The notes beneath the pieces were generated by a model. That model saw only the letters and a list, made by a program, of their open reading frames with translations, searched no databases and was not told where the DNA came from. From positions 96,001 to 160,000 of the IMG/VR virus record IMGVR_UViG_3300033148_006964: 64,000 nucleotides of DNA, one strand, 5' to 3'. The stretch is from a virus. Below, piece by piece: positions 1 through 64,000 of this stretch. Position 1 is the first letter of the stretch; the number at the start of each line of letters is the position of its first letter. The position numbers and the translations under genes were made by a program.

Positions 1-3
1 AAA

Positions 4-29
4 ACTACCCACATTAAAATGTGGGTAGT
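4..29 (-). terminator. Rho-independent terminator
   Basis: Perfect 11-bp stem ACTACCCACAT/ATGTGGGTAGT, followed by T-tract on minus strand, just past the stop of ORF 56..367. Confidence 0.75.
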
Positions 30-55
30 GAATTTATTTGTAAAGCAAATTAAAA

Positions 56-367
56 TTAACTCATATTTTTTAAATCTGAATTTTCTTTCTTTAACTGTTT
101 AATTTCTTTAACTAAATCAGTCGGTGTAGGTTTTCTTAATTCGTCTTTTGTAATTAATTCATGATTACCTTTAATCGCTCCACAGCATACATCTTCAGGG
201 CTTATTTTTCCATCTTTTATAAGATCACTTAAAGCGATACTTACTTTTGGAGATTCTGTATTTGTACTAATTAATTTAACTCCTTCACCATCCTTGATAA
301 TAAAAGTTAGTAATCTTCCTTTTCCTCTTGTGTTTTTTACAGGTTCTTCTGAGTTACCATGTCCCAT
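56..367 (-). CDS. hypothetical protein
   Basis: 103-aa ORF with AGGAG RBS upstream; no recognisable domain. Confidence 0.7.
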   Translation of the reverse strand: MGHGNSEEPVKNTRGKGRLLTFIIKDGEGVKLISTNTESPKVSIALSDLIKDGKISPEDVCCGAIKGNHELITKDELRKPTPTDLVKEIKQLKKENSDLKNMS

Positions 368-413
368 TGTGTTACTCCTTCAATAAAGTTAAAAAAAATC
401 CTATTATAGGATG

Positions 414-668
414 TTAATTCTTTTTTCTTGCCCAACTTATTATAAGTTTGCGAGACCTAATGTTTAAATCGTTATTATTTTCAATTGCATTTATAGCATC
501 CTGATCTTCAGCCATTGTAACAAAACCAAACCCTTTAGATTTTTTGGTTTCCTTGTCCTTAACAATAAAAGCCTCTTCTACAGATCCAACATTAGTTTCA
601 AAAACTTCTTTTAATTCATTCGCAGTAGTATCATAAGGAATGTTTCCTATGTATAACTTTTTTGCCAT
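414..668 (-). CDS. RNA-binding protein, single RRM domain
   Basis: MAKKLYIGNI (RNP2) and KSKGFGFV (RNP1); start moved to ATG 668 behind an AAAGGA RBS. Confidence 0.92.
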   Translation of the reverse strand: MAKKLYIGNIPYDTTANELKEVFETNVGSVEEAFIVKDKETKKSKGFGFVTMAEDQDAINAIENNNDLNIRSRKLIISWARKKN

Positions 669-810
669 GTTTTTACATCCTTTAAATGAAGAGAAAGAAA
701 AAGAGAGAGAAATTAAAACCTCTCCCTCTTCTTCTAACAGCAAATGGCCAATTAAGACCAATTAGTACTTTTAAATAAAAAAAAATATGTTATTTATTTC
801 ATTCAATATA

Positions 811-839
811 GTTATATCATAAACATAGTAAAAATAACA
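811..839 (-). promoter_or_regulatory. phage promoter motif copy 1 (TGTTAT-N17-TATAAC)
   Basis: Same spacing and extended -10 (TGn) as nine other intergenic copies. Confidence 0.7.
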
Positions 840-856
840 TATATTTTTTATTTTTA

Positions 857-1468
857 TTAAAGAAAACTTTTACTAACTCCATCAACAAGAGACCTTAATG
901 TTCCAGGGACATATGCATTTTTACCATATGCTATTAACCTTTTAGCTGTCTTACAACCTTCGGGTGAAGTTGCTTTTTTAGCTAAAAGTTTTATGCAAAA
1001 ATTCATATCATCCGCTTCTCCAGCTGATAACGACATACGCGGTATAATAAAATTAGCAGCATCTTTACTTTTCATAGCCGACCTTTTAATATACCCCATT
1101 TCAATAGCGCCAAGAATACGATCAAACTCTTTAGGATTTTTATTAAATCTTTTCTTCATACGATTAATGACTCTTGGATTTATTCTAAATTCCAATGTTT
1201 TATCTTTTAATCGTTCGTTATAACGTTTTTCTTTATCTTTATTTGAAGTACCTTTGGCAATATACTTCATATCCTTCATAGTTAGAACTGAATCTGAAGG
1301 ATCACTATAAAAATATTCTACTCTTGCATAATCTTTTTGGATTAATTTTGTTATGTAGAATTTAGAATAACGGTTTGGATAAAGACTAACGAGCTTGGCG
1401 TATTCTTCAACTAGTTTATAAGGCATTCTTTCTCTTTTTAAACTAGAATCTTTTTTTTTAATCTGCAT
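857..1468 (-). CDS. hypothetical basic protein
   Basis: 203-aa ORF, RBS present. Confidence 0.7.
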   Translation of the reverse strand: MQIKKKDSSLKRERMPYKLVEEYAKLVSLYPNRYSKFYITKLIQKDYARVEYFYSDPSDSVLTMKDMKYIAKGTSNKDKEKRYNERLKDKTLEFRINPRVINRMKKRFNKNPKEFDRILGAIEMGYIKRSAMKSKDAANFIIPRMSLSAGEADDMNFCIKLLAKKATSPEGCKTAKRLIAYGKNAYVPGTLRSLVDGVSKSFL

Positions 1469-1476
1469 ATTTGCTC

Positions 1477-1953
1477 CTATCTGTTTAATGCTCCATTTAA
1501 ATAAGTGGTGATATCAAAAAGAGACGCCTTTATAGCAACAATATCATTGCTGGTTTTATTAAAGTTAGCATTATTTTCATCAATACTAGCTTTTATATTT
1601 TCAAAATCAGGCATCATAGGGATGATATCATCCTTCTTATTAAGCTTTGTTCCGGCAACTTTTTTTGGCCGAATTTTATTACGGTCTTTTCCTCTCCAAT
1701 ATTCACGATTATACATTGCAATTTGTTTTGCTGTATCTATAGTAGGTTTTACGGTATTCCATACATAACGATCGTTAACCTTTTTAACGATATTATGTTT
1801 AATAAGAATTGTGCCCTTTATATTATTAAGACCTTTAACAAATTTAGTTGTTGAACTAATCTTGTTAGCTGTCAACAACTTTACTAAACCTTTAAGTTGA
1901 GTTAATAATTCTTTTATTTTTTCAGGCTGGAAAGGCTTTTCTTTTGTAGTCAT
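1477..1953 (-). CDS. hypothetical protein
   Basis: 158-aa ORF, AGGAG RBS. Confidence 0.7.
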   Translation of the reverse strand: MTTKEKPFQPEKIKELLTQLKGLVKLLTANKISSTTKFVKGLNNIKGTILIKHNIVKKVNDRYVWNTVKPTIDTAKQIAMYNREYWRGKDRNKIRPKKVAGTKLNKKDDIIPMMPDFENIKASIDENNANFNKTSNDIVAIKASLFDITTYLNGALNR

Positions 1954-2028
1954 AATATGACTCCTTTTTTTAATAAAAAAAGCAAGCTAGTAAATACTAA
2001 CTTGCTTTTTAGTTCTTAGATTAATAAA

Positions 2029-3831
2029 TTATTTTTGTTTGGTTAAAATCTTATCCATTTCTTTTGGACCCTTTTGTAGTACCCTGGCTAACTGTGAAAG
2101 ACTTATTGAAAGATCTTCTTTTAATATTAAAGCTTTAAGAATTATCTCATCAATAGTTTTACTTAATATTAAATCTATTATAGTAACCTTTTCTTTCTGC
2201 CCCTTTCTATGTTGCCTACTTTCGGACTGATCTCTTTCTCTCCAAGAGTAAGAATTGTTAAAATATATTTGATAATTTGAAAAATGTATGTTTAAACCAA
2301 CGCCCATCTTAGACGGGTTAGCTATCATATACGGAATATTTGGATTTTTAAATTTTTCGACTTGATCAAAAGCATCTTGAGTTTTATAACAAGTTAAAAA
2401 CTTATTAGCTCCAAACGCAAACGTAAAAGCCTTTGATAAAAGATCTATAGAATGAATATAACTACTCCATATTATCACTTTACGATTGCTTGGAATATTA
2501 TTTAAAACTTGTATTAATAATTTTATTTTTGGGTTTTCATTTAAAGTGATAATATTTGTATCATTTTTTTTACGCCCTTCATTGTCAACTTTTATACGAG
2601 TGTTCATATAAAATCCGCATGCGATCTGACGTAATTTACCTGCTAAAACTAACGCATTTTTTGCTATTAGTTCGTCTTCGCATGATCTATCACAATTTTC
2701 TTTTTTATTGCAATGATCACACATATTTTTTACAATACCTACTAAATCATCCTTCATTTCATTATAAAGTTTTGCCTGCCCCGGAGCCATATCACATTCA
2801 TACCGTTGATATATTATAGGAGGAAGGTCAAGACATTCTTCTTTTTTAAATGCTACCGATGCATTGCCTATAATTTTTTGTACTAACATTTCTGAACCAG
2901 GATTAGGAACCCAGATATATCCGTCAGGATCTACAGTGCGCATCGTTTGCCTTCTAAACTCATCAAACTTAGCATATGGCACAGTATCTGGCCCCATAAA
3001 TCTAAATGGCATATAAAATGACATCATATTATTAGCATGTAGTGTGCCGGTAACTATATATTTAAATCTACTATTTTCAAATTGTTTAATAATAGATTTT
3101 GTTTGTCTTGATCGTGGTGAACCTATTCTATGAGCTTCATCAAGTATTACTAAGTCAAAATATTTATCATTTATCATCTCTACTACACTAAACATAGATT
3201 CGTAATTAGCAATATAAATATCATAATCAATATTTTTACTTTTAATTTTATAAGTTTTATTTAATATATTATTTGATTGAACCTTTTTATTAAGAATTAC
3301 ACATTTTAAATGTGGAATTTGAATTTTAGCTTCAGCTAATATGTTTTTCTTTAAAGGAGATAGTGTTACAATAAGAGCTCTTTTAACTTTTCCTTGCTGT
3401 ATTTTTTTATCAATAGCCCATAAGTATGGCCCCGTTTTGCATGTTCCAGGATCAGCTAATATAGCTGCGATATTACAATTAGTCATAATATTATACATAA
3501 CAACTTGATGATCTAAAATTTTATCATACACACCTTTATAATCATAATTAAAATTATTAGGTTTCTTATAATCGTTTCTACATTTAATAATAGTAGCTTT
3601 ACGAGTTTTAATATTTTTAATAATATTCATTACAAGTTCTTTAACACCTTCGCCCCACTCAATGCCATATTTAGAATATCTAAATATTTTAGGGCCAGAT
3701 TTGAATGGAATTAAGATTTGATTAAGTCTATAAACCTTACTCCCATCCATCCTGGCTTGCATGTCCTCTAATAATTTTTTATCAGTACATGAGATTAACA
3801 ACCTTTTATCATCTGCAATTTTTATTCTCAT
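2029..3831 (-). CDS. SNF2-family (superfamily 2) helicase/ATPase
   Basis: ADPGTCKT (motif I), VILDEAHRI (DEAH), VTGTL, GVGLNIHF, QSESRQHRKGQ (motif VI). Confidence 0.9.
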   Translation of the reverse strand: MRIKIADDKRLLISCTDKKLLEDMQARMDGSKVYRLNQILIPFKSGPKIFRYSKYGIEWGEGVKELVMNIIKNIKTRKATIIKCRNDYKKPNNFNYDYKGVYDKILDHQVVMYNIMTNCNIAAILADPGTCKTGPYLWAIDKKIQQGKVKRALIVTLSPLKKNILAEAKIQIPHLKCVILNKKVQSNNILNKTYKIKSKNIDYDIYIANYESMFSVVEMINDKYFDLVILDEAHRIGSPRSRQTKSIIKQFENSRFKYIVTGTLHANNMMSFYMPFRFMGPDTVPYAKFDEFRRQTMRTVDPDGYIWVPNPGSEMLVQKIIGNASVAFKKEECLDLPPIIYQRYECDMAPGQAKLYNEMKDDLVGIVKNMCDHCNKKENCDRSCEDELIAKNALVLAGKLRQIACGFYMNTRIKVDNEGRKKNDTNIITLNENPKIKLLIQVLNNIPSNRKVIIWSSYIHSIDLLSKAFTFAFGANKFLTCYKTQDAFDQVEKFKNPNIPYMIANPSKMGVGLNIHFSNYQIYFNNSYSWRERDQSESRQHRKGQKEKVTIIDLILSKTIDEIILKALILKEDLSISLSQLARVLQKGPKEMDKILTKQK

Positions 3832-3834
3832 AAG

Positions 3835-4317
3835 CTACACCCAATTGAAGAAACCAGTTTTTAAATGATTATTTTCTACTATACCTACAAATTGTAGGGT
3901 TTTATCTATACTCCATCTTTTAATATCAACAGTAAATCTATATTCTGTGCCTCCATTACTATTTTTAGATGGTTCTGCTTTAAATTCTCCATTTTTTCTT
4001 GCGTTTGCTAATAAAGTTATTATAAATGATTTCATATTAGATGCTAAAAGTAATGATTCGCTTGGAGCATCTTCTTTAAAAACATCTTTATAAATAATGC
4101 TATATTCAAGAGCTAGTTTTTCTAACCGTTCATTAATTTGTTTAAAAGCATGAGCGGTAAACTCTATACCAAACCCTCCATCACTTTCTGGTGATACTAA
4201 ATTTTCTTTAAAATCTGCTATAAGTCTTTTTTTATTATGCAGTTCTATTTCTAAAGAAGCAATCCTGCTTATAGCTTCTGCATATTGAATATATAAATCT
4301 TCTAGTTCTATCATCAT
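3835..4317 (-). CDS. hypothetical protein
   Basis: 160-aa ORF translationally coupled to neighbours. Confidence 0.7.
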   Translation of the reverse strand: MMIELEDLYIQYAEAISRIASLEIELHNKKRLIADFKENLVSPESDGGFGIEFTAHAFKQINERLEKLALEYSIIYKDVFKEDAPSESLLLASNMKSFIITLLANARKNGEFKAEPSKNSNGGTEYRFTVDIKRWSIDKTLQFVGIVENNHLKTGFFNWV

Positions 4318-5021
4318 TGCTCCTCGAAAATAATAATTTCGTAGTCATATTCTTCACTTTTTAAGGTTCCGATATATTTATAATTAATAATAAGCTTTTG
4401 TCTACAACTAAGAAAATCAATTACCCCTTTTACAGGATGTGTCCTTACTCCATTTGGCATTTTTTCAAGTGAAAAAATAAATTTTGATGAATTTGCTTTT
4501 GGTGCTATATATGCATATAAAAATCCTTCTTCTACTACTAGATTATTAACTAAACCAAACGAAAGAGTAATGTTATTTATTTTTTTATCTAAATGTTTAT
4601 TTAAATAAGATTTAGGTATAACACATCTTCCGCTTAAAGTAAAATACGGTACTTGTAATTCAGATATTTTTTTAGTATGTATTTTAATTGGTAAAGAAAA
4701 ATCAAGTGGTTTTATTTTAAAAAGCTCATTTTTATTTAAGCTGATTCTATCAATATAATATTTTATTCGTTTTCCAACATAAGGTATTAAACATTGTGGG
4801 GTTCTTATTTTAACGCTTTTATTAATATTAATTTTAGACCATTTTCGGCCCAATGTTTCAAGCATTGAATTATCCGGTCTGTAAACACAGATACACGCAG
4901 AATCTTCTTGCTCTAATTCTACGTTAAATCTTAAGTAGCTTATTTTTAATAATAATATTTTTTCAATAATTTCTTGATCATATATTGTAAAATAGTGACT
5001 TTTAATTTTACATTCTTCCAT
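4314..5021 (-). CDS. hypothetical protein
   Basis: 235-aa ORF, GGAGG RBS. Confidence 0.7.
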   Translation of the reverse strand: MEECKIKSHYFTIYDQEIIEKILLLKISYLRFNVELEQEDSACICVYRPDNSMLETLGRKWSKININKSVKIRTPQCLIPYVGKRIKYYIDRISLNKNELFKIKPLDFSLPIKIHTKKISELQVPYFTLSGRCVIPKSYLNKHLDKKINNITLSFGLVNNLVVEEGFLYAYIAPKANSSKFIFSLEKMPNGVRTHPVKGVIDFLSCRQKLIINYKYIGTLKSEEYDYEIIIFEEQ

Positions 5022-5043
5022 ATTTCCTCCGTAATTATAAAGA

Positions 5044-5072
5044 GGGGCGCTAACGTTTAAAACGGCGCCCCA
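5044..5072. terminator. GC-rich hairpin, possibly bidirectional terminator
   Basis: GGGGCGC...GCGCCCC stem; T-tract on plus side. Confidence 0.55.
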
Positions 5073-5233
5073 CTTTTTTAATTAGTTTACAAGCCAACTT
5101 GATAGCTTCATCTATTACAATTGAATACGTACATATAAAAGCAGATCTATAGGCCGTGTAAAATAATATAGATCGCATAAACTCCCCTTTAATAGGCAAC
5201 ATTGCCTCGGGAGATAATATTGCTAATATAGAG

Positions 5234-7348
5234 TTATGCGTTTAAGAAATTACCTTTTTCAATCTCTTCTTTAGTAAAAGCATCGAACTTACCCTTCCTT
5301 TTAATTTTTGAAATTAAATCTAATTCTTCATTAGTTAATTCCATTTTTTTCCATTCTAATAAAGATTTCATTGAACTTTGTGAAATTGAAAAAAAAGCCA
5401 TTAATTCTCTTATATCAACTTTCTTTTTTAATAAAAGGGTAGCCGCTTTTGAAGAATCGAATTCACGAGATTCAGCAATGTAAAAATCAAGCGCAGCATG
5501 TTCATCTATTGAAATGCGATCAGAACAATTCTTAACAAATTTTTTACAAAGACTGGTTAATCTACTATTTTCAGCTTTATTAGCTTCAATTCTTTTCCAT
5601 GCAGCTTGGCAATCCTCAATATCACTTATTATAAACTTATAAGGATCATCGATATTGTTAATAAAGTTTTTATTAAATAACGGGCATCTTCCGTCCTCAC
5701 CTATATGACAATAATGACAATATTCATTTCTTATTGGTTGGAAAGCTGTACCGTCATCTTTTAACATTTCTTTTTCAATTTTTTGTATTGAATCGTCTAT
5801 CCATTTAAGAGCTCTTTCTTTTGCAGCTTCTACATTTGGGACTTCATATTCAACAGTTTTTCCGTATCTTATGTAATTAATACGTAAGATTATTTTATTG
5901 TATTTATTGTCACCAAGAAGTTTACTTACTAACAATAAATATACAAGCATTTGCATATCTTCCTGAAGTTGGCGTTGTGTCAACATAGTTCTGGACGACT
6001 TATAATCGGTAATTATTACATAATCACCATAATAATCTATTACATCAACTATGCCTCTAAAAAAAGTTTTATTAGAATAGAAGTCTTTTAATCTATTCCA
6101 ATCTTTATCAAATGCTAATTTCATTTCAGTTACATTTACATCGCCTGGAGTAAGCGAAAAATCATGAGTCTTAGCAAATTTATACATAATTACTTTAACA
6201 TCATTAATAATATCAGTATCTATACATTTAAATAAATTTAAAGCATCCTGTATTATAAAATCATATGATTCATAATCAGGCATAGATGGGATCTCGTATG
6301 AATCATGTTTTATATCTTGATCCATCTTATATGTCATATCAGCTAAACCTTTGGTATTTTCAAAGATTTTTTTTATTTCTTTTGGATTATCATATAAAAA
6401 TATTCCAAAATCTTTATTATTAATATCTTTTAAAGGTTTATTAAAATCATTAGAAAGTTCTTTTAAAACTTCAGCGTTTATAGATAATTTTCTTGAATTC
6501 GCAAAAGAAACAAACTTATTAGCAAATAATTCACGATTACACCACTTGCCTGCCCATTCTGCTATTTTATGACAAATTGATCCTGTGGTTAAATAATTTA
6601 TTTGTGGCTGTTTAATCTTTTTAATATATTGCATATACCATTTGAACGGACATTGATTAAATAAATTTATTCTTGAAAACGAATAAGCTTGAGTAGTAAA
6701 CATCTTTCTATCATTTTCATCAGGAATTATTCCCATACTTTTAAAATCACTACTTGATACCATTTGAACATTTTCTTTATCTTTTGAAATCATCATATTA
6801 GTAGTATTAGCCTGTGCAAAAAGAGGAGTTTCTTCATGGCGTTCTTTTTCTTTTGCTTCATTTGCCTTCATTTTTACAAATAACTCTATTGTTTTTTCAG
6901 TATCATATTCAGCACCATGAGATTTAGAGTCGTCCCATTTAATTCCATTTTTTTTACAAGCTGCTTTTAAATTATTTCTACCACGACTTTTTTTACGGCA
7001 CATAACTAATGTATCTTCAATATATTTTGGTTTTATTTTTAAAAATCCAAGATCAAATTTAATTATATTGTGACCAACAAGAGTTCTTTGATTAATAAAC
7101 TTTGCCACTTTCTGATGTACACCGTCTTTAAGATAACTTGGTTCATCTTTTACCATTTCATAAGTAATACCATGAATTTCAGTTACTTTATGAGGTATAT
7201 ATCCAGCAATAGGTCTGCATCTTTGAACTATTCTTTCTCCACAATTTCCATCTAAATCAAATTCTATTGCAGTTACTTCTACAATTTCATCTAATTCAGA
7301 TTGAAGTCCTGTTGTTTCTGTATCTGCAGCTACATAAGGATATCTCAT
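5234..7348 (-). CDS. DEDDh 3'-5' exonuclease (DnaQ-like) fused to PD-(D/E)XK RecB/Cas4-like nuclease
   Basis: N-term ADTETTG, LVGHNIIKFD, HGAEYD; C-term YSFSRINLFNQCPFKWY, GIVDVID, ITDYKS, QMLVY, CHYCH...CP (four Cys). Confidence 0.85.
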   Translation of the reverse strand: MRYPYVAADTETTGLQSELDEIVEVTAIEFDLDGNCGERIVQRCRPIAGYIPHKVTEIHGITYEMVKDEPSYLKDGVHQKVAKFINQRTLVGHNIIKFDLGFLKIKPKYIEDTLVMCRKKSRGRNNLKAACKKNGIKWDDSKSHGAEYDTEKTIELFVKMKANEAKEKERHEETPLFAQANTTNMMISKDKENVQMVSSSDFKSMGIIPDENDRKMFTTQAYSFSRINLFNQCPFKWYMQYIKKIKQPQINYLTTGSICHKIAEWAGKWCNRELFANKFVSFANSRKLSINAEVLKELSNDFNKPLKDINNKDFGIFLYDNPKEIKKIFENTKGLADMTYKMDQDIKHDSYEIPSMPDYESYDFIIQDALNLFKCIDTDIINDVKVIMYKFAKTHDFSLTPGDVNVTEMKLAFDKDWNRLKDFYSNKTFFRGIVDVIDYYGDYVIITDYKSSRTMLTQRQLQEDMQMLVYLLLVSKLLGDNKYNKIILRINYIRYGKTVEYEVPNVEAAKERALKWIDDSIQKIEKEMLKDDGTAFQPIRNEYCHYCHIGEDGRCPLFNKNFINNIDDPYKFIISDIEDCQAAWKRIEANKAENSRLTSLCKKFVKNCSDRISIDEHAALDFYIAESREFDSSKAATLLLKKKVDIRELMAFFSISQSSMKSLLEWKKMELTNEELDLISKIKRKGKFDAFTKEEIEKGNFLNA

Positions 7349-7779
7349 TAAAACTCTCCTTCTTTCATATCATTTATAAAGCTTTGAATTTTATCATTTA
7401 AAACTACACATGCCTTAACATCATCAATAGATTTACTAGAACTTATTAGTTTAGACACTCCTGCTAACATAATCACCATTTCCAATTTATTAAAATCAGC
7501 TTTCACATTTGTAACTTCATTCCTTATTGAAACGCCATAACTTTTTTCTATTGAATTTTCAAGTTCTATCACTCTTTCATGAAAATTATTTTTTTCACTA
7601 CTGAGATTAGCGATTTGATTAAAATATTTATCTATAATATTAGTTTTTTGTTTAATTGTTTTGCACAAATCGTTAACATGCTCTTCCTTTTTTTTATTTA
7701 ATAAAATTAATCGTATGCAACTAGCTATAAGATAAATCAAAATTACTATGCTAAAAATTAAAATTAAATTATAAGGCAT
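7348..7779 (-). CDS. membrane-anchored hypothetical protein
   Basis: N-terminal hydrophobic helix followed by coiled coil. Confidence 0.65.
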   Translation of the reverse strand: MPYNLILIFSIVILIYLIASCIRLILLNKKKEEHVNDLCKTIKQKTNIIDKYFNQIANLSSEKNNFHERVIELENSIEKSYGVSIRNEVTNVKADFNKLEMVIMLAGVSKLISSSKSIDDVKACVVLNDKIQSFINDMKEGEF

Positions 7780-7790
7780 CTTGTCCCCTT

Positions 7791-8048
7791 TTATTTTAGA
7801 CTATCAAGATAAAAGTTATTTTTTTTTATCTTTTTATTTTTTGTTTTTACACTTATTGTATCGTTATGTTTTATATCTTGAAATGTCTTTAAAATCATAC
7901 TTATAACTACTCCATCAGAATTTTTAGGTTCCCCTAACCATTCAGTGCTATTTTGTAAAAAATCTTTTAAATCAATTTCTTCATTAACTTTTATAACTAA
8001 ATGAAAATTTGCAGATATATTTAAAGTTTTACTTTTTTTATGTGACAC
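7791..8048 (-). CDS. hypothetical protein
   Basis: 85-aa ORF, GGAGG RBS, GTG start. Confidence 0.6.
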   Translation of the reverse strand: MSHKKSKTLNISANFHLVIKVNEEIDLKDFLQNSTEWLGEPKNSDGVVISMILKTFQDIKHNDTISVKTKNKKIKKNNFYLDSLK

Positions 8049-8069
8049 TTTGTCCCTCCATATTATAAT

Positions 8070-8097
8070 GATATGGGCGTGAATTTACGCCCATATC
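8070..8097 (-). terminator. perfect 11-bp hairpin closing the structured region
   Basis: GATATGGGCGT/ACGCCCATATC; U-tract weak. Confidence 0.5.
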
Positions 8098-8719
8098 AAC
8101 CACAACTCGATAGATACATAAATAATTCTTGTAAAAGTTCGGTGCTAGTGTCGAAAATATTATTGTGCGATCTTTTTTGAGCGCAAAATATTTTCGACAA
8201 CAGGCGCAAGAACTATTACAATTATTATGTTATGCATTAATACTAATGCATACATTTGGTGAAACACCAAACAAAATACTTGTGGAAAAATATAACTAAA
8301 GATAGAGAATTCCGAATAGGTAAATCAGGTTCTTCTCTAGGAGCTTCATCCATTGGCTGAGGAGATGTTTTTCCTCTTCATTTGCGATCGATAAAATCGA
8401 AGCAAATGAAGAAGGTCCAACATCTACTAAGACTCCTGGATGAGCTCACTAGGAAGTACCGGCCAATTTACCGTCCAGTTAAAACATGCAATGCTGATGA
8501 AACATCAGCTAACATTCTTATATTATGCTCCACTTTAACAAACACAACTAAAATTGATATATGATAAAACCCAATGTTACAACGGTCCAGCTCCGTCAAT
8601 ACCGACGGGCTGGAAGCCGGCAAGGTATTGCGGGCGCGGACCTTGTAACGTTTGGATTTTTACAGATCCAATTATTTTGCAATATTCTTGTCGAAACAAC
8701 AAGTTAATTCTTGTGTTCT
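8070..8719 (-). ncRNA. candidate large structured non-coding RNA (~650 nt)
   Basis: No credible ORF; at least eight hairpins including 13-bp (8149-8161/8187-8199) and 10-bp (8376-8385/8402-8411) perfect cores and a kissing-loop junction; strand inferred from gene context and one G-U pair. Confidence 0.55.
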
Positions 8720-9826
8720 TTAGCTTTTAGCGTCATCCCCTTCTTCATCTAACAGAGCATTACTTGCTTCTAGTTTTACATCATTTCCAATATTTTTATC
8801 GGAATCTTCTGTAACTTCAGCTTCGTCAGAGTTGCTATCTGCTTCACTTGGAAAGTTTATAGCTAATTCTTTTTGATCATCAAGTTCCATAGGAACTGGA
8901 GTGTCAAGATCTGCGTTATCACCAACAGATTCTATTAATTTTGCACCAGCGTTAACTAACATGTTAACTTCGCCTTGAGCACCTGGTAGTAGAGCACTTT
9001 TACTTTTCTTTAAAAAGCCTCTTTTAATTGGTTCCATTATCATCGCGGTAAATTTAGGAGATGGTTTTAAATCTGTAATAAAAACGTCTTTACCACCAGA
9101 TTTTACCTTTTTATGTATAAGCATAAATTCTGCACCAAACAACCCTTCAAATGGAATGCTTTTATCAGCCTCTTGCTGTTTAACGGCATGGGCCGCACAT
9201 GTTAATGACCACAATTGATTTAACGCTGATTCTATGCCCATTATAGTATTAATAGATCTTGTTTCAAATCTATATGGGTTTGGATTTAAGTCAATTGATG
9301 GAAAACATTTTAACAATCCTACATGTTTGCATTTACCAGCTTTAAAATCTGGGCATTCTTTATATGGGCATCCAGTATTACCGTTAAATTCTCTAGTAAC
9401 CCATTTGCGCTTACCATCTGGATCAAATTCTAAAAATTTTGCCGGAGTATTTTCTCCATAACTTTTACAAAGAAGTCCTTCTGTTTTGGAATACATAGAT
9501 AATGAACTTTCCCACATCTCTTCAATAGTCTTGTATAAACTAACTACCTGAAGACATCTTGGAGATTTAGATCCATTATTATGTTTTTCTAATGCCTCTT
9601 GAACATCTTTATTTAATACCCATTCTTTTACTGCTTCTGGTGTTTGAGCAGTTCCAACTCTTTTGGTTTTTGTTATTTCTACTAACATTCTAAAAAATCC
9701 TGCTGCTACTGGATGGTTCGTGTTATTAGAACCTTCCCCAGCAGCAAAACCTGCACTTATTTTACCACGATATTTAGTAATTTGATTTATAATACCATCT
9801 TTATCGTGCGTAAGTCCCTTTATCAA
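8720..9826 (-). CDS. Gp3-like / recombination directionality factor-like protein
   Basis: GKISAG...P...GFF, LLCKSYG, CP..ECP....CK..GLL, FETRSINTI pattern; acidic tail. Confidence 0.6.
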   Translation of the reverse strand: MIKGLTHDKDGIINQITKYRGKISAGFAAGEGSNNTNHPVAAGFFRMLVEITKTKRVGTAQTPEAVKEWVLNKDVQEALEKHNNGSKSPRCLQVVSLYKTIEEMWESSLSMYSKTEGLLCKSYGENTPAKFLEFDPDGKRKWVTREFNGNTGCPYKECPDFKAGKCKHVGLLKCFPSIDLNPNPYRFETRSINTIMGIESALNQLWSLTCAAHAVKQQEADKSIPFEGLFGAEFMLIHKKVKSGGKDVFITDLKPSPKFTAMIMEPIKRGFLKKSKSALLPGAQGEVNMLVNAGAKLIESVGDNADLDTPVPMELDDQKELAINFPSEADSNSDEAEVTEDSDKNIGNDVKLEASNALLDEEGDDAKS

Positions 9827-9852
9827 CTAAAACCTCCTTAATTGGTTTAAAA

Positions 9853-10608
9853 TTAATAATCCGGAGTTCCATCTTCCTCCATATGTGAAACATCAATTAC
9901 AGTTGACGCCATATCACTTGCTGCATCTTCTTCATTAGCGGCGTTATTAGCAACAGCGTCTTCTGTAGGTTGAACTACTTCAGAGTTTTCTTCTGATTTT
10001 TCAACTATATATGATACACTTTTATCGCCAGGCATTGCTTTAGATAGGCTTTTAATCTGATATTGCGATTTTCCTTCATATAAAGTTTCATCAATGACAG
10101 CCATAACTTCTTGATTCATTTTGTGCTCTTTTACAAGCTCAAACTTATCATCAACTTCTTTGTATTCTGTTACTAAGTGATCTTCAACCCAACCAATATT
10201 ACCAACATCAATTGAATCAAGACCAGTAAGAGCTACTAATTGAGGCTTCATAAGCCTTACTGTGTTTCCAACCTTTTCTTTCGTAGCGCCTTTTGCTGGA
10301 GTTAAAACAATATTATGAAACACTGTTGATCCAGCTGAAACTAAATCAGTTCCATCTACAACTGCTAAAGATAATTGCAACATCAAAGCTTTTGTCTTTT
10401 TAGCAATAGTTAATTTTGGAAACATATCCATCTCTTTAGTATCTTTATTACGCCACGCAAAAGATCTGGCTTTTACACGATATCGCCCAGGAACCTCTAT
10501 TTTTTGTGGAGTTCCTTCTGAACTTGCTTGATCAGTGGTAGTTCTGATCTCTTTTCTGTCTTCCTCGGTAAGACTGTCAAAATGGTCTCTAATTGTACCA
10601 TCAATCAT
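9853..10608 (-). CDS. putative single-stranded DNA-binding protein (DUF669-like)
   Basis: PGRYRVK, LQLSLAVVDG, acidic C-terminal tail; sits in replication cluster. Confidence 0.45.
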   Translation of the reverse strand: MIDGTIRDHFDSLTEEDRKEIRTTTDQASSEGTPQKIEVPGRYRVKARSFAWRNKDTKEMDMFPKLTIAKKTKALMLQLSLAVVDGTDLVSAGSTVFHNIVLTPAKGATKEKVGNTVRLMKPQLVALTGLDSIDVGNIGWVEDHLVTEYKEVDDKFELVKEHKMNQEVMAVIDETLYEGKSQYQIKSLSKAMPGDKSVSYIVEKSEENSEVVQPTEDAVANNAANEEDAASDMASTVIDVSHMEEDGTPDY

Positions 10609-10676
10609 AATACTCCCTTGTTAAGTTAAAAGATTGCTACTATTATTGTTATTACAAGTTATCCCTCTAAATCACA

Positions 10677-11360
10677 TCAAAAAGGCAGGTCACCTTCAGC
10701 AATATATTCGGAAGGCTCTTCATCACACAATACAATAGTTTCATGCTGTGAAATCTCATCTTTTGTATCTATAGCCGTTTGACCTAACCTTTCAAAATCT
10801 ATATCTATAATTTGAATAGGATATGGATAATTTTTTTGCCACATTCCAAACTCTATACGAACAGGCTCCATTGTAACACCTATTGGTTTAGGATCAAATA
10901 TAGCTAATTTATTTATAATATCTTCAGGGACTTTTGGTAACAAAGTCATATTTTTTATTTCTTTATCTGTTGGACTTAACATTCTTAACATATACTGTAT
11001 AAACCAATCATGCTTTTTTCTTTCTATTTGAAAAACTCCATGCAATAATAGATATTTTCTTAATGCTGGAACTTGTTTAAAAATAGAATCTAAAATTAAT
11101 TCTCTTTTAGAATCAAAATTATGAATTGCTAAAAGAAAAACTTCAAATTGATCAGATAGATTTTTATATTCTTTACACCATCCAATTTCGATAAAAAAGT
11201 CACATAACGATTTAAGTTCATTCATTTTCCATTTACTTATACTAACTTGCGTTCCGCTTCTCAAGCTTGCCATCGCCCTCGCTAAGTATTTTTGCAGTTT
11301 CAATGATCTTAAGATGAGGTTCACTCGCTGTAAGTTCGAGGATATCAGATTGTTCGGCAT
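10677..11360 (-). CDS. hypothetical protein
   Basis: 227 aa, strong AAGGAGG RBS, acidic tail ending DLPF; overlaps primase-helicase by 119 nt. Confidence 0.65.
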   Translation of the reverse strand: MPNNLISSNLQRVNLILRSLKLQKYLARAMASLRSGTQVSISKWKMNELKSLCDFFIEIGWCKEYKNLSDQFEVFLLAIHNFDSKRELILDSIFKQVPALRKYLLLHGVFQIERKKHDWFIQYMLRMLSPTDKEIKNMTLLPKVPEDIINKLAIFDPKPIGVTMEPVRIEFGMWQKNYPYPIQIIDIDFERLGQTAIDTKDEISQHETIVLCDEEPSEYIAEGDLPF

Positions 11361-14300
11361 TATCTCCCTCCTTCAATCTTTTTTCTAGCCAATTATTAAA
11401 CATTTTAGTCTTTTTATATCGACCATGTTTTGTACGTACAATACAATTCCTCGTGATTAAAGTACTTATTAATTTTTGAGATGCGTCACCTATAAACATA
11501 TCATTTGATTTAATTTCATCTGAATTAGCATTTACCATATATATAGTTCTATCTGCAACTCTACATAAATAGTCAATAAATACTTGCTTAATCCCACCAT
11601 CCGTAAGGTCTTCATCTTTAAATAGAATATCTATATTTATATATTTCAAAATATTCATCATAAATCTCATATCACCTAATGTTTCTGCTTTGCGTTTCAT
11701 TACAGAATAACTATCTAATTTCATATTAGGATGACAATATAATTCATTTAAAAATTCAACTATATAAGCTACATGCTCTTTTGTAACACTTACCTTATCC
11801 CAATCATTTGGCATATGAGAGTATAAAAGAGTAGCTAAAGACACCGACAATCTAACAAGTTTAGCTCGCATTTCTTGATTAATAAGTTCTGTTGATGAAT
11901 GAAATTTTTTAAGTAATTTTATATGAGCTTCATTAATATACTCTTCAAGACCTTCTTCAAAAATAAAATCTTCAGGTTTTCTGGAGTATGCCCACATAAT
12001 AAGATGTCTACATTGAAATTCAGTAAACTCAGTTGCTATAGGTTTATAAGAAGACGCAAAATCATTACTAGAAATATCATCTCTTCTAACTACAAAACCA
12101 AGATCAAATCTAGATAAAACCTCACTCTTATAACACAAGTCTTTTAAAAAATTAATACCATAACTATATCCTTCTTCTGTATCATCATGCATTACACGTT
12201 TGTTAGATAACATAATTTTCCTGGTACGTGCAGGTGACTTTCCAGATACAATTTTATTTATTTCAGCTATTCCACTTGATCTCATAGGAGTTAAATCATT
12301 AAGTTGATTTATGCTCAGATTCGCAAGTTCGTCTATAGTTAAAAGGCCGCCATCATTCATAGGTATTTTTCCCCATTTAATGGCATTTTGATTCATAAAT
12401 TTAACTATGCCTCCTAACAATCCAGTTCGTGCTACAGCATCAGAACAATCAACCTTTTCACCTATCTTATAATGATTATGGAAAAAATCAGCTACCAACG
12501 TCTTGCCGCAACGTGAGTCTCCAGCCACAATCGACTCTACCCATCCTCTAGTTACATTTGGAAGTAACCTTTTATTTCTAATTTCAATTGGAGAAAAGAA
12601 TGTTAAATCAAGCATCGCTATAAGTTCTCGACGCCCATCCAGCCCAATAGCGTTTCCAAACGCTTCATATCTTTTATATAAATGCTTTTTTATTGACTCA
12701 CCTTTAGCTGGCCTGAACACTTGAAACAGATCATGCGTTTTTTGATCCATTTGAAATTTTTCAATAGATGTAGCAATAGGTTCTGCTTCATCTAAAAACA
12801 ATACTACATATTGTCCATTCCAGGCGGTAGTTTGAATACCTTTAAAAATATAAGATTTATTTGGATACAAATCCTGTTCACCAATCATATAAGCATGAAT
12901 ATTAATATCAGATATTCCTGTTTTTTGAATATTTGTTTTCTTAAACTCAAATTCTTCAACATCTCTTGCAAGTTCAACATGAGATATTTTTTGTGGATTA
13001 AAATTTACTAATTTTACAAAAGGACAAGTCTTTGGTATTCTTAATAATTTTTTTTGCTGAGTATCCATATCTCTTGCTGGCGTCTCAATCATACCAAGAA
13101 TATCGTGTTCACTAAGCTCTATCATGTGAGGATTTTTTGTAACCGTTGGGTGAGTTCCTGCTCTAACAAAATTAAATACTACAGGTTGTTTTGCATCAAA
13201 TTCAGGCATACATGATAATACGCAATTACTACAACTTCTACGTCTTTCATTTTCATAATCTAATAAATTACATGTAGCTTTACATTTAGTCCAGTAAAAA
13301 TAAGATCTACTATCAAAATTAGAAACAGAAGCTATAAGTTCTAATTTTATATTACCATTTGGAGAATAATATTTTGCAGTTCTAGCCTCTTGAAGAGTAA
13401 CTTTACAATTTTTACAATCTTTTCTAGAAAAATCTTCTGTATATACAGGAGTGTCTTTAATTAATTGTAAATATCTACTTAGCGCTTGACTTTCATCAAA
13501 ACCATTTTTTTTCATAAAATCAGTAAAATCTGTTTCTTTTCTTTTTTGTTTTCCATTTACTTCTTTCATTAATTCTGGATCTAATCCATATTTATTAATA
13601 TCAGACTTATCAAGATCAATTATTTTAATTTGCTTAGCAAATGGATATAAAGAGTGAGCTAATTTTAAAGCACCATCTCTTCCAGCTTTATCTGAATCAA
13701 AACAAATAACAAAATCTTTATTACCAAATAAAGCTTGGCATTCTTTTTTGCTAAACATTTTTAAAATATTAGTAATAGACTTAGATCCCATTGTTACCGC
13801 ACCATCAATGCCAAACGCTAAAGCACAATAAGCATCAGGTTCACCTTCAAAAAATGTTATATGAGAAGCCATTAAACTACCTATAGGGGTAGCCTTCATA
13901 TCACGCCCTCTATGCTTATGCACCCATTTATAGGCTTGATTTGTATTCCATGGATCATATGATTTAAGATTAACTAGATCGCCATTACCATCTATAATAG
14001 GAAAAACAATTCTACGACGTTCATCAAGACCTATTTGATATTTATTAATCAAATCTATAGTAATATTTCTGGTGTTGTTTAAATACAACAACCGATCTTC
14101 ATCTTTAAGGAGTCTTTTAACACATACATCTAACTCTGACATTGGAGACGTGTTCATTTTTTTTACTAGATCTGCTAATTCTGATGGTAGTATGTAAGGT
14201 TTTCCTGTTTTTTGATAGTATTCGCTTTGAATAGAATCGTATAATTTTTGTATATTTTCACAATCATCTTCAAAGTTTGGATCATCTTTATTTGTTGGAA

Positions 14301-14658
14301 TGTCTTTAAATGTATTTTGAAGATTACAAAAATCAATAACGAAATCAGTATAATGTTCTCCGTATTCTCCACCCTTAAGATAATCACTCCAGTATGACTG
14401 GAAATTACCAGATATGCCGCAAGTGAAACATTGCCACTTGCCTGTATTATTATCAACTGATAATGAAGGGAAAGTATCAACTCCATCATTGTGGCCACCA
14501 GTATTCCAACAGTAAAAATTCCCGTCTCCCTTTTGTCGCCACCCCAACCTTTGATATACACTATGGAATTGATTTTCCATTGCTATTTGAGCTGCTGCGA
14601 ATAATGATTTTAGAGCGTCTTTTTTTACATGATACTTTCTAGTACTTTTGTTATTCAT
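11242..14658 (-). CDS. primase-helicase fusion: Zn-binding domain + TOPRIM + MCM-like AAA+ helicase
   Basis: C..H...WQCFTC Zn motif; FFEGEPD and ICFDSDKAG (TOPRIM); GDSRCGKT, GGLLTIDE, EVLSRFDL (MCM-type Walker A, Walker B, arginine finger). Confidence 0.85.
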   Translation of the reverse strand: MNNKSTRKYHVKKDALKSLFAAAQIAMENQFHSVYQRLGWRQKGDGNFYCWNTGGHNDGVDTFPSLSVDNNTGKWQCFTCGISGNFQSYWSDYLKGGEYGEHYTDFVIDFCNLQNTFKDIPTNKDDPNFEDDCENIQKLYDSIQSEYYQKTGKPYILPSELADLVKKMNTSPMSELDVCVKRLLKDEDRLLYLNNTRNITIDLINKYQIGLDERRRIVFPIIDGNGDLVNLKSYDPWNTNQAYKWVHKHRGRDMKATPIGSLMASHITFFEGEPDAYCALAFGIDGAVTMGSKSITNILKMFSKKECQALFGNKDFVICFDSDKAGRDGALKLAHSLYPFAKQIKIIDLDKSDINKYGLDPELMKEVNGKQKRKETDFTDFMKKNGFDESQALSRYLQLIKDTPVYTEDFSRKDCKNCKVTLQEARTAKYYSPNGNIKLELIASVSNFDSRSYFYWTKCKATCNLLDYENERRRSCSNCVLSCMPEFDAKQPVVFNFVRAGTHPTVTKNPHMIELSEHDILGMIETPARDMDTQQKKLLRIPKTCPFVKLVNFNPQKISHVELARDVEEFEFKKTNIQKTGISDINIHAYMIGEQDLYPNKSYIFKGIQTTAWNGQYVVLFLDEAEPIATSIEKFQMDQKTHDLFQVFRPAKGESIKKHLYKRYEAFGNAIGLDGRRELIAMLDLTFFSPIEIRNKRLLPNVTRGWVESIVAGDSRCGKTLVADFFHNHYKIGEKVDCSDAVARTGLLGGIVKFMNQNAIKWGKIPMNDGGLLTIDELANLSINQLNDLTPMRSSGIAEINKIVSGKSPARTRKIMLSNKRVMHDDTEEGYSYGINFLKDLCYKSEVLSRFDLGFVVRRDDISSNDFASSYKPIATEFTEFQCRHLIMWAYSRKPEDFIFEEGLEEYINEAHIKLLKKFHSSTELINQEMRAKLVRLSVSLATLLYSHMPNDWDKVSVTKEHVAYIVEFLNELYCHPNMKLDSYSVMKRKAETLGDMRFMMNILKYINIDILFKDEDLTDGGIKQVFIDYLCRVADRTIYMVNANSDEIKSNDMFIGDASQKLISTLITRNCIVRTKHGRYKKTKMFNNWLEKRLKEGDNAEQSDILELTASEPHLKIIETAKILSEGDGKLEKRNAS

Positions 14659-14708
14659 ACGACTGCCTTCCTGAAAAAAAATATCCTTATATAAAATAAG
14701 GATATTAA

Positions 14709-15038
14709 TTATAAAATATTACTTAATAAATCTTCATTATTATTATCGGTCTCGTAATTGTCTTGATCGTCATCTGAGGTTATATCATTAAGATTTGGAG
14801 TTATATCTGGTAACTTTTTTTTAGATTCTTCACTTTCAGGGATTAGCATTGCATAACTTTTCATTGGTCTACACATTATATTTTTAGTATTTTTTCTTTC
14901 TATTGCCAACACCAATACAACTACTTTTTCTATTTTTATTGCGATTTCACAAGCTCCTGCAAAACCAGCAGCTTCATGCAGTTCGCATTGAACCCCATTA
15001 GAGAGTTCGATTTTAAATAACATTGTATCTGCCGCCAT
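14709..15038 (-). CDS. hypothetical protein
   Basis: 109-aa ORF with acidic tail. Confidence 0.6.
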   Translation of the reverse strand: MAADTMLFKIELSNGVQCELHEAAGFAGACEIAIKIEKVVVLVLAIERKNTKNIMCRPMKSYAMLIPESEESKKKLPDITPNLNDITSDDDQDNYETDNNNEDLLSNIL

Positions 15039-15068
15039 AATTGTCTTGCCTTCTTTGAAGATGTATTA

Positions 15069-15097
15069 AATATAGCATTAATTTATGATTATTTCAA
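15069..15097 (-). promoter_or_regulatory. sigma70-like promoter
   Basis: TTGAAA-N17-TATATT with TG extension. Confidence 0.5.
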
Positions 15098-15494
15098 TCA
15101 CAATATGTAGGATGTTTTTACCGTTTGTAAATAAAAAAGTATTTTAATTACTACTTATTTAACATGTTTAAACACAACGCAATGTACATAGCTACATTTT
15201 ATGTCTAACATATGGTACCACTATATATAGATATTTTTATTTTTTATTTTTTAAGGGATTCTAAACTTTTTTTAGCACTTTCTTTTACTATATTTAAAAA
15301 TTCTTCTTTTAAAGAGCCATTACTGAATATTATATCAGATGGGTCTAATATGTAAAGCTTTGTTGCTAAAATAATATTAAGCCTTGAAGAGTCTTTGTTA
15401 GCATTTATTAATTTATTCATTTGTTCTCTGAGTGAATTATTTTGTCTTAATAGCTCACGTCTTGATATTTTGTTCATAAAACATTTCCTTTTTG

Positions 15495-16025
15495 TTAATC
15501 AACTTGAATTCCTTTTAAATCAAACTTATCTATCATAGTTAATAGAGCTTCAGCGTTTCCTTTTGCATCATCTACTGGGTTATGAGTATGTTTAGTTTTT
15601 CTAAGATGTTTAAAATTTTTCCTCATATTGCCAACAAGTCCTTTATAAAGGTCTCCTATATTTCTTGACGAATGACCAAACGGATCGTAACCAAGATGCT
15701 CTATAAAATAATAATGTGTGAACATCCAATCAAAACCATTATTGTCTGAATAATAAATAGGACGACCATTACTATTTTTTTGTATCCAACTATTGAATTC
15801 AGACATAGCTTTTAAAGCATTACAAGGGTAAAGCATTGTTTCAGCTCTTGTAGTTCCGATTGACTTTAAAGCTTCTGTTAACCAATTGTTAGTTTGAGGT
15901 ATTATTTTTCTATGAAAAGTTACATCTAATTCACCATGCTTTAATAATACAGCTCCAATTTCTATCATGTTATAAATTCCAGGCACTGGGCCGTCTGCTT
16001 CTATATCGATTATAAAATCACTCAT
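15495..16025 (-). CDS. DEDDh 3'-5' exonuclease (RNase AS/Rv2179c-like)
   Basis: FIIDIEADGP, NNGFDW, HNPVDDA; start reassigned to MSDFII. Confidence 0.8.
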   Translation of the reverse strand: MSDFIIDIEADGPVPGIYNMIEIGAVLLKHGELDVTFHRKIIPQTNNWLTEALKSIGTTRAETMLYPCNALKAMSEFNSWIQKNSNGRPIYYSDNNGFDWMFTHYYFIEHLGYDPFGHSSRNIGDLYKGLVGNMRKNFKHLRKTKHTHNPVDDAKGNAEALLTMIDKFDLKGIQVD

Positions 16026-16044
16026 CTCACCCCACTTTAAAAAA

Positions 16045-16377
16045 TTAATAATTAAAATGTTGTCTAATTTCTTCCTCAGTTTTTTTAGTTTTATTAAAAA
16101 ATTTTCCACATTCAACGCATACAAATATATCATCTAATTCAGTCAATCCATGTAACCCATCTGAACTATCTGGACATTCATCATTTGCCATAACGTTTTC
16201 AACAGATATATCAAATACACTATCAATTTTTGGCTCAAGTTTATTCAATGTTTTAGATATTAATTCAGATACAATTACCCAATCTTTTTTGCTAGCTGAT
16301 ATAGGTGCTGTAATTTGAATAAATGGTGTATCTATTTTTACTATATCTTCTATAAGTTTTTTATTAAAATATTCCAT
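16045..16377 (-). CDS. hypothetical protein with C-terminal C2H-type zinc finger
   Basis: CVECGKFF...RQH. Confidence 0.55.
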   Translation of the reverse strand: MEYFNKKLIEDIVKIDTPFIQITAPISASKKDWVIVSELISKTLNKLEPKIDSVFDISVENVMANDECPDSSDGLHGLTELDDIFVCVECGKFFNKTKKTEEEIRQHFNY

Positions 16378-16408
16378 TTTTATAATATTCCTTTTTTTTA
16401 GATAAAAA

Positions 16409-16436
16409 AAAGACCTGTCATAATAACATGACAGGT
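16409..16436 (-). terminator. Rho-independent terminator
   Basis: AGACCTGTCAT/ATGACAGGTCT stem with T-tract on minus strand. Confidence 0.75.
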
Positions 16437-16458
16437 CTGCATAGGAAGTCGAGGTTTC

Positions 16459-16584
16459 CTACTTTGCTTCTTTTTTTGTTGTCTTTTTTGTTGTTCTGTT
16501 TTTTAGCTTTCCACCAAAAAACATCCCTGCTGCACCAGCTGCTGCTGTGACTACATATGAGCCAATTTTTATTGCGAGTGCCAT
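16459..16584 (-). CDS. 41-aa membrane-type peptide with basic tail (not in ORF track)
   Basis: AAGGAGG RBS; MALAIKIGSYVVTAAAGAAGMFFGGKLKNRTTKKTTKKEAK; flanked by promoter and terminator. Confidence 0.6.
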   Translation of the reverse strand: MALAIKIGSYVVTAAAGAAGMFFGGKLKNRTTKKTTKKEAK

Positions 16585-16635
16585 AAAGGCCTCCTTTTTA
16601 AAGAAATATGATATCTACACTTCTATTCCATTATA

Positions 16636-16664
16636 GTTATACCACGTTTTTGTTAAAAATAACA
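16636..16664 (-). promoter_or_regulatory. phage promoter motif copy 2
   Basis: TGTTAT-N17-TATAAC. Confidence 0.7.
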
Positions 16665-17114
16665 AAAAATCTTATGCTTTAACTACCACGCCATCTTTTA
16701 ACAAATATCCTGGAAAATTAGTGTTTAAAACACCCTCTTTAGCGCTTTTTAAAAGAGCCTTATGAGCTCTTTTAACCTTTTCTTTGTTAGCGGATCTTGC
16801 AGCTAATTTTAAATCTTTGTGCTTCTTTAAATTTTCTCTCCACACATTGTCTGGCATAATGATTTTCCTTTCAATCTTTAAGAATGCTATCCATTTTTAT
16901 ATATTCTTTTTTAATAAACTCTTTGATGATATCAAAGTCAATCACCTCAGAATACCCACTTTTAACTTTAATGAGCAAACCCCCTGTTGTATACGATTCA
17001 ATACTATAAGAAACTTTATGAGGTATTACTTTGTATTTAACATACCCATATATCTCCTCTTGTTTTATATGAAAATTTTTAATTAATGTTATTTTATGCA
17101 TCTTATCTCCCTTT

Positions 17115-17531
17115 TCACTCAAACATATCGATTTGTTGAATTATTTGTCGAGGCTTCACGTTTAAAGTCTTATGGCCAAGCTCAGTTATCATTTCACCTG
17201 TATAACTAAATATCCATTCTTGAATAAATTGCCGGTGGCATGGCCTTCCTATCTTTTCATAACAACATAAAACACAATCTTTGTATTTTTTAAGAATAGT
17301 TTCAGGGTTAAGGCCTAGAAGTATAAGATTAGCAACATAAGATGCCTGATAACTTTCAACGTTAATTATATTAAGCTTAAATCTATCTAATAACTCTGAG
17401 TTTGGAGCCAACTCCGACGCCGTACTGTGGCGCCACCATTTAGGTGTCTTTGCTGCTATAGAAAACAGTTTAAGCTTTCCTGATTGAACTAATGGATGCC
17501 TTGTTGCTCTACTAAAATATGATACTTTCAT
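17115..17531 (-). CDS. DUF488-like protein
   Basis: LAPNSELL and LCCYEKIGRPCHRQFI motifs. Confidence 0.65.
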   Translation of the reverse strand: MKVSYFSRATRHPLVQSGKLKLFSIAAKTPKWWRHSTASELAPNSELLDRFKLNIINVESYQASYVANLILLGLNPETILKKYKDCVLCCYEKIGRPCHRQFIQEWIFSYTGEMITELGHKTLNVKPRQIIQQIDMFE

Positions 17532-17570
17532 AGTATTCTCCTGGTATAAATAATTATATTTACTATCATA

Positions 17571-17599
17571 GTTATACCAGATTTTTGTTTTTAATAACT
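17571..17599 (-). promoter_or_regulatory. phage promoter motif copy 3
   Basis: AGTTAT-N17-TATAAC. Confidence 0.55.
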
Positions 17600-17790
17600 G
17601 TTTTTTTTATAAAATTAAATAAATCTTCAAATATAGTCGATATCATTAAAATAATTAATAAAATCCCCATAGATATGCATGCTATTATTACACACATTCC
17701 AATGTAACCATATTCTATTATTTTTTTTAAAAAAGATTGAATTGATTTTATGGCTTTATTTTTATTATTTGTCATTAACACTCCTTTTCT

Positions 17791-18969
17791 TTATTGTAAA
17801 AGTTTTTTTAAATATTGAAGATAACTATCGTTTTCACACATACATTTACCAGGAGAATCACTGATCTTAGCCACAGGCCTTCCATTGACCTCTACAAGCT
17901 TATATACGTTCTGTAGAGGTATTATACCAACATCATTGGTAAGGTTAGTGCCGATGCCGAAAGAACACTTTATTTTTCCTTTACAATAATCAGCGATCTC
18001 TATTGCTTTTGGGATAGTAAGGCCATCTGAGAATACAATAGTTTTTCCAAGCGGGTTTACTTTTAAAGACTTGTAAGACTTAATAATCTTTTTAGCAAAA
18101 GTAATTGGGTTTCCCGAATCGTGTCGAACGCCATCGTATACTCTTAAAAAGTATGGCTTAGAATCTTTAAGGAATTTATCAACCCCAAGTGTATCTGATA
18201 ACGCAATAGATAATTGACTCCCATAAAAATTACGCCAAATATCAAGTGCTTTTCGTTGAGAATCAAGAGGGTGACGAAACGCTTGATAATAGCAAACAAA
18301 TTCATGAGCGAAAGTGCCTACTGGTGTTAAATTAAAATCCATAGCAAGCTTAACATTGCTGGTTCCAGTAAAAATTTCTGACGGAAAAATTCCAGAAAGA
18401 TTCTTAATAACAGTTCTATGCCATTTTCTAGTAAACGCTCTTCTTGTGCCAAAATCTACAAATTTGAATTCATTATTTTCAGTGTAATCTACTATAAGCC
18501 TCATTTTTTCATTTAGCCTCTCCATACCAGTTTTACGCTCTACAGAGTAGTCGTAATGTTTATTATTATGAAGTGAGTATACTTCATGTACTATTTGAAG
18601 AAGATATATTTCCCACATCATAACTTGTAAGATTGGCCCTTCAGCCCATATTTCGAGACGTCCAAGATCATTACTAATATGAAGATATTGTTTATCAAGT
18701 TGGAATGTCTCAAGATAATTCAAGTATTCAGAGCAGAAGAATGATAAGTTTCTTAGATAATTAATTTCCTTTTTAGTGAACCTTAAATTACACAAGTTTA
18801 TTAATCTTTTATCAACTTCATCTTTACACTTATATAAATTTCTAGTTTCTTTAGATTCATTTTCATTTCTACATTTAAACCTGTATTTAGCTATGCTATC
18901 AGAATCTTGATAAAAAAATATCTGCTGCATAGTAAACTTGTACAGGTCATTATATAATAAACTTTGCAT
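17791..18969 (-). CDS. pncB: nicotinate phosphoribosyltransferase
   Basis: NDLYKFTMQQ, DFGTRRAF, GTSNV, GTFAHE, RHDSG, FSDGL, FGIGTNLTND, KISDSPGK. Confidence 0.93.
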   Translation of the reverse strand: MQSLLYNDLYKFTMQQIFFYQDSDSIAKYRFKCRNENESKETRNLYKCKDEVDKRLINLCNLRFTKKEINYLRNLSFFCSEYLNYLETFQLDKQYLHISNDLGRLEIWAEGPILQVMMWEIYLLQIVHEVYSLHNNKHYDYSVERKTGMERLNEKMRLIVDYTENNEFKFVDFGTRRAFTRKWHRTVIKNLSGIFPSEIFTGTSNVKLAMDFNLTPVGTFAHEFVCYYQAFRHPLDSQRKALDIWRNFYGSQLSIALSDTLGVDKFLKDSKPYFLRVYDGVRHDSGNPITFAKKIIKSYKSLKVNPLGKTIVFSDGLTIPKAIEIADYCKGKIKCSFGIGTNLTNDVGIIPLQNVYKLVEVNGRPVAKISDSPGKCMCENDSYLQYLKKLLQ

Positions 18970-18981
18970 AATATTTTCTCC

Positions 18982-19617
18982 TTATAGATCACAAACGAGA
19001 TCTGTTTTTATTATAGATGCACCCATCTTGTTCATTTCTTTAATGGCAGTTTCATGGTTGTCTTCATTGCTAATAAATATTCCCGCCGTTGCGTCTTCAA
19101 CAACATAAACCTTATCTAAGATATGTCCCATTTCGTTAATTAAACCCTTGACTGCTGCTATAACACAAAAATTTGTAGCCACGCCAGAAACGACAACGCT
19201 GTCTATGCTATTAAGCACAAGTATTTTTGTAAGGTTGTCTGGTTGTCCAAGCTCTTTGTCCCATATGTCACACGTTGCCTTTTCAAAAATATAATTGCAA
19301 ACAGGTTCTACTATAAAGTTTGAAAGTTCACTTCCTAACTTACTTTTTATACAGTTACAAAAAACCATATTTGTTTCTGGAATTTTCTTATGCCCATCTG
19401 TATTAGCCATACAATGCGGAGGGAACCTATTAAACTCCGGGTCGTCATCTTTATGAGTGTCAACAGTAGCAACGATAGGAATTGAGTGATTGCAGCAATG
19501 AAAGGTTAAATCTCTAAGGTTTTTCTTAATATTTTTTGCGCCCGGAACGTACAATGCTCCATCCTCATTCATAAAATCATTTTGTGTATCAATGTCAAGA
19601 AATAAAAAGTTACCCAT
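18982..19617 (-). CDS. pncA: nicotinamidase (isochorismatase family)
   Basis: DIDTQNDFM..GAL, DTH, FPPHC, FEKA, GVATNFCV; adjacent to pncB. Confidence 0.88.
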   Translation of the reverse strand: MGNFLFLDIDTQNDFMNEDGALYVPGAKNIKKNLRDLTFHCCNHSIPIVATVDTHKDDDPEFNRFPPHCMANTDGHKKIPETNMVFCNCIKSKLGSELSNFIVEPVCNYIFEKATCDIWDKELGQPDNLTKILVLNSIDSVVVSGVATNFCVIAAVKGLINEMGHILDKVYVVEDATAGIFISNEDNHETAIKEMNKMGASIIKTDLVCDL

Positions 19618-19654
19618 AATAATTCCTTTACTTTAAAAATTAAGATTGTTTATT

Positions 19655-19966
19655 TTATAGTTTATGTAGACGGCCATGACAGCCGTTTAGCCCACATTTC
19701 CTGTGGATATTTTCTTCAGGAAGAAAAAAGGCAGAATGACATCTGCCACACGTTAATACACATGATCTTGTACTATTCGTATCTTTTTCTTCCTCACATT
19801 TATCTTTGTTTAAATTGTTTTCAATGCGGGCTACGGCATTACTGGCACCCCCTTCAATAAAACATCCTTTGCGTATAGCTGTTTCTGCAGCAGTAGTTAA
19901 TAATGCTGGCGCATATGTCATAGGTGCATTTTCTATCGCTTCTTTGATCTCTTCAAATTTAAGCAT
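19655..19966 (-). CDS. hypothetical protein, Cys-rich C-terminus
   Basis: CGRCH...CGLNGC. Confidence 0.6.
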   Translation of the reverse strand: MLKFEEIKEAIENAPMTYAPALLTTAAETAIRKGCFIEGGASNAVARIENNLNKDKCEEEKDTNSTRSCVLTCGRCHSAFFLPEENIHRKCGLNGCHGRLHKL

Positions 19967-20033
19967 TTGTACTCCTTTATGATATTTTTAAATAGTTTTG
20001 TTGTAGTTAAATATAGAAATATTCTACACTATA

Positions 20034-20062
20034 GTAATATCAGATTATATGTGATAATAACG
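20034..20062 (-). promoter_or_regulatory. phage promoter motif copy 4
   Basis: CGTTAT-N17-TATTAC-TATA. Confidence 0.55.
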
Positions 20063-20109
20063 CCTATAGCTAAAAAAGCAAATCATTTTATAGATTTGCT
20101 TATTTTTAT

Positions 20110-20526
20110 TTAGTTTCCCATATATTCTGGACTACTTATAATTGTAATGCATTCTTTTACAAAAGCACTTATTATTAATGCACTTGAAGTTATAAGACAA
20201 ACCTCCTTTAAATTCTTTCTATTTTTATGATCTTCTATCTGACACATAAAAGATCGTTGTTCATGGACCGACATATGTCTTTCGGGAAATACAAACAGTA
20301 AACTTCCTTCAAGAGATTGTTCTTGTTTACCGAAAATATCTGATATTATAGCTCCACCTACATCACAAATATAGTCAAACCTTTCGTCTCTTGGTGGTAT
20401 ATTTCTAGAAATAATTACTTTACAATCAAACCCCAAGTCCATTTTTTCAGTAGCTATACTAATGTCTTCTTCAGTACGATCAAACCAAATATTGAAGATT
20501 TGATCTAATGTTTTTATTGTAGCCAT
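20110..20526 (-). CDS. hypothetical protein
   Basis: 138-aa ORF with RBS. Confidence 0.65.
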   Translation of the reverse strand: MATIKTLDQIFNIWFDRTEEDISIATEKMDLGFDCKVIISRNIPPRDERFDYICDVGGAIISDIFGKQEQSLEGSLLFVFPERHMSVHEQRSFMCQIEDHKNRKNLKEVCLITSSALIISAFVKECITIISSPEYMGN

Positions 20527-20754
20527 AATTGTCCTTTCTTTTTATATTTCTTTTTTTTTATTATGGTTCCTTTACACTTAGTTGATGTCTATGACATTCA
20601 TCAAACATTTTCTCGACGAAATTTAATTCACTGAATATTTGTCCAGCAACAAATTCATTATTAATCCCAATTGTCAGATCTATTTTATATTCATTTATGG
20701 CCTTTTTAACTTTGTTGTACTCACGCATTTTCCGTTTTACTTTTCTTTGCGTTG

Positions 20755-21564
20755 TTAACATGGTCCGCTATCCTTTATTAAATTTAATAATTTGTGCAAT
20801 TCAATAAGCTTCGGTACTTCTTTTTCAAAAGTCTCAATAGAAATACTATTAGGCCCATCACATTTTGCATTATCAGGGTCAGGATGAACCTCAAAAAATA
20901 GTCCATTAACATTTTGACATATTGCAGCTTTAGCTAATGGAACCGCTAATTCTCTTTTACCGGATGAACACCCATTAGCACTTCCAGGACTTTGTACACT
21001 ATGAGTAGCATCAAATATAACAGGTACACCTATTTTCTTTAATTCATGAACGCCAGCAAAGTCAACTACAAGACGATTGTACCCAAAGAATGTACCTCTT
21101 TCAGTAAGCATACATCGATTACTATTAGCTTTAAAAATTGCATACTTCATATTTTCAGGTGACATAAAATTACCCTTTTTTATATTTATAGGTAAACCAG
21201 TTTCCCCGGCGGCTGCAAGTAAATCTGTTTGACGGCAAAGAAAAGCAGGTATTTGAAGAACGTCAACTACTTTTGAAATTATACTAGCTTCATTTGGAAT
21301 ATGAATATCCGTTAATATTGGAAGCCCAAATTTACTTTTGATTTTTTCGAGTATATTTAATCCTTTTAAAATACCAGGTCCTCTAAATGAATCTACAGAT
21401 GTACGATTAGCCTTATCATATGACGCTTTAAATATTATTTTTATATTATTTTTTAATGAAATGTCTACTAATCTTTCAGCAACCTTAAAACATAAACTTT
21501 TAGATTCTATAACACAAGGTCCTGCAATAAAAAACAATGAATCATTAAACAAAATTACCTCCAT
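20755..21564 (-). CDS. kdsA: KDO 8-phosphate synthase
   Basis: IAGPCVIES, KASYDKANRTS, QIPAFLCRQTDLL, NIKKG, ERGTFFGYNRLVVDF, DATHSVQ, EVHPDPDNAKCDG. Confidence 0.93.
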   Translation of the reverse strand: MEVILFNDSLFFIAGPCVIESKSLCFKVAERLVDISLKNNIKIIFKASYDKANRTSVDSFRGPGILKGLNILEKIKSKFGLPILTDIHIPNEASIISKVVDVLQIPAFLCRQTDLLAAAGETGLPINIKKGNFMSPENMKYAIFKANSNRCMLTERGTFFGYNRLVVDFAGVHELKKIGVPVIFDATHSVQSPGSANGCSSGKRELAVPLAKAAICQNVNGLFFEVHPDPDNAKCDGPNSISIETFEKEVPKLIELHKLLNLIKDSGPC

Positions 21565-21689
21565 TTGATTAATAAAAAAGATGGATAGAGAAAAGGAATC
21601 AAAAATATAGGGAAAAGAAAAAAAACTATATTTCATCTAAAAATCTCTATCCATGGTTTAATTATATTTTTAAATTAAAAAAACTTATT

Positions 21690-22073
21690 TTATTTATTAA
21701 AACATTTCTTATATTTTTTTGAAACAGTATAAGCTTCTTGTAAAAATTTTACTCCAGCTACACTTTCTGGATCGCTACCTGAACTGTAACTACCAGGTTC
21801 TTTATGTTCATTTGATAGTTTAACAAGTTTTTTAAAATAAGAATGTAGAATTTTATTTTCTTTCAACAAATCCTCAGTTGAAATCTCAAAATCTACTATT
21901 ACTCCCGACAACTTGTACACATTTTTCCATGTACCACCGCAGTCGTAGCATTCAATACATTCAATAGCAACTCCATCGTCCTGTACTTCGATCTTAGATA
22001 GCGTGTTGATATTCTTGCTTTGACAGAATAGACAGATATTACCTTCTGATTTAAGATATTTTTCTTCATTCAT
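21690..22073 (-). CDS. zinc-ribbon protein (paralog of 30981..31427)
   Basis: CLFCQSKNI...CYDCGGTW..VYKL. Confidence 0.6.
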   Translation of the reverse strand: MNEEKYLKSEGNICLFCQSKNINTLSKIEVQDDGVAIECIECYDCGGTWKNVYKLSGVIVDFEISTEDLLKENKILHSYFKKLVKLSNEHKEPGSYSSGSDPESVAGVKFLQEAYTVSKKYKKCFNK

Positions 22074-22814
22074 TTTTATTTAACGCTCCTTATTTAAACA
22101 TTTGATTTTAAACTAACAACCGCAAAGATAGGTTAAATATTTTTGGCACCGCAGACGTTTAAAATTCTTATTTTTCAACGATTTCTATAACTACAGTATT
22201 TCCCCTTTGTCATAAATCGTAATGCAAAACGAAGTCCCCATTTTTCTAACATCCATGCGTACCATATTCCAACATCAATTATAATAAACGCACTATACTG
22301 CATAATGCAAGCTAAAGGTGATTTTGGCTCTGTTATGAACGCAAGAAGCATATGAATAAAAAAAGCTGCCAATAACGCGATGCACATACCATTTTTATTT
22401 ACCATAACATTTTTCCTTTTAAGTTAAATTTTTTTGCCACAATTTACACGCCTCGCTTCATCATTACAACATTTTATACATTCATCTTCGTCTTTTGTGT
22501 GTACTTTATTTTTAAAATGTATTATATGATTAGTAGGTCTTTTGCATTTATCACACCATTCCCATATTATATTACTCATAATTACTCCTTTCATGTTTTA
22601 TTATTGTTTTCGCCATTCATGCAATCGGCACATCCAACATCCACAACTTTTATTTGGGGTTTTACCACAGCTACTTGATGAACTTGGGCCACTACCAGTT
22701 GGATACCTTTTATCATATTCTTTCCAATATTCTTGAATTGTATATTTAGATGTTTTATTATCAGAACTCATGTTTATTTTTCCTTTCAACAAAATTGTTA
22801 TCTTAAATATAATA

Positions 22815-22929
22815 GTGGACACCTGACTTATCTACGCAGAAGGGCTTAGATTATACTCCCGTTTCAGAGTCCGGCTTTACTGTTTGCCGAAAAAATCGAC
22901 CCGTAGTTGATCATTAGTCAAGTGTCCAC
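22815..22929 (-). ncRNA. candidate structured RNA
   Basis: Nested stems GTGGACAC/GTGTCCAC, TGACT/AGTCA, CTACG/CGTAG with inner hairpins. Confidence 0.45.
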
Positions 22930-22960
22930 GTTTTTTTCTCCATTTAATTTTATTAAAAAA

Positions 22961-22995
22961 AATGGGGAGAGCAAATAAGTATTTACTCTCCCCCC
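22961..22995 (-). terminator. Rho-independent terminator
   Basis: TGGGGAGAG...CTCTCCCCCA stem with long T-tract on minus strand. Confidence 0.7.
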
Positions 22996-23042
22996 ATCAT
23001 CACACACATGTCCACGTCTCGTGGCATAACAAATCTACTATA

Positions 23043-23071
23043 ATTATATCATATTAAATATGATAATAACA
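23043..23071 (-). promoter_or_regulatory. phage promoter motif copy 5
   Basis: TGTTAT-N17-TATAAT. Confidence 0.7.
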
Positions 23072-23086
23072 GAATAACTTTTTTTA

Positions 23087-23253
23087 TTGATATAACTAAA
23101 TCGATACTCTGCGGTGAAGAGAGAGTAGAAGCAGAGCAAAGGATACGTCGAGTTATTTAAAACGACGATCGGGCGTTTTAAATAATAAAGACCCGCCATA
23201 CTAAAAGTAAAAGAGCCGATGAAACACCGGCCCATGTTTTGTTCTTATATCAA
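23087..23253 (-). ncRNA. candidate multi-branch structured RNA
   Basis: 9-bp closing stem TTGATATAA/TTATATCAA; CTCTGC/GCAGAG; TTATTTAAAAC/GTTTTAAATAA; contains GUUUC hairpin. Confidence 0.45.
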
Positions 23254-23265
23254 CGTTATTTAAAT

Positions 23266-23637
23266 TTATTGTCGTGGATTATATTTCTCACGATAAGTCA
23301 ATGATTCGTTTTCCATATGATACTCATGATACATTTTCCAAACGTTACTATTAACGCTCTTGAGTCTAATAGTCTTAACATCACCTCCCAGGAATACTGG
23401 ATGATCAGTTTGATCAAGAAATAACCAACCATCACTACCTTCACAACTTTGTACAATAGCATTTGAAAGCTTATATACATCTACTATAACGCCACCGCTT
23501 TGGCTTATCACAATGTACGGTGCTTTCGAAGAAAATAACACACCACCTCGTGCATCAGCGCTATCCCAAAACTTTGCACAACCAACAAACAATAATAATA
23601 AAGATAAAACAAACAACAATACAAATAAGCGTTTCAT
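23266..23637 (-). CDS. putative lipoprotein
   Basis: Signal peptide ending in lipobox FVGC. Confidence 0.7.
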   Translation of the reverse strand: MKRLFVLLFVLSLLLLFVGCAKFWDSADARGGVLFSSKAPYIVISQSGGVIVDVYKLSNAIVQSCEGSDGWLFLDQTDHPVFLGGDVKTIRLKSVNSNVWKMYHEYHMENESLTYREKYNPRQ

Positions 23638-23999
23638 AAAATGCTCCTTTTTAATATTTAAAAATTTTATTTAGTTTTATATCAAAATCTAAAAAATCTT
23701 ACATTGTAGGAAGTTTCGAAGAACTAGAAGAAGCGGAACTAGTTGATGAATTTGTACCAAAAATATAACCACAAAGATCAATTTTTTTTATAGCAACTAA
23801 TTCTAACATTTGTTTTCCATCGTCATCGTTGCAAAAATAAGGAACTGCTTTTCCAAGATTTTTGTGGACAAACATTCCTAAATTAAAAATATCTTGGTTG
23901 GATTCGGGGGTAAATCCTACACAATCGTCTGCAATAATTTCGTCTGGCCTAGTTGATAATTTCATACTTCTCTCCTCGAATATTGTTTAAAGTTAAAAA

Positions 24000-24075
24000 C
24001 AGGGGTATCTGGATTCGAACCAGAGAAAATGCCAGCACCAAAAACTGGTGTGTTGAGCCGCTTCACCATACCCCT
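24000..24075 (-). tRNA. trnQ: tRNA-Gln (anticodon TTG)
   Basis: AGGGGTA/TACCCCT acceptor stem, GTG/CAC D-stem, CCAGT-TT-TTG-GT-GCTGG anticodon arm, TCTGG-TTCGAAT-CCAGA T-arm; CCA not encoded. Confidence 0.93.
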
Positions 24076-24664
24076 TTAAATATTTTTATATTATGATACG
24101 GCTGATTGATAGATATACTACGCTTTCTCTTTTGTTATATACCAATAGGGTTCTTTTAGAGGATTGTCAATCTGTAAATAACTATATTTGGTTAAGTGTT
24201 CAGCTGCTTCAACAAATGTTTTCCCAAGCCTTATCATCATTCCATCGGAATTAATTTGTGTGAGATATATTATTCTATCTGAGTTCCCAAATTTTCCTTC
24301 AGCGTCGTCACCACTATCCCAAGATATAATTGATACTACATTTTTACATTTTATAAACATGCCGGATTTTATATCCGATGGTTCAAAAATATGTTTCATA
24401 ATATTTCCTTATTAAAGTTTTAATTAAATTTAAAATTTACTACCATCCTATTGATTTTGATATTTCTAGTGTCATACCACCCTTTTCTTCAAATCTTTTT
24501 ACAAAATGATCATATAAGCCTACGTTTGACATATCAAAATAAGGATGCCCAGATGGAGCAAATCTGTGAAGACTGGCTAGTTCTGTTTGGCTTAATTTAT
24601 CTATTTCTTCTTTTTTAGTTTGTATTTCCTTTTTTGTCAACATATTTTCTCCTTAAATTATTAT

Positions 24665-25408
24665 TCACTCGTATAAATAATGAGTTTCAAGATACTGCTG
24701 AAATGTTATATTAAAATACAAAGGAAGTGTCATTGCTATTTCATCCATGTGGGCATGTTCTACTTTAAGTGGTATACGTTCAGCGTTTTCATAATGATCA
24801 TAATAAAGACCATTAACCTGATCTGGAGTTATTATCTTATTAACAACACCATATTCATTAGGCACACCAGCTAATAACCCTTTAAATCCTTTAGTCCTTT
24901 GAACAATATTAAATACATGGTCTATACTATTAGGAAGAGTTAATCTGCGCTCTTTTTTACCATTAATCTTATATTTCTTAGATACACTTCTTCTATGAAA
25001 ATAAGTAGCATATCCATCAATAAAAATAGCTAAACTAATATTTAGCCTTAGTTTCTTTTTTAACATTCTTAAAGAATCTATTACTCCAAAACTTTTAGCT
25101 ATTAAAATTATATTAGCATCAAGATCAAGCATTATTAATTTATTATATATTTCACGTTCAGTTCTTTTCCCAATACATCCTCTTGCGAAGATAAAATCAA
25201 TTTTTGATGGATCTGCACATCCACACATATTAACAGCACGAAGAGATTCATAAAATAAACAGCTATGGGTTTTCTCTCTATTAGTGACATTAGATGTAAA
25301 GTGAACATTATATTTGCTTAACATATTATCTATTGGAAATTTATTTTCAGTGATCCACTCAGAACTTCTATTGTTACCTAATATGGTTATCATAATAGTT
25401 TTTTTCAA
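24665..25408 (-). CDS. alpha/beta-hydrolase-like protein
   Basis: IILIAKSFG nucleophile-elbow-like motif; true start probably TTG 25408 behind AGAAAGGTGAG. Confidence 0.5.
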   Translation of the reverse strand: MKKTIMITILGNNRSSEWITENKFPIDNMLSKYNVHFTSNVTNREKTHSCLFYESLRAVNMCGCADPSKIDFIFARGCIGKRTEREIYNKLIMLDLDANIILIAKSFGVIDSLRMLKKKLRLNISLAIFIDGYATYFHRRSVSKKYKINGKKERRLTLPNSIDHVFNIVQRTKGFKGLLAGVPNEYGVVNKIITPDQVNGLYYDHYENAERIPLKVEHAHMDEIAMTLPLYFNITFQQYLETHYLYE

Positions 25409-25438
25409 TTTATTTCTCACCTTTCTGTATTTGTTAAG

Positions 25439-25819
25439 CATTGTAGATACCTATGTCAATATCATATTATTTTTTGCCCAAAATTTCGATATTCTGTTTT
25501 AAAAGGAAATGTTGAAACCAGCTTAAAAGAAATATTGGTAGATGTTGCAAACAGGTATGAATATGAAATAATACAGATGGAAGTGATGTCAGACCATATT
25601 CATATATTTGTTGGGGCCAAACCGACGGTTGCTTCGATAGATATAGTAAGAGTTTTTAAAAGTATCACTGCTATTGAATTGTTCAAGAAATACCCAAAGT
25701 TAAAATCTTTTTATGGTAAATGTGGCTCTCTTTGGTCGGTAGGAAAATTCATATCAACTATTGGTAACGTTTCTGCTAAGACAATCAAAAAATATATTGC
25801 AGAGCAAAAGGGAAAATAA
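25439..25819 (+). pseudogene. tnpA: Y1 HUH transposase TnpA, 5'-truncated
   Basis: In-frame CQYHIIFCPKFR, DHIHIF (HUH), KKYIAEQ; no in-frame ATG upstream. Confidence 0.8.
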
Positions 25820-25822
25820 AAT

Positions 25823-26983
25823 ATGTTGATACAAAGAGGCTACAAGTACAGAATTTTCCCGACTAAAGAGCAAGAAGAATCGTTGTTTCAATGTGGTGGT
25901 AATGCCAGATTTTTATGGAATTATGTTCTTAAAACAAATCAGGATTATTATAAAGAAACTGGTAAATTTAAGTTTTATTATGAATTAGCTATTTCATTAC
26001 CAACGCTCAAAGAAGAGTACCCCTTCCTTAAAGAATCATTTTCACAATCTTTACAAATGGTTTTACGGCAATTTGATAAAGCGTTAAAAGATTCCTTTAA
26101 AAAAGAAAAAGGATTTCCATCTTTTAAGAAGAAAATGTTGTTGAATGATAGTTTCTCCTGTCCACAAAAATGGCGATTGGGAAAAGGGTTTGTTTTCATA
26201 CCTAAAGTTGGAGAGATAAAATGGGCGAAACATAGGTCTATGAAAGGTAAACCTAAATCAATCACAATTTCACAAGATGGTAACAAATGGTATTGTTCTG
26301 TTTTGTGTGAATACAACATATCAGAACAAGAAAAAAGATATAATAATGTTGTCGGTTGTGATGTTGGTTTGAAAAATTTTGCCACGCTATCTGATAGTAT
26401 TATAATAAGTAATCCCAAGCATACTAAAAAGTATGAAAATAAGTTAGCAAAAGAACAGAGGAAATTGAATAGAAAACAAAAAGAAAGTAAAAACAGATTC
26501 AAACAAAGACTTAAGGTTAGAAAAATTCAAAACAAAATAAAAGATACTCGTAAAGATTTTCTTCATAAAACATCTAATTTAATAACCAAGAGTTATGATG
26601 GAATTGTGGTAGAGGATTTGAATATAAAAGAGATGATGAAAAATCATTATCTCGCTAAAGCAATCGGAGATGTTTCATGGTCAGAGTTTAATAGACAACT
26701 TGAATACAAATGCAGATGGAATTTTAAGCATTATATCAAAATTGGTAGATTTGAACCGACAAGTAAGATGTGCTCAAATTGTGGTTGTATCCAAGAAATG
26801 TCTTTGAATAAAAGGATATTTAATTGTTCTGATTGCGGAGTATCAATAGATAGAGATTTAAATGCATCTTTAAATATTAGAAATATAGGATTAAGTACCG
26901 TAGGGCATACGGGAAATTACGCTTGTGGAGATAGTTCGTCGGAATTGTCGTTGAGGCAAGAAAAAGAATGCTTAGTAAACTAA
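25823..26983 (+). CDS. tnpB: RNA-guided endonuclease TnpB
   Basis: HTH-OrfB N-term; RuvC D (GCDVG), E (VVEDL), D (DRDLNAS); CSNCG/CSDCG zinc ribbon. Confidence 0.93.
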   Translation: MLIQRGYKYRIFPTKEQEESLFQCGGNARFLWNYVLKTNQDYYKETGKFKFYYELAISLPTLKEEYPFLKESFSQSLQMVLRQFDKALKDSFKKEKGFPSFKKKMLLNDSFSCPQKWRLGKGFVFIPKVGEIKWAKHRSMKGKPKSITISQDGNKWYCSVLCEYNISEQEKRYNNVVGCDVGLKNFATLSDSIIISNPKHTKKYENKLAKEQRKLNRKQKESKNRFKQRLKVRKIQNKIKDTRKDFLHKTSNLITKSYDGIVVEDLNIKEMMKNHYLAKAIGDVSWSEFNRQLEYKCRWNFKHYIKIGRFEPTSKMCSNCGCIQEMSLNKRIFNCSDCGVSIDRDLNASLNIRNIGLSTVGHTGNYACGDSSSELSLRQEKECLVN

Positions 26984-27224
26984 GCAGAAGCCACGGGGCT
27001 TGCCCTGTGGAGTGTCACTATAATAGTTTTTTTCAATTAGCTCCTACCTTTCTATATTTATTTAAGCGTGCGCATATCTTTTGAAAACATTTCACGAAGG
27101 CCTTTTAGTTCTTGAACTCCGCATTCTAAACAATAAACTTCATTGCCTATTCCATAGTGGCCTTCATTTTTTTTAATTTTTCTTTTACATTTTTTGCATA
27201 TCATAATAATACCTTTTTTAAAAG

Positions 27225-27605
27225 TTATTTTTTGCTTGTGTCTTCTGTGCCACGCGCTTTACATTTTAGAGGACGATGATTAAGCCAATGTATTGCTTCT
27301 TCAATCTTAGTGATGGCTATTGCATTTTCACGACAAGAAAAGTTACCATTTTGAAAATGCTGAAGACGATCAATTACAATTGCAAGAAGATCTTCCTGAT
27401 AGCAACCATTTGTTTCAAATTCTTTAACGTGGCTTTCATGGAAAGATATCTTGGCAAACTCATCGCCTTCTCCCATTGTTGTACCTTCTGGTTGAGTCGG
27501 TCTTATTTCATATTTATGGCAAGCACCACTCGCGCCAGGTTCGTCTAAACAAACTATTTGTGTAGATTTTTGAGTTCCAATTTTTAATACTCTCATTTTT
27601 ACCAC
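27225..27605 (-). CDS. tad1: Tad1-like immune-signal sponge protein, apparently degenerate
   Basis: EPGASGACHKYEI, EDLLAIVIDRLQHFQNGNFSCRENAIAITKIEEAIHWL match Tad1/Acb2-type proteins as I recall them. Confidence 0.75.
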   Translation of the reverse strand: MVKMRVLKIGTQKSTQIVCLDEPGASGACHKYEIRPTQPEGTTMGEGDEFAKISFHESHVKEFETNGCYQEDLLAIVIDRLQHFQNGNFSCRENAIAITKIEEAIHWLNHRPLKCKARGTEDTSKK

Positions 27606-27932
27606 CTTTGTTATAAAATTTAAAAAATAAAACTTATAAATGAATTTCCTTAAACCGTTTCAAAAATTTAATATCTCCATATTTTATCAAAAATAGTTGA
27701 AATTAATTTAAAATGAGGAGAGCATATATAGCATCCATCGTTTTCTCCACAAGTACACTTTTCTCCAAATAATATAAACATAACAAAGGAGTTAAAACAA
27801 ATTTTAAGTTTTCGTATCATTTTTTTTACCTCATTTTATATAAAATTAATGTTAAAAAAAAGGCCGACCTTTAAGACGTCGGCCCAATAGCTGTAACTAA
27901 AATTGAAGGTTAAAGTGTTTGAAAAGAGGCAA

Positions 27933-28172
27933 TAGTAAAATTTTGTAGTTCATTTCCCCGCAGGAAATGAGAATTTTACTAAGGCCGGTTTCACACACGA
28001 ATAACCTATCATGTTATCACCACCATCTGTCGAAACAACAGACAATATAACTTACAGCTTAAAAGTACAAACAGGAGGAGTCCAACGGACTAGTGGTTTG
28101 CGTCCCACAAAGTATAGATAATAGGTTCCTATTTGAACATTCCCTATTATATACCTAGACCATCCTCCTGTT
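27933..28172 (-). ncRNA. candidate structured RNA / leader
   Basis: TAGTAAAATT/AATTTTACTA with TCATTTCC/GGAAATGA; AACAGGAGGA/TCCTCCTGTT with inner stems; GUUUC hairpin at 28026. Confidence 0.45.
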
Positions 28173-28421
28173 TTGTTATTTAAAATTTTGTAATGTAATT
28201 ATAGTTGGCAATGTTTTTTTATTGTTTATACATTCTGCCAAATAGATCTCAGCCTTTATAAAAGATCTGACTTCTTTTAATCTTTCTTTAGGTACACCCC
28301 TAACAATAATTGTAAAATCGTCCTCAATTGTTATTATATCGTTTTTTGTATATTCAAAATCAGGAAACTGAGCTTTTAACATATCAATATATTTGTCTAA
28401 ATCATCCATATCTTTTCCTTA

Positions 28422-29093
28422 TCAATTCTCAGCTACTACTCCTTTATAAATGTAAATAAGACGTTTATACTCTTTCATAACTGATGTTTTATAATTTCCT
28501 ATATAGTTTTTAGTTTTTTCATTTACTTTTATATTTTTTTTATAATCAGGACCTCCCAAATATCTCCTAACGGCATGGGTAATTTTTGCTTGATGCGTAG
28601 TTTCATTACTAACAACATATCCATCTGAAAAATAAGATAATCCTATTACTAAGTTTAATAAATCATTCCAAAGAGTTTCGTTTTCTACATATTTAATATC
28701 AAGTTTTTTACATACCTCTTCAGCCGTACCTTCTAATATTTGAGCAATTCCTTTAGCTCCTCCTTCTGATTTTAATGTTGTTCTAAAATTAGATTCAATC
28801 CTTATAAGAGCGGCGTATACTTCCCAATCTACTCCCGTTGATTCTGCAAAATCATAAAATATTACACTATAGTATTTACCTTCCCAATGGGATAAACCAT
28901 AGGCAATGTGTAAAGTCTTTTCCATATTAATAATGGTCCGATCCTTTAGCTGATATTCTTTTATCAGTTCTTTACTAATTGCAAGATCAGTCTTAAGTGA
29001 TTTGTATCTTAACGTATAAATTTGATGAAATGCTATCATTCCAATAAAACTTATAAGTATAAAATGCGTTATAAATATTAAAAATTTTCTCAT
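28422..29093 (-). CDS. soluble lytic transglycosylase (SLT) with N-terminal membrane anchor
   Basis: ALIRIESNF (catalytic Glu), GAKGIAQI, N-terminal TM helix. Confidence 0.85.
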   Translation of the reverse strand: MRKFLIFITHFILISFIGMIAFHQIYTLRYKSLKTDLAISKELIKEYQLKDRTIINMEKTLHIAYGLSHWEGKYYSVIFYDFAESTGVDWEVYAALIRIESNFRTTLKSEGGAKGIAQILEGTAEEVCKKLDIKYVENETLWNDLLNLVIGLSYFSDGYVVSNETTHQAKITHAVRRYLGGPDYKKNIKVNEKTKNYIGNYKTSVMKEYKRLIYIYKGVVAEN

Positions 29094-29108
29094 ATATATT
29101 CCTTAATT

Positions 29109-29402
29109 TTATATTATTGAAACATCTATTAATTTTTTATCGACATTTAAACTTTCAAGTAAGACAACTATATTTCTTATGGTTTTACAATCAATAAATA
29201 TCTCTGTATTAATATCGATTTCAAAGTTATCTTCTATTTCCATAAAAAGTTCTATCTGATCAAGAGAATCAATACCAAGGTCAGATTCAAGATGACTGTC
29301 CATAATTATTTTTTCTTTTTTAATGGACAGTCTCTCAGATATTATATCAACTAGCTTTAACATTATTTTCTCTTGGTAACTTAAGCTTATTCCAGACATC
29401 AT
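29109..29402 (-). CDS. acpP: acyl carrier protein
   Basis: DLGIDSLDQIELFMEIEDNFEI with the phosphopantetheine Ser. Confidence 0.85.
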   Translation of the reverse strand: MMSGISLSYQEKIMLKLVDIISERLSIKKEKIIMDSHLESDLGIDSLDQIELFMEIEDNFEIDINTEIFIDCKTIRNIVVLLESLNVDKKLIDVSII

Positions 29403-29742
29403 CTTCTAAAAAAGCGACTCTTGATTCGCCAATATTATCACCGAATATTTCCTTAGCTGCCTTTTCTTTTATAAGCGCCCATCCCCCTGTACGATATGGA
29501 CTATCTTTATTTGTTCCATTTCTTACTGATATAAAGATAACCCCTTGTTTCATATATTCCTTGCATTTGTCACATGGTTCATAATCAAAAACACATTTTC
29601 TTGGAGCCTCTTCATCATTCTTTAAATGACCAAGTAATAGAACTTCTTTTTTGTCTTCTCCACAAAAAAAACATTTAGGTATAACTGGGTTAAGTCCATG
29701 TTTTTTACTTATTCTTAATGACATACTATTCCCCACCCCCAA
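29347..29742 (-). CDS. phage hypothetical protein, CxxC pairs
   Basis: CFFCG...PCDKC. Confidence 0.6.
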   Translation of the reverse strand: MGVGNSMSLRISKKHGLNPVIPKCFFCGEDKKEVLLLGHLKNDEEAPRKCVFDYEPCDKCKEYMKQGVIFISVRNGTNKDSPYRTGGWALIKEKAAKEIFGDNIGESRVAFLEDDVWNKLKLPRENNVKAS

Positions 29743-30235
29743 CTTAAAAAGGTACTTATAGTTTTCTTATTACCACCAGTAATCGGTTTATGTTTAATAA
29801 TCATATAACCATTTTCCGTTGCTAATTTACAAAATCTTTTAAAATGAGATTTACTTTTCCATATTGGAAGATCTTTAGTGAGACAAATTTCTAAGTGTCC
29901 TTTTTTAGCATTTACTCTAACGCTATGATCAATATACTTTAAAAACGTTTGATATTCTGCTTCTGTAATTCCAATATCTTTACTTTCAGCAGTATTTGAT
30001 ATTTCTCTTGCTATTTTAGCTGTTATCATATTGTATCCTCTGTTATAAATAAAAAAGCTGATAAAATATCAGCTTTAAATTTCTACGCCATTCCATAGAT
30101 CATCAAGAAAACATTCTGAAATTTCCTGCATAGCTTTCTCATCATTGATTTCTTGCTGTTCCGGGGCGTGGATTCTTGGATTGTACCCTATTCCCATTTT
30201 TGTTTCCTCCTTAAAATATTAATATTTTCAATATA

Positions 30236-30264
30236 GTTATACCATATTATTAAAATAAATAACA
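30236..30264 (-). promoter_or_regulatory. phage promoter motif copy 6
   Basis: TGTTAT-N17-TATAAC-TATA. Confidence 0.7.
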
Positions 30265-30267
30265 ATG

Positions 30268-30708
30268 CTAAAAATTGCCATCGGCGACTTGTAAACAACA
30301 TATTCCAAGCCCACGCCACTTTTGTACCATTATTTTTCTATCTTCCAAAACTAAAGCAATTTCATCAAATTCTATTCCAGCATCTTCTAATAATTCTGGT
30401 TTAACTATAGTATCATGTCTCACGTCTTTATCTTTTCTTAAAAGAACACGATAAGCTGGGTATACATTATTTTGCCATAACCATTCTATAGTTTTTCTTC
30501 TAGTTGATTCTCTTCTAGTAGAACAAATAATAATAGTATATTCTGCAGCTAACAATCTAACAAGATCTATAATCACCTGTACAGGTTCGTCTTCGTCACA
30601 AGTATCATAAAAGGCATCCCAATTTTTAGGTTTTTCAGTGATATATTTAAGTCTTGGCCCAATCTTACTTAATGTACCGTCAATGTCAACTACTACATAT
30701 TTTTTCAT
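30268..30708 (-). CDS. HAD phosphatase, polynucleotide kinase 3'-phosphatase-like
   Basis: VVVDIDGTL, CSTR, RHDTIVK, VLEDR, WRGLGICCLQV. Confidence 0.85.
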   Translation of the reverse strand: MKKYVVVDIDGTLSKIGPRLKYITEKPKNWDAFYDTCDEDEPVQVIIDLVRLLAAEYTIIICSTRRESTRRKTIEWLWQNNVYPAYRVLLRKDKDVRHDTIVKPELLEDAGIEFDEIALVLEDRKIMVQKWRGLGICCLQVADGNF

Positions 30709-30716
30709 GATTCTTT

Positions 30717-30959
30717 TTATCCCCTTTGTTCAGCTATAGCATCACGTAATAATTTTTGAAACTCTTTAAAAACTTTATTCTTATTAAAACTTACTAAATT
30801 AATATTAGAAGAAGTTTCATAGGTTGTATGTTTTGCTTTACATTTTTGACAGGATCTGCGTCTTCGTATATATAACCCATCGGGATGAGATCTTGAATCT
30901 ATTACTTCCGATATACGGTGGCCACATTCTGGACACTTTATTCCTTCTGCTTTTTCCAT
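30717..30959 (-). CDS. NrdR-like zinc-ribbon protein lacking the ATP-cone
   Basis: KCPECGHRISEVIDSR....IRRRRSCQKCKAKHTTYE, then ends at 80 aa. Confidence 0.75.
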   Translation of the reverse strand: MEKAEGIKCPECGHRISEVIDSRSHPDGLYIRRRRSCQKCKAKHTTYETSSNINLVSFNKNKVFKEFQKLLRDAIAEQRG

Positions 30960-30980
30960 AATATTTTCCTTTTAAGTTTC

Positions 30981-31427
30981 TTATGTTTTGTTACGTTCTT
31001 TTATAAGATCTCTCATTTCATTTATAATGGGCATCCTCTTCGTGTCTTCCAATAAAACGAGCTTAAAGTCTTCTTCCGATATACCTGCATCTAAAATATT
31101 TACAGCAGCTATATGAGCTGCAGAGGAAATGCTATATGCCTCTTTAACAATTTCATCGGTTCTTTTTTGTACTGAGCTCCTATTTTCATTTAAAGCCTTC
31201 TTCATATCTTCGGAGTTTTCAGGATAATACATACCAGGCTCAATTATTTTAACGTCAACCATTTTATATATTTCAATATATTCTGAACCACAATCATAAC
31301 AACGTACTTCTTCTGATGCATTACCACTACTATCAGCAAGCACTTTTTCACCAGTACTAGTAATATTGTTTGATCCACATATAAAACAAGTCATAGGATC
31401 TTTAATCTGTTCTCTTTTTGATTTCAT
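30981..31427 (-). CDS. zinc-ribbon protein (paralog of 21690..22073)
   Basis: CFICGSNNI...CYDCGSEY..IYKM. Confidence 0.6.
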   Translation of the reverse strand: MKSKREQIKDPMTCFICGSNNITSTGEKVLADSSGNASEEVRCYDCGSEYIEIYKMVDVKIIEPGMYYPENSEDMKKALNENRSSVQKRTDEIVKEAYSISSAAHIAAVNILDAGISEEDFKLVLLEDTKRMPIINEMRDLIKERNKT

Positions 31428-31816
31428 TTTTTTTGTCTCCGTTTTAATCTGTTTGCTTTAATGCTTCATTACATAAAAGCCTTATCCCTGAAAGCTTATC
31501 TGCGATAACACATTCTTTGCATGTTAATACATCGATTATTTGCATTGCTAATAAATGATGCGGTGCAGCCATTTCTTCAAAATTTGTTTCTGCAAGTTTT
31601 TTTTTAATGATTTTTTTAACGTAATCACGAACTTCATAATCTGATGGAAACACTACTTCATTGCTCCAAAGATGTATATCTTTTCCATTATCATCAAATA
31701 CCTTTTCTCGTCCACAATCATTATTTACTTTTAATAAAAGATTATCATCTTTATCATAAAATAATTTTCCTATTTCAACTTCTTCAAATTTCATATAAAA
31801 TCCTTTTTAAAAGATA

Positions 31817-32033
31817 GATGTAGATATAGTGACTTCACAAAACTATATCTACATCCTGGTCATTGCAACTACAATTGACATACAGACAAATATTTTAAAA
31901 TTACAGCGGGGAGGGTGCAAAAGCTGCTCGGTTAATAGCTTTCTTATTAACCGGCGCGTTGTACCTCCCCTAGGTAGTTTTTAAATATTATGCTGTGGTA
32001 CTAACTTAGTCTTTCACTTGTTGAAACAACAAG
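31817..32033 (-). ncRNA. candidate structured intergenic RNA
   Basis: 14-bp perfect hairpin 31817-31855; long GGGGAGG/CCTCCCC hairpin 31908-31970; GUUUC hairpin 32017-32033. Confidence 0.45.
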
Positions 32034-32075
32034 CATTTAAACTTGCAACTTTTATCGTCTATAAATTACTTTGGT

Positions 32076-32492
32076 TCAATCAATGTCTTCAACATCGTCT
32101 TCAGGATCGTCCAGGTCATCAAGAATACTCTTAAGCTCGTCTTCAGACTTACCTTCGAGAGACTCCCCTTGTTTCTTCTCAATAATTTCGAGAATTCGCT
32201 GTTTTTTAGCTTTTCTTTCAACAACCTTCTCGCACTTCTCCTTATGTGCTTTCTTGGCTTCAAGGACATTTAGAACAATCTTAAATTTGAGTTTAATTGT
32301 TCTTTCGCCACTTTTAGGGCCTTCCAAGAAATCCTCTTCCTCAAACTCTTTTATTTTCTTGTTCAAGCTTTTGCACAGTGAGTTAAGGTCTTCCAAACTG
32401 AGATCCCATAGATCCTCTGTTGATATATATCCACCAGGTATGTCAAACCTCAGCTTTACCTTTGCAGCTCTTGCAAACATTTCCATAGTCAT
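32076..32492 (-). CDS. phage hypothetical protein, partner of 32531..34561
   Basis: KLRFD...ISTEDLWDLSLEDL pattern. Confidence 0.7.
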   Translation of the reverse strand: MTMEMFARAAKVKLRFDIPGGYISTEDLWDLSLEDLNSLCKSLNKKIKEFEEEDFLEGPKSGERTIKLKFKIVLNVLEAKKAHKEKCEKVVERKAKKQRILEIIEKKQGESLEGKSEDELKSILDDLDDPEDDVEDID

Positions 32493-32530
32493 AATACTTT
32501 CTCCTTATTGTTAATGAAATTATTTAGTAG

Positions 32531-34561
32531 TCACACTACTATTTTAATTGTTCTTGAAAAATTACCATCAACCTTAGCAATAATATCATTGTGTTGAGTT
32601 GATGAGAAACCAATTCCTGATAATTGCTTATCAGATTCATTTACTCTCATTTTTGAACCTAAAGCTTCAAATACGCGCTTATGGGTCAAAAGATCTTCTT
32701 TAAGAAATTCATTATAGAATCCCCTTGGAAGAGAGTCACTTTTACACTTTTCCAGGAAAAAGAAATAATGTTTGTTTCCAATCCCTTTCTGCCCGTCCCA
32801 GTAGTTTGGGCTAAACATAAGAGATAATACCTTATGAAAAGTATTTGTCTTTACTCCCCAGATCTCACGAGAAGATGCTTTTGAATCCAGCGACTTAATA
32901 AACTTAATACCATCTGTTTTGCTGAATTCTATTTCTGCAACAACAACATCTTCCTTGTGTCGAAGTTCTTTATCATAGTTGTATGTATAGATCTGACCAT
33001 CATACTCTATTTCTGCAGAAAAACCACTTGTGCCGCCATTGTGAGAATAATTACGGACATAGAACTTATATTTTCCTTCTTTCATCTTATTAATATCTGT
33101 CCATACGATGTTTTCAACAGCCGCTACATTTGTTATAGGGTCGGTAATATCGACATCAAGCATTCCTGACGACGGATGACATTTTCCATGGCTTGGATAA
33201 TAAATATGGTTTCTGTTAGGCTCGACACAATGGGCATCAAAATCGTTTTTATTATCAACCTGATCATTCCATTGTATAGAAAACCTCAAAACACCATCTA
33301 CATTACCACCAGCATTCTTAACACGCTGTTTCATGCTATCGGTGATATCTCCATTGTATGACCAGCCGAAGTTATTGCTCCACTTCAGCATACTTGGAGC
33401 TCCTTTGTTAATAGGCGCTATCAAGCTCATCATATTACCCTGGTGTTTTGATTCAAGCATCAACTCAATATTTTTAGACTTAGGGATGATCTTATTTACA
33501 AAATCATCCATATTGACCTCTTCAACCCTGCTAAAACTTCGAGGATTTACTCCAGCATCATCTTTTAAGCCCTCAAATACAGATTGACCACGGTTTTTAA
33601 CATCTCTGTCAACAAATAATACGTTATTAACATTAATATCATCGATTGTAGCAAACCTTCTTCCCAAAGAATCAAGATAACCGAGTTCCTGGATCTTCTT
33701 TTCAGCTTCTTCAACCATTCTCTTGGTGAAGATAGCTTTCGGGCGCTTATAATTAGTGGGAGCCATAACTTTTTCAAACTTAGTCACAGCATTGTCTAAT
33801 TCAACGCCTGCTGAAAGATCTATCAACAATGTCCCTAATGCAGTATTTCTTATTCTTGCTATTGGACTACTTGCTGATATCAACCAACACCAATTATCCT
33901 TTTGTCCCTTTGGAACTTTGTCATATTCATCTTTAGCCTTAATAAAAGCATATATATTGCTTTTATATTCTTCACCACGATATAACGAACCCTGGTCGAT
34001 CAATTCTAATATTGTCTGTCCGGCATCTATAGTTAATTCTTCCATAGATCTTTTAAAAACATTCTTAGAATCTCTGAAATTACTCATTATTCCAGATATT
34101 TCCGCAGGTTTTTTGATAAACTTCTTAGGAAGTTTTGTATGAAAATGCTCCCATACATGCACAGACCCATCTTCAAGAAGCTGTCGCGTCTTATCTGCTC
34201 CTAAATTTGCTTCTGAAGACACAAATATATCTCTTATTATAGCTCGTTTCACAAGCTTAGAAAGGGCCTTAGCGACAGCGTTGTAAGGATGAGACAGATC
34301 TTCTATATCCCATATTGATATAGGTTTATTATCTTTGATTGCAACGACATTTCCGATTTTCCGTATAAATGTTTTACAACAGTTGCAATCATATTCACAT
34401 CTTTCTTTATGGATTACATTTGTTCCTTCGGGGAAAGATTGTAAATAAGTATCCCAAAGTTGTTCCTTCGATACATTAGCCACAAATAGTCTATCATTAT
34501 CTTTAATAATAGCATCTAAATGGCTTTTCATTGCTTTTTTAAAATCTTTAAATTCAGCCAA
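32531..34561 (-). CDS. large phage protein with N-terminal CxCC and a YfaP/DUF2135-like beta domain
   Basis: YDCNCCKTFIR; FSIQWND..DFDAHCVEP...MLDVD...VENIVW. Confidence 0.6.
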   Translation of the reverse strand: MAEFKDFKKAMKSHLDAIIKDNDRLFVANVSKEQLWDTYLQSFPEGTNVIHKERCEYDCNCCKTFIRKIGNVVAIKDNKPISIWDIEDLSHPYNAVAKALSKLVKRAIIRDIFVSSEANLGADKTRQLLEDGSVHVWEHFHTKLPKKFIKKPAEISGIMSNFRDSKNVFKRSMEELTIDAGQTILELIDQGSLYRGEEYKSNIYAFIKAKDEYDKVPKGQKDNWCWLISASSPIARIRNTALGTLLIDLSAGVELDNAVTKFEKVMAPTNYKRPKAIFTKRMVEEAEKKIQELGYLDSLGRRFATIDDINVNNVLFVDRDVKNRGQSVFEGLKDDAGVNPRSFSRVEEVNMDDFVNKIIPKSKNIELMLESKHQGNMMSLIAPINKGAPSMLKWSNNFGWSYNGDITDSMKQRVKNAGGNVDGVLRFSIQWNDQVDNKNDFDAHCVEPNRNHIYYPSHGKCHPSSGMLDVDITDPITNVAAVENIVWTDINKMKEGKYKFYVRNYSHNGGTSGFSAEIEYDGQIYTYNYDKELRHKEDVVVAEIEFSKTDGIKFIKSLDSKASSREIWGVKTNTFHKVLSLMFSPNYWDGQKGIGNKHYFFFLEKCKSDSLPRGFYNEFLKEDLLTHKRVFEALGSKMRVNESDKQLSGIGFSSTQHNDIIAKVDGNFSRTIKIVV

Positions 34562-34777
34562 TTTAATCCTCCTTGTTCATTTTTTTATATTTAATTTCCA
34601 AACATTGTATAAATAAACTCCATATTATTTTTACACCACATTGTTAAAACAATCAGTATTATTATAATTGATATTGCTATGATTGGTATTGCGTCACGAT
34701 CTTCAATAAATTTCATATGTTTTCTTTTCTTTGATATAATTAACTTAACTTTATCCATAATATTTTCCACTACAGGT

Positions 34778-35503
34778 TTAAGTAATAAAAAGTTGGCCGG
34801 TATTTACTTAATTTTTTACATACCTTTAAACGTTATTTGTTAAGCTTCCGCTTTGTTGATCCTTTTGCTCGCTGTTTTACAAGCCTGCGAGCAGCCTTAA
34901 CAAGCTCAATGGCCCAAGAGTTTTCTGGTAAAGCTCTGAGACAAGCACCATGGATTCCGAAAGACACCTGAACCGGTTGATAATTTTCTGCATTCTCAAT
35001 TAAGAAAGTTAATTCATTTTGGCTTATCTTCATATTTTTTTCTATCTCCTATTAAATTTTTATAATTTTTTTTATCTTTATATACATCAAAAATAGAATT
35101 TTCTAATCTTCTTATAACCCTGTGTACAGCATTAGGTAAATCTTTCTTGTTTATATATCTTTCACTTATCAGTTCCTGTAGTTCAGAAAGCAAAGACTCA
35201 CATACTTCATGAAATGCACATTTATCAATTTCTTCCCTTGATGGCTTTTCTTTTATCCAATTTTCAGAATAAAATATTGCTATCATTCCTGAGCCTTCAT
35301 CTAGATCATGCCAATATGCTGATGTTCTTGCACTTCTTTTTGATTGTGATCCTATAGTTAATTCAAAATCATATAGTTTAAATATTTCAAAGAAGTAAAA
35401 TCTTACACGTTTTTCAAAATATTCAATAAGTTTTTTCTTAGGAATATTTATCATTTAGTTTCTCCATGCTTAAGTAATAAAAAGTTGGCCGGTATTTACT
35501 TAA
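34778..35503. repeat. identical 34-bp direct repeats (34778-34811 and 35470-35503)
   Basis: TTAAGTAATAAAAAGTTGGCCGGTATTTACTTAA twice, flanking two ORFs. Confidence 0.9.
35014..35454 (-). CDS. putative metallopeptidase-like protein
   Basis: CAFHEVCE, an HExxE variant. Confidence 0.35.
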   Translation of the reverse strand: MINIPKKKLIEYFEKRVRFYFFEIFKLYDFELTIGSQSKRSARTSAYWHDLDEGSGMIAIFYSENWIKEKPSREEIDKCAFHEVCESLLSELQELISERYINKKDLPNAVHRVIRRLENSIFDVYKDKKNYKNLIGDRKKYEDKPK

Positions 35504-36345
35504 CTTTTACTAAAATTAAATCCACCCTTCAACTAAATCAGATTTTTTAGTACGGGCCGCAGTATACTCATAATAATGTTTCCAATCTTTACCACAATTA
35601 TATACAACAAAGACATAGTCTTTACCAGATATACTTTTTATTCTACCATGTTCTACTTTAAAATCCGTTTTATAAGTAACATATTGACCTATAGAATATT
35701 CAAATTTTTTATTCACATTAATTCCTCACACTACTCTTTTTTCAAGAATAGCAATTTCTTTTTTAATTTTTTCAATCTTTGATTGTATTGATTCTTTAGT
35801 GTGTCCAAGTGCTATTAGATCCTCACCTTGAAGATAATTCGTATATTTCTTAAGATCTTTTTTACGGGCTTCTAACGCTACTTCCTGACGATTCTTTTTA
35901 GCTGCTTTGCCTCTCATAATAATCTCCTTAATTAAATTTTGATAATATTTTTTATCCTCATTATAATTATTCCATAAAATTAGGGATTATAACTTAAATG
36001 TGATGGTTAAAAAAGAGCAACCATTAATATAGTTGCTCTTTATTATTTTAAATAATGTTCTTATTACCAGGATATATAAAATGTGTCAGGTTGAGAGTGA
36101 ATAAAACCATATTTACCATTTGATAGCTGTTTAGTAATTTCTATAAATATTTCTTTATCATTAAGATCTTTATAGTCATGATGACTCATATCTATTCGGA
36201 CATTAAACTCACCATTATTCATGGCGTATCTTATATCCTTTTCAATAATATTTATAAGAACAAGTAAGCGTGGATCTTCCAGAATTTTATTGCTTAAAAC
36301 AACCTTATTTGCCATTTCGTTGACTTCTTTTGCGGACAACATAAT

Positions 36346-36888
36346 CTACTCCTTATAATCACAATTTTTAACGTAATATTTATTTTTATACTTAAACACG
36401 CAATCATCAGAACTTATATCAACATCTGCACTTGAGACGGTTTTTCCGTCTTTAGTTATTATAGTAACCCTATCAACATGGCCATATCCACCTGCACTGA
36501 AATTAAATGTTTTAATCTCACCAAAAAATACAGCTTGTTTGCGAGCATCTGCTATATTAAGTGATGTTTTTACTCCTAATATTAACACACAAGATACAAT
36601 AATTATTATGAGAATTTCTATTAGTGTAATACTACCACAATTATTTTTCTTAAGTGGTAAAATTATAAGTTTAATTAACTCTCCAACTTTTGAAAATACA
36701 AAAAACATAGCTACGATAATTATACCAATAACTGAAACGGGCCATGCTAGTGAAAGTAAAGCTATTAACACCCACAATTCACTTCCTGTAACACCAAACA
36801 TTACTCCTGATACTATTATACCAAGTAATGCTGGAATAAGATAACCTATTACCATAAAAAAATCTGAATATTGTGTTGCTTCCGTCAT
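36346..36888 (-). CDS. membrane protein with internal prepilin-like motif
   Basis: Two TM helices, then GSITLIEILIIIIV. Confidence 0.45.
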   Translation of the reverse strand: MTEATQYSDFFMVIGYLIPALLGIIVSGVMFGVTGSELWVLIALLSLAWPVSVIGIIIVAMFFVFSKVGELIKLIILPLKKNNCGSITLIEILIIIIVSCVLILGVKTSLNIADARKQAVFFGEIKTFNFSAGGYGHVDRVTIITKDGKTVSSADVDISSDDCVFKYKNKYYVKNCDYKE

Positions 36889-37562
36889 AATTTTTTCTCC
36901 TTTATACTGATTTTATAAAAAGCTTTCTATCTGAACGCCATTGGTATCCAAATTGTCTTCTTAACTCATCAAAAAAGTCTGTAAGCTCATGCTCGGCTAT
37001 TGTGTCAAACATTTCACGATCGGTTTCACAGTTTTGGTCTTGTGCAAAACTTCTCGCAAGCTTAAGCGCTTCGGCTTTATTTAGATGTATTGCTTTCATT
37101 TTTATTCCCTTTCTTTGTTTATTCTTCTTCTGGTACCCCATATTTAGCCTCAAGAATACCCTCAATTCTTATTATTTAATCACATCATCCTTTTGTTCAT
37201 AAGCGCAGCGTTCAATTATTATACCTTTGCATGGATAAGTAGTACCTGGATAACTTTCACTATTGCCCATCATTATAAAATTATCTGCTAATCTAAAACT
37301 TTCGTTAATAGCACCCTTATCTGTATAACCATCTTCCATACGCCTTTCCATAAGTTTTTGATAAATGGGGAGGGCTATAGACATACGTTTATTAATACGT
37401 TGTTGGTCAAGACTTTCTTTACAATCCTTTGACATATTATATCTCCTTTAATTGGTAACATAAAAACGATAACATTTGTCACACGGTTTACTAATAGATA
37501 TACCATGTTTACATTTTCTTCTAGCCTTAAGTGATTTTTCTTTGTTAGCAATTATGTTTGAT

Positions 37563-37922
37563 CTAATTTTTTGATTTTGTGTTACTACTTTCATCACGTT
37601 CTATTACTTTCTTTAGAAAATCAATTTCATCGTTGCATAACTTGAAGAGTTTTTTAGTAACTTTATATCTTTTATTTTTAGAAGAAAATATATAAAATAA
37701 ATATTTTATAAATTTATAATATGGTGTACCAACACAAGTATTACCAGAAAATAATAATACAGGACATTGATAACATTTAGTAAATTTATTACAATAAGGA
37801 CACTCTTTTTTCCTTATCCTTTTATAAAGTTCATAACTACATTTTTCTCCAATATTCTCCTCAATCATCTTAGCTCGTTCAGTCCAGATATCTAAAACTT
37901 TTTTATTAATCTTTTTCATCAT
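37563..37922 (-). CDS. Cys-rich paralog family A member
   Basis: INKKVLDIW...CPYC...CYQCP...C.GTPY...LCNDEIDFL. Confidence 0.75.
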   Translation of the reverse strand: MMKKINKKVLDIWTERAKMIEENIGEKCSYELYKRIRKKECPYCNKFTKCYQCPVLLFSGNTCVGTPYYKFIKYLFYIFSSKNKRYKVTKKLFKLCNDEIDFLKKVIERDESSNTKSKN

Positions 37923-38217
37923 ATTCTATCACTTTCTTTAAAAAATAAATTTCATCATTACATAACTTAAGGAGTTTTTTAGTAATATGAGAAGGTTTAT
38001 AACAAACAAAAGTTTCATAAGGTGTATTATAACAATTTCTATGTCCAAAATTTGCTATTGGGCAATCAACACAAGCTGATCTTTGTGAACAATAAGGACA
38101 TGGTGTTAACATATATTTATTACGAAAAGATATAGTATAACCTTCACCTATATAATTTTCAATAACTTTTGCTCGTTTAGTCCAAATATCTAAGACTTTT
38201 TTATTAATTGCTTTCAT
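37906..38217 (-). CDS. Cys-rich paralog family A member
   Basis: INKKVLDIW...CPYC...CVDCP...CYNTPY...LCNDEIYFL. Confidence 0.75.
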   Translation of the reverse strand: MKAINKKVLDIWTKRAKVIENYIGEGYTISFRNKYMLTPCPYCSQRSACVDCPIANFGHRNCYNTPYETFVCYKPSHITKKLLKLCNDEIYFLKKVIEYDEKD

Positions 38218-38941
38218 TTTTTACCTTTTGTTTAAAATTTTCAAGATCTTCAGGTGTATCTATACCTATATTATCAAAATTCATAACTAAGCACTTTATC
38301 TTCATCTCATGTTCTAATGCTCTTAATTGTTCAAGTTTTTCTACCTCTTCAAGTTTACCGTGAGGTAAAGAACAAAATCGTTTTAGACTTTCCATTGAAT
38401 ATCCATATATTCCTGTATGACTATAAGCATTACGAAGTCTGCCTCGAATATAAGGAATAGGAGCTCGTGAGAAATAAAGAGCATTATTATTAACCGATAA
38501 AACAGCCTTGACAACGTTAGGATCTTGTAACTTTTTATAAGTAACATTACTGACTACTGTTAATATGCTGTTTGCATCAAGCTTTTTAACTTTTCTTGAA
38601 ACAGCTTGTATAACGTGAAGAGGTAACATTGGTTCATCACCCTGTAAGTTCACAATAAATGAACAACCAAGACGATCTACTGCCTCCATTACTCTATCAG
38701 TACCAGAAACATGATCTTTAGAAGTTATCATCGCTCTTCCACCAAACTTGATCACCGTTCTATAGATTGTTTCATCATCAGTAGCAATAAATATCTCATC
38801 AAATGCACCAGATTGCTCTGCTGATCGATAAGCCCACATAACAAGGGGTAAATCATTGACAAATAAAAGGGGCTTTCCTGGAAGTCTCTTTGATGCATAA
38901 CGTGCAGGTATTATACATGTAACACGATCATTATTTTTCAT
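38204..38941 (-). CDS. kdsB: CMP-KDO synthetase (3-deoxy-manno-octulosonate cytidylyltransferase)
   Basis: IIPARYASKRLPGKPL, SGTDR, VNLQGDEP, ALYFSRAPIP, LEQLRALE, GIDTPEDL. Confidence 0.93.
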   Translation of the reverse strand: MKNNDRVTCIIPARYASKRLPGKPLLFVNDLPLVMWAYRSAEQSGAFDEIFIATDDETIYRTVIKFGGRAMITSKDHVSGTDRVMEAVDRLGCSFIVNLQGDEPMLPLHVIQAVSRKVKKLDANSILTVVSNVTYKKLQDPNVVKAVLSVNNNALYFSRAPIPYIRGRLRNAYSHTGIYGYSMESLKRFCSLPHGKLEEVEKLEQLRALEHEMKIKCLVMNFDNIGIDTPEDLENFKQKVKNESN

Positions 38942-38950
38942 GGTTTTCTC

Positions 38951-39280
38951 CTATTTTTTTTCGTCCCACATAATGATTTCCAGTAAGAAATCAATCTCAT
39001 CTTCACAAATCTTAATGGTATCTTTGTCAATAATTTTACCTTTTTCAATTACAGTTTCCATGTTATAATAAGGCGTGTTATTACAATGTCTGTATTTATT
39101 ATCTTTTTCAATAAGAAGACAGCCGTCACAACTACTCCCAAAACCTGTTTTACAATAAGGACAGGATTTCTCCCATATTTTACTAATCAATTTAATGGTT
39201 AGTTTTTTACCTAGATTCTTCTTTATGAGCAACAGCCTCTCAAACCAAATACACAGTACTTCACGATTAATATCCTTCAT
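38951..39280 (-). CDS. Cys-rich paralog family A member
   Basis: INREVLCIW...CPYC...CDGC...CNNTPY...ICEDEIDFL. Confidence 0.75.
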   Translation of the reverse strand: MKDINREVLCIWFERLLLIKKNLGKKLTIKLISKIWEKSCPYCKTGFGSSCDGCLLIEKDNKYRHCNNTPYYNMETVIEKGKIIDKDTIKICEDEIDFLLEIIMWDEKK

Positions 39281-40042
39281 TTTTTATCCTTTAGTCGGGT
39301 TAATTTTTTTATTAACTTATCGTTATCAGCGATATGCCCACGTAGTTCTATATTATCATCTTTAGTACGCTTTATAAGATCCTTTTTAGCATCATCATAT
39401 GTTTCAAAGATATTACTCCTATCAATTGAAATACTTGTGTCAACAAATTTAACCTTTAGCCCTATTTTCCTTATAGAAATTCCATGTTCTCTTGCACTAT
39501 TGCGTTTTACTTCAAATTCTTCTACAGATGCTTTTATAATAAATTTCCTGCCAGAATACGACATTCTTGGAATCACATCTATATCCTCTACAACAATAAA
39601 AACTTCTTGTCCTATCTTTAGTTCAGATATCATAACTTTCTCCTTTATACACGATTAAATTCCTTTTATAAAAAACCCTCTTCGATAAGTATTACCACAA
39701 TATTTATCACGACTGTTGTAGCCACCGCACAAACCCACGGGCATTCGATATACTTTCTTTCAAACATGTTTAGTAGCACTAAAAATAATATTGCAAGTTC
39801 CATAACATTCTCCTAAACACAATGAGGTTCGTTGTTTTCTTCTTCAGCTTTCTTTGTTACTGACAACTTCTTAGCTAACATAACTCCATAGCCAATACCA
39901 GCAGTAACTAACATTACTATCATTATCATAACTACTAATGAAACTACCTTACTTATAATACTTGAATTGGATTTCATAGTTTTTTCCTCACTTTAAGTTA
40001 AAATGGCTCCCCTAACTAATAATTTTTTGGCCGGGGGAACCA

Positions 40043-40768
40043 TTAAAATTCGTCATCCTTAATAACTTTTTCATCTTTACATTTGTTAAAAAGGATCTCA
40101 AGACAGTCGGTTTGTTTTACCAGGTTTAAATGGTTTTTACGGTGTTCATCATAAGCTTTTATAATAGCTTCTTTAATTTTAGATGGAATTCTAGGAACAT
40201 TTATATATTGTTTAGTTGCTTCAAGATCCAGGTTATGTCGTTCTATATTAAAAACAATAGATCTTATAGTATCTTCCACTACATCAGGTGGCACTAATGT
40301 ATATGCGTGAATAGTATGTACTATAGACATTATTAGATCTAAGTTTCTTCTGGATGTTTTTATTTTTATATCCGTTCCACGATAATCAATAACAATATCT
40401 TCAAATTCTTCTGCAATACTGTGACCATTTCTTACATAATGATCTGTGGCTTGGTTATTATAAACATTTAAAAAGTTAGTTGAAGAACTTCCATCTGAAT
40501 TATCAATACCATAATTAGCATTATTTACATATTCTGCAAAATTATTATTTACATAAGCCGATGGCGGTTCATATGTACGTCCATTATTATTTCCATAATG
40601 ATCATTCCAATTTTGTTGTATATCGAAAGGTACTTCCCCTAAAGTAGGAAGTAATTTATTAACTGCTGATTTTTTCGATCCACCTATATAATAAACATCA
40701 TTTTCATGACGACCACCATCACTATCTAAGTTATTATTACGTTCTTCATTCAAAAGTCTCACCTCCAA
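40043..40768 (-). CDS. variable-middle paralog family member
   Basis: NEERNNNLD start and NHLNLVKQTDCLEILF end; real start probably TTG ~40753 behind GGAGGTG. Confidence 0.7.
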   Translation of the reverse strand: MEVRLLNEERNNNLDSDGGRHENDVYYIGGSKKSAVNKLLPTLGEVPFDIQQNWNDHYGNNNGRTYEPPSAYVNNNFAEYVNNANYGIDNSDGSSSTNFLNVYNNQATDHYVRNGHSIAEEFEDIVIDYRGTDIKIKTSRRNLDLIMSIVHTIHAYTLVPPDVVEDTIRSIVFNIERHNLDLEATKQYINVPRIPSKIKEAIIKAYDEHRKNHLNLVKQTDCLEILFNKCKDEKVIKDDEF

Positions 40769-40781
40769 TTAATTATATAAG

Positions 40782-41300
40782 TTAGCCATCTTTAATAATC
40801 TTCTTCTTTTTATATTCATCAAAAAGGATCTCAAGACAGTCGGTTTGTTTTACCAAATTTAAATGATTATTACAATGTTCATTGTAAGCTTCTATAATAA
40901 CTTCTTTAATTTCAGGTGAAACACATGATTCTGACATTAAAGTATATTTATTATTAAGTTTATTTATTATATCTTCATAAGGAGCACAAACTTTTATATT
41001 ATGTTTACCTATACAAAATATAAGACAATTTATAATTTGTCTTTTTCTATCTATTGGCATTAAATCATGTATACAAATAATATCTAATATGGATTCTAAT
41101 AATTCTTTGTCTTTTTTAGGCATATTTATAATAATATCTTCATTATTACATTCAAAATAAAATGTTTCATTCATAGTATAAGTATCGAGATGTCTATTAT
41201 AATTTAATAAACCAGGCACTATGGTTTCTTCACTATTATAATAATTTTCATTGTTATCTAAGTTATTATTACGTTCTTCATTCAAATATCTCACCTCCAA
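40782..41300 (-). CDS. variable-middle paralog family member
   Basis: Same conserved termini; real start probably TTG ~41285. Confidence 0.7.
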   Translation of the reverse strand: MEVRYLNEERNNNLDNNENYYNSEETIVPGLLNYNRHLDTYTMNETFYFECNNEDIIINMPKKDKELLESILDIICIHDLMPIDRKRQIINCLIFCIGKHNIKVCAPYEDIINKLNNKYTLMSESCVSPEIKEVIIEAYNEHCNNHLNLVKQTDCLEILFDEYKKKKIIKDG

Positions 41301-41363
41301 TTAATTATATAAGTTTAAGTTAAAATGGCTCCCCTAACTAACATATTTTTGGCCAAGGAACCA

Positions 41364-41963
41364 TTAAGTCACATCATCTGTTATAAATTTTCTATCTTTA
41401 CACTCACTAAAAAGAACTTCAAGACAATCAGTTTGCTTTACCAGATTTAAATGGTTATTACAGTGTTCTTTGTAGGCATCTTGAAAGATCTCTTTAGTTT
41501 TACTGGAAATGGTTACAGAACTCAGATCTCTGGTTGATTCTATTTCATTACGAATTTCTGTTATTTTATTTATATGAATTATTTCTAAATTTTCCTGGAG
41601 TATTGATAAATGTGAATCTATTTCTGTTGCTATACATATAAATATATCTTCTAAGGATTTTTCTCCTATTTTTTCAACATCTTTTTCGTCTAAAACTCTT
41701 ATCATCCTTTCTAATATCATACAAGTACAATCAGATATATTAGGTATTCTGATAGTTACCCCATAATACTTAACATGAAAATTACGAAGTGTGTTATTTA
41801 TTCCTTCTCTATGATTTTGTTGTGCTGCTATTCTATCAATAGTTGATATTTGTTCAACAGTTGGTGGTTCATCCCTAATAGGTTCTTCTGGTGTCGTTGG
41901 TATTTCGGCATTAAGATGTTGTATTGTTTCTGCCATTAGGTTAATTGGTGTACGTTCATTCAT
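41364..41963 (-). CDS. variable-middle paralog family member, separated from its RBS by an IS
   Basis: C-terminal NHLNLVKQTDCLEVLF; IS left end abuts the ATG. Confidence 0.7.
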   Translation of the reverse strand: MNERTPINLMAETIQHLNAEIPTTPEEPIRDEPPTVEQISTIDRIAAQQNHREGINNTLRNFHVKYYGVTIRIPNISDCTCMILERMIRVLDEKDVEKIGEKSLEDIFICIATEIDSHLSILQENLEIIHINKITEIRNEIESTRDLSSVTISSKTKEIFQDAYKEHCNNHLNLVKQTDCLEVLFSECKDRKFITDDVT

Positions 41964-43220
41964 AAAAATTGTGTAAGGAAACCACCACGCTTGTCGTGGT
42001 GGAGGAATTACACCTTTTCCTTTCTTTTAAATTAATATTTGACATCTTCAATACTTTAATATATATTATATACATATGAAAACTATTAGAACAATGAAAA
42101 TAAAAATATCTGGTCAACATAAAGCTGATACCATCTTAGTTAACTGGTTATCTGCAGCTAATTGGTTGTCCAGTATTGTTTATAAAGTTAAAGATGTTAA
42201 TTCAAATAGACTTCATAAAGCATATTATCATATTGTTAGAGAAAAGTTTAATTTGCCATCACAGCTTACATGTACATTGTTTAGAACAATATCTGCAACC
42301 TATAAAACACAGAGATCGTCTAAGCAATGGAATCTTGCAAATTATAAACGTAAGACCATACCAATTGTTTGGAAAAGAGATTTTTCAATTACAAAAAAAG
42401 GTGTAACATTATGGTCAGATATAATTAAATTAAATGATCCAAGAAAAATTTCAGATCATTGGAAAGATTCAAAATTATTATTTGTTAAAAAACAATGGTA
42501 TTTAATCCTTTCTTATGAAATTGAAATTCCAGATAATAAAAAGACTGGAACCATAGTTGGTGTTGACCAAGGTATTAAGAGAATCTTTGTAGCATCTGAT
42601 TCTAATAACAATAAACTTTTTTATAAAGCAAATCATTTAAATCATAAAATTTCTAGTATACAAAAAACCAGGTCTAAAATACAAGCGGTTGGATCTCGAT
42701 CTGCAAAAAGGCTTCTGAAAAGAATGTCTAACCATCAAGCTTCCGTAACCGAATATGCTATACATATTGCTTCTAAAAGACTTGTAGAATGGGCTGATTC
42801 TGTTGGTGCTAGAAAAATAGTGGTTGAAGATTTGTCAAATATAAGATTCGCAGGAAAAAATAAGGGGAAACAGTTACGTAGTAAATTAAATAAATGGTCT
42901 TATGGTATGTTTACATTTTGTACAACATATAAGGCTGCAGTTAAAGGTATTGCTGTTGAAACTGTATCTCCCAGAAACACATCCAGGATGTGTAATAAAT
43001 GCGGTCATATTGATGAATCTAATAGGCATGGTTTAAAATTTAACTGTCGTGCCTGCGGATATACGGCAGACGCAGATTGGAACGCTAGCAAGAATATTGC
43101 TAGTCGTTACATATCCATTGAGTTAAACTCAAGGGATAAGGGGAGCCATAAATCCCCCAAAAAACGAGTTGTCAGTTAGCTACGTTTAAAACCTCTCCCC
43201 TTGTGGGAGAGGTAATTTAT
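41964..43220 (+). mobile_element. non-autonomous IS200/IS605-family element (tnpB only)
   Basis: Left hairpin CCACCACG-CTTGT-CGTGGTGG with guide GAAA predicts target TCAT (seen at 41960-41963); right hairpin CCTCTCCC-CTTGT-GGGAGAGG with guide AAAA predicts the TTAT end (43217-43220). Confidence 0.88.
42076..43179 (+). CDS. tnpB: RNA-guided endonuclease TnpB
   Basis: RuvC D (GVDQG), E (VVEDL), D (DADWNASKNI); CNKCG/CRACG zinc ribbon. Confidence 0.92.
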   Translation: MKTIRTMKIKISGQHKADTILVNWLSAANWLSSIVYKVKDVNSNRLHKAYYHIVREKFNLPSQLTCTLFRTISATYKTQRSSKQWNLANYKRKTIPIVWKRDFSITKKGVTLWSDIIKLNDPRKISDHWKDSKLLFVKKQWYLILSYEIEIPDNKKTGTIVGVDQGIKRIFVASDSNNNKLFYKANHLNHKISSIQKTRSKIQAVGSRSAKRLLKRMSNHQASVTEYAIHIASKRLVEWADSVGARKIVVEDLSNIRFAGKNKGKQLRSKLNKWSYGMFTFCTTYKAAVKGIAVETVSPRNTSRMCNKCGHIDESNRHGLKFNCRACGYTADADWNASKNIASRYISIELNSRDKGSHKSPKKRVVS

Positions 43221-43267
43221 GCCCTAATTGTCCTTTAATAATTTTAATTAAAATTTTAATTGTTATT

Positions 43268-44098
43268 TTATTGCCTTAAGTCAGGTAAGTTTAAGCCATC
43301 TTCAATAGACTTATCATTATCTTTATCATTTACTGATTTTTTAAAGGTCCAAATTTGTTCTGCAACATTTGCTATATTTTCATCACTTATCATAACTTCT
43401 TGTTCAGATATATTATATAATGGCATAACTGGAGGGCCACCTATAATAAAATTAGCAATAATTATTTTAAACCTTTTAAACTTATGATAATTAAATAATC
43501 CTTCAAGTTGTAGTTTCTCAGTTAACTTCGTTGTAATTTCATCAACATAATCAAAAAACATTTCATATGAAATAAAACTCATTGGATCTTTTACATTATC
43601 TAATTCTTTTATAATAATATCCACTGCAGTTTTAAATTCACTTATCTTAGCAAAATATTGAAGATAACTTTTAGGAACAACTTCTGGAGATACTTTGAAA
43701 ATTTGTAACAAAGATGCTTCTGTATTTTTAATATCAGGAACTTCTTCTAATAATGTATCAATAACAATTTTCTTACATACTATATATACAGGCCACAATA
43801 ATATATCATTTGTCATTATACAAAAACAAAGATGATATATAACTTCCATTCTAAACGTATCATTTTCTAACATTTCAGGTTTATATTCTAAACCATGCAT
43901 AAAAGAATAAGCTAGATATGGTTCGAGCGCTTTCATTATTTTTTCTGAATCTACATTAATCTTTTGAGTAAGTTTGTTTGTTAATTTATATAATACTTCC
44001 TGGTGATCTCTTACTACATCATATAAAATTGGCGCATGAGCTTGAATATCTTCTTCATTAATATCAAATTCAATACCATTTCTGATACTTTCTGACAT
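43268..44098 (-). CDS. hypothetical protein
   Basis: 276-aa ORF with AGGAG RBS. Confidence 0.7.
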   Translation of the reverse strand: MSESIRNGIEFDINEEDIQAHAPILYDVVRDHQEVLYKLTNKLTQKINVDSEKIMKALEPYLAYSFMHGLEYKPEMLENDTFRMEVIYHLCFCIMTNDILLWPVYIVCKKIVIDTLLEEVPDIKNTEASLLQIFKVSPEVVPKSYLQYFAKISEFKTAVDIIIKELDNVKDPMSFISYEMFFDYVDEITTKLTEKLQLEGLFNYHKFKRFKIIIANFIIGGPPVMPLYNISEQEVMISDENIANVAEQIWTFKKSVNDKDNDKSIEDGLNLPDLRQ

Positions 44099-44117
44099 AC
44101 TAAACTCCTAAAAATAG

Positions 44118-44470
44118 TGTTTACAAAGTGACCACTTATAAGTCACTTTTTTGAAATTAATTATGTACGTTAAGCGTTTAAATAAAAATAAGCCCTAAAA
44201 TAAGGAGTCATCTTGTAAACAACCGTTTTGTTTACATGTGGTTCCTGAAAAAAGGGGCTTAGCTCATTTTTGCTCATTTTTCTCTCTTTTTTGTTGATAA
44301 AAGTGACTTATAAGTAGTCATTTTGTAAACAAAAATAAGATCTCTAAGTTATTGATATTATTATAGTTAAAAATTGGCATGATTTTTGCTTATACTATAT
44401 AATATATATATATAACTATACATATAACAATAACTTATATATATATATTTACCTTATATAGTAGTAGTAT
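44118..44470. other. candidate replication origin or invertible segment
   Basis: 33-bp inverted repeats (31/33 match) at 44118-44150 and 44299-44331, extra TGTAAACA half-sites between them, followed by a very AT-rich tract. Confidence 0.45.
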
Positions 44471-44978
44471 GGACACTACGATGTATAGAAATTGCTTTAT
44501 ATTTTTCAGAAAATAATTAAGGGTTTTAAAAGGGGTGTTTGTGTGTACGGGGGGTAGACACATGTTTTCACAGGAGCTGGAGTGTCCATTCAGCTTTTGT
44601 GCCATATTTCACATATTTCATGGCCAGATATCACATGTCCCTTTTAAACAGCTAAAATCATTTTAAGATTTGTTTTGTTTAAGAATTTCCACTTTTTGCT
44701 GATTCTAATGCTAAACTTGCTTCTGCAAGTGAAAGTTCTAAATTATCATAATTAAACTCTTCTATCTTAAATAAGTCCCGTGGGTTTTTCATTTTTAAGA
44801 TCTCTGGATGTTTTGGTATTAAATTACTAATGCGTTTAACTAAAGTATCACAAGTGTCTTGGTAGTTCATATTAAATTCCTTTGTTTATTTTAAAATTAC
44901 ATTGATATTTTTAATTTATATATACCAATCTTATATAAGATTGACTTCATTAAAAATATATTTAATATCTACATAATA

Positions 44979-45007
44979 GTTATACCAAATAAATCCAAAT
45001 AATAACA
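44979..45007 (-). promoter_or_regulatory. phage promoter motif copy 7
   Basis: TGTTAT-N17-TATAAC-TATTATGTAGAT. Confidence 0.7.
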
Positions 45008-45024
45008 ATAGATAAAAAAAAGAT

Positions 45025-45234
45025 AAGTTTAAGTTATATTACTTTGTTTATAATATAATGTAAAAGAAAGGCTAAAGTCGTGATGTAATAGAAATTATTA
45101 CATCAAAAGGTTGAAAGGACCCATAAAATGGGGAAAGACCTTTTTTGACTTTAGCCTGATAATAAAGTATAACTTTAGATAAGTTATTATAAAGTACAGG
45201 AGATAAAACAAATTTAAATAATAAACTTAAACTT
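45025..45234. ncRNA. candidate structured RNA (three-way junction on a long stem)
   Basis: AGGCTAAAGTC/GACTTTAGCCT encloses two hairpins; outer AAGTTTAAGTT/AACTTAAACTT. Confidence 0.45.
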
Positions 45235-45684
45235 GATTATTTTATTATTGTTGATATCTCACATTCTTTAAGTTTTAAAACTTTTGTTTTTTTCAAAGTC
45301 TTTACTACAATAGCAAGATCTTGAATAATATTAAGTAGTTGATGTTCTTTAGCACTAAAATGAAGTTCGTCGCTATTAAGTTTAATTATTTGATCTAAAT
45401 TATAAAGCATAATATTTATCCTTTAACCTAATGTTATAATAGATATTAATTATTGTACTTACGTTCATTGTTATTTCCTTTCTTATTTATTTTCTAACCA
45501 GGTTATTCTAGGACATGCAGGATCTAGTTCACGAAGTTCAGTATATATAGCCTTTAGATTTTTAAACATAGTGTATAATTCTGGTTTAATATGTTTTGTT
45601 AATTGTATATTACTATTAAAAATACTATGCATTTTCTTATATTTTACATAGATCCTTTTAAATTTCCTTTTTAAGAAGAATTTT

Positions 45685-46143
45685 TTAATCATCTCCTATT
45701 CCTTTCATTTCAGCAGATAATTTAAAACCTTTTAGTTTAATTTGGTTATTATCAAAATCTTTAGTATTATTAGGAAATTGTGATGTTGAACAAATAATAG
45801 AAATAATCTCAGTTTTTAAATCAAAACTAAATGATTTAACACGGCCAATTGGTGAACCATTAATTATAATAACTAAATTATTACCTAATAAATAAAGCGA
45901 GGTACGTTCTGATTTAATACTAATATTATTACTAAGATTCATATCAATAGTAACTATATCTTTATCTTCTAAATTATAGAAGAAAAATCTACCACTTGTT
46001 TTTTCTTTAAAACATATAGTTATATTGTTATCTTTATATATGTCTACGTTTAAAGAAAAGTTTTCAATATCATCTTCTACTTTTACACCATTTTTAAAAA
46101 CAACTATTTCGTCATTTTCTTTTTTAATGATTTTGCATTCCAT
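45685..46143 (-). CDS. hypothetical protein
   Basis: 152-aa ORF. Confidence 0.6.
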   Translation of the reverse strand: MECKIIKKENDEIVVFKNGVKVEDDIENFSLNVDIYKDNNITICFKEKTSGRFFFYNLEDKDIVTIDMNLSNNISIKSERTSLYLLGNNLVIIINGSPIGRVKSFSFDLKTEIISIICSTSQFPNNTKDFDNNQIKLKGFKLSAEMKGIGDD

Positions 46144-46607
46144 ATTAATTTCCTTTCTTATATTCTTCTTGTAAAATTTCTTCGTCTATTTTTTTAATGC
46201 ATTTTTCCTTTTCTTGAGGACTCCAAAACATATCTTCAGCACCAAGTTCTGCTCTAGCCCTTTCTTTGTGTAACTCAGACAATTTGGTGTTCATCGGTTA
46301 TTCTCTCCTTTTTGCTTTAGTTCTTTAGAATCTTAGTATATCTAGCCATTTCATTTGAAAACATATCGCCTTCTTTACCACTTGTAATCTCACCTTGTTT
46401 GGTAAATTCTATTTTATGGTATTCAAATAGATAACCATTAATATCGTTAAACATTATCATAGATGTAGTAATCAAAACCGCTAATGTGAGACCCATTCCC
46501 ATAACTACTACACAAATATTTTTATTAGTTATAGTGGCGGACTTTAAATACCATATAAATCCTAAAGTAAAAATTATTATGCTAAGTATTAATATTAGAA
46601 TCATTTG

Positions 46608-47159
46608 TTACTCCTTATTATTGATAAATGGTTTTAAAAATGTTTGTGACTTAATCCATCTTTTTCTATTAAGACAAAAAACTTTCTCCACTGATTGAAT
46701 AATCAAATAAGAATGAGTTGAAATAATAACTTGGCATCCATTATTTATTGCATCATCAAATACCTTAAGTAATTTCACTTGGTTTTTAAGAGATAATCCT
46801 GCTTCTGGTTCATCAATAAAGATAACCTTATTCTTTTCAGTTTTAAGGTGTTCGAGTATAGGAAACATAGCTTCACCATGAGAAGAAAACCTCATCATAA
46901 TATCTTGAGTATAAGATTCGTCCCTAGGCTGATTTACTCTTGGATTATTTTTTTCAGTATCAAAGAACAAAAATTGAGGTTTTCCAGAATAATTAATAGA
47001 GCAAATATTCTTATAAACGTTACTATGAATTAATAATTCAAGTATAGTTGATTTGCCAGAACCATTTTCTCCAACAATAACAGATAGACCTTTATTAAAA
47101 TCAATTTTAAATGGAGAAATTTTTCTATGTTTCTTTGTGAGTTGAAATGAATTAAGCAT
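46608..47159 (-). CDS. stand-alone ABC-type ATPase (AAA_21-like)
   Basis: GENGSGKST, SHGE signature variant, FIDEPEAGLS, ISTHS. Confidence 0.85.
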   Translation of the reverse strand: MLNSFQLTKKHRKISPFKIDFNKGLSVIVGENGSGKSTILELLIHSNVYKNICSINYSGKPQFLFFDTEKNNPRVNQPRDESYTQDIMMRFSSHGEAMFPILEHLKTEKNKVIFIDEPEAGLSLKNQVKLLKVFDDAINNGCQVIISTHSYLIIQSVEKVFCLNRKRWIKSQTFLKPFINNKE

Positions 47160-47770
47160 AATTTCTCCTTTCTTTTAATATGATATTATGCATTTTTTAA
47201 AATCTTTAATTTGATAATTCTATTGTGCCATCGAAATTTTCAAACATATCAGAACACCAATCTTCTTCGTAAGTTCCAACATGTAATAACTTTTTTTTAG
47301 GTTCTACATATACAACAATGCCCTTTAAAAAGTTATTGTTTTTATGAATAGCTAATATAATTAATGAACTAGTTTTTTTTATCATTAATTTAGGGAATTT
47401 ATCTTCTTTGTTTTTGTTTTCTTTAATAACAGATTTCATAATTACTTCTTTCTTTTAATATTATGTTGTGTATTTTTTTTAAATAAATTTAAAGTTATTT
47501 AATACATATATATACAGACAGTATCTAATATATTAATATTATTATAAGGCCATAACTTATTACATGATGTTTGAGTAAACCATCTATTTAATGGATCTCT
47601 TGCATTTATTTCCATGCATTTTTCTGGATCACATAGATTATCTACTATTTTATTATATGAGTCTTTATTTATTAGATTAGCGTGTATTTCATTACCATTT
47701 TCTTGATATAATATTAGATATCCTTCACTTATTTTTTTGTGTTTACACATAATATTTCCTTAAATTAATA

Positions 47771-48926
47771 TTAACCTTTAATAACCCCAAGAGGTGATAG
47801 TTCTATAACTATATTAATTAGATCACTTTGGTTTTGCATAACTTTCTGAATATCTTTGTATGCTCCAGGTGCTTCGTCAAGATCACTTTTATGTCTAACA
47901 GAATGAATAATGTTTTGTTGATTTAATAAGTCTTTTTCATTAGCAAGTGATAATTCTTCTTTTGCTTGATTACGACTCATCTTACGACCGGCACCGTGAG
48001 AACATGACATAAAAGACTCTGGGTTACTTTTTCCAGACACAATATAACTCTTAGTTCCTTGAGATCCTGGTATAATACCGATTTGATCTTTTCTGGCAGA
48101 AATTGCTCCCTTACGATGAACAATTACATTTTCTCCAAAATGATGTTCTAATACAGCATAGTTATGGTGAACATCTATAGCTTTATCAAAACTAATATTA
48201 TTAATAACCTTAGCCATTGAATGTTTAATTACATCAATCATATGATATCTATTTGCTTTAGCAAATTGTAATACATAATTCATAGCATTTATATATTCAT
48301 TTGCCTCTTGGGTATCAGTCGGAAGAAATGAAAGATCCTTGTTCGGTAATTCAGAAAACCATTTTTCACACAATATCTTTGCTTTTTTATGATATTCATT
48401 TGCAATTTTTAATCCAAAATTTCGAGAACCTGAATGTAGCATGATCCATATATAACCATCTGATCCACTTTGGATTTCAATAAAATGATTACCACCACCA
48501 AGAGTACCAAGTTGATATTCTGCACTATTTAATTCTTGCGTAACAATATCTACTTCAGGGGCTTCATCAAAACCACTCCATAATTGTCTTTTTTTATGAT
48601 GGTTAAAACCCATTGGGATTTTTCTTCTTATTTTCCCCATAATCTTTTTTAAAGATTCTTTTTCAATTGATTTTAAAGATGTTTTTATAGCACACATCCC
48701 ACATCCAATATCAACACCAACAGCGTTTGGTATGATTGCACGTTTTGTAGCTAGAACGCCACCTATGGGCATACCGTACCCCTGGTGACAGTCTGGCATT
48801 ATAGCTACCCATTTGAATACAAAAGGAAGATTAGCAAGATTACGGGCCTGTATCAAGGCCCCTTCTTCTATATCATCCAACCATAATTTTATCGGTTTTT
48901 TTTTCGTCTGTGATAACTTTATTCAT
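47771..48926 (-). CDS. rtcB: RtcB RNA ligase; first ~10 codons out of frame at an A9 tract
   Basis: MPDCHQGYGMPIGG, VGVDIGCG, LGTLGGGNHF, LHSGSR, HNY, HRKGA, SCSHGAGR, DEAPGAYK; intact ORF from TTG 48880. Confidence 0.92.
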
Positions 48927-48949
48927 TTTTATTTCCTTTCAATTAATTA

Positions 48950-50644
48950 TTATTCATGAGAAATGTCTATCCATATAGCCATAATAATTGGTATTATTAC
49001 TAATATTAAACTTGATATTACAACATAACCAGTTATAGACCAATCAACATCCCAAAAATACTGATGCCATTTCATAAGTATATCAGTGTACCATTTACAA
49101 ACACAAATACTTATAAACGGAAATATATAAGCCATTAAACCAATTAAATACTTATTTTTGTGTTTCATTTTTAGCCTCTTTCATAGCAAATTTCCAGTTA
49201 CTTATTATCCAATACACAAATTGTCTTGGCCATTTTATTATGATACAATGGATTAAGAATCCTATAGCAATAAAAAAAGATGTTGATGAAATACCAACAC
49301 ATATATAATCAGGTTTATTATTATCAAATCCTATAAAGATTTGAGGAAATATAATACTAATTAAAAATCCAATACCATAAAATATGCTGAGTAATAATAG
49401 TACACCACATACTATTGCAAATATAGATATTAATATTTTAATTGTTTCTGGCATATTTGGTAATGTTAATTTTATATTTGCTTTTATTTCTTTGATTTTA
49501 TTCTTTAAGAATATTTTTATTGCTTTTTTAATTATGTTATTCATGTTTTTTTCCTTTCAATTAATTGTTTTTTTTATTTTAATTTTTGTCCATTACAATC
49601 ATATCTTTCAGTTGCTTGTTTTAACATAGGAAGCCATGTAGCACAAATTTGAGTAGTAGGTTCAACAACATTTCCTTTACGAAAAGTTTTATTTATCTCA
49701 TCTAAAATTTTTACAACTTCATCTAAATTTTCTTTATCTGTTTTATTAGATTTTTCTAAAATATCTTCAGTAGTTCCATATAATATTAGATTTCGAATTG
49801 AATCATTCTTTTCTTTTAGTATTTTTTTTGCTTCTTTTAAAGATATATATTTACTTAATATTTTTAATTCAAGTTTATCTTGTTTTTTTATTGCTTTTGC
49901 ACAAAGATCCATAAATTTAACTATTTCAGGATCTATTTTTATATTTTTATACTTATCAATTTCTCTTAATACAATTTTCTTATTCATATTTTTTTTCCTT
50001 TCAATTAATTATTATTTAAATAAGAGGAGGGCAAAGTTCATACTACTGTCACGTTTTGCCTCTGTCAACATAGTAGTTCATGCCCGGTATAATATCACTT
50101 ATTTGATATATTGACCGCCCCCCGCTTTTATAATATTTTATCTATAAATACCAACCCGAGACAATTGAGAAAGACATTCTTCAACACCTGGGTTTTTCTC
50201 AAACATTTCAATAGTAGCATCAACCTCAGCCATTTGTTTGGCAAGATTTTCCTTTTTTTGAACCAATTGTTCCATAACACCCATTGGTTGTGCTTCACAA
50301 ATTGCTCCGCTGGGTTTTTTTCTAAATCATACATAAAAGTTCCTTTTGTTAAAATTAAAAGTGATTGGGAAAATGTGTTTTGTTATCGTTATTTTTAACA
50401 TATAGTTTTTCTTTCATATAATGTCATACTATTTTTTTGGACTAAGAGTAGATTTGATAAACATACTCGAAAGAAAACTTAAACACCAAGCCTGCCCCCA
50501 TGTAATTTCAGGTAAATCCCAAATTGCGACAATAGTTGAATTCCAGCACCATTGGATTGGGAAAGCTAAAACTAAACCGAAAACTACAGTTATAACAATA
50601 GCACCTACGAATGCTATTATTATTGTCATTATATCATTATTCAT
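48950..50644 (-). other. cluster of small hypothetical, mostly membrane, ORFs
   Basis: ORFs 48950, 49152, 49574, 50429; TM helices in three. Confidence 0.55.
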
Positions 50645-50783
50645 AAGACTAATCCCTTCAATTAAAATTAAATAGATAGGCGAAATATCTCACTTCGTTT
50701 ACAGTGCTAATTAATCCGTTCCGATCACGAGAGCAGAATACACTCTTCAACTAAATTTTTTCGTATTTCGCTCTGTTTTTTAT

Positions 50784-51227
50784 TTATGAACCAATGCTCA
50801 AATGAACAAATATTTTATTTTTTTCTTCTGTTATATTAATACCTTCTATTACCAGGTCTCCGATGTCATGCCCCCAAATACCATATTTACCATTAGTTGC
50901 GTTCCTATTAAAACATGAACCACGTTTGTTGATTGGTATTGTTTTTGTTTTAGTAGTTTCTTCTTCAGTTTTATAAATCTTTTGATATGTGTTTCTAATT
51001 GCTTCAACCAATTCTAATCTTGAAAAGTTTTTGTTATTCTTTGCTTTAATTTTAAAACTATAAGCCTTTTTTAATGGATAATGAACAATCAAAGTAATAA
51101 CATTAGAATTAATAACAATTCCAGTTGCATCAATAAGATGTTTTAAACTGTTTTTTCCGGCAATATCAACCCACCAACCGTCTTTTTGTAATGTTCTATC
51201 AATTTTAATTGGTATTTCTTTATTCAT
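50784..51227 (-). CDS. conserved hypothetical protein (GKYGIWGHDIGDL motif)
   Basis: 147-aa ORF; motif looks familiar but family not securely identified. Confidence 0.55.
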   Translation of the reverse strand: MNKEIPIKIDRTLQKDGWWVDIAGKNSLKHLIDATGIVINSNVITLIVHYPLKKAYSFKIKAKNNKNFSRLELVEAIRNTYQKIYKTEEETTKTKTIPINKRGSCFNRNATNGKYGIWGHDIGDLVIEGINITEEKNKIFVHLSIGS

Positions 51228-51780
51228 TTTATTTCTCCTTTTGAAATAAATAATACAATTATATGTTAGGATTTATTCTTCAGTAAATCCTAATTTGTTA
51301 GCAATATCTATTCTGCAATCATCCCATCCTATTTTAAAACTTTCTTCATCAATATCAGAGCGTCCTTTTAAATACGCAAAAAGCATTAGTTTGTTAACTA
51401 ACTTTTCAGTGAAATAAAATTCCTTTTCAATAGTAAGCGTTTTAGCTTCATCGGTTTCTAATTCTTTACTTACAGTTTTAGCCCATAAAATATGTTGAGG
51501 AAAGATAGTTTCTTTATCTGATTTATTAGTTACTTTGATAATACCACTGTTATCGTTGGCATATTTTTTTTTACCTTTTAAATAATCTTCATATGGTGAC
51601 ATGTAAAATCCTTTTATTAGAGTTTTTCGATAAATTTTAATAATAAACAAACCGCTCCAGTAAAACAAATTCCTGAAAGTAGAAAAGATGTAAGTGCAGC
51701 TCTTACTCTTTTTACAATAATAGTTTCAATTATACCAAAACCAAAAGATAAAATAGCAAAACCAAACATTATTCCAATAA

Positions 51781-52314
51781 TCATTTTTTACCATCCTTTT
51801 CAGGTTCTATATATTGCCAACCTAAAGTTGTCATTTTGTTAATTTCATCTGTAGTAACATGGTTATAATTTTGCACTTTTACGGGGTTTTGATAACGGTT
51901 TCCTGTTGAAGGTTCTATCAAACAATATTTCATGTCATCTACCTGACAAAGAATACTTTTCTGACTACATACTATAAACCTATCTCCCTTTTTATATGTT
52001 TGCTCTTTCTCAACTTCACATTGCACACGTACACCCTGCATGAAACAAAGCATTTCTCTATGAGCTTGACGGTATTTTTCTGTACCCTTTATGAATGTCC
52101 TCATTTTTCCAAAATGGGTATCATCAAAATCACACCTTTCAATTATTCCAAGAAGACATTTATTGCAATCACAATTAGCTTCTTTACAACAAGCGCAACT
52201 ATTCTCACTATGTACTGGTGTATAATTAATATCATTATCCAACTTTTCCTGTTCTTCCTGATAATATTTAATACTACTATCAAGTGCCTTTAATTGACTT
52301 TTTGTTGCTTTCAT
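51781..52314 (-). CDS. Cys-rich paralog family B member with extra C-terminal domain
   Basis: ALDSSIKYY...CACC...CNKC...C...HREML..VR.QCE. Confidence 0.65.
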   Translation of the reverse strand: MKATKSQLKALDSSIKYYQEEQEKLDNDINYTPVHSENSCACCKEANCDCNKCLLGIIERCDFDDTHFGKMRTFIKGTEKYRQAHREMLCFMQGVRVQCEVEKEQTYKKGDRFIVCSQKSILCQVDDMKYCLIEPSTGNRYQNPVKVQNYNHVTTDEINKMTTLGWQYIEPEKDGKK

Positions 52315-52497
52315 TTTTTTTACCTTTCATTAATGTATTTTTTGAATATAATTACCTGCATAATCTACTTTATGTTCTTTGAGTTCTTCTGTTTCTATAA
52401 ATATCCATCTCTCAAAATCTGAATCCCATATTTGTAGTGCAGGTTCAGTCTTGTGTCCGACTTTATCACAAAGTACTAACCATCTTAATCTCATTTT

Positions 52498-53878
52498 TTA
52501 CTCCTTATGATAGAAGGTTTTAGCTTTAGAAGTTTCTAATCTTGTTTCAAATTCTTTTATGTGTTTAACATTATATGTCGCCCCAGCATAATGTATATCA
52601 CTTTCGAATGCCACGCGATTTTCATGTGATGAATAATTATAATGGATTTCTGTTACATTACGTAAGGTTATATTTTCTTTATAATTACTATCTTTAGTAA
52701 AAATTATTGTTACTTTATTTCCATAGTTTATGCTTGTCATTATTATTTTCCTTGTTTTCTACGATTTAATTCTTGTGTAATCTTAATAACAATACGTTTA
52801 TTTGTGTCTAATCTTTTTTGTACTGAACCACCGCTATAGTTATTAATATTATTAAGTAGAGCTCCTTTGCAGATTTGTATATCTTTTTTACTTTCTTGTA
52901 AATCTTTTTTAAGTTCTTCCATTGATATTGTTTTTATGTTTTTCATATAAGTTTTTCTTTGTTTGAAATTAATATTTTAGCCTACTAAGTGCCTATCATT
53001 TTTCCACTCAGTATTAATAAGATTAATAAGGCCTTTAAAAGTATCATGTTCGTACATATGTTCATTATACATACATATCCAACATTCATTTTTACTTATA
53101 ACTTCAGCTTTTTCTTTATAGATTAAAAACTTAGCTTCATCTTTTATATTTATTATTCTAGATTCAGCATTATTTAATCTTTCACTCATAGACTCTGGAT
53201 AATTAGGGCAATCCTTATGGTGATATATTTCATCTTCTCCGGAGTTTATATTACCGAATACTTTACAACCAGCTATACATTTACCCATTATTATTTTCCA
53301 TTTCTAATATGTTGTATATTTTCTTCAGGAGATTCTTTTTCATCGTAATTGTCTCCCATTATACACATAATAATTGTAGTAAGTTTGTTATACTTTGATT
53401 CCCAATAATCATCTGTTTTGGGTTGGGAAATTTGTTTTTCTATTCTGCCAACATAAACCTCAAGTGCATGAGCTGGTGATTTAGCTCTATTTTTTGGAAT
53501 ACCCAATAACTCAAGTGCTTGCCTAACTCTTTTACATTGTGGGCAATTTTCTTTCTTTTTGGGAAGAACATTTAGATATTTAATAATACTCATTATTTAC
53601 TCCTTTTTTTTTAGGTTTTGAAATTATGGCATAAATAAATTTCTACAATCATAAGATTTGTCTTCTCCTTCTGCTATGTCAGAGCGGGAGTGCAAATCCT
53701 TTTGAGCTTCAATACAAGTACACGCAAAATAATTTTCACCAATAGCAATTTGGTATTTACAAAGATATGGCATATCTTTTTTGGGGTGTTTGTTATATTT
53801 ACATTGTTCTGTTTCGTCTGGACAGCTTGCAGCACAGCCATAGCTTATTACGCAATAATTTTTCAATTTCTCACTCAT
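52498..53878 (-). other. cluster of small hypothetical ORFs
   Basis: ORFs 52498, 52743, 52977, 53291, 53624 tightly packed. Confidence 0.55.
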
Positions 53879-54216
53879 TATTTCTCCTTTGTCTTTGAAA
53901 TCAATACTAAATCATTTTGAATTTTTTTTATTGCTTTTGCCAAAGCGTCTACATCTACTAATAAACTAATATATTTTTCCCGTTTTCCCTTTGTTGTTAT
54001 AGAGCGGAAGTTCCAAGCTTTGATTGCTTCTCGTTTATAATGCCACCAACAAGTCTGTAAACCACATTTTGCACACCTAATTTGGAACCCATGTGTTTGG
54101 TTAGCAACCACACGAGGATATCTATCTGAATATGATTGCCCGCGGAAAACAGTGTTATCACGCAATAGTTCTGCTATGCTATCGCACCCATGACACGGCT
54201 TCAATTTCTCACTCAT
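53878..54216 (-). CDS. Lar-like restriction alleviation protein
   Basis: LKPCHGC...IRCAKCG...EAIKAWN.R. Confidence 0.6.
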   Translation of the reverse strand: MSEKLKPCHGCDSIAELLRDNTVFRGQSYSDRYPRVVANQTHGFQIRCAKCGLQTCWWHYKREAIKAWNFRSITTKGKREKYISLLVDVDALAKAIKKIQNDLVLISKTKEK

Positions 54217-54931
54217 CTTCTACCTCAATTTCTGTGTTAATTACAGTCAATACAGGCTCGCATTTTACTAACTCAAATTCTTTATCTGATCCAGTATACC
54301 CACACCTTAATTCAGAATCATTACATTCATGTGGTTCTCGATGTATACAAATTGTAGGACAATTACTATTTTTCCCATTACAAATTTTCTTCATCGCTCC
54401 CCCTCTGTGGGTTGGGGTTTTTTGTGCCAATCAATTCCCCATAAAAAGATTCGGATACAATATCTTGGTATAAAATGTAAATAAATACCTTTCCAAAATT
54501 TATGCCATGATACAAAAACAAAATATTTTCCAAAAACCTTTATCATCTTTTCCATAGCCTCATCACTCCTTTGCTTTGGTTTTTATTTTTTAAGCCATTT
54601 CTTAAAGTTTCCCCACCAGCTTAATTGCCTTGTATCTTTTATTATATTTTGGTATTCTATAACTTCAAGAGTTTCTAAAAAATCAATAGGATGGCCTTTT
54701 CTAACCTCATCACTAAGCCTTTCTAATCTGTCATTTTTCACTACTAATATTTTCATAACTTTCTCACTCCTTTGCTTACATTAAAATTCTATTTTGCATT
54801 TTCTTCATTGACAATGCTTTTTCTAAATCTGCATTTTCCTCGCGTAATTTTTTGCATTTAGATTCAAGGCAAAAAATTTTAATAGTCGCTATTAGCAATA
54901 ATACCCATAATGTCCATATTAATATCATAAT

Positions 54932-55357
54932 TCACTCCTCTATTTGAATTTTCTCGCCGCAATATGGACAAAACTTAAATCTATTATCTTCCGGAGTGCC
55001 AGCCGTAATTTCAAAAGCTTCATCACATTCGGTTTTATAATATCCATCAGCCCATGTCCATGTACATTTGCCTTTTGTTTTAGGGCAGGTATCCTCAAGA
55101 AAATTTAAGTTTTTTGGTTTAACTGTATCAATTTTTTTTTCAGATAAATATTGTTCTGTTAGTTGTTGACTAAATGGCCCTACTCCAGTGTGGGAGTCTT
55201 CTGAAATTAATCTTTTGAGTGTTTCAAATATAGTTTTCATTTTTCCACAATATCTGTTATAAGAAATATCATTAAAGTCTTTTTTCATTTCGTGCATATC
55301 TTTTAAATTAGTTTCGATATACTCTAATTTGTCAGTTACATTTATTGAATTATTCAT
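54932..55357 (-). CDS. phage protein with C-terminal zinc ribbon
   Basis: CTW...TEC...FCPYCGEKI. Confidence 0.6.
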   Translation of the reverse strand: MNNSINVTDKLEYIETNLKDMHEMKKDFNDISYNRYCGKMKTIFETLKRLISEDSHTGVGPFSQQLTEQYLSEKKIDTVKPKNLNFLEDTCPKTKGKCTWTWADGYYKTECDEAFEITAGTPEDNRFKFCPYCGEKIQIEE

Positions 55358-56762
55358 TATTTATCTCACTGTGGGTTGGGATTTAGATTCGTATTTTTGA
55401 ATAGCAGCCACCATTTTGTTCAATTTTATATGATCTTCAGTGTTTATATCAGGGTCTTTCACTATTAAAGGTTCAATATTTTTTAACGCCTTTTTGTACT
55501 CTTCTTTGCTTGTAATATTAAAATCATAGCGGCATTCACAACCAATAATATTATTCAAAATACCACAGTTATTTAATTCGGACTCATTATAACATTCACA
55601 ATCTGTATTTAGACATTCATAATTTTCCATAGCTCCCCTCACTCCTTTACTTTGGTGGGTGGATTTTCTTCATCAATTATCTTACATAATCCCATAGCAA
55701 CGCTCCAAGCTAAAAAATCCATTTCATCTTCCCATTGTCCTATTACCCATTTTTCATCGCAATTACCGCATCCGACAAAAACTTTCTGCTGTTCCATGGT
55801 GTTACATAATTCTGTATAAACCTGATCTTTGGTTGTTGGTTTTAGCTTAATTTGCAGCGTAATCATAATTCACTCACTTTCCTTTCTCAGCTTCTTTAAA
55901 TCTTAATTTACTTTCACCCGTTTTTTTATGAGCATCAATGATCTTCTGGATAAGTTTCATTGCTCGTTTTCTTGCCTTTTCTGCTGCTATTGTAAAATTA
56001 GTTTTCATTTATCTCTTGGCTTCTTTATGCGGTTGTTGACTTAATACAAATTTCATTTCTTCGTTTTCTTGCCTCAATTGCTCGTTTTGCAGAAGAATAT
56101 CAGCATCAACACCAATGGATAAAATGTGAATATAAGACCTTAGCGGTTCTGGCGAACTATTAATTTGCCTAATCAATATATCATTCATTAACATGTGCCG
56201 TGAAAAATAATTGCCCTTTACCAGCAACCGGCAAAACAGTATCCGCGACAAATCCCATTTCTTTGCCCAACGCTTCCCATGCAGTGTTGGCATTTTCTTG
56301 GGGGGAAGAAGGTGTCCCACATTGTAGCATAATCATCGGAACAGGTTTGCACGCTTCTAAAATTTTGTCAAGGTTGGTTTGTGTCATTTTAAATTCCTTA
56401 CGCATAATTTCCTCCTAATTAAATTAATTATTCATCCCTTATCCTCTATTCATATACCCACAATCACGCCAATCATTCTCAGCTTGCATTTGTTATCTAC
56501 CGTTCTTCGTGTTCATCGCCGCTAAAATTATATAGGTCTCCCGTTTCACATCCTTCGCAATTATTTCTTATCATGCTATGTCTGTCATAAAAGCTTCTGT
56601 TATTAATTTCGCTTGTTGTATAACCATTAGCTTTTAGTATATTTGTTTGCCTGTCCCATTCCCACATTTCATGTTCATTCATTGACATATTAACTCTTCC
56701 CCTTTATTATCTCAAGATTTGATTTCATCTGGTTTCCTCAACTTTTAAGTAAAGACACAATA

Positions 56763-56864
56763 CTCTGGACTCAAACCAAAGACCAACCAGCCTTTCACAG
56801 AACCACTAATTGCGGAATCGAACCGCTGAAGACTGGTGTGTTTCTGACCACTGCATCTGCTGTG
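56763..56864 (-). ncRNA. candidate tRNA-like RNA with two T-loop hairpins
   Basis: GCGG-TTCGATT-CCGC and CTTTGG-TTTGAGT-CCAGAG on minus strand; no complete cloverleaf. Confidence 0.4.
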
Positions 56865-57866
56865 GGTTAATTGTATCATTTATCTTTCGTTTATCATCCC
56901 GGATTTCCTATAAACATAGCACTTGTGTTTTTAAACTTAAAAAACTGCACCAGCTTATCTTGGTCCAACTTAACCTTTGGAAATTTTTTAATTGTATGCT
57001 TTTTCTTTTTCACATCCTCCCCCTTTTTTAAACTTTAGGGCTATAAGCTTCTGGCCATATTCTTAATACAACATGACACCAAACAGTCCACTTAATAACT
57101 TTTATCAAGCCAGGTGTGTAACACTTTCTAAATGGAACTTTGTAATGCTTCATAATAACTCCTTCGTTAAGGTTTGGCACAATTTCCGTTTTATCCTTCT
57201 TTGATATTAGTTTTTTCTTTTTTCTCTCTCCTTCCACATATTTTTCTTATTTTATTAAAAAACTCTTTTACCGCAAGGCCAGTCCAAGAGTCACAGTCCT
57301 CAGCCTCTTTGTGTTCCTCAAGTAGTTTGTTAATCTTTTCTGTTGATGATTCGGGTTTAAAATAAACAGACAAACTTACTAATTGGCCATCTTCCTGCTT
57401 TTGCCACGAAATTGAATCAACACTACACAAGTTTATTCCTAATCGGTTTGGGATTACATCAGTTGGTAAAGGACAATATTCTTCGTTGTCCACTATTTCG
57501 TCTATTGTTTTAGTTGTTATATTCATACTGCCTCCTTGTTAAAGTTTACTTTGGCGTTATTTTACATTTTTCCGTAAGTATAAGGGTGTATCCGTTACTT
57601 TTTATATATTTATGCCGCTCTTCGCTTTTACCTATAACATATTTAAAAAAGTTATTAATCGGTGGCTTAAACATATCCCCTGCGGTGTCAACATCGTCAA
57701 GAAGCCCCCATAACGCAACCGCTATAGCCTTCCATGTTTCAGCATCTCCTCTACACGGTTCTCCACGTTTATCTTTATTTGCATTTAATTGCATCAATGT
57801 AGTTTTTTGTGTATCCATAATTTATCTACCTTTTGTTGGATTTAATAATTAATTCCTATCTTTATT

Positions 57867-57895
57867 GTTATGTCATGTATTATTGAAAAATAACA
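57867..57895 (-). promoter_or_regulatory. phage promoter motif copy 8
   Basis: TGTTAT-N17-CATAAC. Confidence 0.6.
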
Positions 57896-58756
57896 AAAAG
57901 ATAAGAATTAATTATTTAAGATACTACTTTATTTTTCATTTTTATCTTTAGTTTGAACTTCTAAAACAACTACATCAACAAATTGAGAAAAAACACCAGG
58001 CTCGCCAATGCGTTTCCAATTGACAAGAGCGACTTCATCACCGGTACGCTCACATTTTAAAATATCTCCAATGACACCTGTACCATAATTGTTTCCACCT
58101 ATTATTTTTACTGGATCACCGCGTTTCATTTTAACTCCTTACTAAGATTTAAAAAAAATATTTACTTTATTTGTTTCCAAGTTTTTTGGGCAATCCAATG
58201 TTGTATTTTTTGTATTAAACATGCAAATACAAACGGGACTTTGAATAACTTTTTTCCACTCGGCATTATTAAAGCACCATCATTGTCAATTCCCATAAGT
58301 CCTATAAACATATAAATTCCTTATGTTAAAATTAATGTTAATCTTTTATTAGTAAATTTAAAAAATTCTTTGCAGCTTTATTAGCTACTTTATGAACTGT
58401 TTTATGTGAAAGATTATTGCCTGTTCGTCTGTATTCATCATAAAATGCCATCGCAATATTTGCCTGATAAACATGATAAAACTCTTTATCATTTGATAAA
58501 GCTTTTTTAAAAATATTAATTGCTTTTTGTATTTTCATTTTTAACTCTTTGTTAAGATTCAAGAAAAATATTTATTGATTTTACAAAACTACGATTTATA
58601 ATAGCCAGACAATGTAATCCATCCCAATACGTATCATCTTTATATAAACCAATTTGATTTCTTGTTTTTCTGTTACATATAATATCTTTTAATGATATTT
58701 TTTGATGAATTGTTAGATCATTGTAATTCATATTTTATTTCCTTTTTAAAATTAAA

Positions 58757-58840
58757 GAGTGTGCCGCCGAAGCCTTAAGAACTATATCCACTCTATATTT
58801 TATCGGACTTGCACCGCGTAGGATATAATCAGACACACTC
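58757..58840 (-). ncRNA. candidate small structured RNA
   Basis: 9-bp closing stem with G-U, TATATCC/GGATATA, CGG-TGCAAGT-CCG T-loop, C-UUCG-G tetraloop on minus strand. Confidence 0.55.
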
Positions 58841-59140
58841 ATTTTTAAGCCGCTACTTTGTTAATTTCTTCAATCGTTCCTATGTAACACTTAAAAGGTC
58901 GGCTTTCATTTGGTAATATTCTTTTTATATAGTTTAATTCATTATCAGAATCGCAAACAAGCAAAGCTGTAAACATACCATTATTAAGAAGAACTAATGC
59001 ATATTTATCTTTTAGTTCCAGGCTGAAGAAATTTAACTTTTTAAAATTATATAATTCAATTTCTTCAACGTATTTTTCTTTTATCCCTTCGGCAATCCAC
59101 TCTTCTTTACTTTTTTCTTTGGGGTTGACATAAGTTCCCA

Positions 59141-59542
59141 TTATGTTTTTCCTTTCATATTTTTTTGCCTAAGATCAATAGATTTATATGGTGTCATACT
59201 ACATCCACATTTTATACATTCATCGTCACACATTGAGTCCCATTCTTCTATCCATTTGCGACCACAATCAGCACAGCGATAAAAATTTCGATAGATTTTG
59301 TTATTTTTCTCTTTAATAGTTTGTTCAAATGTTTCTAATGCATTTTTTATCGAATAAATAGAATTAGAAATATTGTCATTATTTGTTTTAATTGCTTGAG
59401 TAAATTTCATTGCATTAACTATATCTCCTGCCGGTACTGGGCCGGAACATTTTGCCAATATAAATTCAGGATCATTAGCATATCCGCTTTCAATAACATG
59501 ATATTCTTTTGATGAAATTTTTTTTACTTTATAAAAATACAT
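59141..59542 (-). CDS. hypothetical protein with C-terminal zinc ribbon
   Basis: CADCGRKW...CDDECIKCG. Confidence 0.6.
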   Translation of the reverse strand: MYFYKVKKISSKEYHVIESGYANDPEFILAKCSGPVPAGDIVNAMKFTQAIKTNNDNISNSIYSIKNALETFEQTIKEKNNKIYRNFYRCADCGRKWIEEWDSMCDDECIKCGCSMTPYKSIDLRQKNMKGKT

Positions 59543-59584
59543 AATAATTAATTTCCTTTTCGTTTATTTGTGTGATTATTATAA

Positions 59585-59820
59585 AACAGGCATTTCTGTA
59601 AAGGTCTTTTCAGTTTATCGTGATCAAACAAAAGTAAGGTTTCGATCCTTATTTGGCTTTCCCTATTTTATGGGGCCACTTTCTCTCACTACGATACAGA
59701 AATACCTGTTAGAAAAGGTTGTATAATTTTTTTACGGCAGTTAGGAGTTCATGTTGTCCTGGTTGACACCAGACTAAGCTTAAACATGATAGGCTCAGAC
59801 AGATTAATTATACAACCTTT
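59585..59820 (-). ncRNA. candidate structured RNA, two long branched hairpins
   Basis: 15/16-bp stem 59585-59600/59695-59710 (mismatch reads as G-U on minus); 15-bp perfect stem 59714-59728/59806-59820. Confidence 0.5.
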
Positions 59821-59831
59821 GTTAGTTTTGA

Positions 59832-60053
59832 TTAATTTCCTGCTCTTTTAGCAGCTCTTCTTTTTCCTCTTAGCGTTACTGGGCGATCAGGCAACAACCC
59901 TCCAGGGGGATAGTTATCAGCTCTTGGAACATCAGATTTTATTATTTCAGATTGTCGATCCTGACGAGCTAATTTTTTTATTATAGGTGTAATGAGTTTT
60001 TCTAACCTTATTGACAACTTTTTAGTCTTCTCATCTTTTAATGCGGTTTTCAT
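59832..60053 (-). CDS. possible ribbon-helix-helix DNA-binding protein
   Basis: KKLSIRLEKLITPIIKKLARQDRQS resembles the Arc/CopG pattern. Confidence 0.35.
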   Translation of the reverse strand: MKTALKDEKTKKLSIRLEKLITPIIKKLARQDRQSEIIKSDVPRADNYPPGGLLPDRPVTLRGKRRAAKRAGN

Positions 60054-60080
60054 TACATATCTCCTTTTGATATTATTGGT

Positions 60081-60467
60081 TTAAGATTTTTTTGATTTCC
60101 TCATTGCCCTTGTTTCACAATGTCTTAGTATAGATCTGAGTTTTTTTAATACTTTTCGATGAAGATTAGTAAAACTACCGTTTTCATAAGTTTTTTTATA
60201 TGATTTAAGCATTTCAAGATAACCTATTTTATTACAGTATTCGTGGCCAGAACGTCCTATAGCACAACGTTTATGACAGATAGTAGAGTCTGAATTATAA
60301 TCATCAAACTCAGAGACTAAACAGCAATCACAGTAGTTTGGGCCAATCTTTACTTTTTTAACTTTCCCAGAATCTAATAATATTTGATCGTCTTCATAAT
60401 GTTTGATGCTTTTCTGAAGAGCCTTATACATCTTTTGAGATACTAATGTCATTTTCGTTTTAGCCAT
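60081..60467 (-). CDS. Cys-rich paralog family B member
   Basis: ALQKSIKHY...CDCC...CHKRC.IG...HRKVLKKLRSILRHCE. Confidence 0.75.
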   Translation of the reverse strand: MAKTKMTLVSQKMYKALQKSIKHYEDDQILLDSGKVKKVKIGPNYCDCCLVSEFDDYNSDSTICHKRCAIGRSGHEYCNKIGYLEMLKSYKKTYENGSFTNLHRKVLKKLRSILRHCETRAMRKSKKS

Positions 60468-60472
60468 AATTT

Positions 60473-60919
60473 TTATTTTGCTTTCCGAGCAGTTCTCATA
60501 GCCCTTGTTTCACAATGTCTTAGTATAGATCTGAGTTTTTTTAATACTTTTCGATGTAACTCAGGAAATTTATTAATACAGTTACTCTGAGTGAGTTTTG
60601 ATTTTCTCATCTCGTCATAACCTATTTCAAGGCAACCTTCGTGGTTAGAACGTCCTATTGCGCAATATTTACGACAGTGCCAGATTCTTCTATGATTAAT
60701 ATTAGTTAGGCTTTTTACTAATTGGCAACAGGCACAATAGCCCATTCCAACTAGAACAGTTTTAACTTTTCCAGAATCAAGCAACTTTTGATCTTCTTTA
60801 TAATGTTTAATGCTTTTCTGAAGAGCTTTATACATTTTTTGGGTTACTAATGTCATTTTTGTTTTAGGCATGTAATATTCCTTTTTTATAGTGTATGAAG
60901 TAATAATAGGGATGCACAT
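60473..60919 (-). CDS. Cys-rich paralog family B member (tandem duplicate)
   Basis: Near-identical termini to 60081..60467 at DNA level; probable start MPKTKM. Confidence 0.75.
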   Translation of the reverse strand: MCIPIITSYTIKKEYYMPKTKMTLVTQKMYKALQKSIKHYKEDQKLLDSGKVKTVLVGMGYCACCQLVKSLTNINHRRIWHCRKYCAIGRSNHEGCLEIGYDEMRKSKLTQSNCINKFPELHRKVLKKLRSILRHCETRAMRTARKAK

Positions 60920-61070
60920 GTAGACACGTCATGAATAGTCAATGTTCCGTAAACAAGAAGCTATCCTGTCTCGCCACCCCCATTATCACATAATTATTAA
61001 TAAAACTTTACTTCTAATTCAAAATTATAGCTACTACTATTGCCAACACATTATCCTCCAATCTAAGTGT

Positions 61071-61655
61071 TTAGGTAGTTAAGGATAATTTGTCTAATTC
61101 GTTTAACACCTTTAATTCGTCTGGCATTCTTGGTATTATCGATTCTGTTTCTTCTCTTGATATTATTCTTAAGCTTCCGCTTCTGTTATGAATAAAAGTG
61201 CTTTTTTCTCCACGATTTATTTTAATTATAGTTAGTGGCTCCATAATAACCAGATCGTCATACCATTTATAATTTTCGTTATTAATTACATCACATCCAT
61301 TAGCTCTTACTTCGCAGGTTGCTTGTCCATGAATTGTATGCCAATATCCATGAGCAGGTATTGGTGACGATGTATTAATTCTTACTAATACATTTCCAAT
61401 ATTTATATTTGGTTTAGCTAATGATGTGTAATTAAATAGTTCAGCGTTATTTTTATCTTTTACTATGTTATTACGAGGATACGCAAATTTTATACTTTTA
61501 TTAACAACTTTAGCAGGATTGTATTTATCCAATAAGACTTTTTTTTGACGACCTTTATGACCATTTTGACCTAGAAATAATATTAATCCATCATTATCCT
61601 TTAATAGATCAATTCCTTCTTTTATTTCATCGTGGGCAATGGTGTACGTTTTCAT
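61071..61655 (-). CDS. hypothetical protein
   Basis: 194-aa ORF, AGGAG RBS. Confidence 0.7.
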   Translation of the reverse strand: MKTYTIAHDEIKEGIDLLKDNDGLILFLGQNGHKGRQKKVLLDKYNPAKVVNKSIKFAYPRNNIVKDKNNAELFNYTSLAKPNINIGNVLVRINTSSPIPAHGYWHTIHGQATCEVRANGCDVINNENYKWYDDLVIMEPLTIIKINRGEKSTFIHNRSGSLRIISREETESIIPRMPDELKVLNELDKLSLTT

Positions 61656-61701
61656 AATATGCTCCTTTTAAATTAATTAAAATATTAAAATCTACATAAT
61701 A

Positions 61702-61730
61702 GTTATTCCATGATTAGTATAATTATAACA
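61702..61730 (-). promoter_or_regulatory. phage promoter motif copy 9
   Basis: TGTTAT-N17-AATAAC-TATTATGTAGAT, part of a ~50-bp duplication with copy 10. Confidence 0.7.
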
Positions 61731-61815
61731 AGAGCGTGTGATAGATAAAAAAAAGCAACAGGTAGTTGCTTTTTCTTGCGGTGTATCAGTAGGTTTTTTT
61801 GATAATACTAAATAA

Positions 61816-63114
61816 TTAATCTTTTATTAATCGAACCGAATGTCCACGTTTTCTATTATGTCTACCCAGGGTTAAAGCATTATGCTCAAATCTTAATCCT
61901 CGGGAACTATAAACAGGATATGGGTCAATAGTATTATCAGATGTCCACCAGTAACATTCTTCACGTTGACCTATAAAAGGTCCATAATATGTACGATAAC
62001 CACATGGGACAGCTGAAAACCCACTACTATTATTTAGTGATGGATTATAACCTGGTGTACCTTCATAAGACGATAAATCCCACCCATATTCTATGGCAAG
62101 AGATTGCGCCATTCTGTTATATATTGTTGTTCCGTCATAGTTGTAACCGTTAGTCATTAAATATTCTTCCAATTCTGTCCATTCAGCGATTGTTGGTACG
62201 TGCCATCCAATTGGAGCAAGTTTACTTGTATTTACAACATACCAGTTATATAATACCGAATTTTGTTTCAAGCGTCTTCCTGCATCTGAAGAAGGATTAG
62301 TATCGTTATCATAAAAACAGTAGGCGCCATCATGTGTTCGTGATGTCTGTTCCCACCATAACGAATCATTAGTAATATAAGGTATAGGAGTGCCATCGTT
62401 ATAATGTGTTACGCGAAGATTTTCTACACTCCATTCTTGATTACCTATAACAATTGTTTTGTATATATTACTATCAATATCAATAAGTCGTGGAATGATT
62501 GATAATACAATTTTTATATATTGATTATATGAATAAAGAGCAATTTTTTTTGGTTTATAATTAGTAGCTTCAACTCTAAGAGTGTCAATAGCATCAATCA
62601 TTTTTTTTGATAAATGTTTTATATTAGTATTATTACTGATTTGAAAAACGTTATTTAAAATATTTGTTTTAAACGCATAAGATTGACTACCAATTTTTAT
62701 ACAAACAATATATATACCATTTGCAATATCAGTAAATATTGGTATATGATGAGTCCCTGTTTGTAAGTTTAAAATATCAACGCTTAAGACTTTAATGCCT
62801 TGAACATTATATGTTTTAATTGAAACACATTCTTTTTTATCAATTGTTATTACCGCAATATTTTTATCTATTTTGATAATATGTTTTGGTAAAAGTTCTT
62901 TTTGTGTTTCAATAATCGTTATATAATCAATGATCTCAAAATAACCGACTTCATTAGTCGTATCAGAGAATGGTCCTTGATCGAGACTAATATATGCATT
63001 TTGAATAGGTAAATCTGTATCTTCTGCTATGACATTACCAGTAAGCGTAACATGTGTTGACTGTGCTGCATATACTAATAATAATATAAGTATTTTAGTA
63101 AGAATTGTTTTCAC
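61816..63114 (-). CDS. secreted FISUMP (Fibrobacter succinogenes major paralogous) domain protein
   Basis: Signal peptide; carboxypeptidase-regulatory-like N-term; IDIDSNIYKTIVIGNQEWSVENL, LYNWY, LAPIGWHVPT..EW, GHSVRLIKD. Confidence 0.88.
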   Translation of the reverse strand: MKTILTKILILLLVYAAQSTHVTLTGNVIAEDTDLPIQNAYISLDQGPFSDTTNEVGYFEIIDYITIIETQKELLPKHIIKIDKNIAVITIDKKECVSIKTYNVQGIKVLSVDILNLQTGTHHIPIFTDIANGIYIVCIKIGSQSYAFKTNILNNVFQISNNTNIKHLSKKMIDAIDTLRVEATNYKPKKIALYSYNQYIKIVLSIIPRLIDIDSNIYKTIVIGNQEWSVENLRVTHYNDGTPIPYITNDSLWWEQTSRTHDGAYCFYDNDTNPSSDAGRRLKQNSVLYNWYVVNTSKLAPIGWHVPTIAEWTELEEYLMTNGYNYDGTTIYNRMAQSLAIEYGWDLSSYEGTPGYNPSLNNSSGFSAVPCGYRTYYGPFIGQREECYWWTSDNTIDPYPVYSSRGLRFEHNALTLGRHNRKRGHSVRLIKD

Positions 63115-63163
63115 AATATTCTCCTTTAAGTTATTAATTGGAATTATTAAAATCTACATAATA

Positions 63164-63192
63164 GTTATTCCATGATTGGTATGATTATAACA
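63164..63192 (-). promoter_or_regulatory. phage promoter motif copy 10
   Basis: TGTTAT-N17-AATAAC-TATTATGTAGAT. Confidence 0.7.
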
Positions 63193-63240
63193 AGAATATA
63201 CGATAGATAAAAAAAATAGATATTTTTTTGTTAAAATAAA

Positions 63241-63312
63241 AGTGGTGAGAGAGGTTAATCAAGTCTCTTTTAACCATAAGCTCTATTAGCTTAGGTCCTA
63301 GAACTCACCACT
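63241..63312. ncRNA. small three-way-junction hairpin element
   Basis: AGTGGTGAG/CTCACCACT encloses GGTTAA/TTAACC and TAAGCT/AGCTTA. Confidence 0.35.
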
Positions 63313-63337
63313 AAAATATTGTTAAAGGTTAATTTTT

Positions 63338-63934
63338 TTAAATTTCCATATCATCAATTAGTCTTGATAGCTCATCAGGATCAGGAATAGTATCTCTGAA
63401 AGTTTCCAGGTCCTCGGGGTTGTGACCTAAATCTCTCCAGATATCAGCTCCCAAACTTAATCTTTTTTCGGCAGACTTTAGTTGTCCAGGAACGATAGAC
63501 ATATAATTAATTGCATCGCCCTCATTCATGCCTTCTCGAATTATAAAATGGGTACTTGGAGAACATAGAATATGTTTATGTTCATTTGGTTCAATTCCAT
63601 TAAATGATTCCTTTAGAGCATATAATGGCGCAGGAGTTGCTTTTCTTTCACGGTCAGTTGTAATAATGTTTTGGCTATAGAAGTCATTTCTTTCTCTTCT
63701 ATTTCCAATGTTAGTCATTCTGACCAGATTTCTTATAACCATTTTATTGTATGTTCTTTCTACAAGAAAAAACAAAGCAAACCCACCGTCGAAATTAGAT
63801 AGTAGTTCCATATGCTGTTGGCTGGTACGTCTTGGGAACCGTCTTACATTGCCTGCAAATTTGTTCATGACATTAGGACGTATTAAATTCCTATAATCAT
63901 ATAATAATCGTATATCTGAAGCTGATGTGTTCAT
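63338..63934 (-). CDS. hypothetical protein
   Basis: 198-aa ORF, GGAGG RBS. Confidence 0.7.
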   Translation of the reverse strand: MNTSASDIRLLYDYRNLIRPNVMNKFAGNVRRFPRRTSQQHMELLSNFDGGFALFFLVERTYNKMVIRNLVRMTNIGNRRERNDFYSQNIITTDRERKATPAPLYALKESFNGIEPNEHKHILCSPSTHFIIREGMNEGDAINYMSIVPGQLKSAEKRLSLGADIWRDLGHNPEDLETFRDTIPDPDELSRLIDDMEI

Positions 63935-64000
63935 GAAATTTCCTCCATTATTGGTTTGATGGAATAACTTTTTACACCACGAGGAAGCCGTGTAAAAATA

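Follow-up and report, generated by a model that had tools for sequence, protein, structure and literature searches.

A Truncated IS200/IS605 Element Beside a Rebuilt Gene Start in a 181-kb Phage Genome: A Likely Recombination Scar

Organization of the Locus

The locus described here lies in a 64,000-nt window, the whole stretch of DNA that was analyzed, which corresponds to positions 96,001–160,000 of a metagenome-assembled virus record in IMG/VR (IMGVR_UViG_3300033148_006964), a phage genome of 181 kb. Its features are listed in window coordinates, with gene X and the gene upstream of it taken from the ORF list.

24665–25408, minus strand: gene X, an interrupted and restored phage gene, 247 aa from TTG at 25408
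25387–25390, plus strand: TTAT, transposon-adjacent motif (TAM) and insertion site of the IS family
25391–25410, plus strand: near-cognate TnpB target directly 3′ of TTAT, 19/20 identical to the predicted guide
25391–25439: left copy of the gene-start region, in place of the left part of the IS, ending where similarity to full IS copies begins
25440–25819, plus strand: tnpA remnant, codons 9–134, Y1/HUH transposase (Pfam Y1_Tnp, E = 5.6e-35, profile positions 2–121 of 121)
25823–26983, plus strand: tnpB, 386 aa, uninterrupted (Pfam HTH_OrfB_IS605, OrfB_IS605 and Cas12f1-like TNB, all above cut-offs)
26849–27018, plus strand: predicted guide-RNA (omega/reRNA) scaffold and right-end hairpin (RNAalifold, 11 copies)
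27019–27038, plus strand: predicted 20-nt guide, the first bases of the right flank, placed by the right-end boundary of related copies
27019–27068: right copy of the gene-start region, the original target flank, with an orphaned Shine-Dalgarno site and TTG (27036)
27058–27204, minus strand: upstream 48-aa CxxC...CxxC gene, its final codons and stop inside the right copy

The product of gene X is possibly alpha/beta-hydrolase-like; a protein atlas gave leads only, to viral hypothetical and Abhydrolase clusters, and searches of Pfam and PHROG returned no match for gene X or for the upstream 48-aa gene. A search of 5.8 billion proteins found only three homologues of gene X (P0002–P0004), at 40–53% identity, and the distant homologues start MKTIVITVLGNN and MKDLVISVLGNN. 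Because the homologues share this N-terminus, TTG at 25408 was taken as the true start, and a 258-aa ORF from an ATG at 25441 was rejected as an artefact of the junction.

Type and Boundaries of the Element

Judged by its sequence, the element is a 5′-truncated, immobile member of the IS200/IS605 family, of the tnpA-tnpB type and with TTAT as its TAM. Its right end lies at 27018|27019, as defined by 11–13 related copies that share a common terminus ending in GTCAC and diverge completely beyond it. On the left, BLAST similarity to full IS copies stops at 25439/25440, within tnpA codon 9. Had intact copies carried the same sequence to the left of this point, the idea that it came from outside the element would have been in doubt; none of the related copies matched the window's sequence left of 25439 (BLAST). 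The break in tnpA follows TCAC, a tetranucleotide that also marks the right-end cleavage site; we treat this agreement as coincidence.

All 13 related copies have TTAT immediately before their left end, in agreement with the TTAT-like TAM that had been proposed, and in 12 of these 13 loci the preceding bases are GTTAT; the window reads GGTTAT at 25385–25390. TTAT was assigned to the flank because gene X stays in frame only then. Insertion takes place 3′ of the fixed TTAT, target-site duplications are absent in the 13 intact relatives, and the 49-bp imperfect repeat in the window is not such a duplication. Bacterial MAG contigs with the same IS, labelled Syntrophomonadaceae and other taxa, supplied extra left and right ends, and their host assignment is not reliable.

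The original prediction had noted that the left end of the IS and the start of tnpA were missing, and full copies reveal a loss that is larger than was thought. About 310 bp are gone, comprising the left-end hairpin, a promoter-like site (TTGACA-17-TATATT), a 53-aa RHH-like ORF ahead of tnpA and tnpA codons 1–8. The left-end hairpin is present in 13 related copies, and because it is absent here the window copy is regarded as a truncated member and an incomplete element; the right-end hairpin is kept (26991–27010). An autonomous IS needs both ends and a translatable transposase. With its left end lost and its tnpA left without a start codon, the window element is predicted to be immobile, as had been claimed, and no second tnpA was found elsewhere in the phage genome.

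The tnpA Remnant and tnpB

The frame of the tnpA remnant is open, with no ATG, GTG or TTG before 25535, while in full copies tnpA starts eight codons farther upstream than the remnant does. The HUH motif (HIH) and the context of the C-terminal Tyr are retained, and neither stops nor frameshifts occur over 126 codons. Compared with relatives, the remnant has a dN of 0.036–0.052 and an omega of 0.03–0.07, which match the values for pairs of intact copies, and its window-specific changes number nine synonymous and five non-synonymous (fewer non-synonymous changes than expected under neutrality, p = 0.002). Hence, the truncation is recent, and there has been almost no neutral decay.

The tnpB product aligns with the ISDra2 TnpB structures 8h1j and 8bf8 (E = 3e-54), including the contexts of the RuvC D, E and D motifs, has a full-length C-terminus, and shares 80–83% amino-acid identity with nine IMG/VR copies. 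Window-specific changes in tnpB are non-synonymous somewhat more often (25 non-synonymous to 14 synonymous, vs. 69 to 91 in other copies; Fisher p = 0.02), a modest excess, and pairwise omega (0.07–0.10 vs. 0.06–0.09) is not clearly raised. A promoter scan upstream of tnpA or tnpB found 19 sites where 15.6 were expected, a signal not above chance that neither shows nor excludes expression. Additionally, tnpB is antisense to its neighbors, since the whole 90–160 kb gene block is on the minus strand. The nuclease is probably poorly expressed and may, more tentatively, be starting to decay. The phage genome carries four further intact tnpB genes.

The Two Copies of the Gene Start

The left copy contains a stretch homologous to the upstream gene's final codons, a Shine-Dalgarno site, the TTG start and five codons of gene X. 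The two flanks had been described as about 80% identical, each with a ribosome-binding site and the same start, and this description is accurate: 25391–25439 and 27019–27068 are identical in 41 of 50 columns (~82%), differ by seven substitutions and two one-base indels, and each carry on the minus strand a Shine-Dalgarno-like site and TTG AAA AAA ACT ATT. Joining TTAT to the right flank does rebuild an in-frame gene start, reading MKKTIIIT...; the left copy reads MKKTIMIT.... The TTG of the right copy (27036) now reads into the IS and meets a stop after 17 codons. The stop codon that ends the upstream gene in the right copy has no counterpart in the same frame of the left copy, so either the gene structure of the donor allele was different or a change followed the event.

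Positions 2–20 of the two copies form an exact 19-mer, a pair that is unique in the phage genome. The local alignment score of the repeat is 54, as against a maximum of 28 among 4,905 TTAT-following control windows from the 181-kb genome. No such flank repeat occurs at the other four tnpB loci of the phage.

Guide RNA and a Target in cis

In nature TnpB, from which Cas12 descends, serves to cut the empty site of its own transposon. ISDra2 TnpB reportedly cuts 15–21 nt from the TAM. In the window, the corresponding zone would cover the TTG start of gene X and the spacer to its ribosome site. The putative guide-RNA scaffold folds into stems at approximately 26898–26912, 26922–26960, 26969–26986 and 26991–27010, every one of which is kept in the window copy; the RNAalifold consensus of 11 copies has 42 pairs, 12 of them with compensatory changes, and an Rfam search of the region gave no family matches. 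Read on the minus strand, toward gene X, the hairpin at 26,986–26,969 is terminator-like.

It is established that the guides of IS200/IS605 TnpBs derive from the right flank (10.1101/2023.03.14.532601). Since the guide is read from there, the predicted guide and the restored site in cis agree at 19 of their 20 positions, and the element's nuclease would be directed to a near-perfect target 1.6 kb away in the same genome. The guide begins at 27019 and its one mismatch to the left copy is TAM-adjacent, both as originally predicted. At this position 1 the target has C where the guide has T, which would give an rU·dG wobble on the target strand; apart from this position, the two copies diverge only beyond the 20-nt guide region.

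Search for Sister Phages and Parental Alleles

The collections searched yielded no sister phage, either free of the IS or carrying it in full, and neither parental allele was seen. In a DNA search of GenBank phages the left flank was unmatched and the right flank gave only short Tad1-like hits. IMG/VR searched with the gene X protein gave no match, gene X is absent from the five IMG/VR records with the same IS, and the contigs of the three gene X homologues are too distant for comparison at the DNA level. The exact 19-mer had three hits in IMG/VR and 114 in metagenomes, none with homologous flanks, and all were therefore considered chance matches.

Origin of the Locus

We favor, with moderate confidence, the view that the locus is the scar of one illegitimate crossover between diverged IS-free and IS-bearing alleles. 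The IS would originally have inserted after TTAT in codons 6–7 of gene X, separating the gene from its ribosome site and start codon. A later single illegitimate crossover, with microhomology of at most 1–2 nt, may then have joined two diverged versions of the locus, the IS-free version giving the body of gene X with TTAT and, as far as the upstream gene's end, a 49-bp start region of its own, and the IS-bearing version giving everything rightwards from tnpA codon 9. The product would be a gene X that is whole again beside a dead transposon lacking left-end hairpin, tnpA start, RHH ORF and element promoter, with tnpB and guide-RNA scaffold structurally intact.

The timing of the divergence between the two copies is what points to a crossover of this kind. 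A rough calculation from five changes in ~290 non-synonymous sites of the tnpA remnant would let two 50-nt copies that drift in place accumulate ~1.7 differences, and nine are seen (Poisson p about 7e-5). Given that the remnant is almost without neutral decay, the left copy had already diverged when the junction formed, which favors one crossover between an IS-free and an IS-bearing allele and bears out the claim that the gene start was restored by a diverged allele. In our reading, the self-match and the single C/T difference arose incidentally when two alleles of a conserved translation-start region were joined, and they are not an evolved immunity device. Intact tnpB, catalytic motif contexts and guide-RNA stems are also expected of a nuclease that is still used, which counts against a simple scar.

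Other routes to the junction were rejected. After a TnpB cut and end-joining the left copy would not be expected to extend 49 nt beyond the TAM, given that TnpB cuts at about 15–21 nt. An aberrant TnpA-mediated event does not fit either, since a left-end hairpin is lacking around the junction and the left-copy side ends in a sequence other than TTAT. Derivation of the left copy from elsewhere in the same genome lacks a source, none having been found there.

The original prediction went further and proposed that the phage had acquired an allele that escapes its own TnpB while keeping the nuclease as a weapon. In an adaptive scenario of this kind, a drive-resistant target allele (a T-to-C change at the first guide position, turning Ile into Met) was fixed, the element was immobilized, and TnpB and its guide were kept, like a free-standing homing endonuclease, for use against competitor phages with the T allele, the carrier being spared. 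The cognate TAM and the 19/20 guide match in cis, the intact tnpB and scaffold, and the four other intact tnpB genes kept by the phage would fit such a scenario. Moreover, at the residue that is Met in the left copy, homologues carry Val or Ile, which makes T (Ile) the apparent ancestral state and C the derived one. In Ymu1 TnpB, mismatches in heteroduplex positions 1–4 abolish DNA unwinding and single mismatches at 4, 7 and 10 strongly inhibit cleavage (10.64898/2026.01.09.698545), and T-even phages with intronless homing tell self from non-self by few substitutions (PMC13565253). On the other hand, the mismatch here is one transition, an rU·dG wobble, the mildest possible, and it lies beside a cognate TAM, a setting in which the archaeal TnpB7 still cuts single-mismatch targets (PMC11043419); TnpB binding also shows little seed dependence (10.1101/2023.03.14.532601). 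Synonymous recoding was freely possible in five codons yet is absent, and the remaining divergence lies outside the guide, the opposite of what selection for escape would produce. One difference per 20 positions that happens to land in the seed is not statistically notable. We thus find no support for escape, and none for the weapon, as the element promoter is deleted, tnpB is antisense to all its neighbors and carries a modest non-synonymous excess, and no T-allele competitor phage is known. Overall, we consider the adaptive scenario unlikely. A slightly less likely version is that, in a phage, a TnpB that had acted within its transposon as a "restorative homing" nuclease became a free-standing gene drive of the intronless-homing type, beside an intact functional target copy, with the carrier spared by the TAM-adjacent wobble (a natural drive-resistance allele) and co-infecting T-allele relatives cut and converted.

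Duplication in place needs no second phage lineage: the genome's own right flank would have been copied to the left junction, for instance when an IS-bearing genome and a sister that had lost the IS by excision exchanged unequally, and the two copies would then have drifted apart. Precise TnpA excision would supply the IS-free sister genome, and the distal part of the left copy, freed from the stop-codon constraint of the upstream gene, does differ there. The undecayed state of the dead tnpA remnant (a dN in the range of intact copies, an uninterrupted frame, and window-specific changes that are non-synonymous and synonymous in the ratio 5:9) limits such drift to about two differences, however, whereas nine are seen, two of them indels, and we regard duplication as improbable.

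More improbable still is an assembly chimera, a contig merging reads of IS-free and IS-bearing strains whose junction exists in no single molecule. Such elements are expected to occur in populations that mix IS+ and IS− genomes, and the record is a metagenome-assembled virus genome. However, the two sources share at most 1–2 nt at 25439/25440, so that no k-mer path should have been able to make the junction, and the sole shared word, of 19 nt, is below usual assembler k-mers; joining there would have produced a clean IS-free or IS-bearing allele. Least probable is RNA-guided regulation, in which the TnpB-guide complex of an immobilized element, following the logic of TldR loci (10.1101/2023.11.30.569447), would bind the restored start without cutting and repress gene X: the target does span the ribosome site and start codon beside a cognate TAM, but the RuvC D/E/D contexts and full C-terminus are retained, neither the promoter scan nor the antisense orientation of tnpB gives evidence of expression, and the locus is a single instance.

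Comparison with Known Systems

ISDra2 of Deinococcus radiodurans and IS608 of Helicobacter pylori resemble the window's IS in encoding a Y1/HUH TnpA and a TnpB (that of ISDra2 being the closest solved structure), in their right-end subterminal hairpin, in insertion 3′ of a fixed short motif without duplication (13 intact relatives here), and in a structured guide RNA that covers the 3′ end of tnpB together with the right end and takes its guide from the right flank. They differ in their TAM, TTGAT or TTAC rather than TTAT, and in lacking the third, RHH-like ORF that full copies of the window's IS add before tnpA. Unlike them, the window copy has no left end, promoter, RHH ORF or tnpA start, and its imperfect 49-bp flanking repeat re-creates its own empty site in cis.

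Among the T-even free-standing homing endonucleases (SegF, SegG, Mob), the nuclease gene likewise lies beside, not inside, an intact target copy in a phage, and the target of the carrier differs from the cleavable allele by substitution (PMC13565253). In contrast, recognition in the window would be RNA-guided, the difference is one wobble position, and cleavage, immunity and expression are putative. In tnpB-only or truncated IS200/IS605 derivatives, such as IS609 of E. coli K-12 and the locus L008, where the left end and promoter are fused directly to tnpB, tnpA function is also lost while tnpB and the guide scaffold are kept. These derivatives retain both ends and are mobilizable in trans, whereas the window copy has lost its left end and promoter and gained a target copy. 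TldRs are nuclease-dead, TnpB-derived RNA-guided repressors. They share with the window an immobilized TnpB-family gene and a guide that matches, next to a cognate TAM, the 5′ part of a neighboring gene. The loss of RuvC catalytic residues or the C-terminal truncation by which they are recognized is not seen in the window TnpB, nor is there conservation across genomes.

The locus amounts to a natural construct in which a TnpB empty site has been rebuilt beside the element; the TAM of this site is cognate, and one wobble, at guide position 1, sets it apart from a full match. Should the nuclease be active, the phage may cut itself, the 19–49 bp repeats may allow deletion of the element, or one wobble may give self-immunity, and each outcome bears on RNA-guided selfish nucleases in viruses and on the origin of drive-resistance alleles. 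If it is silent, the locus would be a clear case of a phage repairing an IS-hit gene by recombination with a diverged relative. The related loci, for their part, make up a previously undescribed variant of the family with three genes (RHH ORF, tnpA, tnpB; TAM TTAT), which circulates in large phages.

The truncated element and its guide RNA

The element has the features of the IS200/IS605 family (TnpA, TnpB, a right-end hairpin, the TAM rule and a guide RNA). Related copies, collected by protein-guided scans, came from nine IMG/VR and five MAG contigs at 71-86% amino-acid identity. In BLAST comparisons with the IMG/VR loci, similarity stops at 27018-27021 in most copies, and right ends read ...GTCAC in all copies with unrelated flanks beyond, which places the right end at 27018|27019. 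Leftward, similarity to the related copies ends at 25439, within tnpA codon 9. Beyond this point full copies continue with tnpA codons 1-8, a 53-aa ORF that overlaps the tnpA start, a TTGACA-17-TATATT site preceding that ORF at the left end, and the left-end hairpin. TTAT directly precedes 13/13 left ends (GTTAT in 12/13), in agreement with the TTAT-like TAM originally predicted. The window copy retains 1,579 bp of an element of ~1.89 kb; the missing ~310 bp include, as first suspected, the left end and tnpA start, and by tests for complete and mobile elements the copy is neither, consistent with the proposed immobilisation. The coding features are:

25823-26983, plus strand: tnpB, 386 aa, uninterrupted, with the three expected Pfam domains
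L005:1934-2095: the 53-aa ORF in a related locus, conserved in full copies (same place in L003, L004, L006, L007, L009 and L010)
L008:2360-3696: a form of this IS with tnpB only, its left end and promoter fused straight to tnpB

The 53-aa ORF has a weak RHH_1 match (E = 6e-4, just below cut-off). Full copies are thus an IS200/IS605 variant of three genes, possibly including an autoregulator. The L008 derivative lies after TTAT in a hairpin loop just 3' of a phage tRNA gene.

The tnpA remnant (plus strand) keeps a complete Y1_Tnp domain in an open frame, with no ATG, GTG or TTG before 25535. The nearest solved structures to the tnpB product are those of ISDra2 TnpB (E = 3e-54); it keeps the D, E and D motif contexts. 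With RuvC motifs intact, it does not qualify as a TldR. The final ~170 nt of the element form a conserved multi-stem fold (of its 42 pairs, 12 show compensatory changes in the 11 copies compared), and the window copy retains every stem of this guide-RNA scaffold. In IS200/IS605 TnpB systems the guide comes from the right flank (10.1101/2023.03.14.532601), so that the predicted guide lies at 27019-27038.

Two copies of one gene start

The place of the missing IS part is occupied by 49 bp (25391-25439) that match the right flank (27019-27068) in 41/50 columns, bearing out the reported flank repeat. Position 1 differs (C left, T right), positions 2-20 are identical, and the remaining differences, six substitutions and two one-base indels, all come after position 20. 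The alignment scores 54, against a best of 28 among 4,905 control windows following TTAT in the whole genome. The identical 19-mer pair is unique within the genome; its 3 IMG/VR and 114 metagenome-collection occurrences are by chance, none with related flanks. No flank repeat is seen at the phage's other four tnpB loci. Full copies of the IS have their own tnpA codons, ORF and hairpin here instead of the 49-bp copy. TTAT plus 25391-25410 matches the predicted guide at 19/20 positions, and the one mismatch is at the TAM-adjacent base, as had been noted.

Both repeat copies have, on the minus strand, a Shine-Dalgarno-like site followed by TTG and the same four codons, and the left one reads in frame into gene X, the phage gene once interrupted by the IS:

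24665-25408, minus strand: gene X, 247 aa, function unassigned

Its product begins MKKTIMITILGNN..., and distant homologues begin MKTIVITVLGNN and MKDLVISVLGNN, which identifies the TTG at 25408 as the real start. Gene callers instead place the start at 25441 (258 aa), at an ATG that arises at the junction (25436-25441) where the tnpA His-9 codon is read in reverse complement; the 11 residues this adds at the N terminus are artefactual. When TTAT is joined to the right flank, the same protein is rebuilt, as predicted, with Ile replacing Met; the left copy is therefore an "empty-site" allele, which also proves TTAT to be part of the flank.

Origin of the junction

The tnpA remnant can serve as a clock, because without start codon and left end it must have been non-functional from the time the junction arose. 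Its sequence has decayed little. Compared with intact copies, dN is 0.036-0.052 and omega 0.03-0.07, equal to intact-versus-intact pairs (dS 0.7-1.2). Its window-specific changes (9 synonymous, 5 non-synonymous) are indistinguishable from those of other copies (30:17), and the non-synonymous ones fall below neutral expectation (p = 0.002). If all five non-synonymous changes are assumed to be later than truncation, a rough calculation gives ~0.017 neutral divergence per site, or ~1.7 expected differences between two 50-nt copies versus 9 observed (Poisson p ~7e-5). The left copy therefore diverged before the junction formed, which supports the original prediction of repair by a diverged allele. 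The simplest route would be a single illegitimate crossover that joined an IS-free form of the locus to an IS-bearing form from a related phage, the two sources having no more than the C at 25439 in common at the junction. Duplication in place followed by drift is rejected, as the flank differences exceed what this clock allows, and a TnpB cut followed by end-joining is ruled against since the left copy reaches 49 nt beyond the TAM. With no k-mer to connect the two sides of the junction, an assembly chimera is improbable.

In full copies TCAC precedes the position of the tnpA breakpoint (25439/25440 versus L005:2108-2118), and the same four bases precede the right-end cleavage site; we treat this as coincidence.

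Proposed escape from self-targeting

It had also been proposed that the C/T difference protects the phage from its own TnpB, which is kept as a weapon against competitor phages. This is possible but unsupported, and the evidence points mostly against it. On the side of the proposal, Ymu1 TnpB no longer unwinds DNA when mismatches fall within heteroduplex positions 1-4, and its cleavage is strongly inhibited by a single mismatch at position 4, 7 or 10 (10.64898/2026.01.09.698545). Also in its favour, the residue that is Met in the left copy is Val or Ile in homologues, which makes C the apparently derived state. The mismatch itself, however, is mild, with guide U opposite target-strand G in an rU/dG wobble beside a cognate TAM. 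TnpB7 of S. islandicus still cuts single-mismatch targets when the TAM is cognate (PMC11043419), and TnpB binding depends little on the seed (10.1101/2023.03.14.532601). Moreover, the copies diverge outside the guide region, though five codons allowed synonymous recoding.

Expression of tnpB is doubtful: the element's sole recognisable promoter is deleted, tnpB opposes all neighbouring genes, and a local promoter scan gave no signal above chance. Window-specific changes in tnpB are 25:14 non-synonymous to synonymous versus 69:91 in relatives (p = 0.02), with no clear rise in pairwise omega, and the gene may be under relaxing constraint. If the nuclease did cut the left copy, the break would fall between two direct repeats and should favour deletion of the element; that the element is still present would fit low nuclease activity.

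In layout the locus resembles the free-standing homing endonuclease genes found in T-even phages, which adjoin a substituted copy of their own target (PMC13565253).

Genomic neighbourhood

The record (180,926 bp, a virus judged complete) has no close relative that we found among GenBank phages. The window, bases 96,001-160,000 of this record, is AT-rich, and a minus-strand gene block spans ~90 to 160 kb of the record. Around the element lie:

24000-24075, minus strand: tRNA gene (Rfam RF00005, 50.7 bits), ~600 bp downstream of gene X
27058-27204, minus strand: 48-aa CxxC gene, across the element from gene X and next to the Tad1-like gene
27225-27605, minus strand: Tad1-like protein, 126 aa (PHROG 2428, E = 8e-27; Acb2/Tad1 hairpin domain 26.6 bits, below the Pfam cut-off of 27)
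42076-43179, plus strand: further TnpB-family ORF
28782-29972, 35992-37164 and 171006-172235 of the genome (outside the window), plus strand: further TnpB-family ORFs

The 27225-27605 product is likely a Tad1-like anti-defence sponge, encoded two genes upstream of the IS. The phage has five intact TnpB-family ORFs (367-409 aa), each encoded by the record's plus strand, and the other four share 29-41% identity with the studied tnpB product. None has a tnpA; the sole tnpA remnant in the genome is that of the studied locus. Two of the ORFs are antisense relative to their neighbours. Read on the minus strand, the guide-RNA stem at 26969-26986 resembles an intrinsic terminator (a 7-bp hairpin, then a T-run), which every copy conserves as part of the guide-RNA structure, and could block read-through from upstream phage genes into gene X.
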